64,000 nt of DNA from assembly GCA_965202585.1 (NCBI GenBank), contig CBDBBG010000262.1:1-64000 (forward strand), written 5' to 3'. The translations under genes were made by a program, and so were the position numbers. Under the pieces are notes generated by a model. The model was not told the origin of the DNA. It saw nothing but the letters and a program-made list of their open reading frames with translations, and did not search any database. Each line of letters starts with the position of its first letter. The first letter of the stretch is position 1. Source of the DNA: Thalia democratica (taxonomy: Eukaryota). Shown here piece after piece: positions 1 to 64,000 of the stretch.

Positions 1-2607
1 AGTTCAATCTAGTAGCAAAAGTTAATTTATTCAACCTATTATAGTTGAGTAACATAACCATATTAAGGCAGTCATACAGTTTCGTTGGCAGTCATACATT
101 TAAATAATTCTTTTAATGTTAAGTGATTAAGTTCATTTTTATAAGTATATAAATCTAAGGTATGTGAAAAATTAAAAGAAAATAATATTGAAAGAACTAT
201 TAACTATACTTTTATCACATGTTTTTAAATAAATTGAAATACTTAAGTCAAAGTTCTTTGAAAAAAACTATTGTTGAGAATCAAAGTATTCACACGAATT
301 TAGAAAACATCTGTTTAAAATCAATATTATCGATCTAAGCAAGCTCGAATATCTTGCGCGGTTGTACTTTTATCTTTTAGTGGTCTTCCTTTATTTTAAA
401 TTACGCTAAAAAGTAAGCTCCTTAAATCTACTTTATCAAAAGTATTTTTAAAAAGCAGAAATTTATGTATTTATATGTTCATTAATCATGGAGTTTTATA
501 ATAAACTTTAACTTTTGAAAAAAACTTTAAAATTATATTACTGTTAAGACTAGTTTACTAAAGTTTCCAAATTCTTATCTAAACAGTATTTATTTTATAT
601 TTTTATTTAAAGTCACTGTGACGTATCTATTATCAAGCTTTAATACATGTTAATATTATATTCTAATGCTTGGTTAACACAAAAGTAGTTGATAAATGTG
701 TACTATAAAAATTTTTACTTGAAAAAATTTTAGTGTATTTCTCGATAAATTTATAAAAATAAACTAAGTTTTAAAGTTCTTACTTTTAAGCATTTTAATT
801 AAATTAATTTTAAGACTTACTGAATAAGTTCAGCACAAAGTATGATACTTAAAAACTAAACAAAAATTAATTAAAAACAATTAATATTATACTGTAAAAC
901 TTTAGAATTTATATAACTTTCATTTGAAAAAATAAAAAATTTGTACAAAAGTTGCTTAATTAAAGTTTGATGATTAATTAATGTTTTTATTTTAAGCCAT
1001 TGAAAAACAATATCTTTTTAAATGTTAATATATCATAAAACAAATTTTTAGAAATTTATTAAATAATATAAACAAAACTGTATAATATTATCGAAATTTC
1101 AATGAGACATAAGTAAAATTGTTTTCAATTTTTATATATGTTTGTGTTCATAAATATTACATAACTTATTATAGTTTAATGTTGACTTAAACCATCAAGT
1201 TCAAATTTAGTTCTGGTTGCCAGTATTTTTTATAAGTTCTTATTAAAGCTAACCTAATACACGACATTAGTGTTCAAATAGCTTAACAAACATATATAAT
1301 GAATTTAAGAAATATGTCTAAAACAAATTCAACGAAGAGATCAGCTAATAGTATTTGTCCGATACTGTAGACATCAATTTTTAAATCGGTTAATTTTCCG
1401 ATAAAAACATTTAAGTTTTGTTATCAATAACAAAGTATTTGTTTTCATATGGAAAACTATTTCAAATATTTTAACTTAAAAGCTGAACTTTGTCGGTATG
1501 AAAACGTCGAAAGGGAGTTATTTATTTTTTTTATTTTAATCATTTTTATCTGGTATTTTTTTCAAGTTAAAGCAAAAATTAGTTCTTTTAACAATGGTTT
1601 TTCTGTAAGGACTTTTGTTTTTCAAGTTATTACTTTATACAGTTAATGTTTTCAAATTTTTTATTTTTATTTGCTTTCTGACAAAACAAACTACCTTATA
1701 GATATTTTTTTTATTTTATAAATTACAACTGAAGCTCTTCTAACTAACACTAAAATGAAACTTGTCTATTTGTCTCAATTACGTATACGAAATAAACATA
1801 AAAAAATTATAAACAAGTAAAAAAAAAGATAAAATAGAATTTTACAACCTTAACTGACATAATAGAAATAATTATAGCAGAATATCTATCAAGAAAGTGG
1901 AAACAAAAATGAAACAAATAAGTAATAATTTTGCGGCGTAGTTTCAATAGCCTTCAGCAAATTTAAACCAGTAATTTTTTTTTTGTTAAACAATGTAATT
2001 ACCGTTATTGTTTTGTTTAAAGCGTTTTATCAGTTTTTTTTACGCAGATTTTTCTTAACAAAAAAAGGTTAACTTATTTTAGATTAATGCTAAGTAATCG
2101 TAAATATAGATATAAAATGCTTAATCAAAAAGACAATAGTTAATTAAATACATATGTTTTTTTAAATAAAATACCAAATAAATACATCTAGTTGAATGAA
2201 CTAGGTTTATATGTAAAGTTATGAAGAAAATAATTGTACTCAAATCTAAACTCTGATTTTTTGTTGTATATCTGTTCACTAAGAAAAAATTTATTGTACT
2301 TAATTACTTTTCTCATACAATTTTTAGTTAAGTTAAAATGCATTTATTTTGTGATATCATTCTGCTTTAGTTTACTTGTGCTAGGCTTTTATTTTTATTT
2401 TACCGACAACTGTTTATTACATTCAGAAAGTTTCAATTGTCCGTTGAAACATCTATTTCCTATATACAAAGATTTTTATTTTAAACAACAAAAACCAATA
2501 CAAACAAATCAATTTAAAGGACTAACCTTAGGTACAAATGAACATAGATTTTCCACTTCAAGTTAATACTTAAAACTATAGTAGTAAATTAATTCAAACG
2601 GACTAAC

Positions 2608-2686
2608 CTCTGGTGCAGAGGCCTTCGTAGTAACCGGTTTCGATTTTTCACTTTTCGTACATCCAGCCGGAGTGCACGCTTCTATA
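2608..2686 (-). CDS. USH2A: usherin exon 49 (FN3)
   Basis: IEACTPAGCTKSEKSKPVTTKASAPE; phase 2 to 0; donor GTTAGT. Confidence 0.85.
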
Positions 2687-5600
2687 CTGTTTATTTTAAT
2701 GAATATAAGTTGATAATTTATTAGAACTTTGTATTTTTGTTATATATTTATACTTCATTGTTTTCTTTGTACTAAAAAATGTAGTTATGTTCGCATAAAA
2801 CTTTTAGTTTTTTGTAATGGTTTGTTGAAATAAAAATGAAAATATTTATATAAAACTACGGTGTAAACAAAAAAAAGTGCAATTAGTTTAAGTATTAAAT
2901 ATAGTTTATTACAGTTATCAAACGTAAGTTTCGAATAAATTTTTACCACTTATTTACTTAGATCAACAAAATAAACAAGGATTGTATTATTATAAGACAT
3001 AAACATTTTAACTTGTACGGTAAAACTAGTAAAATATAGTACAACTCAAGAAAAATTACAGTTTGTATTATTGAGCAAGATTAATATTTTTATCACATAA
3101 ATCAATACTATACGAGGAGCGATTAATTTTTAAAGCACAAGAGCATGCTGTAGTTTTGCCAAGTGTTAATTAAAGCAAATACATATATGTTTTACTTCAA
3201 GTGTGATTACTTATTTTGATAAAAACCAGACATTGTTAGCATTCATTTATAATTCTTTATAACATGCTTTTTTGTCAAATTTTTAATCGAAAACCTAAAC
3301 AAAAAAATACGTTCTTCAAAAACGTAAGTTTAAGAAAATTAAAAATAGGGTAAATTTATAAATGTACAATCTACTTTATTTTTTAAATGAATGTTTTTTT
3401 AGTTGTTAAATTATGTAAACTACTTAGTAAATTTTACCAATATTTAAATATTTTTTTTAAACTAAGTTACTAAATTTGTACAAAAGTATACTTTTCAAAG
3501 AAAGTGTAGAAAAAAAAAATTGAGTTTTGTTTTTTTAGTGCCTAGTTTAAAAAAAAACGAAGACCGTATGTTAAAAAAAACATGACGTCAAAATATGCTA
3601 TAAAGCATCAGAAATAAATGCTAACAATATCTGGTTTTTATCATATAACTTGGCCTAACGTAAAAGCTACAGCATAAAAAAGAATTAAAAGTTTGATAAT
3701 AAAAACTTATTTAATTTAGAGTAAAAAGTTATATAAGCTACTAGACTTGTAAAATAAATCAAGTATGAACTACAGTATAAATAAAACAAAACAAAACATA
3801 TAAATCTTTAGTTATTAATAGTCGAAAAAAACAAAGTAGTACAAGTAGTGAACGATTTAAGGTAAACATTTTTTACAGCATTTAAAAAAAAACTTAAATA
3901 TAAAATAATTTATTTATAAGCAAACATTTTTAAGACAATAAAAAAGAGCATTTATAAGCAAGCAAGAACAACTCTTAGTACAGTAACTAGTTTCTTACAA
4001 AAGTAAACCTAAACACAATGGACCAATAGTTAAAATTGTAAACTTGATTAGAACTTAAATAAATTCTTACTGCAGAGAAAATTTACAAAGTTTTAGCTAC
4101 AATCAAGTATACTACAAAATTAAAACAAACCTGAATGTGTAAGTAGTGAACGGCTTCATATTGTAAACTTCGTACTCAGTTAGATTTCCCGCCAACTCGA
4201 TCAACTCGCGATCGTCCAACCATAACTTGTATGACGTCACAATACCGTTGGGTGACGCTGGAGGCGACCACGTGACGTATATCATGGCTTGGTTGCGGTT
4301 GACTGCCTTTGGTGGTTCAACAAAGCTGTGGAGAAGTCGTAGTTGAAATTAGTTGTGTTTAGTATAACACCATCTAATAGATATAAACATTTCCTACTAT
4401 TTTAGCAAATACTTGGATAATAGTATTGAGGAATGTTTTTTAAAATTCAATTTCATCAGATATAAATTTTTAGAGAGAAATGGACTTAAATTAAGAGTTA
4501 AAAAATAAAAAAAAATTTCTTTTAAAACAAATTTATAAACGAAAACTCTGATTTATTACTGAATTTTACCAACCTAGGTGTAGACGGTAAGGTGAAAATA
4601 GAACTCCATTTACTAGGATTAGTTCCATAGTTATTAGAAGCTAATAGCTGAAATTCATATTCTCTGTATGGTAGAAGACCTAAAGATGAAGGGTGTAATT
4701 GCTAAATTGTATCTATATGATAACATAAAACTTCATTAAATTTTTAATAAAGAATTTATTGTTTTCATATAATCTAGACTCTAGGCTGAAACATATAACT
4801 TATAACTTTTATTTTATGTCTAAACTATGTAAAGTAGCTGAAACTAAGCTATTATAATTTTCTTAACTAAGTTTCTTCGTGAAACAAAGAAGAAGAATAT
4901 TATGTTTTGCACAAGAAGTTAATATTTCTTAAACTCGGATAAACCTGTCAGATTGTAGCTCATTTGCCGAGTATCTTCATCAAAAAGATGCACTTCGTCG
5001 CTCTGGGGATTTTTCTTTCTATATATCAGTTGGAAAACTGACTCTCCAGGTGCATTGTTTCTTGCAGTATCCTGAAAGTGTTAAAATGTTTTAAAATTCA
5101 AGTGTTTAAAAGTTCTTTATTTTACAATGTTTCTCCCTATTTATAGTATTTGGGTAAACATTTGCTTAAGTAAACGTTTTTTGATTGTGATTTTTTTCTT
5201 GGAAAAAGCTCAAGTTGAGAATTTAAATTGTTATAACATAATACGTATACAACAATTTTTATGCGTTTTCTGCATTTCAACTTTTTACAAACCGTTGTAT
5301 TTTGAAATGTTTTGATTACATTTAACAGTTTTGTGAACACTAGGTATTCTGTAATAACCCTTTTATCCAATAAAACGTAGAACTTACTTCATCTTTTATA
5401 TAATTTTAAAAACTAGTGAAATTTTACATTTTAATGGGATCTTTTAATATTTTACATAATTTTAAAAACTCCTAGTTATTTTTTTTTAATTTAATGTTTT
5501 AGTTTTTACGAAAAATATATATATAAATTTTGCTATAATGTTTTATATGTATATAGTTAATTTAACAACCTCCCACGAAGCGAGAATGGAGTTGGAGGTT

Positions 5601-8600
5601 GTGGTGATGAGTTTGGGGGCGGGAATCCCCTCGGGTTTTCCCGGTGGCATGGAAACCGTCCTCATGTTGCTAAACAGGTGACCAGCCGTGTTGTATGCCT
5701 TAACCTGTGTGACGTCATAGTATAACACTTATACTATTTATCTATTGTAATTATTGTTTTTGAATATTTATCTGCGGTTTTTGTGTGAGGTTACTTAAAA
5801 GTTTACTTGTTGTTTGTTACATTATTTGCCTAAGATTAGTTGTAAACAACTCTAAAACTTTTAAGTGGAAACATACTTTTGAATCAGTTATTCTCTTTAA
5901 TTTTAGTAAGTTTAAATACAGACATGAATATGGGTTATATTTTTAAAATTACACGTGAAACGATTAACTTTAATTAATAATATTAACATAATTTTGTTAA
6001 AAAAACATTTTATTTAAAAATTTTATACACTTTCTCTGTTGTTCTTTTACTATAACAGTTTACTTACTTTTACGATATAATCAGTAAAAGGCATGAGGCC
6101 TTCAATTTTCTGCCATTCCGCGTATTCGCTAGTGTTCAGCAAAACTCTCGTTTGTTTTTCTATCACAAATTCATCTACGTTCTCAGCAAAGAACAACCCT
6201 TGACAGATTACCTGTGTGTTTAAAAAAGTGTTTGTTATCCATCAAAACTATTAGACACTTATTTATCGTAGATGATTGGCATATAGTTTTTTACTTTAAT
6301 AATTGAATAGTTGAAACAAAGAATAAACTACAAGCTAAAGTTACTTATTTAGATAAAGCTCTATGCAGCGTAATATTTCAAAATAAACAATTTTAAAAAC
6401 ATATTTTAACTATATTAGTTTAAAAAAGGGATCAAGTTATAATTAAGTTTATTAGTTTAAAAAACAAAGTGTTTTGTATATTATAACTAAAAAAATTGAA
6501 ACAATTTTACATCACCATACTAACCTGATAAGTGAGTTCACCATTCTCGCTTGCCGGTTTGGACCACTTAGCTTCCAACGTCTTGGGTCCTACCACCGTC
6601 ACTGAAAGCCTCACTTCACCCTCAGGTGCGCTCTCTAGTGTCCGGTGTGTGACGAATGGGGAGAAACTGCATCCGATTGTGGTGCACACCTTCAATCTGA
6701 ACTCGTGCTCACTGTATGTAGGTATACATATCATTATCTAATATATTACTATATACTACTGTATAATATATAATATATATACTCCACTCATTGTACATAA
6801 CATACAGTTACAGTGTTAGATATTTACATGTTTTTTTAGTTGTAGTAAAAAATTACGAGTTTTTACTAACGCACAAACATTTAAAACAAACTATTAGAAC
6901 ATTATAAACTATATATTTTTCAAACTTGAACCTGATTTGGTCATTGTATATAAAACTGTTAAAGTCCAACTTGAAAGTTTAACAGTACTATCTATAAATT
7001 ATTACATATAAATCTAAAAGGAACGAAAACTTGAAGTAATTTATTATCGAATAAAATTAAACAAACAATGTTAAATTTTTTTTTACAAATAAATTTTTTT
7101 ATATCGAGTGCTGTTTGATTTTATCAAAAATAAAACTCTTAAACGTACTAAAATATGTATGTAGAGGTATATACATCATCCAATATGTTACTATATGCTA
7201 ATATATATATACTATATAATACATACTCAACTCTCTGCATATACCACACAAAACGTGTTAGATATTTACATATTGATTATTTGTAGTAAAATATTACGAG
7301 TTTTTATAGAAAACTAAAGCACAAACATTTAAAACAAACTGAATATTTTTCAAATTTGAACCTGATTTGGTCTGGCAGCTGTATATAAAAATGTTTAAGT
7401 ACAACTTAAAAGTTTATCAGTAATAGCTATAAATTAGTACACATATAGGAAATATGTACTAAACATATACTAATAAGAATAAAAAGTTGAAATCAAGGGT
7501 TGGTTATTGATTAAAATTAAACAAACAAGGTTTTTTTCTTTTTTTAAAAAACTCTTTTATATCAAGTGCTGTTTAATTCTATCAAATACAAAACGTTTAA
7601 ATACATTAAAATTTAATTAATTATAAAAATAGTTAGCTTTCACTAATAATCAAAAGTATTTTACCTGTAAGCTCTCATGTACTCAACAACAAACGATCCG
7701 GTTTCAGTAGAAGTGTGAATTATTTCGTCATTTTTGTACAGTGTGTACAAAGTTATTTTCCCATTAGGCATTTCCGGTTCTGACCACGAAACCTGTGTAA
7801 AATTGTTGTTTTAATGGTGAATATACTATAACATTGTTTTAACTAGTTTACAACTCTAAGTGCTTTAAAAATACAACTAATAAGAGTTCACGCCATAATT
7901 GCAATGTTATTTTACAAAAAACAAATTTGAGATGTAACACTATTTTGAACATGGACTACTCCTGTGAGCTAAAAATTCAAACAAAAAAGTTTCAAAAAAA
8001 GATCGTACACAATTATATCGTGACGTAGATTTACACCTTTTCTTTAACTTTGATGTTCACTTTTAAAACTGCAGCTTATTGCAAGAATCATACGATTTAT
8101 ATTAATCTACAACATCACAAACAACAAATGTCGAAATAAATTACTTTTATATGAATAAACAACGAACCGTGAAAGTGGAAGAGCTGTTGGATGTGACATG
8201 GGGAGCGGGCACTTTCTCAGGTATGCTCTCGTGAGTCCTGCACTGTGTAGGGTGGGATTTCGTGCAACCTCCGTATGTGCATGCCGATAGTGTGACGTAA
8301 TAAAGAGTGCCGGCTGTTAAATTGTCAAGTTTGTGGGTGAGGAAGTTCTCAGTTGATGAGTATACTACCTCGTCTACTTCCGATTCTGTGTTTTTTAAAA
8401 GAAATAAAGAATAATTAGTTTGACCTGGTTAAATTATGTTTATACAGTATTGCGTAAATCTGAGCACATGTTTGAACTAATAAAAATAAAATTAGTAGTT
8501 TGTATACAAAAAGTAAATACTACTCTTTAAATGTTGTACAAACCATATTTTGCAGAAGCAAAGTATTTTTAAGCAGTATAGCTTCTTATAGAAATGTCAA

Positions 8601-11600
8601 TTTTGTTCTACAAAACACAAATATTAAGATAAGCTTAAAATCAAGGTAAACAACTGTCTATAAAAGCAACACATAATTTGAAATAGTAACGACCACATAA
8701 AAAAGCCACTAAACAACTATAATTCTAACACCAACCGTCCTCCCTGAGCAGTATCTCGTATTTTTTGAACACGCCGTTCAGCACCGACGGTTCCAGCCAC
8801 CTGAGTTCAACCTCGTGGGGTCCCTGCACGCTCACCATCACCTGATCCACGTAGTTGGGGGGCAACTGACCGCTCAGGATACGAATATTCTTGCTGATGT
8901 TGCATCCTGGTGAAGAATTATATATTTTATTTACAATTGGAGGGAGAAATAAAACGAGTTTAGATTTTTATTTAGATTTTATTTACGTTATCTTATTGAT
9001 GTTGCAACATGCTCAGTTTAACTTTCAAAACATTTTAAGTCTTCATGTTAAAAAAAAAGTAATAAAAAAATTATCTTCTAAACTAATTAGCTCAAAAACC
9101 AACTGTTGCTGTTTTAAAATCAATATGTGCTTCTTGCTTAAGTTTATATTCATTATTAACTTAATAAAACTTCAAGTGTTAGGCCAGTTTAACTTTTTAT
9201 CAAAATTAGAGTTATTCGAAAACATTTATCAGTGTTTAAGCTACCTATTAAGTTCAAAATGGTAATAGGCTAGTTATTATAACACTAACCTGCAATAGTA
9301 CAAGCTTCCAATTTGAAAGTTTGATAAGTAAATATGTCCAAATTATCCACAGTATAGTTTGTATCCAAACCAGTGTATATCTGACTGCCGTTCAAATACA
9401 ACGTGTAGTTTAATATAACTCCGTTCGGGTGTAGTGGTGATTTCCACTGTTTAAAGAATGAGTTTAATTATTTAATGAATTTAGAGAGATACACTTTTTA
9501 AAGCTTAGTTTAAATATAGTAATAAGCCTTTTAATCATTTAATAAATTTAAGAAAATTCAACTGAACAGAATTTGTTGAAATTGTTTAAATTTAATTAAA
9601 GGGTTGTTACAGTTTAAAAGTTGTAATATTTACTACAACAGATAAATTTTAACTATAAAAAGATAAAAACAAATATTGATTACTAACTGTTTTAGTTTAA
9701 AAATTTATTTTAATTTAACTTCAAAAATCTAGCAAAACTAAAAATTAGTTAAGCTTAAATTAAGTTAGAATGAAGTCTACAGTCACATAGCAATGTAAAG
9801 GTTAGTTTTAAATATTTAGCAGCAAAGATACACGCTATGTTTCTGCTATAACTAAAAAAAATATTTCGAATAGAAAACTTAAATATATAATTCATTTAGT
9901 TTTTTTATAAACTTTTAATACTTTTTTCTCACCTTGACGGTCATGTTGCTCGGTGTGACGTCGGCTTCCGGCTCAATGACGTCATCCGGCGCCTCGGAGG
10001 GGGTTTTTATTTTCAACTCGCCGACACTGGAGGCGCAGTTCTCCTCGGTGCAAGCCCGCAACGTCATCAGGTACTCTTGATCCGGGGTGAGTGACGTCAC
10101 GTTGCCGCGGTACACGTCACCGTCGAACGTGAAGTTTCGCGTTGGGGGAAGTTTTAAAGACGTCATCATTGTTGAGTTGGTTGCTGTTTAGAAGAGGTAA
10201 GATTGTTTTGATTTTGGCAAGTAAGATTAAAATTTTAATTAGATAAGAAATGTTTATGATTTGTTTCAGATTTAAAGTTTATCGAAGTTTGATTAAATTT
10301 TATTTTGTTCCTACAAAAAGACATGGATAATATTTTGAGCTCCACATAATTTTTCTAATGCACAACAAATGGCTAATTTCAAAATTGTTTATGCAACTTT
10401 AAAAATATTTAATATAATCTAAAACCAATCATACTTAATATAAAATCATAACAAAATAAACAAACACTAACGAGTAGCAGTGACCGTGAAATTCAAAACA
10501 ACCCCGTTTGATTGCACGGGGTCCTTCCAGCTCACGCCAACTCCCCTCCCATCGTAGTATACGGGGTCGAAAGGGGCAGGAACTTGGAGGGGTTTACCTT
10601 CACCTGATCTCATAATCACCCATTTGCCCTGCGCGACCCCACCACCGTTTGAACTCGATACCTGATAAGATAGTTGTTTATTTCATTGTTTGTACAAAAT
10701 AAAGTTTGTGTTTTGAGTAACAAAGACTCGTATGCTATAAGGCTATTATGTTTTGCAGCCATGTTCTAACTAATATATTTTCCAGCAAGTTACTTTAGTT
10801 TTGTTATTTGTGAATTAAACATAAATTCGACATTTGTATAGTTGCTTGAAGTTTTAGAATGTATGGTTTAGTTCAGATAATATACGAAAACGAAAAAATT
10901 AAGGGAAAAAGTGAAAAGTTAATAGTTATTTATTTGACATATAAACTTCTCTTTTATAAGAAAAATACTATTAAAACTAAATCGATTTAATTTTATCGTA
11001 ACAAAACCTTGTACAGCATCCTGGTGAAGGTCGACCCAACGTCATCAACAAAACTTTTATCCCCTCCCTCGTAAACCTTCAAAACAGGGTATTCACTGCA
11101 AACAAAACTCTCGTTTCTCATAGCAACCGCCTCTTCCGTTGTCATGGCTTCCATTCCCGACGCGCTGCTATCAACAGTGATGTCATTTTCGATTATTACG
11201 TCATCATTCTCGTGAGCGGGGCATCCGTCCAAGTCGACAAGTTTGGCAACTCTGACGTCATCAACCAAGTCTATTATGATGTCATTGAAGCGGAACATGC
11301 GCATGCACCCTCCAAATGACTGGGGTGAATCGTCTAGCAACGAGAGGAGGTCGCCTAGCAACGGGTAACCACCGAGGTACAAGTCCCCATCCAGATCAAC
11401 GTCGGCTTCTGAGTATTTGAGTTTAGTTTAAAACCCATATTGATTAAGTCAGAAATAAAATAAAAATTTGTTTTTGTATTGTTAGTTTCTTTATTCTACT
11501 TATATAAAATAATTAATGCTTTAATAAACTTTTCGAAACTTTAATTTAGTTGTTTTTATTAATATTTCAAAAATATACAAACAACATTATAAATCAAACT

Positions 11601-14600
11601 TTATTAAACCAGATTTTACGATTCGAACCTGTAGGCATTGTTACGTCAGAAGAGTAATATTTGTAATCAAGTTCCATTCTCAAAACTCCTTGTGAATTTT
11701 CAATCGTTAGGTGGTGCCAAATTTTGTCGCATATTCTTATTTTGATGCTCGATTCGATTATTTCCTCGTTTTCTTGCGATATTATGCATCTAAAATTATT
11801 AATATTATTTGTAGATTACATAATAGTATTAATACAGTTATACTTAAACTTTACAATGTTTTACAGATAAATTCAAAAAACAAACTGTTATGAATAGACA
11901 TCTTAGTAAAGCGTAATCAGAATAAATTGTCAAAGTTTTAAATTTTAAATAAAAGTAGAATCTTTTTATTTCAGATTTTTATTGTTAACAAGTTTTAATC
12001 TGAAATACAATACAAACATTTTAGAATCAAAAAAATAAATATGAATATGATTTTTAGCTTTTGTTAAAAACATTTATTGGGTGTAGGCTAGAACTAGTAA
12101 AACCAACGTGAATCAATAAAAAGTGTGCATTTTAAGTTTTTCATGCTAATAATATAAACTACAAAAATTTATAACACTATACAAAACACTATAAACTAAA
12201 AACTAAGTAATATTTTTGAACGATTATGAAACACTGTGTGCGAATTGCAAACAAAAGCTTGAAATAACTGAACAAAGAAATTTTCTCACCGTATGGTGTC
12301 GTTGTTGAGCGTGGCAACCATCAAACTGTCTTCGAAAATTCCCCTCGCCACAAAAATAATCCCCACGTTACTGTCCGTCCTAAACTCCACCTCGATCTTC
12401 CAACCCTGCCTGCTCAACACTCCCAAGTTGGTTTCCATTTCGAGGAATCCCCTTCCGAGAAAGTGGACCGCGTCACTGTTCAAATTTTTGGGGCAGCCGT
12501 GCCATGGTTGGTAAACCCTGTGCCACTTTTGCGCGGTGGACCATTCTATATCGGTCCACTCTCCTAAACCGCCGTGTTGCTGCTGCACCCGGAACCTTTT
12601 CAGGCATCCCACTAGTGGTGACCTGTTGTGTGGTTGAAAACTATCGAGTTTTGAAAAATATAATTTTTTTGAATTTACTTATAACTTGTGTTATAAGTTG
12701 TAATACTCAATAACTTAGAAGATAAAAAAATGGTTTTTGTTTTATAAGAAGGACTTCAAAATAACGTAAAACAAATTTACTGTTATGTGCATAGGTTTAA
12801 CTTTTAAACACGCTTAAAACAAAAGCAAACAACCAACAATTTTGTTTGAAATAAAGGTTTACCTATACATTTTGTAACGAACCTGACGACTTGCAGATCA
12901 CCAAAGTCGTCCTTCCTAGTCAAGTTGAAATCGTCCGGTATTCCCCCGAGGTAAACCCCCACGTTCGCGCCAATTACGTTCGCCCTCTGCACGTTTTCGT
13001 CGTCACCTTGTGGAGGCTCTGTTGGGGTGCGACCCGTGTAAACGTCGTCCACTTCTATGAAACCTCGTCTGTCAAATCTGTTTAGATGCAAGTTGATTAA
13101 AAAGTATGTAACTAATAATTGTTAACATCATATTTCAACTACCGAGAAAAATTAAACTGTTTATAACTTTTTTATTCACATATAAAACTACATAGGGTTA
13201 TTTACTAAACTTAAATTAGCTTTTAAATAAATCATCACACAAAAAATTATAAAATTTTATTTACCTTAAAAAATTTCGACAGTATGTAAATCAAGCTTAA
13301 TTCCACTTTTACAAAAACTATTAAGAAAAATTTACCTGTTAGCTTCAATTTTATGCCATTTTCCGTCATTATACTTTTTTCCATCGTCGTTAGATGGAGT
13401 AACTGCAGTTGCCTTGTTTTGAGTGTCGAACAAGAACCAAGGTCTACCGTCTCTCAATTGCAATACCAAGTACTCTTTTCTGTATCTGTATATAACAAAT
13501 TCTATATTAAACTGCTATGATATGTTTTTATTTAAAATATTTTAGTATAAGCAAAAATTCTTAAAATAAGCTATACGCGCAAGTAAGTCTTCTTTAAAAC
13601 TATACAAGTACTGTTTAAAAAATGTTATGAGTTATGAAAATAAGTATTTTAAATGAAACAAGTTTGAAATGAAAAAAATACAATTCAAAGTTCTTTGTTG
13701 AAATAAAAAAGTGTTATTGGTTACAAATAAAAATAACATTATTTAAACTTAGACAATATATAATAAAAAAAAATATTTTTTAATTGAATTTTTTTTTTAA
13801 ATTTAGACAATATATACTAAGCAAAACTCTTACCCCTCAATACCGATGGGAGAAGCGGTGAAGAATATCAACCCGTCTTCCCTCAACGTCTTAAAATGAA
13901 CTTGAATCCCGCTGTATGACGCATCTACGGGTATGACGTCACTATCGAACATGACGTAGGACTTGCCGGGAAACCTCACGCCTGATTGAACATGTAAAGG
14001 TGGTTTGGAAAGGGGAATTTCCCTCCTGTGCAGGTGGAAGGTGGGAAGGGGGCCGTTTATTTTCATCGGGTCGTCCCATTTGATGTGGACTTGGGTTTGG
14101 TTGCGGTGAGTCTGGACCGCCCTTTTCTGGCCGACTGGTGCTGTTGAAAGCAAAAAAATTTTGTGAATGAAACCATTGTTCTGTACAGCTGGTACAAACA
14201 TAATTGGCCTTCAACGTAAGTGAAAAATTCAATTAAAAATGGTATAACTTTTTACATAACTTTTTGGTTAATTTTTCGTTAATTAGCTTAAATTTTGCAT
14301 TGAGTAAATTTTAGTTATGTTTCATAAAAATTTTCAATTTTTTACAAATTTAATTTTCCAGTTTGGCATGCAGCTTTTATTTAACTGACCAGCAGGTAGA
14401 GTGGTAGTTTTCTCCGAAGTACTTGTAACGCAACCGACAGAATTGCACAGCCTCATTTTAAATTCGTACTCGGTATAAGGTTTGAACCCTGATGCTAGAA
14501 AGTTGGTTACTTTCTCATTGCCAGAGAATATCACCTGAAATAAAAGCACATGTTGTTATGAAACAACAAGATAAAAATATTAAATTGGTTTAAGTGTTTG

Positions 14601-17600
14601 TGGAAATGTCAATGACACTTGACAAACTTATTCAGATTAAACGAAGTTATTTTTGTTTGTCAATTAGTTATGTACCATAAGAGTTTTAGTTTGGAAAAAA
14701 TTAAATTTATAAAAAAATCCTAAACTGATTAGTCTTGTGTTGTTAAAATCTACCTTTCACAACTAAAAAAATAAACATGGTTTAATGACTTATATAATAA
14801 TAAAAGCAAACAAGCAAAAACTAAAAATATGTTGTTCTCACTTTGTCTTCTTTTTCAGGGGCGTAGGGGTTGACGTCCCTGTTGGAGGTTACCATGACAA
14901 CCTGGTACATTACAACGAGGCCCCTCACTTCGGTTACCATGTCGGGTATTTCCCATGAAATATTCACGTCAGTTGACGAAATTGGGTCGAGTTGAGGGGG
15001 AGGCATGAAGACTGGTTCTAATAAAAATATGTAATTGAATTTTATGAATTATTTAGATTACCAGTTATAACACAAGTTTTCAAGTTTGAAGTCATTAAAA
15101 ACCTATTGATTCATCAATTTATTTAGAAAAATTTAGCATGTAATTTAGGTATTTTAAGTTTAATCTGCTTACTTCTTATTCATAAAGCTTCTCTTGAATA
15201 AATATGAAAGTGCTTTATCAAAAATTATAAACAGTTATACGGTAGAAAACAGATTATTGTAAAACTATATAAACATTTAATAAAGTACACAAGTTATTAA
15301 AGTAAATTTAACTAAATTATAATTTTAAAAAACATTATTTTACCTCCTTCCAGGGTTCTGGCGGTGATCCAGTTGCTCCTCACCGACCCCAGGCTGTTCC
15401 AACTTGTAACGAGGAACTCGTACTCTGTAAACGGCACCAGATCCTCCACCGTGAAATTAGTCTGTGGGGGGTCCACGTGTCCCCTCTGACCGTATGGCGA
15501 ACGCGGGTTGAACGCCCCGTATGTTTCGAATATGACTTTCTGAAGCGGGTTGTTGGACCCTGTGTGGTCAGGTTTGCCACGCATCATCAGCTCGTACTGG
15601 ATTATTATACCTGAAATATAAATTTACGAATGCTGCTTTAATTTGGTTGATGTTTTTAAACTAAGTCTTAACTTCTAGTAGTTCAGAGCTCAAGTTAATA
15701 TTTAAAAAATCACGAAAAAAACTTAACTAATCTCAATATATTTTAGTGACTAATCTGGATATATTTTTGTTTGAAATGTTATCGTTTGTATTAATAAAAC
15801 ATATACTTTTACCCAATGATAGTACCTTGAATAAAGAATTAACTTGTTTGTGATTCATTTATATCTATATCATATTATTTTACTAGTTTAAAGAAATGTG
15901 AGTATAGTTAACATAAAACTAGCTTTAATAGCAAAGTTTTTTCAATAATTGCAACCTAATATTTACCATTAGCTCTCTCTGGTGGTTCCCATTCGACGTA
16001 CAGCGACGAGTTGGACAGCGCGGTGACGTTGGGGGGACACTGGTCGCTGGGGGCGTCCTCGGTCGTCATGGCAACCACTGGTTGGGAATCCCCGCACCCC
16101 CCACTCGTGCACGCCCTCAGCACGAACGTGTAGTTGGTGAAGGCGTTCAGCGTTTCTATGGTGACTCGCGTCTCCAATCCCCTGTAGTGCGTTGTGACGT
16201 CTTCAGTATATGGTGGGTCACTCGTTGTTGACTGTTGGGAAATAAATACTTTGTAACGTCTTTCAAAATGTTTTTTTTAATTTTTTTGACATACAAATAG
16301 TTTTTAAATTTAAACAACGTTTTGAATGAAGATAGTTAATTTCTTACGTCAGCAAGATATAAATTCATGTAAAGCTTGGAAAACAGTATTTATTATTGTT
16401 TTTTTGTTATATATATTTATTATATGGATTCTGAAATGCAACCTACAAGATTTAAAAGTTAAATTTACCTGTGGCTTTTATTTGCCGGTTATTTACCAAC
16501 ATATTAAGGTTTTAAATTTAAATAAACAATTTATTTGAACAAAAACAAGCCCAACCTGCAGCACGTAAGTTTCAATGGGTCCGTGCGCCACCTCGGGCTC
16601 GCCCCACTCGAAAACCCCCCTCTTGTTTGTGACGTCACTAACCAATAATGACGGCATCCCGGTGGGGATTCCCGCAAGAGTGCGCACCCTAGTGGACGGC
16701 GACTTGGTGTTTCCACCCTTGTTGCTGGTTTCCAGTAAGTAGGTATACTGGGTGTAGGGCAACAAGTGGGTGTCGTTGAAGTGGTTGTCTTGGTACGGTC
16801 TGTGGAAAAAAGTGTAAGGGTATTTAGTTATATTTTTTTATTTCTAGTTCATAAAATAAAAAATTGCTTTGAAACTGTTTCTCATATTAACAATACCTTT
16901 AGAATTTTGACTTTTATTTTTTTGAGTTTGTTACTTTCGTAATTATGTTTATACTTGTTATTGTAATAGTACACAGTAGATTGTAGCTTTAATAAACATG
17001 CACATCAAAAGCAATATACAACAGTGTTAAAACAATAAAGAACTTTTTTCAGTTGGTACCAAAGAACTTTACATTTTTATGATATTGTAACCAACCTAAA
17101 AAGAAACTTAAGTTAATAAAATAGTTTTCACTACAGATAAATTTCTTAAAATAAATAGTTAACAGGAAAAAGGTTTCCATTGAATATATTTCAACATATA
17201 TTAACTTATTTATCATAATTCGCACAAGAAAGCGCTACGGTAACTAGAAAACTGTTTGAGCAAATATAAAATACTTAAATAACTAATGAAGATTATTTAG
17301 AGATAAAACAGTTATTCAACTTTCTAAGTTTGAACTTAACGTTTAAAAGAAAATGGGTCAACTGAATACTTTGACTATTCAAAAACAAAAAAGTAGTAGA
17401 GTTAATTAGAAATTATCGAAGGAAAATTATCAAAATCCTAATGTAATAAAACAAGATTGTCAATAAGAAACTCATCCGAAATTTTCATTGAAAAACAGGT
17501 TTACAGTTTTGTTTTTTCAATAGTTAGAATGACCGAGTCAACTAAATTATATAGTGGTCATTTTATTCAACAAAAGTTAAATTCAAATTAAAATAAAAAA

Positions 17601-20600
17601 CAGTTCACGTTAAGCAAAAGATATTTGTCAACAAAATGTATAAGTTATTAGTTTAATTTTATTAGTTCAAAAATAGTACACAAATATACGTCACATATAA
17701 TCAAATCTGCTTAAAAAGAATAAAACCGATGAAATTGAATACATATGAAAGACATATCAAAGCAGTAGTTATCTTACATCTTCAAAGCTGAGTATAGTAA
17801 AAAAGCATAAAAAAACATTCGGTAATATATAACGTAAACATTTTTTTTAGTTCATTTTAAAATAATAGACTTTTAAGAATATCTGGAACGTAGTCTGTAA
17901 AAGCAAAAAAAAAATAAGTAAAACTCTGTGCACAAAAAATTTATACGCATAATACAAAGAATTTTTAAAAAACTTTATTACTATGACAGTAGAAAAAAGT
18001 AAAAAAAAAAAATAAAGTTTTGTTTAGTATGAGAAATTATAGAACAATGACACTTTTTGTTGACGAAGCATTCAACATACAGCCATTAAAAATGCACGAA
18101 AAGTTTTATAAAAGAGAAGTTTGAATTATTGATAACTGTTGTCGTAATTGACGATCAGCTGTGTAAAAGAAATTAGGTTGTCACAAATAACTCTAATTGC
18201 GACGCACTTGCGAAAAAGGTAATTGATCACGTACCGACGACAATTATGACGTAATAAGTACTTCTGATGTATAATGCACGATGCATTTGAAGTGAAACAT
18301 GTCAAAAAATATAATCGTTAAGAGTTTTATTCAACTTAAAATTTTCTTCTTAAAATTGTAAGAACTTCATTTTGTACGTTTTGTAAAAATAATAAATTCG
18401 ACAAAACTAGACAAAAACTTTTGAAACAGTTTATTAAAGAGTCGATAAAATCGAAACTTAAGTAACATTACAAGTATATTTAAGTTTAAAACAAAAAAAG
18501 TTTTAAGTGCAATTTTTAAGTTATTTTATGTGTTTGCTTAAAAAAATAAACTAGAACTTAATATAATACATTTAATATTTGTTGTGAACGACAAACTTAC
18601 TGAGGCTTTTAAGTACTTGAAATAAATTGATTAAGCTGAAGTATGTATTGTTTTCAGCAAATTAAGTTCTCTATAAAGGTATTTCTCTTTACAGTTGTAA
18701 TTAACAAATGAATTGAAAATTGTTATTAAATTAACTGTTTGAAAAAATGTTTGAGTTATTAAAGTATGTTCGTAGAATTTGTTTTACTAATGAAATTTTA
18801 GGCTAGCTAATAAGTTTTCCTAACTTTTTTATTATACTTCAATGAAAAGTAGACAATAAAAGTTTTTTTTAAATGCATTTTTAAATGCTTTAATAAGATT
18901 TATTTTGTTCTAATAATAAAGTATTCTAAGTTAAATCTAAACTTTAGTAGAATATCTTTCAAAATATTAAGTTAAATCTACAAAAACAAATGTATATTAA
19001 AACATTCTATATCTAAATTGAACGATTTTGTTCACAAAATTATTTTATCAACTGGAAAATTTTATTTTACAAAAAAACTACTTGAGAAGCTGAATAGATC
19101 TAATTATAATAACTTGTTTCTAACTTTAAATATTCAAATATGATTTAAATACAATATAAAAAAAAGGTAAGTTAAAAGACATTTGCTAACAAACTAACAT
19201 ACAACAAACATGCATTTATGCAGCCTTGAGCGACAATCAGCCCAAAACTAACTTTTTATCCGGCATATTACGACGTATCCGTCTATGCCAGTACCTAATC
19301 ACTCTACGTTTGCTAAAATGCATTTTATTATTACACAATTTTTATGCAAATTAATGAAAAACGCTGATTATGACTTATAAAATATTACCCATTTTTGTTT
19401 AGTATAATTTACCAACTTTAAAGAAAATGAAGTTTGTCTATTTTTATAACTAGCTTTAAGTGTTAAATAATAAACTGTAGCATTTTTATAAGAATTAGAA
19501 CAAACTGTGTTTTTAAAAAACATAAAGTTTCCAACTTAAAATATGTAGATTTATTTTTTGTAATCTTTTTTTGTCATTTCCAGCAAACTAACAAAATTAA
19601 TTCAATGTTTGACTTAATGCTTCATTAAGACGTCATCTATGCTATGACGTCATAATGAAACATTGAGCTTGCTTGTGGTGACATTTTGCAACCACGTGTT
19701 AATTTTTACAAGGCATATAAATGAAGCACAAAAATGTCACCACATCAATCACAAGCCACTCAATTCTATTTATTGACCTCAGCGTTTTAAATAGTAAACA
19801 AAAAATTAAAGACAAAAAGTTTTCCAAAAGAAAAATAAAACAAACGTGTGTAAATATTAAAAAAAAACTGCAAAACAACTTTATTTCAACATTAAAAAAA
19901 GCACATAAAAATTTCGCGTGAGGTCAATAAACAGTTTATTCAAACAATGCAACTAATCGAATACTATGACGTCACACTTACTCGGTGTCGTTGACTTGGT
20001 AGATGATCTTGTCATCCCTCATCAGTTTGTATGAAAGCTGATCCCCGTTGGGAAGATCGGGTGGTAGCCACATCAGTTCAACCCAGCTTTGCGTGAAGTT
20101 CACCTGGAAATAAAACCTTAGTTAAAGTGTTTAAGTTAAAAGTGTAATGAGATCTATTAGGCGTAAATAGGTAATGAAAGTTTTTTAAAAAGTTTAAAAA
20201 GCAAAACAAATGTTAACACCTTTAAACATATGCTTTGGTAATAACCCTAACCAGAAACTTGTATTTACTATTGTTTTTAAATTTAAAGGTTTTAATTAAA
20301 AGTATTTGAAAAAGTTAATACTAAGTATAAGACTTAGTATTGCTAAAGCAGTAAAACTTAACTTTACAATAGTAATACACTAATTTATGACTTAAACACG
20401 ATTAAAGTTTGAGATATAACTCAATTTTAACAACATGTTTCTCTTTTTCCATTTAACTAACTTAATTACCAACAACATTTACTTAGTTTTTGTATACTGA
20501 ACATAACTATTTACTAACAACAGTGGGTGCGGGTTGTTGTTGGGGATGCGAGTAACAACCGAGCGGGTTTGAAGCAGTCAAAAAACTCGATCCTTTCTTA

Positions 20601-23600
20601 CATTTGCTGCATTTCCTACCCACCACATTTCCCTTGCACTCACACTTGCCTGTTTGTGAGTTTAGAAAAGATGAATATTTTAATTATAGACACTTTTGTT
20701 AACTTTGAGCCCTAAATATTTAGTTTTATGCATTACAACCTTTACAACTTCATTTTTGTTTTGTATCTTCAAGTTTTGTTATAAAAAAAGATAAAAACAT
20801 TTGAGTAAAATAATACATAATTAAGAAGATAATACTTACAGCTTGGTACTGGTTCAATGTTAATTTATGTAAAAGCTTTTAGTCTAAACTAAAATAACCA
20901 AGCTTGTAAACTCTTAATAAAAAACACCTTATATATGTACTAACTTAATTAGCTAGTAGCATACTTACTTATATAATTTATTGTTTTTATTTATTTTAAT
21001 ATATATTATTTGTATTTACCTGTAACAGTATCACACTGAGTAGATTTGCTTCCGGCTTCATTGCATTCACACTTCTCACAAGTTCCAAACAATTGATGGA
21101 AACTAAAGAATGAAGGTTTGCACTCATCACATCTCCTACCTGTTACTCCTGTTAATATTTTTTTTTTATAGTATAAAAAAAATATAAAATTCAAAATATG
21201 TTTTTAATAAAAAAAGGTTTGCACTTGTCACATCTCCTTTTTTACTACTGTAAAAAATATGTGGTCATTAAAAAAGATTAATAGATCTTTAATATTGTTC
21301 GTTTGCTAAATATTAAAGTTTTAGTTTATATCCTGCTAGTTGCTCCTTTTGTAAACAAGAAAACTTTTTTTTAATCTATCAAATCTCCTTTCAGTTACTC
21401 CTGTTATAATAAACACGTATCATTAACAGTAAACCCCTGTTTTTATATAAGAAAATAATTATAAGTAGTAAAAATATGCTTTAAATAAAATGAAATTTTG
21501 CACTCGTTACATCTCCTATTTGTTACTCCTGTTGCAAACAAGATGTGAACTGTCAAAACCTTTTGCATTGTTTTAAGCATTTATAAAAACAACAAGCATT
21601 TAAAAGTAACTCCTGCAATTACCAACTGTTCCTGTTATAAACAGAATGATTGCTAAATCTTATGTATAGTTTGTATAACAAGTTGTTCAAAAATAAATTT
21701 TATGTAAGTTCCGATGACGTTTTATTGCAAATATATTTTCAAAGCAAGACAAGTTTGTTCTATAAAATTAACTTATATGTAACTATAGTAACATACACTA
21801 TAATATGAATACAAACAAACATTTCAAGTAAAAACAAAATACTTTTAAACTATCTGCAATCGATATCGCTAACCAATTTGTACAAAGTCTACGCTCACTA
21901 ATAAAACGTTCAATCGTTAATAAATTTACTTCAATTATATAAGCAGTATATTTACCAACCAGCGCCTGTATCCTCGGGTTTACAGGGACACTGACCCGAA
22001 ACGGGATCACACTTCTGATTGAGGCTTCCCGCTTCGTGACAATCACAAGTCAGACATCCCGACTCGTTCTTCGGTGGCAAGTAGAACCCTATTTAATAAT
22101 TTACAGACCAACAAGTTGCAGTAAAAGTTGTTATACAAAACAAACTATTATACACAATATTATGCTGCAATATTATTAAACACTATTTAGATTTTGCGAG
22201 CACATTTAACTGTTACATTTAAAGAATACTTTTAATATCATACTACATACTGTTAAGACAAACCTTCAGAGCACATGTCGCACCTTCTGCCTTCTCTGCT
22301 CGGTAGGCAAGCGCATTGACCTTTGTTAGAATCACAAACGAGTTCATGAGGCGCCAGTTGGTCGCCCAATGCTGTTCCTGTAATAAAAATTATTTGGTTG
22401 TTACAAGTTGAGCTACGAAGTCATTTAATTTGAGAAGTTTACAACTTCTACTTTCATCTGAAAAATCACAAACCTTTAGGGTCGCAGTTGCACGGTTCGC
22501 ACCCGTCCGGGTTCTTCACCCGCAAACCAAACGTGTTGCCCCTGCACAGGTTGCACGTCCTCCCTGTCACGTGGTGCTTGCACGTGCACTGACCTGTGAC
22601 GTCACAAAGTGCTGACTGGTTCACCGAACCACGCTTGTCGCAACCGCACGGCTCGCAACCCTGTTTGATAAAAATTCATGTCAGGTTATTAAAAAACAAA
22701 ATTTGGTAAAAATTACTTTTGGTTTTTTATTTTTATTTTTTAATGGTTTAAACACCGTATAATTTTTTCAAAATTGTCATATCATACCGCAATGATGCAT
22801 TTTAAAAGTTTTTCAGACGTTTTACGGAAAAAGTATTAATTTTTAATTTTTTTCAAGCTGTTCTGATGATCTAACCAATTCGTTATCAAGTTGCAGATTG
22901 TAGAACGTGTCCTTGCACAAGCTGCAGTCCCTCCCCATTGTGTTCGACTTGCACACGCACTGACCCGTTTCCTTGTCGCAGTGCGTGCCCGGCACAGTCC
23001 CTGCCTCGTTGCACTCACAAGCCCTGCATCCGTCATCTGCGAGACCGTAGAACCCGTTCATACACTCGTCGCATAGCATACCTTGGATGGGTAAAATTAT
23101 TTAAGATATCAAGTTTATTCAATTTAGTTTTTTATACGTTTTTGCTTAATAAAGCTGAAATAAAAAAAAAACTTTGTTTAAGGTACTTTTAAACTTTTTA
23201 GCTAAAATAATATTAAGTTGTAGTTGATATAAATCTGTAGGTTTAAAATTAAGAGTCTACAAGCAACACAAACAAGATTCTAAAAAGATATTTTAATCAA
23301 GCAAACTATTTCAATTATTAACAATTTGTTTATTCAAAATAAGCGAAAAATATAATACAAAAGCTTCAAACCTTCGACATTCTCCTTGCACAAGCACTGC
23401 CCATCATTAGGGTTACAGTACGGATCAATCGACCCTGTGATGTCACAGAGACATTCCTGGCACCCGTCGTCGTTGGCGTCATCGAGCAGCTTGAAACCTG
23501 GTTTGCACTCGTCACACTTGAGTGATTTCACGTTCAATTTGCACAAGCACTGACCTGATTTCTGTGGTTAAATGTATCATGAAATTTTTGGAAAAACTAA

Positions 23601-26600
23601 AAGTTGTAATGCGAGGTGAGCACTATGTGTTTAGTTATGAAAGTTTTTTTATATAACACAGTATACACTATTTTTTGAAACAATTAGTTTATATTAGGTA
23701 ATGATTTTTTAAAAAACTAGTTTCTACTATTTTTTTTACATTCATTCTATTAATTGCACTCATTAAACTTTCACGTTTAACTTACACTCACACTGACGAC
23801 TGTGTTAAAAATTTAAAAGTACTTTTGAAAGACTAAAGTTAATATCTTAGGTACTACTTAGGCACTGTATGTTTTCAAATATGTAATTAGTTTTACATGT
23901 CAAAAACTACAAAATTTTGCAGACATATCTCTCTCTCTCTCTTGCACTGTGTTATGTATTTAACGTATTTAATTGAATATGTTTTAGAAAAGTTGACTTT
24001 TTATTTGAAGGTAGCACTATTTCTTAAAAGATGAGTTATACTACACATCATAATTAAAATAATTTATAAATAGGTATGCTTTTGTCTTACATATTCACCT
24101 TTAATAAAAAGTAGTTTTTTTTTTCAAACTGTAAGTACTAAAGCACAGAACTTTATAATGTTTCTTAAAAAAAAAACAGCACTGTTTTTTAAAAAACTTT
24201 TTGAAGAAGTTGTTTATAAACATTATTATCAACAGATTACGGGATTACGAGTGAGATTGCTGGTTCGATTAAATTGAACAAGAATACACAAGCATTAAAA
24301 CAATATCTAAATACTTTATGGCAAATTTTTAATACAGACCTTTGATCAAAATAAGCATAATTAAATAATACTAAATAAAATACAGTTTTATGTCGGAATT
24401 AACAAACAAGGGTCACAAATAAAACGTTGTTTTTTTTTTTGATTTGCTTAGATCGCACTAGCGTTAAAACAATATTTTAGTTTTTTTTTACGCAAAGTTT
24501 TAATATTTAATTCTGAAAATATTTTTAAAATTGAAAACCTTTAATCGAAATATTTAATTTTAAAAGCTCAACTTAGCAAATCATTTACTCTTAAACTATA
24601 CGGTTTTTTATAATAATAGTGAAGAGTAAAAACTCTTTTTCTTCTTACGCTTAGATCGAACAACTTTTCTAGTAATGTTTAAATATTTTATAACGCAAGG
24701 TTTTAAAAAAAAACATACTCCAAAACAAAAATAATCTAAAAGCACAACTTAATATTTCAAAAAATAACACACAACACTATTTTATTTAGTCACCAACGTA
24801 CCGCATCACAAGTGATAGTTCTGTTTCTAGTTCCCCTCAGATCGCACAAGCATTCCTCACACCCATCATCATTAGTTTTTGTTAAATTGAAATACCCGTC
24901 TATGCACTGGTTGCACCTTCTCGATTGCACTTTCGGTTTGCAATCGCACTGACCGTCGATCTGAATGAAATTGTATATAAAAGCTTTGATAAATGTGTTT
25001 TTAATAAATAATTTAAACAGAATATAGTTAAATGACGTTGATTTAAAACTTTACTTTAAACTAAGACTAACAGAAAAAGTTTAAGTATTTTAATAAATTA
25101 CAACTTTTTATTAAAGCAGCTTTTAGCTAACTTTTACAAAATTAAAAGTTGTTATTTCTCTAAAGCCTGTTAGACTTTAAAGTAGTTGGAATTTTGATAC
25201 TAATATTTTATGTACAAATCTGCACCTACCTTTTCACAATCAGTTGTCGCATTCACTGTTCCTGCCCTGGCGCACAAACACTTCTTGCAAACTTTAGGGT
25301 CGTCCAGGGCTTTTGTGGATGGGCGGTAGAAATTCTTTTTGCACCGTTCACAAAACCTTCCTGTAAATGTAAGTCATATGTTTGTACAACGAATGCTGAT
25401 TGCTTAATAACGATTATACTTCAATATGCTCTGTCTAAAGTTTAGACTCTAAACTGTGTATAAAATTCAACAACGTTTTAGATCTTTTGGTTTACTACAC
25501 AATTCCCCAAGTAATCGTTAAACTGAATTGTAATAACAATGAAGCTTAATCTAACCACAAAAATGTTCATAAAAAGACGTAGAGTTTGTACCACAATGAA
25601 AATTGAAATATTAAATTTAATAGCATAGTAGTAATAATTTGAAGGCTTTTAAAGTGAATTTAACATGAAAGCTGACAAAATGGTCTGAATTAGTTTACGC
25701 AAAAATACTACAAAGTGCATAAAAAGCTTTTATTATTTAAGCAAAACATAATTGAAATAGTTTTAATTAAAAAGCAACACAGCTGCTTACAAGTATCAAT
25801 TTTAATAACCGAACGCTTTTTCAATCAACTGGTTTAAGTATTTTTAACAGTTTTGAATTTAAATATTTGAATCTATTTGATACTTTAAACCTTTCAGTGC
25901 AACTTAAAAGCAACACAATTACTCTTAATTATTTTTAACGTTAACCAGTTGTCTGATGCTTGCAGTCGTCGCATACGCCCCCTCCCCCCACGAAGTGATC
26001 ATCAGCGTTTTCGTCTACTGTGACGTCATAATGACACGAATCGGCGTGCTTGTTGCATTCGCACTTCTTACAGTTGTATATGTTTTCGTAATCGTTCATG
26101 CGAAACGGCTTGTCGTTGTACAAAGGCTGGCACCTTTCACACTAGATTTTGTTTTTAATACTTTATTGTTGTTAAAGAACTATTTTAGTTTTTACAAATG
26201 TTTATTTTTCTAAACATCATCAAATGTTACTAAAGAGGCTAGCACTTTTAACACTGAAAAATTGTTATTAGTTTTTGGTTTAAACTAACGAACATCCTTT
26301 TAACTGCAACAAACTTATTTGTAACTATTTTTTTTTATTATCAAAAAATATTTTTTGAAAACCTTATAAATTCTTTATGTTTAGTAATATAAAGTTATAA
26401 ACATGTTAACATTACTTTATCAAAAAAAAACTTGGTTTGAAAGTAGTAGATTCTTTAATTAATACTTAAGTTTTGACTTACTAAACTAAATTAAACAACG
26501 AATATACATAATTTAGTTAACAACAATTAAAAGCAGCGGCTTTAAAAAATAATAAAGCACCTTACTTTTACGTTTTGTTCTTAAGCTTAATCTACCATAC

Positions 26601-29600
26601 TTATACTTAAAATGTACAGCACATATGTACTGTTACATACCTGGTAACCCTCGGTAAAACTTTTAGGGTCGCATCCGCACTGGTAAGGGTTCATCTCAAC
26701 ATCGCAACTCTTGGCGTGCCCGTTACAAAAACATCTACAAAAATAAATTTATATGAAGTAGAGAAGAAAGAAAAATGTGTTGTATTAAGTTACATAAAGG
26801 TTTTATTTAGAATATGTTAAGCTTATTTTCCATTGTGACTAAAATACCACCTCAACAGAGTTTTCTTGTCAAATAAGGAATGTTATTAACTAGACAATCT
26901 TGAGTCAAGTGGTTGTGTTTTCTTTCTTTTTACTCTTAATTTATTAACGAAAAATGTATGAACATTAAAAAAAAAGGAAATCAATAACAACAGATCAATT
27001 AAAAATAAACTTAACATTTTTGGTGCTATGGCAACCCTGTATTTAGAGTAATAGAAAATACCAGACTATATTGAAAAAAAAAAGTATTCTATAGTTAAAA
27101 TGCGCGAAATAACCTTCCCATGATTTTGACTTCCTTCACTGCGTAGTATTTATGACCAGCTTGAGTATCGGATGCGGTGGTGAAATATTGTTCTCTGAAG
27201 AACAATGCTATCTGTGATAAATAAATTCGTGAAGTATTACTCTGACTTTTATTTAAAACTGATAGGTTCTTAATAAAGCGAACTCATTTGTAAAAGCAGC
27301 TAAGTAACCAAAGTGCTAAAGTCATTGTTAATTATACAACAACAAAAGTAATACCTAAAACACACAAAAGTACCATCCTCAAATAACTTAATTACTTAGT
27401 TCATTTTGATATGTACGAGGTTATTTACTGTTTAGTAAGTTTTTATGAAACGTTTCAATGAACACCAAAAAATCTTTTTACAATAAAGCCAGTTTAATTT
27501 ATTGTAAGAGAGGTACTTCACCTTTTTAGCCCTCATAAAAAGCATGAGGTCCTTGTTTCCGAATACGTCATCAGCCCCGGGCCTTCCGTTGGGCTCGGCA
27601 GGCAGCATTGAAAACGTCACGACACTCCCCTTTGCCGGTATGTGCTCCTGACTGTTAATAAAGGTGCACGTTTTGAATACTAAACTTTTATCATCACAAC
27701 TTCATTTACGTATATAATAGTTAAAATTTCTTATTACGACTGTAGGCGAATTAATATAAACTAGGAATTACAAAAATAGGCGCTTTTAGTTGTTATGAGG
27801 CAATAACTAGTAAGTAGACGAAAATTAAAATGGGGTATTTTTTTTTATTACTACTTAAGTATCAGTTATTAATTTATACTTTTTTATTTTAGTTTTTCTC
27901 ACCCTGGAAACTGCTGGCACTGAACTTCGGTTGGCGACGTGAGAGTCTGGTTCGCCTCCTTCATGAACCTCCCCACGCAGTCCAACGAAAACTCCTGCCA
28001 TTTCTCCTTGCCGTCGGTTGAAAGCGAGTATCGCTCGATGGTGACATCCAGCGGGAGAGCGTTGTAAAACTCCACGCTGACGTGGTAGATCTGTGGGTGA
28101 CGTAATAAGTGTGTTATGCCGTAATAAACTGTTTTTCATAACTTATTTGTTTGCATTATTGTTTAAAAAGCATGCTATGTAAAAATTATTTTCTTCTTGA
28201 TAAAACTTAGGTCATTAGAACTCAAAGGTTTGATCGAAGCAGCAAAAAAGTTTAAAAGAACAAAAAAGTTTACAAAACAGCAACAACTTTTAATTTTTTC
28301 AAAATTCAACTTATAGCTTTTACAAAAATAAAATTTGTTCAAACAATTTTTCTGCGAATTTAAATATGATAATTATCCTGCAAACAAACCTCGTACTCTC
28401 CGTTGTGAAGGTCGATGTTTATCGCCAACCCTCCTATCTGGTACACGTTTGTTGAGGATATCCACGCGGTGTCGCTGTCTCCGTCGTTTATGAACTCCTT
28501 GGGGTGAGCTTTCTCGTTCAGACGGCTCACCCTGTCCTCAGTCGTGTCCGAGACACCGTTCTGTATGCAGAACCTGAAAAACATGATTTGTCACAAAACT
28601 GTCTAAGGCTTGTCTAGGATGGCCATATTTTTTCTGTATTTAAAATAAAGCTTACATTGAGCTTTTGTTTGTGTAAGAATAGTATGCAACTACAGGAAAT
28701 ATGTCTACAAACTTAAGCTTATAAAATGCAGTTGTTATCCAAATAAACAGTTAATGTCTAAAATTAAAGTGCAAAACACAGTTAAAAAGCATAAGCTCTT
28801 AATAACAGTTTAAAGATAAGTTTTCTTTTCTAATATTCTTTCAACTTGAAACCTTTCTTCAATCGGGTGAACCCTGGGCGCTTCGGGCGGGCACAAGCAA
28901 TGAGAAAGCGTTCTCAACTCTGGGAAAGTACCGGTAGCGATCTCGTGGATTTCCCGGTTGGTCAGCGCCTCTTTGTACCACCTGACCTGCTGGATCATTC
29001 CAAGGAACTGAACCGGGTTCTCTTTGCGCGACACTAAAGATTTTTTATCTTTGAAAACCATTTAGTTAAAGTACTTCATCTTAATTAGCTTTTGTAAAGC
29101 AATAGCAGCTACAACTTCAAGTTTTTATAATTTTTATTAGTGTAATTCATCTTGAAAAAAAAACTATCATTTAAACAACAGTTACAAGTTCATATGTTTC
29201 ATGCATACTCTAAACTAAACATTACAGTTCTAAGACTACTCTACTTCAAATTAAAAAGCAGCTAGATGAAAATTAAAATGTTAAATTTTTGTGTTATTTG
29301 TTTAGAATTTCTACCTTGCCCCGGAAGCGGATTGACCCCTTGAGGGGATATAACGTTCGCGTTTTCTATTCCTTCAAGAGTGTTTACTTCGTAAGGCCTA
29401 GTGAATTGCAAGTTTGTCTGCGAAGCTTCTTTACTTTTCTTTTCCGCTACAATGTTGTTATTTTTGTAGAGACTTTAGAAATTGAATGACAAAGCAGCGG
29501 GAAACAAAGCTTGAGGTCAATCAGAGGCACAGAGACAAAACAGAAATGAAACTCAGCACAGATTTTTAAGCCAAATTTTTGCTTTTCCAAAACTTCAGAG

Positions 29601-32600
29601 TTAAGGTTCAGTGCTAAGCTTTGTGTGCACAAAACTATTACGAAGTTAAAAAATTGAGTTATGTTTAAATAGTTTGTTAGTAATTAGATTTAGATAGCCG
29701 TATCATGCAAGCATTCATTAACTTTTGAATTCATTAATTACACCTAACAGCAAATTAAGATTTGAAAAAATACTAAAACTTCAAGTTTCGTAAAAGTTTT
29801 AAAACTTAAACTTTAAAAGCATATAAAGTACATTGTTAAGAACATACACCATGCTTTCAACAAAAACAAAACTTTAAAATGTGTACTGTTTTCCGAACAA
29901 GCTGCCCATTGCAAGTTCAAAGAAAATCAACCTATATACTCTTGCATGACGATAAAATTAAAATCTGTTTACACATGTTTTATGACGTCACATCGAACCG
30001 ATCACAGTCATATTGTGACGTCACATCAAATGACAGTTACATTTGACGTCACACTCACGTTGCGAAGACATTTCAGGAAGCTCGATCTGATTTTCAACGA
30101 GGAAATTTGTCAGGTTTAAATTAAGCTCGTCTATTTGATCCTCTTCTAATTGTTCTTCCGCAGTGTTTTTCAATTCTTCTTCTTTTATAAAAAAATAAAA
30201 AACTACAACTACATTTCTACAAAACTACGTAAATTATACCAACGCTAAAACTACATTTCTTTAAACACTAGTACTACATAAAACTACAACTACTTTATAA
30301 TTTTTTATATTTAAACTAAAATTATTGTTTCAAACTAATCTATTAAGCCTTTTTTTTTAATGTGCATCGTAAAAGCCTAGAAATCTAAAAATTTATTCAA
30401 AGCTGTTGTGTTAAAAAAAATAATGATTAAAATTAAATTTTAAGCTTATACAAACTATACAAATATGTTAAAAACTAAATCATTTGAAGAAAATTACATA
30501 ATTTTCAATCAAAGTACTTAAACCTCCATAAACTCTTCCACAAACTAACTGATGAATCTGGCACCAATTTGTGCTCTTGTGGTTCCCTTGGGGTCCATCA
30601 TAGGTCCTGGGAGGTTTATCGTCGCTGCTGGAGTGCCGTCTTCACCTACTCCGTCAACGAACACCGACAACTTCGTCTCGCAAACCTGAGTTGAAAATAT
30701 TCTTCATCAGAAAAATATTAATGAATATACTTCCTCTATAATAAAAGTTAAGCCCGCGAACACTGACATTTTCACTACGAATAGTTGTATAAAAATAATG
30801 TTACAATAATAGCTATTCAGTAAGTTTTTTACTAACTTTGACCACACATATTTCGATTACAAAAAAGGTTTTATAGCTGAAAACTAGTTTAATTTTTGGT
30901 CTCTTTAATCAAAACATGCGTTTGAGTTTAGTGCATCTTGTATTAACGTTAATCTTTATACGGTTTAAACTGCTATAATCTTTATAATTAATGAAACATT
31001 TATTATATTGCCGTTACCGTTAACAAGACTGAAAACTTAGTCTGAACAATGAAGATGTGAAGATGGTAAAAAAGGGCTTAGAGACTGTATATAAAAACAA
31101 TTCATAAAAGATATAGTTTTTATTGCAGCTAGTCTGTCAAGTTTATAACACCTCAAAGTTAACTGAAACAATGAAAAATCAAATGAAGCTAACTTGCTGT
31201 CTAAAAAATGATCATTTCTGTATAAGCCACCTGCACAGCTATTGAAAGTGTAGCTTTCAAGTTAAAACTCTTTTTTTTCTACTAATTGTTAACAACCTGC
31301 ACGGCCAAGTGCTGCCAAACACCGGATTGAAGGGGAATCCCGGTGACCTTCCGCACCGGCCGCCCGTTGAACCCCAGGTACTCGATGACGAAAGTTCGCT
31401 GACCGACCATGATGGTCAGCACGAACACCGGCTTGCGACCCAAGAACACTTTTTGCAGGATCGTGCTGCGAAACATTAAAAACTATAAAACTTAATAGTA
31501 TGTAAGCAAATGTGGATAATTTATCAAAAAAAAAAACCTAGTTCTGTTAGAAATATATACGAATTAAGTATATTTTGGTCAACAAGGGTTGTCAATAATT
31601 TTTGAAGATCATTTTGAGCTGAAAATTTTTTAACTTTTTCTTTTTGATATATCTTAATCAACAGTATTTTCTAACTAACTAAAAAAAACATAATAAATTT
31701 TTTAAAAATAGCAGTTATAAAGTTATTTAATTCTAAGTTTTTTACGTTAATATTATAAGAAAGACAAAGCATCTACAACCGAATTTATAAAAAATAATTA
31801 TAAAAACTGTTATGAAAACGATGTTAAACTAATTAGTTAGTAAATGTTATCTTTTAGCTAAAATTTAATCGTATTTTATAACTTAAAGCCGTAAAATGTA
31901 AAGCCGAATACATAAAAAAACTCAGTAATCAAACAAAACTTTCCCTTACCCGAAATTGTTCTTTGCCTGGTTGATCCAAAGCGTCATGGTGAATGATTTC
32001 TGGAGTGCTTTCACCTGCGTTAAAACACAATAAAAATAAATAGATAAAAATTAGATAAAGGTGTACAACGGTTTCAATAACTTTAACTTCGCAAACTTGA
32101 TTGGTGAATGAAATAAAGTCAAATTGAACATAGTTAGGAATAAAACTTTTTATGCTTTTGAATATCTTGAATGCACAAACCTGTATTACAACATAACAAA
32201 ACCAAAATTTCAACACTCTGCATACCTGTGGATCGTTGGAAGTTTGCGACACGCAGGTCAAGCTCCTCCTTCCCACTTTCTGCCTGAACTTGAAAGCGGG
32301 TTCCGTTTTGATCTTCCTGTCGACGTAGGTCGGTTCCACGCACATGCCAGTGGCAGCCGACAGCAGCTTCACGAACCTGCGCGAGTGAGAATTATTTTAG
32401 TAATCGCTTTGAAGTGAAGGTAATGTTTATTTCCACGAGCCTTTGACAGTGGTAGCGGTGAACGGCTCAACAAATTCGATTTTAGAAAGTAAACATCGTT
32501 CATTTTTAACCAGTTCAACTCAACAAGCATTTTTGTGTGTTTTTAAGGTAGCGTTTATTGCCAAAAACACTACAACCTCATAAAATGAGAAAAAAAACTA

Positions 32601-33996
32601 CAAACTCGAAAGACTAAATAGAAAAAAAAAAATCCTTTGAAATGATGCAATAAAATTGTTGTTTAAATGTCGACTGTAGTAGTAAATACAAAAAAAAAAC
32701 ATCAACAATTTAATGGTGTTTAATTTTATATCTTAGAAAAAACAAGTTAAAAAAAAATTAGCGATAAAACATAGTATTTAACTTCTTTTTATTTACCTTA
32801 ATCTTATATATAAGGGTTTAAAAAAGTAGATTGTAGTTTAAAAAATGTACATAAAAAAAAGCAATATATATAAACCAAACTCTGGTTAAAGGTTTAAGAT
32901 TTTTGTCTTGCAAAAAATTTTTTTTTTAATGAAAAATTATAAAATTATATTTAACAAAAACTCGGGTTGGAATGACAAATTCTCTGTTAGCAACATTCAA
33001 AAGAATTTAAACACGAACTCAGGTTGAAATGTTTCGGATTTTTGTCTTTTAGGGCAGTTTTGATCGCAAATTCTCTGCTCGCACACCGTCTTGTCCATGT
33101 AGTCTTCTTTCTTATCTGGTGGGTGACAAAACTCCGACCTTCTGATGACACCGCAAGTGTCTGTAAATTGTTGTTTGTTGTTAGATGATTTAAACGTTTT
33201 TGTCATCAGTGGTCGATAGCTATTAAGAAATCGTAAATGGGTAAGTAACAGTAAAACTATAAAAAAGAGCATTTATAAAAACATGCCAAAAAGGGGGTTG
33301 TTATGAAAATAAGTTTTTAAAAGCCTAAAATAAATAGATTGGGTGCAAGTTTACTAAGTCTCTTCGAACATAAGGTGCTAAAAAATTTTACAGAATTTTT
33401 TTCTGTTAATTTGAAAAATATATATATAACTTGTTGAAGATGCCTGCTACAGTGGCTTAACTAACCTGTTAGGTTGTCAGCTTGATAAGATTTAGTAGAA
33501 AAAAACAACTATAATAGTTATACTAAAAAGACTATAATATAGTGGTTTGCTTTAATTTAAAAAAATTTAAGTAGGTTAGGCGAGAGTTTAATCAATTTAG
33601 TTAAAAATTATTTTGTAAAATAATTTAAGTGAAATTTTTTTGTTGGCAGATTAAATTGAAAATATTTACAAATGAAAAAAACTGTTTGATAGCAAAATGC
33701 TGATAAACTAATAAGAGTTAGGAATATATTGTCTCGAGATTTTATTACATACTACTATACTGCTCGTATAAAACTTATTAACCAACTAGAAATATTGACA
33801 GCTTTTCGAGGTTTGTTAGATGCTACTCATAAATGTAATAAACAAAACAAAAAACAATTACAAAACTCAACAACAAACCGAGGTCTTTTATTTCGACGGG
33901 TTTGTTTCTACCCACGTCGATTACTGGCGGCCTAGACAGTTTACCGTGGACCACCACAACCATCCACAAAAACAAAAATGCTAGTTTGTATCGCAT
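2608..33996 (-). CDS. USH2A: Usherin orthologue, 5' portion: 49 coding exons, 2,779 codons, continues off the left edge
   Basis: Exons join in consistent phase with GT-AG ends. Domain order matches human usherin. Diagnostic peptides include FCIQNGVSDTTEDRVSRLNEKAHPKEFINDGD (human YCIPNDAGDTADNRVSRLNPEAHPLSFVNDND), LYNDKPFR, GGGGVCDDC, RLCNSVGCVTS and TARNNAPG. No stop codon is reached. Confidence 0.95.
4131..4325 (-). CDS. USH2A: usherin exon 48 (FN3)
   Basis: YVTWSPPASPNGIVTSYKLWLD...MKPFTTYTF. Confidence 0.9.
4574..4679 (-). CDS. USH2A: usherin exon 47 (FN3)
   Basis: LLPYREYEFQLLASNNYGTNPSKW. Confidence 0.9.
4945..5071 (-). CDS. USH2A: usherin exon 46 (FN3)
   Basis: DTARNNAPGESVFQLIYR (human TPARNNAPGSPRYQLQMR). 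Confidence 0.9.
5570..5704 (-). CDS. USH2A: usherin exon 45 (FN3)
   Basis: VKAYNTAGH...SMPPGKPEGIPAPKL. Confidence 0.9.
6068..6211 (-). CDS. USH2A: usherin exon 44 (FN3)
   Basis: VICQGLFFAENV...IEGLMPFTDYIVK. Confidence 0.9.
6525..6711 (-). CDS. USH2A: usherin exon 43 (FN3)
   Basis: HEFRLKVCTTIGCS...RTLESAPEGEV. Confidence 0.9.
6713..7610. repeat. Intronic tandem duplication, two ~440 bp units (6713-7150, 7155-7610)
   Basis: Collinear blocks such as gtgttagatatttaca, gcacaaacatttaaaacaaact, ttgaacctgatttggtc and aaattaaacaaacaa occur in both units. Confidence 0.85.
7665..7792 (-). CDS. USH2A: usherin exon 42 (FN3)
   Basis: VSWSEPEMPNGKITLYTLY. Confidence 0.9.
8168..8385 (-). CDS. USH2A: usherin exon 41 (FN3)
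   Basis: LTAGTLYYVTLSACTYGGCTKS...ESIPEKVPAP. Confidence 0.9.
8736..8906 (-). CDS. USH2A: usherin exon 40 (FN3)
   Basis: SGQLPPNYVDQ...LRWLEPSVLNGVFKKYEI. Confidence 0.9.
9290..9446 (-). CDS. USH2A: usherin exon 39 (FN3)
   Basis: WKSPLHPNGVILNYTLYLNG...FKLEACTIA. Confidence 0.9.
9933..10183 (-). CDS. USH2A: usherin exon 38 (FN3)
   Basis: LTPDQEYLMTLRACTEENC...TPSEAPDDV. Confidence 0.9.
10472..10661 (-). CDS. USH2A: usherin exon 37 (FN3)
   Basis: VSSSNGGG...GVSWKDPVQSNGVV. Confidence 0.9.
11008..11408 (-). CDS. USH2A: usherin exon 36 (end of LamG2, start of FN3)
   Basis: DLYLGGYP...SFGGCMRMFRF...VDLDGC. Confidence 0.9.
11629..11789 (-). CDS. USH2A: usherin exon 35 (LamG2)
   Basis: IRICDKIWHHLTIENSQGVLRMELD; phase 2 to 1 fits both neighbours. 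Confidence 0.85.
12290..12622 (-). CDS. USH2A: usherin exon 34 (LamG1/LamG2)
   Basis: LVGCLKRF...WHGCPKNLNSDAVHFLGRGFLE...EFRTD. Confidence 0.92.
12883..13077 (-). CDS. USH2A: usherin exon 33 (LamG1)
   Basis: VIGANVGVYLGGIPDDF. Confidence 0.9.
13336..13485 (-). CDS. USH2A: usherin exon 32 (LamG1); alternative in-frame acceptor gives start 13479
   Basis: EYLVLQLRDGRPWFLFDTQ...KYNDGKWHKI. Confidence 0.88.
13834..14140 (-). CDS. USH2A: usherin exon 31 (FN3 to LamG1)
   Basis: KWDDPMKINGPLP...GVRFPGKSY...FKTLREDGLIFFTASP. Confidence 0.92.
14390..14534 (-). CDS. USH2A: usherin exon 30 (FN3)
   Basis: GFKPYTEYEFKMRLCNSVGCVTS. Confidence 0.92.
14842..15017 (-). CDS. USH2A: usherin exon 29 (FN3)
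   Basis: EPVFMPPPQLDPISSTDVNISWE. Confidence 0.9.
15344..15610 (-). CDS. USH2A: usherin exon 28 (FN3)
   Basis: GIIIQYELMMR...PPQTNFTVEDLVPFTEYEF. Confidence 0.92.
15967..16231 (-). CDS. USH2A: usherin exon 27 (FN3)
   Basis: FTNYTFVLRACTSGGC...LYVEWEPPERANG. Confidence 0.92.
16556..16799 (-). CDS. USH2A: usherin exon 26 (FN3)
   Basis: FNDTHLLPYTQYTYLLETSN...GPIETYVLQ. Confidence 0.92.
19982..20103 (-). CDS. USH2A: usherin exon 25 (first FN3)
   Basis: ELMWLPPDLPNGDQLSYKLMRD. Confidence 0.9.
20519..20649 (-). CDS. USH2A: usherin exon 24 (end of laminin-EGF 10)
   Basis: CECKGNVVGRKCSKC...SNPLGCYSHPQQQPAP. Confidence 0.9.
21020..21148 (-). CDS. USH2A: usherin exon 23 (laminin-EGF 9/10)
   Basis: VTGRRCDECKPSFF...CEKCECNEAG. 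Confidence 0.9.
21149..21640 (-). repeat. Array of at least 5 decayed copies of the usherin exon 23 acceptor and 5' end
   Basis: Variants of AACAG/GAGTAACAGGTAGGAGATGTGATGAGTGCAAA with AG at about 21248, 21345, 21401, 21529 and 21613. Confidence 0.8.
21960..22088 (-). CDS. USH2A: usherin exon 22 (laminin-EGF 8/9)
   Basis: GFYLPPKNESGCLTCDCHEAG...CDPVSGQCPC. Confidence 0.9.
22264..22377 (-). CDS. USH2A: usherin exon 21 (laminin-EGF 8)
   Basis: CDSNKGQCACLPSREGRRCDMC. Confidence 0.9.
22474..22660 (-). CDS. USH2A: usherin exon 20 (laminin-EGF 7/8)
   Basis: GCEPCGCDKRGS...GQCTCKHHVTGRTCNLC. Confidence 0.92.
22876..23081 (-). CDS. USH2A: usherin exon 19 (laminin-EGF 5/6)
   Basis: [27 protein letters not shown]. 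Confidence 0.92.
23372..23561 (-). CDS. USH2A: usherin exon 18 (laminin-EGF 4/5)
   Basis: SGQCLCKLNV...CDECKPGF...CLCDITGS. Confidence 0.92.
24802..24960 (-). CDS. USH2A: usherin exon 17 (laminin-EGF 3/4)
   Basis: IDGQCDCKPKVQSRRCNQCIDGYFNL. Confidence 0.92.
25230..25360 (-). CDS. USH2A: usherin exon 16 (laminin-EGF 2/3)
   Basis: GRFCERCKKNFYR...VCKKCLC. Confidence 0.9.
25946..26141 (-). CDS. USH2A: usherin exon 15 (laminin-EGF 1/2)
   Basis: CERCQPLYNDKPFR...GGGGVCDDCKHQTT. Confidence 0.93.
26641..26734 (-). CDS. USH2A: usherin exon 14 (laminin-EGF 1)
   Basis: CFCNGHAKSCD...PYQCGC...FTEG. Confidence 0.92.
27114..27211 (-). CDS. USH2A: usherin exon 13 (end of laminin N-terminal domain)
   Basis: HKYYAVKEVKIMGR (human HRYYAVDEITISGR). 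Confidence 0.9.
27522..27651 (-). CDS. USH2A: usherin exon 12 (laminin N-terminal)
   Basis: VTFSMLPAEPNGRPG; phase 2 acceptor AACAG at 27652. Confidence 0.88.
27903..28090 (-). CDS. USH2A: usherin exon 11 (laminin N-terminal)
   Basis: IYHVSVEFYNALP...WQEFSLDC. Confidence 0.88.
28390..28573 (-). CDS. USH2A: usherin exon 10 (laminin N-terminal)
   Basis: FCIQNG...DRVSRLNEKAHP...IDLHNGEYE. Confidence 0.93.
28853..29033 (-). CDS. USH2A: usherin exon 9
   Basis: QFLGMIQQVRWYKEALTNREI...SHCLCP...PRVHP. Confidence 0.92.
29315..29446 (-). CDS. USH2A: usherin exon 8 (putative lineage-specific insert, phase 1-1)
   Basis: 132 nt open frame EKKSKEASQTNLQF...GVNPLPGQ with TTGTAG acceptor and GTAGAA donor; no human counterpart recalled. 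Confidence 0.6.
30059..30181 (-). CDS. USH2A: usherin exon 7 (putative lineage-specific acidic insert, phase 1-1)
   Basis: 123 nt open frame EELKNTAEEQLEEDQIDELNL...EMSSQ with strong donor GTGAGT. Confidence 0.65.
30550..30685 (-). CDS. USH2A: usherin exon 6 (LamG-like N-terminal domain)
   Basis: VCETKLSVFVDGV...AQIGA (human VHQTKISFFINGV...VQIGQ). Confidence 0.9.
31297..31465 (-). CDS. USH2A: usherin exon 5
   Basis: TILQKVF...VWQHLAVQ. Confidence 0.88.
31950..32014 (-). CDS. USH2A: usherin exon 4
   Basis: KSFTMTLWIN (human ASFTLAVWLK). Confidence 0.85.
32226..32376 (-). CDS. USH2A: usherin exon 3
   Basis: FVKLLSAATGMCVEP; phases fit both neighbours. Confidence 0.82.
33019..33160 (-). CDS. 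USH2A: usherin exon 2
   Basis: TCGVIRRSEFCH...CEQRICDQNCP (human VCGLPDRSTFCH...CTQRFCIQDCP). Confidence 0.9.
33879..33996 (-). CDS. USH2A: usherin exon 1 (start codon and signal peptide)
   Basis: MRYKLAFLFLWMVVVVHG-KLSRPP: basic N-terminus then hydrophobic core; phase 1 donor matches exon 2. Confidence 0.8.
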
Positions 33997-35086
33997 TTTC
34001 GTTCGAAATTTTTATTTAATCTTCAAAATTTAAACACTTTATTTTTTGGCTAATAAAATAAAAACTTATTTTTAAAACACTTTAAACTTTTTCAATATAC
34101 TTTCAGAACTGAATGTTTAAACTAAGTAGGTAAAAATAAAACAAGCTATCAAAATAAAATTATTGTTATTACAACAATAAGTAAATATCCATACGCTAAT
34201 TCATATAAGTTTTTAAATAAAAGCACAGAAAAGATTAAACATTGACTATTTTATATGCAGTTTTTAAAAACTAACAGTAAAACAGACTACAGCATTAAAT
34301 AAATAACTTTTGTATTTAAGACTTGAACATTATTATCAAGACAACGAGTTTTTTTTCTGCGAAAAGTAAAGAGGTTTTATCTAAATTTAAATTATTAACG
34401 AACATTGCAAGTTTAAGCTGAATTATTTATAAATATAATGAAAATAAAGACTTATACGTTCGTTCAAGTTAAATTGCATTATAAATTATTAATTAAGAAG
34501 GCGAAACTTTATTAAGTTTATAGCTAGTCTCGACATATTTTTTGTTAAGTCTAATATGTAATGTAATTTATTTTAAAAAAACAACTAAAATGTTATAGTT
34601 ATATGAAGAAATTATAATAAACAGAAAGCAACTTCTTACAAAGTTTATAAAAGTAAGTTTATCTGAAAACTATTTCTGTAAAACAGTTATCGTGGATAAA
34701 AAAAAAACATTAAAACAAAGTTTTCGAAATCAAACACATGCATAATATAGCAATGCAATAAAAACAAAATGCTTACATAACTAGTTTAAATGTTGATCTC
34801 AATTAAAACGAAGTTTAGAATATTCAAAGTTGCTAAAAAGTAAATCTAACAAAAAATACATGATCTATTGTGTATGTCGACATTTGATTTATCTAAAAGA
34901 TTTTAATCTGATATAACAAAAAAAAAGTTTGAAACTTTATATTATAAACAAAAGTTCACATTGTGATGGAACTCAAAAATAATTACAACAAACAAATATT
35001 TTTAGCGGAAAAACAATGCTGGAAATTTCGATACAAAAACTCGAGTGGCACTTTAAACTAAATCAAGTGATCAGCTTACAATTAAA

Positions 35087-36100
35087 CACAATAAAATTAT
35101 GGCTATTTAAAAAAAATGAGATTAAAAAAATTAAGAACAAAAATTTTGTCAATTGACTTTGGAATTTTTAGGTTGGGTTTTTGTTTGGTGCTTAATTAAA
35201 AAGAACAAAATTGCTTGTATATATACACAAATCGCGTACATAAGCCCGGTTAAAAATTAATCTTTAATTAAATAAAAGAGTTTTTTTCTGGATAAAACTG
35301 ACTTAAAATCAATGCTTACTTATTTTTATATAAACAGACACAAAGTCAAATTTACACAAATTTAAAAAAAGTCAAATTAGTTACCAATGCGAGTTATGTA
35401 TACAACATAAGTCGCGTAGGTAACGAATCATTAGTTAAGTAAACCAGTTTATTGTGAATAAACATAAATTAAAACCAAAGATTTTTTTTATTTTTAAACA
35501 AACAGACAGAAACAAACTTTTCAAACTATATCAGTGAAAAATTTTTATAATTTGACTATTTTTTTTAATTTATCAAGCTATACAGGCTTGAACAAAATTA
35601 TTCGAACATGATTGGACTGTTATTATTTGACAACTTTATTTAAAAGTACAGCGAAATAAAATAAATACAGAAAAAAAAACCAAAAATATATAAGACAACT
35701 TAGTAAAAAGAAAAAAATTACTTGTTTGTAGGCTTAATTGTAAAGAAATTGACAAAAATAAATTATTTGTGTTGTATTGTAACAAACTATATGGTTGTTA
35801 GAAATATAAAAAAATTAAAAAGACTTGTAACAGCATTAATTGAAATATATGACAACAAAAACACTGTTATTTATTTATTCTTTGCTTTATCGTTAAAAGA
35901 CCAAGGTTTTATTAAAGTTTTAATCAAAAACTAAACTTTTCAAACTTGAGTTAATTGCATGGAAAAAAAATCAACAACAAATTGTTTTTGAAGTTTGTTC
36001 CTTCCATTGTAAGCATTACATAGCACAGATAGAAATATAGTCGAGAAAATAGTTATTGAAAAGTCTTCATATTTTAAATTTGGTAAAAAACTTCCCTTAG
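35087..36100 (+). mobile_element. Truncated 5' fragment of the Transib-like element (inverted copy of 55830-56918)
   Basis: Collinear reverse-complement match, roughly 90-95% by eye; homology starts at CACAATAAAATTATG in both copies and stops inside the transposase ORF. Confidence 0.85.
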
Positions 36101-37634
36101 CTTCCATTAGAATCAATTTTGCAGTGCAGCTTTTTGTCAAATTAAAGCTTTTACGCGCTAAATGTTACAATTTGGATGTATGTAATTCGTAGCTTTTTCG
36201 CACATAAGTATACGTTTCTGCAGATTTGCAGAAACTTACCAAGCCACGTCCCTGGTCTCAGTAATAACATAATGTTTTATGAATAACATGGCGTAACATT
36301 AAATTTAATAATTGTCAAGATAAAAAAAAGGAAAAATTACATTTAAATTAAAAGAAAATGTTATTGTTTGCCAATTTTAGTTTCATGCAAGTTATTAAAA
36401 ACTAACATATTTCTAGCCATCACTAAAAGTACAGTTTTTTTTTTCAAGCTGTTCGATTGGATAAAACGCTTAGGGATTAAAAATTAAGTTTAAAAAATCT
36501 TTGTAATTAAATCTAAATGAACTTTAGTACTGTTTATATCGTAAGTTTTAACTTTTTTACTACAACATATGATAAAATTTGAAATTTCTAAATGTTTTGT
36601 ATGTAGTTTTCGCACTGCAAATACAAAGCGAGCTATTCTAAATACAAAAGTCATATTATTAAATTTTGTTCCAAGCAGGGACGTAGCTAGCTAAATTTAA
36701 GTTAGCAACTTAATTTGACAAAAACTTCTTTATTTTTCTGATTATTTTTTATAAAACATAATTACTTTAATAATTATTTTATAAAAAATATATTTTTAAT
36801 TGAAATTATATCTCTTGATTTAATTTCTTTCCACGGACAAGACTTATTACCAATAAAATATTTCAGAACTTTTTTTTTTACTAAAGAACTGAATGAGTTT
36901 ACTATCTCTATTATACTATCAACTAACTGTGAATACTTAACTTTGAATGCACTTTCTTATAGCTTATTAGTTGAATCACAGCCTACTATAGTTGATATAT
37001 AAAAACTCAAGTCGTTTTGATCAAAAATTAATATCGTCTGTGACTTGGTTTGACTTTTAGCAACTTAAAGGTAGTTTTTGTTTTAATTTTATTTTAAAAA
37101 CTGTTTTTAATTTTAAACATTAAATCAATGTAGTCAGAGTAGACTATAAAAAGTATTTCTATCAAACAAATATAATTTTCAACAAAAGTGCAAAAAACAT
37201 AAGTATTATTTTTTTTTGTAAATAATTTTTTATATATTTACAAATATACACTATAAAACAAAGTTTGAATAAGATAAAACTAAACAATTATTATATTTGA
37301 AATTAATATTAGTGACAATAAGTTTGTATAAACTTTAAAAAGTCTTTTTTATTTTAAATTTAAGTCTTATTTTTTAATGAATGTTAGCAAAGGGTCAGGT
37401 ATGATCATACTTATATATTCTTAAAAACTTAAAAGCAGTATTTTTAGACAAGAAAAATTGAATAATTTTCACTAAGGCAAAATAGGAATTTTTTTCTATA
37501 AGATCTTTTAATTTTCTCTAATTTTTTTACACGTGTCAAAGTAATTACAATTTATTTTATTTAGGAGTAAAATTAGCCTATAATATATATTTTTGTGAAA
37601 AATTTGATTACATAAACTTAATTCTCTGAGGATA

Positions 37635-38390
37635 AATGGAGTTGTTTTTTCAAGTTTAAAAGCAAAACTAAAAATGCCAGAAAGAAATAGTTATGATTTT
37701 CAACCAAAAACTTTGTATAAAAATAGATATTGCAATCAAGATGATTTCAGTATTTTAGTTTGTGGAGGACAGAATTAAAGAAATATATTATTAAATAGTG
37801 TTTATAAACTGAATGGTCGTGAACTTAAATGTAAAAAAATTACTTCATTGCCAAAAGAATTGGAGGAGTGTAAAACTGCTGAATTAATTCATATTTGTAC
37901 ATTTATAGTGGATTTTCGCATCATAGTAAGTACGACGATACAATTAGAAAGTTTTGTGATAAAACTAAAACTTGGTCATCTAAAACGCAATTATATATAG
38001 AAAACTGTGATATTTATCTTACTTCTTTTCAAAACAATTTATATGTAATTTATGAAGCTGGTATATGCTTGGTTTACAATTACCCAAACAATGAATGGAC
38101 TAAAATAGGTAAAATGAGTAAAACTAGGTGTTCTGCATCTTGTACAACTTTTGAAGGTAAAATTGATATTATTGTAGGTAGACATTTACAGAATGTGTAT
38201 AAATCAGTTGAAGCATATGACTATCATGAAAACAAATGGGCATATTTACCTGATATGATCAAAAGTAGATATATTCATGCTTCAGTTAGCATGGGTAATA
38301 AGTTGTTTGCAGTCGGTGGATATTCTATTTAAAGTAGTGAAGTATTTGACAATTATTCGAGTAAATTTACTTTATTTGCAACCTAGTTAA
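37635..38390 (+). pseudogene. Kelch-repeat (KLHL-type) pseudogene fragment, copy 1
   Basis: NRYCNQDDFSILVCGG, TFEGKIDIIVG, VEAYDYHENKWAYLPDM, SVSMGNKLFAVGG; interrupted by stops and frameshifts. Confidence 0.85.
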
Positions 38391-38421
38391 TACACTATAG
38401 GGTTTTTATAAACATTTTTTG

Positions 38422-52056: not shown

Positions 52057-52348
52057 AACTTCTTTTAGTAAAAATTTACATTTTAAAAACAGCAAAAATT
52101 TAAGACTTGTAATAAAAGCTTACAGTTAGACTTTTAAACTATTCAAAAATAGAAAAACAGCCCTTTTTTCAATTCTAGGTCTTGTTGAATTTGTTAATAT
52201 AAAAAAACTCTTTGCTTACTAACTGAACGTGCCTTATTTATTATTTTTTATAGTTAACTTTATAACGAGAACATTTTTTTTATATCCTAAGACTTCATTA
52301 AATATACAATATATTAAAAATTGACTATTCATATTGGTTTACATGATC

Positions 52349-52598
52349 CAGGATCCGGCCCGACCTTTTTAGACCCTTATTTAAAAACAAATTTCGAATT
52401 CAGCCGCATCCTAATGAAACGGAATCGATAGATAACTAAAATAACTTAACTTGCTTACTAGAGCAGTGGTCTTTACGGGTTGCTTCGAGTAGCATATTTG
52501 TCAGGAGTACTCTATCTGACAATGTCTGTAAGATCTTAAACTAGAAACCATAGTGAAATTTTGACAAGTACTTAGGATCCGAATCAGGCCGGATCCTA
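52349..52598. mobile_element. GGATCCGG-rich MITE-like element; related sequence at 54585-54795
   Basis: Inverted ends CAGGATCCGGCC / GGCCGGATCCTA (11 of 12 match). Confidence 0.5.
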
Positions 52599-52628
52599 AT
52601 ACTTATGAGCAAGTAGATAATAGTTATT

Positions 52629-53270
52629 TTAATTTGAAAGAATTTGTTTTTGAATTATTCTTTTTAGCATACTGTAAAATATCTTTATATAACCTGACTC
52701 AATCAAATTATTTACAGTTTTGATCTTCTTTTCTGACCAAGTGTCATTAAAAACATCATAAATAAACACTTTTGTTTCTGGTGTAGAATATTTCTCAACA
52801 AAAACTAAAACTTTATGGCCGACAGAAACAGCTTTAAAGATTAATACATTCGTATCGACTATATTAGCAGAACTAATAAATGTAAATTTTCTTGAAAAAC
52901 TGTCAAACACTTCACAGCTTGTGGTATGTTCTCCACCAATAACAAATAACTTATTACCCATGCTAACTGAAGTATGTTCAATTCTTTTTTCAAACATATC
53001 AGGTAAATAGGTCGATGTGTTTTCATAAAAGTCATACGATTCTACTGATTTTAATTGATGACCTCCCGATATAACAATTTTTCCTTCAAAAGTTATACAA
53101 GCTGCATTACATCTTTTTTCTGTTGTGTCGGTCAATTTGGTCAATATGCCATATTTTAAGTTGTTCACAAAACATGACCCATTTCCATAGATTAGGTATA
53201 TGCTTTTCTTGAAGCAACAGTGAATAAAATGAATATTGCCTAGATCTAATTGCGACTTAAATGACCGAGG
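52629..53270 (-). pseudogene. Kelch-repeat fragment, copy 4 (214-codon open frame, 5' end disrupted)
   Basis: ACITFEGKIVISGG, VESYDFYEN...YLPDM, SVSMGNKLFVIGG, VFIYDVFNDTW; in-frame TAA at 53271-53273 upstream; no BTB/BACK domain seen. Confidence 0.8.
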
Positions 53271-54889
53271 TTAAAACAAAACTTTTCAACACGTCGACTG
53301 AACCTTTCTTTTTGTGAATACCCACAAGTACAGTTTATTGCTTGCAAAAAACTTTATTGCTTTTTACTATCTTTTAGTAGACAATGTTTAAGAAATCAGT
53401 TTTGTTGATAAAAATCAACTCATTTAGGTTTTGTCTTATGCAAAAAATAAATACGACTAAAACTAACAATCTTTTTATGAAATCAAGGTTTCTTAAGAAG
53501 AAGGAAGAAGAAAAAATATAGAAATGAATTAAATTAAAAATTATGAAATGTTTTTAAATTAACTTTTTCAAATATAAATATTCAAAACTATTTTAATTCT
53601 TAATACTTTTTATTTACTTATTTTTGTATTAATGATAAAGTTAGCTTGGTAATTTTTTTTTTCAATTGTGACTTTTAAGACTAAAAGAAAATGTTATAAA
53701 TTTTATTTTAAGTATTCATTTGTTGTTTATTTGTTTAAATTATTTTGGGATTTAAACTTTAAAATTTACAAACAAAGTCTGCAATGCTTTTTATTAGCTT
53801 ACATATACGACTAGTTTCGGTTATATATAATAAACATTTTAGAATAGAGATTAATGTTATAAAAAGAGCATTTAGAAGTTAGTACAACAAATGAAAACAT
53901 ATAATATAGTGACGTAACATTCATTTTTTGTTTTAAAGATTTTTTAATTAAAAAAAAAAAACATTTTATAGCATTTATATTAGTTTTCTTGAGATAAAGC
54001 AACTTTTGCACGTACTAATTAAATTTTTTAAATAAGGTTTGAATAAAAAAGGAGAGAACTCAAATTATATTTGTAAAATTAAGAAACAAAAATTTTTAAA
54101 TATAAAAAAAAATTAGTTTAATTGCTTATGTGTAAAAATGAAATATTGTTCTGTTTATAATAGTTCTAGCCTGTAGTTTATTTGTTCATTTGCTTTCCAA
54201 AAAATATAATTCTGATTGATCTTCTGTGCTATCCAAATAATTTTTTGCGAAAGGTGTTTCAAATCCTTAATCCAATTCTATTTATTTCAAAACTAAAAAC
54301 ATAATCAGCAAATATCCCAAAACTTGCATAATTTTGTTGTTACTTTAATACTAATTTAAACGTTTTTGAAACTAGTTTTATTTTTAGAACAAATAGTTTT
54401 GTTTTTGTAACGAAGGAGTGTAGTAAAAACATTGCCTTGCTCTTAAGCGTGAACTCGCAGCAAGATCACTGACGAAGTTTGTTAACAATTCAGAAGGTTC
54501 AACTGTTTTTAAAACTTTAGCTAAAAGTATATGACAGGTTTGCGAAAGAAGGTTTTATACTACGGGCAACGTTTTTAACCGAGTTGGATCCGAAAAGTTT
54601 TTGTCTATAGCAGGCTAGAACATTTCGAATTAGTAATTAACTATTTACATTTTCCAGATAACGCCTATTTTAATCCGGATCCGGACGGATCCTAATTTGA
54701 AAATATTATGCGGATTCGATTGAATACCAATTTTAAATCAAGATTCGGATTCGGTCGCATTTTTACTATAATAAAAGTTTTGGTTTTAGCCGGAATCTAG
54801 TTTTATAGATAAGGTTGATCACTTTTCAGAATCCTTCTAACTCACAAAAGTTTCTCAAACGTGACAATTTAAGATGTTTATGTAATGTC

Positions 54890-56918
54890 CACAGTGGGCT
54901 GAAAACGTAGATCAAGTGGCCATTGACACAAAACTGTCATAAAAAGCAGTATAATTTAAAGAAAGAAACTTAAAAAAAAAGAAAATAATAATTGGCTACC
55001 TCAAGAGAGTCACATTTACTCCCATTTTAGTTTAAATATGAATGAATTTTCAATATCAAGCCGGGTGAAACTATACTCTAAATATAGTTTATTTTTAATT
55101 TAAGGCTGTTCTGTGTATATCAAAGTTTTTATTATTATTAACGTATATCATATGATTTTTTGCCAAGAAGTAGCATAACTGGACGACAAGTAGAGGCTGA
55201 CCCATGCCTCTTGTTAGTCAAGATGACTGTACCATCTTTTGTTGTTGCATTTTCAAATCTGAACATGTACATAATAATTTTACTAGTGCAGCATTATTTT
55301 TTTGGTTGAAAATAGAATGACCACCACTTCAATCCAAGCCATCATGAACTTTTAAATGTATTTCTTCTAAATTTTCTAGCTTTGATAGATTTATTGTTTT
55401 TACAACTGGTAGGCAGAATTTTCTAAAGCTTTTTTTACAATCATCTTTAATACCTTTGTATGGATCTTGCAGTTTTTCAAGTGGTGGTCTTTTTTCCTTT
55501 CTATATTCGTTAAGTTTATCATAAACTGGAAGGATGTCATGACCATCGTTTTTAAGAAGCAGCCTAATATCAATATACATTCTCTTGGTCATTTTTCCAG
55601 CTATTAATATGGCAAGTGCTGTTGACATGCTAACTGTATTGCTAACTTTGGCATCCTGCTGAATTAACTTTCTTCCAACATCAGCTGCAGCCTTGTCATG
55701 TAAATATTGACTTTTCAATCCTAAAGCAAACATTTTTGGTGGTGTAACGCCTTCTTCACTGGCAATTTCAGTTGTTGTGCTAGTAAATGAAAGTAGGCGT
55801 CTCCGTTGCGTACTTGGAGCAGCTTCATCTAAGGGAAGTTTTTTACCAAATTTAGAATATAAAGACTTTTCAATAACTATTTTCTCGACTATATTTCTAT
55901 CTGTGCTATGTAATGCTTACAATGGAAGGAACAAACTTCTAAAACAATTTGTTGTTGATTTCTTTCCATGCAATTAACTTAAGCTTGAAAAGTTTAGTTT
56001 TTGATTAAAACTTTAATAAAACTTTGGTCTTTTAACGATAAAGCAAAGAATAAATAAATAACAGTGTTTTTGTTGTCATATATTTCAATTAATGCTGTTT
56101 CAAGTCTTTTTAATTTTTTAAATATCTTACAACCACATAGTTTGTTACAATACAACACAAATAATTTATTTTTGTCAATTTCTTTACAATTAAGCCTAAC
56201 AACAAGTAATTTTTTTCTTTTTACTAAGTTGTCTTATATATTTTTGGGTTTATTTTCTGTATTTATTTTATTTCGCTGTACTTTTAAATAAAGTTGTCAA
56301 AATAATAACAGTCCAATCATGTTCGAATAATTTTGTTCAAGCCTGTACAGCTTGATAAATTAAAAAAAATAATAAAATTATAAAAAATTTTCACTGATAT
56401 AGTTTGAAAAGTTTGTTTCTGTCCGTTTGTTTAAAAATAAAAAAATCTTTGGTTTTAATTTATGTTATTCACAATAAACTGGTTTCCAATTCAATTCACA
56501 ATAAATATATTACTTCTCCTCCAGCAGTTGAGGTCTCTCTATTTGTTTTCTTAAAACCAAAACATATAATAAACTGGTTTATTTAACTAATGATTCGTTA
56601 CCTACGCGACTTATGTTGTATACATAAGTCGCATTGGTAACTAATTTGACTTTTTTTTAAAATTTGTGTCTGTTTATATAAAAATAAGTAAGCATTATTT
56701 TTAAGTCAGCGTTATCCAGAAAAAACACTTTTATTTAATTAAAGATTTATTGTTAACCGGGCTTATGTACGCGACTTGTGTTTATATACAAGCAATTTTG
56801 TTCTTTTTAATTAAGCACCAAACAAAAACCCCACCTAAAAATTCCAAAGTCAATTGACAAAATTATTGTTTTTAATTTTTTTAATCTCATTTTTTTAAAT
56901 AGTCATAATTTTATTGTG
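54890..56918 (-). mobile_element. Internally deleted Transib (RAG1-related) DNA transposon
   Basis: Left end CACAGTGGGCTG; right end is the reverse complement of CACAATAAAATTATG; contains a transposase pseudogene. Confidence 0.8.
55147..55930 (-). pseudogene. Transib/RAG1-core-like transposase pseudogene, N-terminal half
   Basis: KKLPLDEAAPSTQRRRL (NBD-like); ALAILIAGKMTKRMYIDIRLLLKNDGHDILPVYDKL; KVHDGLD*SGGHSIFNQ (TGA replacing the G of DGSGG); after a frameshift, SASTCRPVMLLLGK. Confidence 0.85.
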
Positions 56919-59900
56919 AAAAGATGTTTACACATATTCACACAATTTTTTTATGGCAACTATTTTTTTTATAGTTTTAAATTATTTTGCCAAACCTTAA
57001 TTGTTTGTAAACTTTTTAAATAACGTTTACGTGCAATAAGACCAGTATGTTAAAGACCAGTTAAAGAAATACTGGTTTAAACTCAAGTTAAAAAAATAAG
57101 TTTTCGCTAATGATGGCATACTTAACTTAACATTAAGCTATTGCTATAAAGTTTGATATGCATTTAGGATACTAGACTTAGTAACATAAAAATAGCAAAC
57201 ATCATAATTATTGAACGAAAATAATTGTTGAAACACGATTAACTAAATTAACATACGAGTAAGATCAGTTAACATACTTTTAAGATAACATAAAAAATAT
57301 TTTAAATATCTTACTTTTTAGTTTCAATTGCTGCAGCACACGTGAAAACTATCTGTTCATTTTGGTTTATGGAAAAGTGACGTAATAAATCAAGTAAAGC
57401 AATTTTGAATAAATTTGTGAACAAAAAGATTCATACAATTTTCTTAGCTAGAGGTTAAACAAAAACTTTTATATATAAAATTGTGAATCTCTTTTTAATA
57501 GAACTTAACGTTTTTACTTGAACTCAATTTAAAAAGTATAACTGATACTTTTGTACTTACAGTAGCTAGCTTTATATTTGCATTGCCAAAATGTATACAC
57601 AAAACATTTAAAAATTTTTTATTTATCATATGTAGCAGTTAAAAAAAAGTTGAAACTTTCGATAACTTTAACCAATAAACAATACTAGAATTTATTTAAA
57701 TTTGATTACAACGATTTTTTGAACTTAATAAATTACTCCTTTAGTTTTATCTGTCGAACCACTTGAAAGTAAAAGACTTTAACATGTATGACAGAAACAT
57801 GTTTATAACTTGCATGATAATGTGTCTGAAATCGACAAACAAAATTATTTTTTTAAACTGTTTTAGTTTTTTATTTATTTCGGCAGTTATTGGATTATTG
57901 TTACGTCATAATAAGGTTCAATGATAATAGGTTAATTATTCATTTAGAAATAGTATAGAGATTAAGAATATTAATTTTTATTCAATCCTAATCTTTTTTG
58001 CGAAACTTAGTAAAACTGAGTAATAAGCTAATCTATAATCTTTAATAGTAGTGAAATGACATTCGATTATCCTGAAAAAACAACAACATAAACTAAGTTA
58101 ATAACATTAACGTTTTTCACAATTTTTATTTTGACAACTGAAAAAAGATTTTATTTATTTTAAAATGTTATGTCTAATTTGTTTGAAAAAATTTTAGTTA
58201 CCGTTTACGTACAATAAAGCAAAGTATTATAAACTTTAAAAAATATAGGTTTACATTTAAAATTTAAACAACTTTTTTTGTCGCTAATGGCATACTTAGC
58301 GTACTTTAAACTTGTTTTATGCTATAAATTTGATATATATTCAGGATTTTAGACTTTTTTACATAAAACAGCAAACGTTGTAAACTGTTAAAAGAAATAT
58401 TAAACATTATTTAAATAATACTATACTCCTGACAAAAAAGCTATGATAGTAAAATGTATACAGCAAGTTTATGTTCTGAAGTGTGCTTTTCATTTTCAGA
58501 CTCCCTTTGTTTGTTTTTATATTTTATGATCAATCAACGCTATTAAAGTGAAAAAGGAGTATTACTGCTTAAGTGGTGTTGTGAAAGTTTTTAGTAATAA
58601 AAAGTCATCTACGGTAATAAACAAGTATCAACATACTTTTCCTTCAAAATTTATTTTATATCAACAATATTTTATTTGTTCATTAAAAACACATTATGAA
58701 CAAACTAATAACCTAAGTATTAAGAATGCTAGGCTTTTAATTATGTTTACTTAAATTATCAATAGACTTAATTAAGTCATAACTATTATTTAAAAGTTAA
58801 GTAATTTAGATATTTGATTAGTTTAGAACAAAGACATTTTCAGATAAGGCTATTAAAAAAAGATATAATTTAGATACTTTACTGTATTTTATTGAACAAA
58901 GCTTTGTTTGTAAAGGTATAAGTTTCATAAAAGTTAAGCTAAATAAAGTTTGATATATATTTTTTATTCATAACTACAAAAAGTAACAACACTACTTGCA
59001 CCTATTACAAGTATTTACTAATTTTTTTTTTTGTAGTTTCCTTTTCAAGTAATAATAACAATTAATATAAGTTGTTCTTAAATTATCTAGCTTATTAAAA
59101 GAGACTACTATATGAAATGGGCTATAATAATATATATTATATAATATAATAAATTGGATTTATAATCGTTTATATTTATTACTTAGATAATGATTATATT
59201 CAAAAATTTTTAAAGCTGCTTGAAATAAAAAAAAAATAAAACAGAAAACTAATTCGATGTATTTATACAAAAAAAAGCTTAATTGTATTAGTAAAAAAAG
59301 CAAAACTAACAACATTTTTTATTGTTGTATTTAAGGTCAATATTTAAGAAAATTATATGAAAATAATCATAAAATTAAAAAATATTTTTTACTCTTTGTT
59401 AATTTCTTTACAAGTATGAAACTTGCATCAAAATTTTTATTTCAATTGAAAAGATAATTTTTGTTTTTCAGTTTATGCGTTGCATTAGTAATTGATTTAG
59501 CGCGTTGAATCTGCTTGAGGTGGTTATAAACGTTTACTTATAGCCCTAATATAGTATTAGCAACAAAATATATTCAAATTGAAAAATTATTGATACAACT
59601 TTTCGTACCACAATTTATAAGCAGCATAGAAAAATATTAAAAAAAATCTGAATAACGTATAATGACAAATAGTTGTCTAAAAAACTCATGTTGAATAAAA
59701 ACCATTTTTTAAAATTGTTAAATAGATAATTTATTTATGTTGTTTTGCTATCAGCTATTTAAAAAAGTTACCTTACAAGTATGTTATCTACAATATGTTT
59801 TTATACTTATCATTCAAAACTAAACAGAAATAAAAAAAGCTTAAACAAAAAAAAAGTAAAAATGCCGACAAAAAACATACATAATATATTTGAACAATAT

Positions 59901-62487
59901 CTATTTTTTAAGTTTTAAGTTTGTTAAAAACTATAAAATAGAAAATAATCTAAAACTTCTCGATGTAACTTTGTTATTATTGTTTATCTCATGAATATAA
60001 CTTATTATTAATAATGCTTTAAACGTTTTAAACCTATTGTTAAATTTTTTAAAGGACTTTCTTACTTAAAGCAAATATCATTGAAATACAAAACCAGCAA
60101 TATGACAGCACTTTAATAAAATAAAAAACCAATATTTTGATAAACAAACCACAAAGCGTTTAAGTTATTAAAAAAACTTTATAAATGTTTCTAACTATTT
60201 TCGAATAAAAATACTACTTGTTAATTATAAACAATAGTCATTATTTGAAACAAATCGCTTAATTTTTTTGAAAAACTAATATTAAAAAAGTTTGGTTTGA
60301 CAAAAAATTTTTAGTCCATTTATTAGGATTTTAAATAACGGAATGACTACAAAAAAGGTATATAATCATTGTCATTAACACAATAAAAATTTTGAAATCT
60401 TCTCATACAGTTTTATAGGGTTTAAATAATTTCGTTTAAAGTAAATTAGTAATTTATTGCAAAACTAAGTGGTTTTATGTTTAAAAATATTTGTTTCCTA
60501 CGTTAGTACCTAGATAAAATAACTTTTAAATTTTTGCAGAACTATTTATTTACTTTAAATGTACCACTAATTGTTACCTAAAACAAAATATTTAGTTACT
60601 TTTAATGACTTTTTTAAACCTTTTTATACGATGCTTGTAATTTTAAATCTGATCACACAAACAACACTTCAGTGTTTTATTGCACTAAAGTGATATACAT
60701 TGTTATATGGAACTATAAAAAAAGCGCTCAAAAAGTTTGGTCAAAGGACCTGGTGTACAAAGGAACCTTTCGGTTATCGAGTCGTACGCAAAATACTTAT
60801 AAAATTTCTTACAAGCTATAAGATTTAATTTTTTATCATTTAAATATTTAAATCTTTAGTAAAAAAAAAACAATTAGTTAAACGAAATGAAAGAAAAAAT
60901 ATAAACAAAAAATAATTGAACTTTGTGTATAAAATATACTTAAAAATTTGTTTAGTAAGATAAAATGCTTTAAAATTTTATACAAATTTAACTATGGAAA
61001 GTAAGATATAACTTTAAAACAACTTTTAAAAGGAGATAAGCAATACTTATAGCAAACATTTGAATACTTGAATAAAAAGTTAAAATCACTTTAATAAAGC
61101 AAAAATGTGTTACGCTGAAGTATTATTACGTTTGATTTTATTAGTATTTAGTGCTCAATATCATTTTAGTTATGTTTTCATGTTGACAGTATAACAATAA
61201 TCAATAAATTAAAGTCAAAAATTTTACTGCAGCTAAATTATTACTCCTTTAAGTAAGGGCTCGATCTAATTAAGCAACTTGAAATTTAAAGTGTTTTTAC
61301 TTTCAGTTGAATTTTGTAACATAACAAGTGTATTTAAACAAACATAAATTAAACTTTGAATTTGTTTAAAAAATTCACTAAAACTAGTTCTTAAAAAATA
61401 CGATACATATGAATTATAAATATTTATAAAATTAATCTTTAAAATAAAACTTTAAGTTAATTTTCTTTATCACAATCAATGTGTCACAAAATGGTTTTTA
61501 ATAAAGTTTAAAACAAATTTAAAAATAATTAATGATTTTTATAGGTAAAGTATAAAAGAATAAAAAAATATCATCAAGACATAAAATTAAAACGAGTATA
61601 ATTACTAAACGCTTTTTTATCACTAATAAACAATTTTTGGCAGAATTTAGTTTTGTTTATATGTATAATGAAGTAAGTTTGTTATTTTAAAATAATTATA
61701 TTAATGAATTACAAATGATTTTAGACAAATCTGCTAAGTTACAATATCTACAAGTAACTGTTTTAATTAAATTGGAGTACGACCGACAAAAAGTTAAAAA
61801 TTATTTTGTTAAACTTCCATGGAGTACTAATTAATTTATAACTACTACTTTATCTTATTATGGCTCTATTTTATGACTTTTTTTAATTACTATAAATGTT
61901 TTGTATGCTTATTATAAATATATTTTTATACCAAAGATTTTAAATGTTTAAGTAGTAATATAAAAACAGTATAATGATAATAAAAAAATCTAGTTTACTC
62001 TGAATGCTATTTATGTATTTAAACTAAGATAGTGCTGCTAATTGTGTAACTCTTATTATAGTTAAAATCCTATGAGCTAAAAATTGCATATTTTAGCTTT
62101 ATGCACTTATTTTATCCTTTAGATCAGTTAGACCGTTTAGTTCACTGCTTAGAAGTATTAAAATATTTTATTAAAAGTATTTTTCATCAAACCTGACATA
62201 AAAATATACTAAATTTTGATTGAGTTTTTAAAAATGGTTTTATTAACACAATTAATAATCATAGGGGCTTTAAATAATGTTTACAATTGTAAGTTGTAAT
62301 TTGTACTAAATAAATTTAAAGTACTAGAAAATTTTTATATTTAATTAATAATTAAGTATTAACAATACATTGATTTTTCTATCATTACTTAATCTTAAAC
62401 AGAGTGAATTAAAAGTTATTACAAAGCGAATTTACTGTTGTTATATGATTCAAAATTTAAAACAAATTCAACTGTGGAAAGTTTGCT

Positions 62488-63426
62488 ATGGAGCACAAAA
62501 ATATCAAAACAGATCTTGAATCTAGCAACGAGTATTGGAATACTTTTTACGGTCAAATAAATAAAGAATGGAAGTATCAAGAGATGCTTCGTAATGATAG
62601 TGAGTTGGATTTAGATGAAGTTCTACATCGTATTCAACATCAAAAATCGTCAATAGCAAAATATAACGAAGAAAACGATAAACTGAAAGACGCAACTAAA
62701 GCTCACAAAGCAGTAGTTAAAGAATTTGTTACTACTAAGAAATATCAAGAGCCAAAAGTTGAAAACTTAAACAAAGAAGCTGAAGAGTTAAGAGAAACGT
62801 ATGACGATTTGAAATACAAAGATAAAGTATTGAAAGATGATCCACAGTTGTTAAGCAGATTGTACAATATTTTACATGAGTATCAGAATACTGCACAAGT
62901 TATTAGAACTGAAAAGAAAACTTTAATAGTATCTCAAACACCTAAAGATGAAAGTGCAACAAATGTTAATAATATTGGAGTAACTAATAAAGCATATGAA
63001 GATATAGCAAACAAAGTGATTGAGCTTGAAAACCGCGATGGTAATTCTGAGCAAGTGACTAATCATAGCAATACTGGAGAATTTATTGATGTAATATTTG
63101 ATAATGCAGATTATGAAATTACAATTGATCACATCAAGCCTGACGTAAAAACTTCTAAAAGTTTGAAAAGTTCTTCACTAACTTATGAAAAAAATAATAA
63201 TGTTAATAAAGCTCAAATCAAGGATGTAACTGATAAACCAGAAGCCGGAATTAAAACCGAAAGTTGGGACCCTACAACAAAAAGGAGATTTTATGAAAAT
63301 CAACTTAACTTGAAACCTCGTGAAGACAAAAGTATTGTCAAAGCGACAACTGATGCAGGTGACAATAAATACAGCGAGGCGGGAGAAAGGACATCCGGAA
63401 GTTCTGTGAAATTTCCTAGAAACTAA
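62488..63426 (+). CDS. Hypothetical 312-aa protein: charged coiled-coil N-terminal half, low-complexity C-terminal half
   Basis: Long stop-free ORF in very AT-rich DNA; AATAAA at about 63512; no family recognised. Confidence 0.65.
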   Translation: MEHKNIKTDLESSNEYWNTFYGQINKEWKYQEMLRNDSELDLDEVLHRIQHQKSSIAKYNEENDKLKDATKAHKAVVKEFVTTKKYQEPKVENLNKEAEELRETYDDLKYKDKVLKDDPQLLSRLYNILHEYQNTAQVIRTEKKTLIVSQTPKDESATNVNNIGVTNKAYEDIANKVIELENRDGNSEQVTNHSNTGEFIDVIFDNADYEITIDHIKPDVKTSKSLKSSSLTYEKNNNVNKAQIKDVTDKPEAGIKTESWDPTTKRRFYENQLNLKPREDKSIVKATTDAGDNKYSEAGERTSGSSVKFPRN

Positions 63427-64000
63427 AAGTTCTCTGTTATTGCAATTTACTTTGTTTGTTTTTATGCTTTTTGTTATAAACTTTGTTTATGTTGTTCTTC
63501 AATGTATAAGTAATAAACTATAATTTGTTTAAACCTTTGGCTTATTTTTTTGACAATAGGTCAAGCTACCAGTAACAATATATTGAAGAACAAATAATCT
63601 TATTGAAGGTTTTTAATCAAAATGTTATTTGTTATGATGTTGGTGATGTACATGGTTTAAATATGTGGTCTCCAAGAATTTAGTTTTTAATGTCTGCTTA
63701 ATAATAGCTTACATTACTAAAGTTACAATTGTTAAGTTAACACTTAAATCAATGTAAAGTATTTTTATTATATCAATAACAACAAGCCTGAAAAATTACT
63801 ACACAAACAAAATACATAAGTATTAGAAATCGTAATTTTCTATACTAACAGCTTTGTTGAATTCTTCTTTAGATTTTTTACTCATGATGCTCGCAACTAG
63901 ATGCTTGATATTCCTTAGTCATTTGTTGTTAACATGGTCAGCTATTCCTTTTGAATTCATATAATGATACTTGTAGCAAACACGTATTGGAAAGACACAC

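Follow-up and report, generated by a model that had tools for sequence, protein, structure and literature searches.

The segment at positions 54890–55914 (minus strand) of the 64,000-nucleotide stretch of DNA analysed here (the window) is almost certainly the remnant, dead and immobile, of a DNA transposon that belongs to the cut-and-paste superfamily Transib. The full element of its family is about 3.63 kb long and carries one intronless gene for a DDE transposase of about 710 residues with the RAG1-core fold. An earlier note on this DNA had placed a Transib/RAG1-related transposon remnant at 54890–56918. The nature of the remnant was recognized correctly, as the window copy is nearly identical to family copies that match HzTransib, BbRAG1L and RAG1. 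Its extent was overestimated, as family similarity ends at 55914 and positions 55915–56918 consist of unrelated low-copy DNA.

The window copy was compared with a full copy elsewhere in the genome (L021; 3,632 bp, with a 5-bp target duplication), of which it retains positions 1157–1922, 3295–3476 and 3567–3632. The first 1,156 bp of this reference, comprising the 5' end and the start of the gene, are absent. The remnant of the transposase gene at 55148–55914 (minus strand; reference 1157–1922, approximately residues 68–322 of 710) has 86% protein identity to an intact family protein, P0056. At the DNA level it is 94–97% identical to the other copies compared, full-length ones included, and 2.1% of its positions differ from the majority of four other copies. 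It ends at the junction of a 1,372-bp internal deletion (reference 1923–3294), which is marked by a 3-nt filler at 55145–55147 (minus strand). This deletion has taken away two catalytic residues (the second Asp and the Glu), those that bind zinc, and both the C-terminal domain and the CCGHC tail, in agreement with the claim that the C-terminal catalytic half is missing. Other family copies of about 2 kb each have their own, different internal deletion of a like kind. Beyond the junction follow the 3' untranslated part (54962–55144, minus strand; reference 3295–3476) and the last 66 bp of the element (54890–54955, minus strand; reference 3567–3632, 94% identity to the reference), with about 90 bp of the reference (3477–3566) absent between these two pieces. 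The outermost part, at 54890–54927 (minus strand), is a 3' terminal inverted repeat of the 22-type, consisting of CACAGTG (54890–54896), 22 nt and the block GCCATTGAC, with three mismatches to the family form. As this stretch corresponds to the 38-nt 3' terminal repeat of the family, the CACAGTG that had been taken for the end of the element is its true terminus.

The protein motifs listed in the earlier note are present in the order given, with one stop and one frameshift, on the minus strand. Translation yields the NBD-like motif LPLDEAAPSTQRRRL at 55794–55838, followed by ALAILIAGKMTKRMYIDIRLLLKNDGHDILPVY and then by GLD. The first catalytic Asp codon (55332–55334), within the GLDGSGG motif, is directly followed by a TGA stop codon (55329–55331) that arose by a G-to-T change at 55331, and SGGHS comes after this stop. 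A 1-bp deletion at 55289–55290 (minus strand; alignment column 631) shifts the frame before the segment FRFENATTKDG...STCRPVMLLLGK, and the motif STCRPVMLL at 55168–55194 lies in this second frame. In addition, alignment of the copies revealed a compensating pair of indels at 55403–55436 (minus strand; +A at 55436, -T at 55403), by which 11 codons are scrambled. Only the first Asp codon of the catalytic triad is retained. With a single end and no catalytic half, the window copy has no capacity to code for an enzyme and cannot be mobilized. The motifs are nevertheless not attributable to chance on sequence grounds, since the coding remnant shares its high identity with family copies and the outer 38 nt are a family terminal repeat.

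None of the three protein pieces of the window copy matched Pfam, nor did phmmer searches with the window protein pieces against PDB give anything significant. The assignment rests on near-identity to longer family members. The 455-residue ORF of L003 matches HzTransib (6pqn) with an E-value of 6e-16, and the intact 710-residue P0056 does so with 6.5e-24 as a single sequence; the best-scoring stretch of the latter, residues 162–393, overlaps the part retained in the window. A profile built from 14 relatives matches HzTransib (3.7e-56), amphioxus BbRAG1L (2.3e-42) and RAG1 (5e-31), HzTransib being the best PDB sequence match by single sequence and profile alike. The GLDGSG, MVDGK and ESGLEANNK motifs of family members fall on the catalytic positions when aligned to HzTransib, BbRAG1L and RAG1, and the corresponding DDE triad (D265, D365 and E630) is invariant in the multiple alignment of the relatives (A1). 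The NBD-like region, as the earlier note had named it, is aligned by the family profile with the start of the RAG1 NBD (GRPR...RRAQKHRL) and with the beginning of BbRAG1L chain 6b40_A. A C-terminal tail of the pattern CX2CX3GHX4C, CTYCKEVGHTARSC, is present in L003 and P0056, and is deleted in the window copy; its residues C677, C680 and H685 hardly vary across A1, while matches to zf-CCHC are weak. Family relatives carry a precomputed assignment to the Pfam family RAG1_RNase_H (PF26100). The Pfam RAG1 family (PF12940) gave no match on the family ORFs or in the genome, and was reached only by a more distant ctenophore relative (1.4e-15). The AF2 model of P0002, the closest intact relative outside the family (60% identical), has a pLDDT of 77.8, and each of the 49 best PDB matches to it is a RAG1, HzTransib or BbRAGL structure; the TM-scores, taken by target, lie mostly between 0.6 and 0.8. 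Profile positions 402–452 face only 12 residues in HzTransib and align throughout in RAG1 and BbRAG1L; the P0002 model has short helices there. On these comparisons the family is assigned to the Transib superfamily, with a transposase of the Transib/RAG1-core type.

The family has more than 100 copies in the genome, most of which are internally deleted non-autonomous derivatives; matches number 35 at the protein level and 62 at the profile level. Complete copies have a 12-type end (CACAGTG, 12 nt and GCCATTGAC) at the 5' side and a 22-type end (CACAGTG, 22 nt and GCCATTGAC) at the 3' side, the second block having the wider form (AAGYG)GCCATTGAC. Exact-pattern searches found 131 12-type and 109 22-type (38-nt) ends in the genome, and none in controls. 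In all 12 complete elements among the extracted loci a 12-type end is paired with a 22-type end. Target duplications of 5 bp, for which the earlier note had proposed to look, are perfect in seven of these 12 and match at four of five positions in two more. By analogy with HzTransib, ProtoRAG and RAG, and given the pairing observed in complete elements, a transposase dimer would bring together an end of either type and nick the DNA at the border of the heptamer; hairpins would form on the flanking DNA, and the excised element would be inserted with a 5-bp stagger. The same 12/22 layout was found in a 55%-identical family in another genome (locus L043 of ERZ25067903), with the target duplication CCCTA and an intact ORF of 711 residues; these ends were missed by an inverted-repeat finder and were located by a script demanding CAC...GTG and a 5-bp duplication. 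Other related proteins are 53–60% identical. The suspicion that intact copies might exist elsewhere was borne out by the intact 710-residue gene (P0056) on environmental contigs; within this assembly, no intact ORF was found among 62 scored places (of 395 first-look candidates).

Some of these features are also those of RAGL transposons, which encode both RAG1L and RAG2L. That the window copy is a relic of such an element rather than of a Transib, with the kelch-repeat ORFs nearby (52629–53168 and 37895–38332) as the RAG2L partner, is nevertheless very unlikely. The NBD-like region, the CX2CX3GHX4C tail and the long segment where HzTransib is short are common to RAG1L proteins, and RAG1 chains lead the Foldseek ranking by E-value. 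Against this, the best sequence match is HzTransib with either type of query, and complete elements hold one ORF only, the reference element having 955 bp of non-coding 5' sequence and no RAG2-like gene. The linked RAG2L to be checked for according to the earlier note is thus lacking, as is any Pfam RAG2 match in the genome, although the latter carries small weight since control genomes gave no match either. The kelch ORFs are located beyond the terminal repeat and have ordinary Kelch_1 matches (1e-11 to 1e-13) with a KLHL-type signature, as diverged host paralogs. Moreover, the exact set of features has been described for Subgroup I Transibs (Tao et al. 2022, Natl Sci Rev, PMC9435367).

The kilobase next to the remnant, at 55915–56918, is not transposon DNA as judged from its sequence relationships. 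It is low-copy host DNA that forms the right arm of a local inverted duplication and is joined to internal position 1157 of the transposon. The left arm is host DNA at 35087–36014; in an older paralog on contig 4 (C4), which has no Transib, this DNA and its upstream flank are colinear. Attached to the left arm is an 86-bp Transib fragment (reference 1157–1242) at 36015–36100 on the plus strand, with a junction identical to that of the right arm. The partner region 35087–36100, which had been read as a similar second copy and a sign of recent activity, is accordingly host DNA with only 86 bp of transposon; as a local inverted duplication whose layout recurs in the colinear region on C4, it holds no information on recent transposition. 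Neither Rfam nor folding turned up anything for the upstream kilobase or the 82-bp insert in it. Aberrant Transib cleavage with hairpin fold-back was considered as the source of the inverted duplication, and was set aside, since the junction is found at position 1157, within the element, instead of at a terminal repeat.

It is exceedingly unlikely, and already largely refuted, that 54890–56918 as a whole is one non-autonomous Transib, in which 55915–56918 would be a variant 5' arm with the heptamer-like CACAATA at its end and 35087–36100 a second transposed copy. The outer end of the shared kilobase does read CACAATAAAATTATG on the sense strand of the element, CACAATG is a known variant of the Transib heptamer, and the two arms are 91–96% identical. 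However, there is no second block 12 nt from this end, and the only occurrences of the kilobase are the window locus, the colinear region that matches it on C4 and a single paralog with 75% identity, compared with more than 100 copies for the real ends. Its junction with the transposon lies inside coding sequence, at position 1157, and in the older paralog it is continuous with the upstream host flank, with no Transib alongside. Finally, no 5-bp target duplication brackets the stretch 54890–56918, the flanks being ATGTC and AAAAG. That a Transib transposase gave rise here to a host gene, domesticated or still functional, is next to impossible, for although an open stretch of 195 codons survives, there are a premature TGA and several frameshifts, the start codon and two of the three catalytic residues are lost, and the window copy is one among many decaying copies with terminal repeats.

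The window relic of the Transib family was first an ordinary internally deleted non-autonomous derivative, in which a 3-nt filler took the place of 1,372 bp. An illegitimate junction with host DNA then cost it the first 1,156 bp and with them the 12-type end, and this junction was later copied in the local inverted duplication. The stop codon and the frameshifts were also acquired by this copy.

The family fits the published Subgroup I Transibs, as far as can be judged from its NBD-like region, CX2CX3GHX4C tail and asymmetric ends. Members of this subgroup, e.g. the elements of Mnemiopsis leidyi and Pleurobrachia and Hydra Transib-9 (Tao et al. 2022), likewise have a single gene, that of the transposase. 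Their terminal repeats are also asymmetric, with a CAC heptamer and, at a distance from it, a second block, and their proteins too have an NBD-equivalent region and a CTT1 tail of the CCGHC pattern. The long segment of the present family where HzTransib is short may correspond to the alpha11–alpha12 region of PMC9435367. A Mnemiopsis protein (P0032) is 37% identical to the family (E 4e-68), but is itself without the CCGHC tail, and a Mnemiopsis Transib in the supplement of PMC9435367 has the motif TESGLEANNKFLR in common with the present family. In contrast to these elements, the present family has a host that appears to be a pelagic tunicate, and it carries CACAGTG, the canonical RSS heptamer, at both ends, with offsets of 12 and 22 nt. 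A check of the host by way of the tunicate cellulose synthase gave no GH6 match and one marginal GT2 match.

HzTransib of Helicoverpa zea (6pqn and others), a Subgroup II member, likewise transposes by cut and paste, according to the literature cited in PMC10462144, with target duplications of 5 bp and ends led by a CAC heptamer. Its DDE residues and zinc ligands align with those of the present family, which differs by about 160 extra N-terminal residues, the NBD-like part included, by a stretch at profile positions 402–452 that puts about 40 more residues between CxxC and the next His, and by its CCGHC tail. ProtoRAG of amphioxus (BbRAG1L-RAG2L, 6b40) and other RAGL elements share with the family a homologous core (profile positions 96–668, E 2.3e-42), the CCGHC C-terminal tail, heptamer-led asymmetric ends and 5-bp target duplications. 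Unlike ProtoRAG, the present element has no RAG2L gene, is nearer in sequence to Transib than to RAG1L, and has a 12/22 spacing instead of 27/31 (PMC8355894). Vertebrate RAG1 has the same fold (TM-score by target up to 0.78 with the P0002 model) and its NBD region aligns, whereas the present family is mobile, has no RAG2 partner and shows no link to antigen-receptor genes. As to the 12/23 RSS, the family heptamer agrees exactly with the RSS consensus, and from one end to the other the position of the second element changes by one turn of the helix. In place of the A-rich nonamer, however, stands the block GCCATTGAC, and the long spacer is 22 nt rather than 23.

The window copy itself is a routine relic that matters only for annotation, i.e. 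for its limits at 54890–55914. The family from which it comes deserves moderate interest. According to PMC8355894, RAG-like genes have not been found in tunicates, and the one tunicate Transib record in the literature consulted here is a 1-kb salp fragment, from Salpa thompsoni (contig MKHR01082902.1, 1,043 bp; supplement of PMC9435367). This fragment has Transib/RAG1L-like coding sequence, in which ...TPTVHKVLSHTWELIENN... appears by eye to resemble ...TPTAHTVLAHSADLIDQNN... of the family, but the contig lacks ends, target duplications and a full ORF. A complete Transib family has now been defined in a probable salp; it numbers more than 100 copies and makes 5-bp target duplications, and environmental contigs hold an intact version of its gene. 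It offers a natural, chordate-hosted pair of substrate and enzyme for studying how a RAG2-less relative of RAG1 recognizes and pairs unlike ends, and contributes one more case to the discussion of whether the asymmetry of the RSS stems from RAGL or from Transib ends. The family alone leaves the picture unchanged, because every single feature has already been described in other Transibs. The weight for RAG origins that the earlier note attached to such a family in a probable invertebrate chordate is smaller than claimed, as PMC9435367 had already described both a salp fragment and Subgroup I Transibs of this feature set.

A wider reading, to which we would give only a small chance, is that a Subgroup I Transib with the exact RSS heptamer and a 12/22 asymmetry of one helical turn has been active fairly recently in a tunicate, a member of the closest invertebrate relatives of vertebrates. 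If so, and if it was inherited vertically toward vertebrates and not sideways, the family would be the nearest living model for the supplier of RSS-type 12/23 signals, in the sense of the 'Transib seed' idea that was reportedly put forward by Yakovenko and colleagues in 2021. It would also provide a chordate system for testing how an enzyme without RAG2 enforces the pairing of unlike ends.

The window carries, on the minus strand at 54890-55914, an ordinary, dead Transib relic. It belongs to a new and well-defined Transib family of about 3.6 kb, a member of an already known kind of element, and the interest of the finding is moderate, as it rests with the family and not with this copy. The host is probably a pelagic tunicate, likely a salp; a search for the tunicate cellulose synthase gave one marginal GT2 hit and none for GH6. 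The earlier note had identified a Transib relic, which is correct, but had set its limits too wide and had read a neighbouring duplication as a second copy. The peptide pieces that it listed can all be read on the minus strand. A 195-codon open stretch (55332-55916, minus strand) contains LPLDEAAPSTQRRRL and ALAILIAGKMTKRMYIDIRLLLKNDGHDILPVY and ends in translation with HDGLD, directly followed by a TGA stop (55329-55331) and then by SGGHSIFNQ; past the frame shift, minus-strand translation gives IIMYMFRFENATTKDGTVILTNKRHGSASTCRPVMLLLGK. The CACAGTG of this copy is found at 54890-54896. On their own, the window peptide pieces had no match in Pfam or among solved structures.

The 455-aa C-terminal ORF of another copy, L003, matched the Helicoverpa zea Transib transposase (HzTransib, 6pqn) with E 6e-16 and amphioxus RAG1L (6b40) with 2.4e-4, while its match to RAG1 was weak. 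A database search identified 49 relatives, many of 700-715 aa with a precomputed PF26100 RAG1_RNase_H domain, including a Mnemiopsis protein that matches Pfam RAG1 at 1.4e-15. A profile of 14 relatives gave 3.7e-56 with HzTransib, 2.3e-42 with BbRAG1L and about 1e-30 with RAG1 chains. Its alignments to RAG1 and BbRAG1L begin at profile positions 89-96 and place ...RQQRRRL... opposite ...RRAQKHRL... of the RAG1 NBD, so that the NBD-like motif proposed earlier is borne out. P0056, an intact 710-aa protein of the family, matched HzTransib at 6.5e-24, with a best-scoring stretch (residues 162-393) that overlaps the portion which the window copy retains. For the AlphaFold model of P0002, the closest intact relative outside the family (mean pLDDT 77.8), every one of the top 49 PDB matches is a RAG1, HzTransib or BbRAGL chain, and the P-element transposase comes next at 3.9e-4. 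The family has the C-terminal tail CX2CX3GHX4C and, opposite a short link in HzTransib, a segment of about 40 residues. Two remoter relatives, P0027 (transcriptome of the copepod Acartia fossae, EukProt) and P0032 (Mnemiopsis leidyi), are 37% identical to the family; such a patchy host spread has been reported for Transibs.

The 195-aa window piece was found at 35 places in its own 802-Mb genome (70-91% protein identity), and the profile of relatives gave 62 scored places among 395 first-look candidates. Of six long copies that were retrieved, L021 (contig C5: 55346816-55350447) served as the best reference. It is 3,632 bp long, is flanked by the 5-bp duplication TATCG, and has a transposase reading frame at reference positions 956-3084 that is broken by two frameshifts; L021 has no other ORF of at least 60 codons. 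P0056 is encoded on two environmental contigs, and shares 95% identity with the L003 ORF and 86% with the window piece. Both contigs, L044 (ENA ERZ27290994) and L045 (ENA ERZ17085152), have an uninterrupted 710-aa gene with consensus 12-type and 22-type ends, and L044 holds a complete element of 3,658 bp (159-3816) with perfect ends. No 5-bp duplication brackets the L044 element, perhaps because the contig is an assembly chimera between copies. At most 21% of the sampled words of the stretch were present in many marine/seawater metagenome runs, and in a few metatranscriptome runs.

Complete copies have asymmetric ends. One end reads CACAGTG, 12 nt, then GCCATTGAC; the opposite end, on the other strand, reads CACAGTG, 22 nt, then GCCATTGAC. 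Exact patterns matched the genome 131 times for the 12-type and 109 times for the 22-type, and reversed control patterns never did. About 40 convergent 12/22 sets could be paired from the listed coordinates, most of them 1.9-2.5 kb apart, and no convergent 12/12 or 22/22 pairs were seen among these coordinates. Each of the 12 complete elements in the fetched loci has one end of the 12-type and one of the 22-type; the 5-bp duplication is perfect in seven of them and agrees at 4 of 5 positions in two more. A related Transib family of another assembled genome (L043:2962-6914, on the 4.77-Mb contig ENA ERZ25067903), with an intact 711-aa ORF, a transposase about 55% identical and the target duplication CCCTA, ends in CACAGTG/CACAATG, with a related second block after 12 and 22 nt. 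As these offsets are shared, the layout is conserved and no accident of one family.

Aligned to the reference, window 55914-55148 corresponds to 1157-1922, 55144-54962 to 3295-3476, and 54955-54890 to 3567-3632, and the 22-type end is kept (54890-54927). The window copy has thus lost three stretches. The first 1,156 bp of the element are gone, and with them the 5' end and roughly 67 initial codons. A gap of 1,372 bp inside the element removes two catalytic residues (the second Asp and the Glu) together with the zinc ligands, C-terminal domain and tail, and a further gap of about 90 bp is located close to the 3' end. The junction of the 1,372-bp deletion has a 3-nt filler. Eight other copies of about 2 kb have comparable internal deletions, a different one in each, and internal deletions are usual in non-autonomous derivatives of cut-and-paste elements. 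Compared with the majority sequence of four further copies, the window copy has changes at 16 of about 770 positions, including the G-to-T change at 55331 that produced the stop, a 1-bp deletion near 55289, and a +1/-1 indel pair at 55436 and 55403.

Two subgroups of Transib have been distinguished, of which Subgroup I, with members in ctenophores, Hydra and bacteria, is nearer to RAG1L and is marked by spaced, asymmetric ends, a counterpart of the NBD, an alpha11-alpha12 region and a CTT1 tail shared with RAG1L (Tao et al. 2022, PMC9435367). Judged by sequence, the present family has such ends, the NBD-like part and the tail, and its segment of about 40 residues opposite the short HzTransib link is a candidate alpha11-alpha12 region. 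The supplement of that study already includes, from the salp Salpa thompsoni, a Transib-like contig of 1,043 bp (PMC9435367). A 12/23-type asymmetry has been known in some insect Transibs since 2005 (cited in PMC8355894), and Martin et al. 2023 (PMC10462144) treat the NBD, the CCGHC tail and the asymmetry of the ends as known from Transibs. RAGL genes are reported not to have been found in tunicates (Yakovenko et al. 2021, PMC8355894), a statement that the family described here, being a Transib, leaves unchanged.

A linked RAG2L, for which a search had been suggested, was not encountered: complete elements are single-gene, with no second ORF and no space into which another gene could fit, and Pfam RAG2 had no match in the genome, which is weak evidence as the same search found nothing in control genomes. 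The kelch ORFs at 37895-38332 and 52629-53168 encode ordinary KLHL-type repeats (Kelch_1, 1e-11 to 1e-13) and were rejected as partners: both are located beyond the terminal repeat, and each is a diverged copy of the other. Several diverged copies of this KLHL-type coding segment are present (37895-38332 (+), 40729-41059, 52629-53168 (-); 72-76% identical), and two of them sit just inward of the inverted arms.

The earlier note had extended the relic to 56918 and inferred recent activity from a second copy. Family similarity ends at 55914, and 55915-56918 lies outside the transposon. This kilobase was found only here, inverted at 35087-36014, at the same two positions of a colinear region on contig C4, and at one further place (C4: 68.85 Mb, 75% identity), an older paralog in which it is continuous with its own upstream flank, with no Transib alongside. 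The host-transposon junction falls at internal reference position 1157, within coding sequence, and the left arm has the same junction followed by a Transib piece of 86 bp (36015-36100). What looked like a 'second copy' is therefore the product of a rearrangement of the locus, an inverted duplication that carried along part of an already truncated relic. The C4 region at 60.206-60.235 Mb (60206026-60234999), colinear with window 30-61 kb (30001-60988) at 89-96% identity, has the inverted arms and the same relic with the same breakpoints, 4% different from the window copy and with only 2 of its 16 private changes in common. The rearrangement therefore predates the split of the two regions, and these data give no argument for recent transposition. 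As for the window's contig, it represents either a second, diverged haplotype or a segmental duplicate of recent date.

The older paralog (L042, C4:68848000-68857999; 72-80% identical) is colinear with window 30604-36012, and after 47 bp continues with the counterpart of 57292-57580. It lacks the block of about 21 kb between the arms (36013-57291; kelch copies, a PARP-like gene and the Transib relic), which is therefore an insertion in the window or a deletion in the paralog. The right arm also has an 82-bp insertion (56486-56567) that the other arm lacks, with a 13-bp duplication at its borders (35441-35453 in the left arm). The 75-bp core of the insertion, at 56500-56574, had no Rfam match and no notable fold, and is a very abundant short repeat (1,055 first-look candidates, up to 99% identity). 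Within the same non-transposon kilobase, 56593-56645 forms a 53-nt imperfect palindrome, 79% self-complementary.
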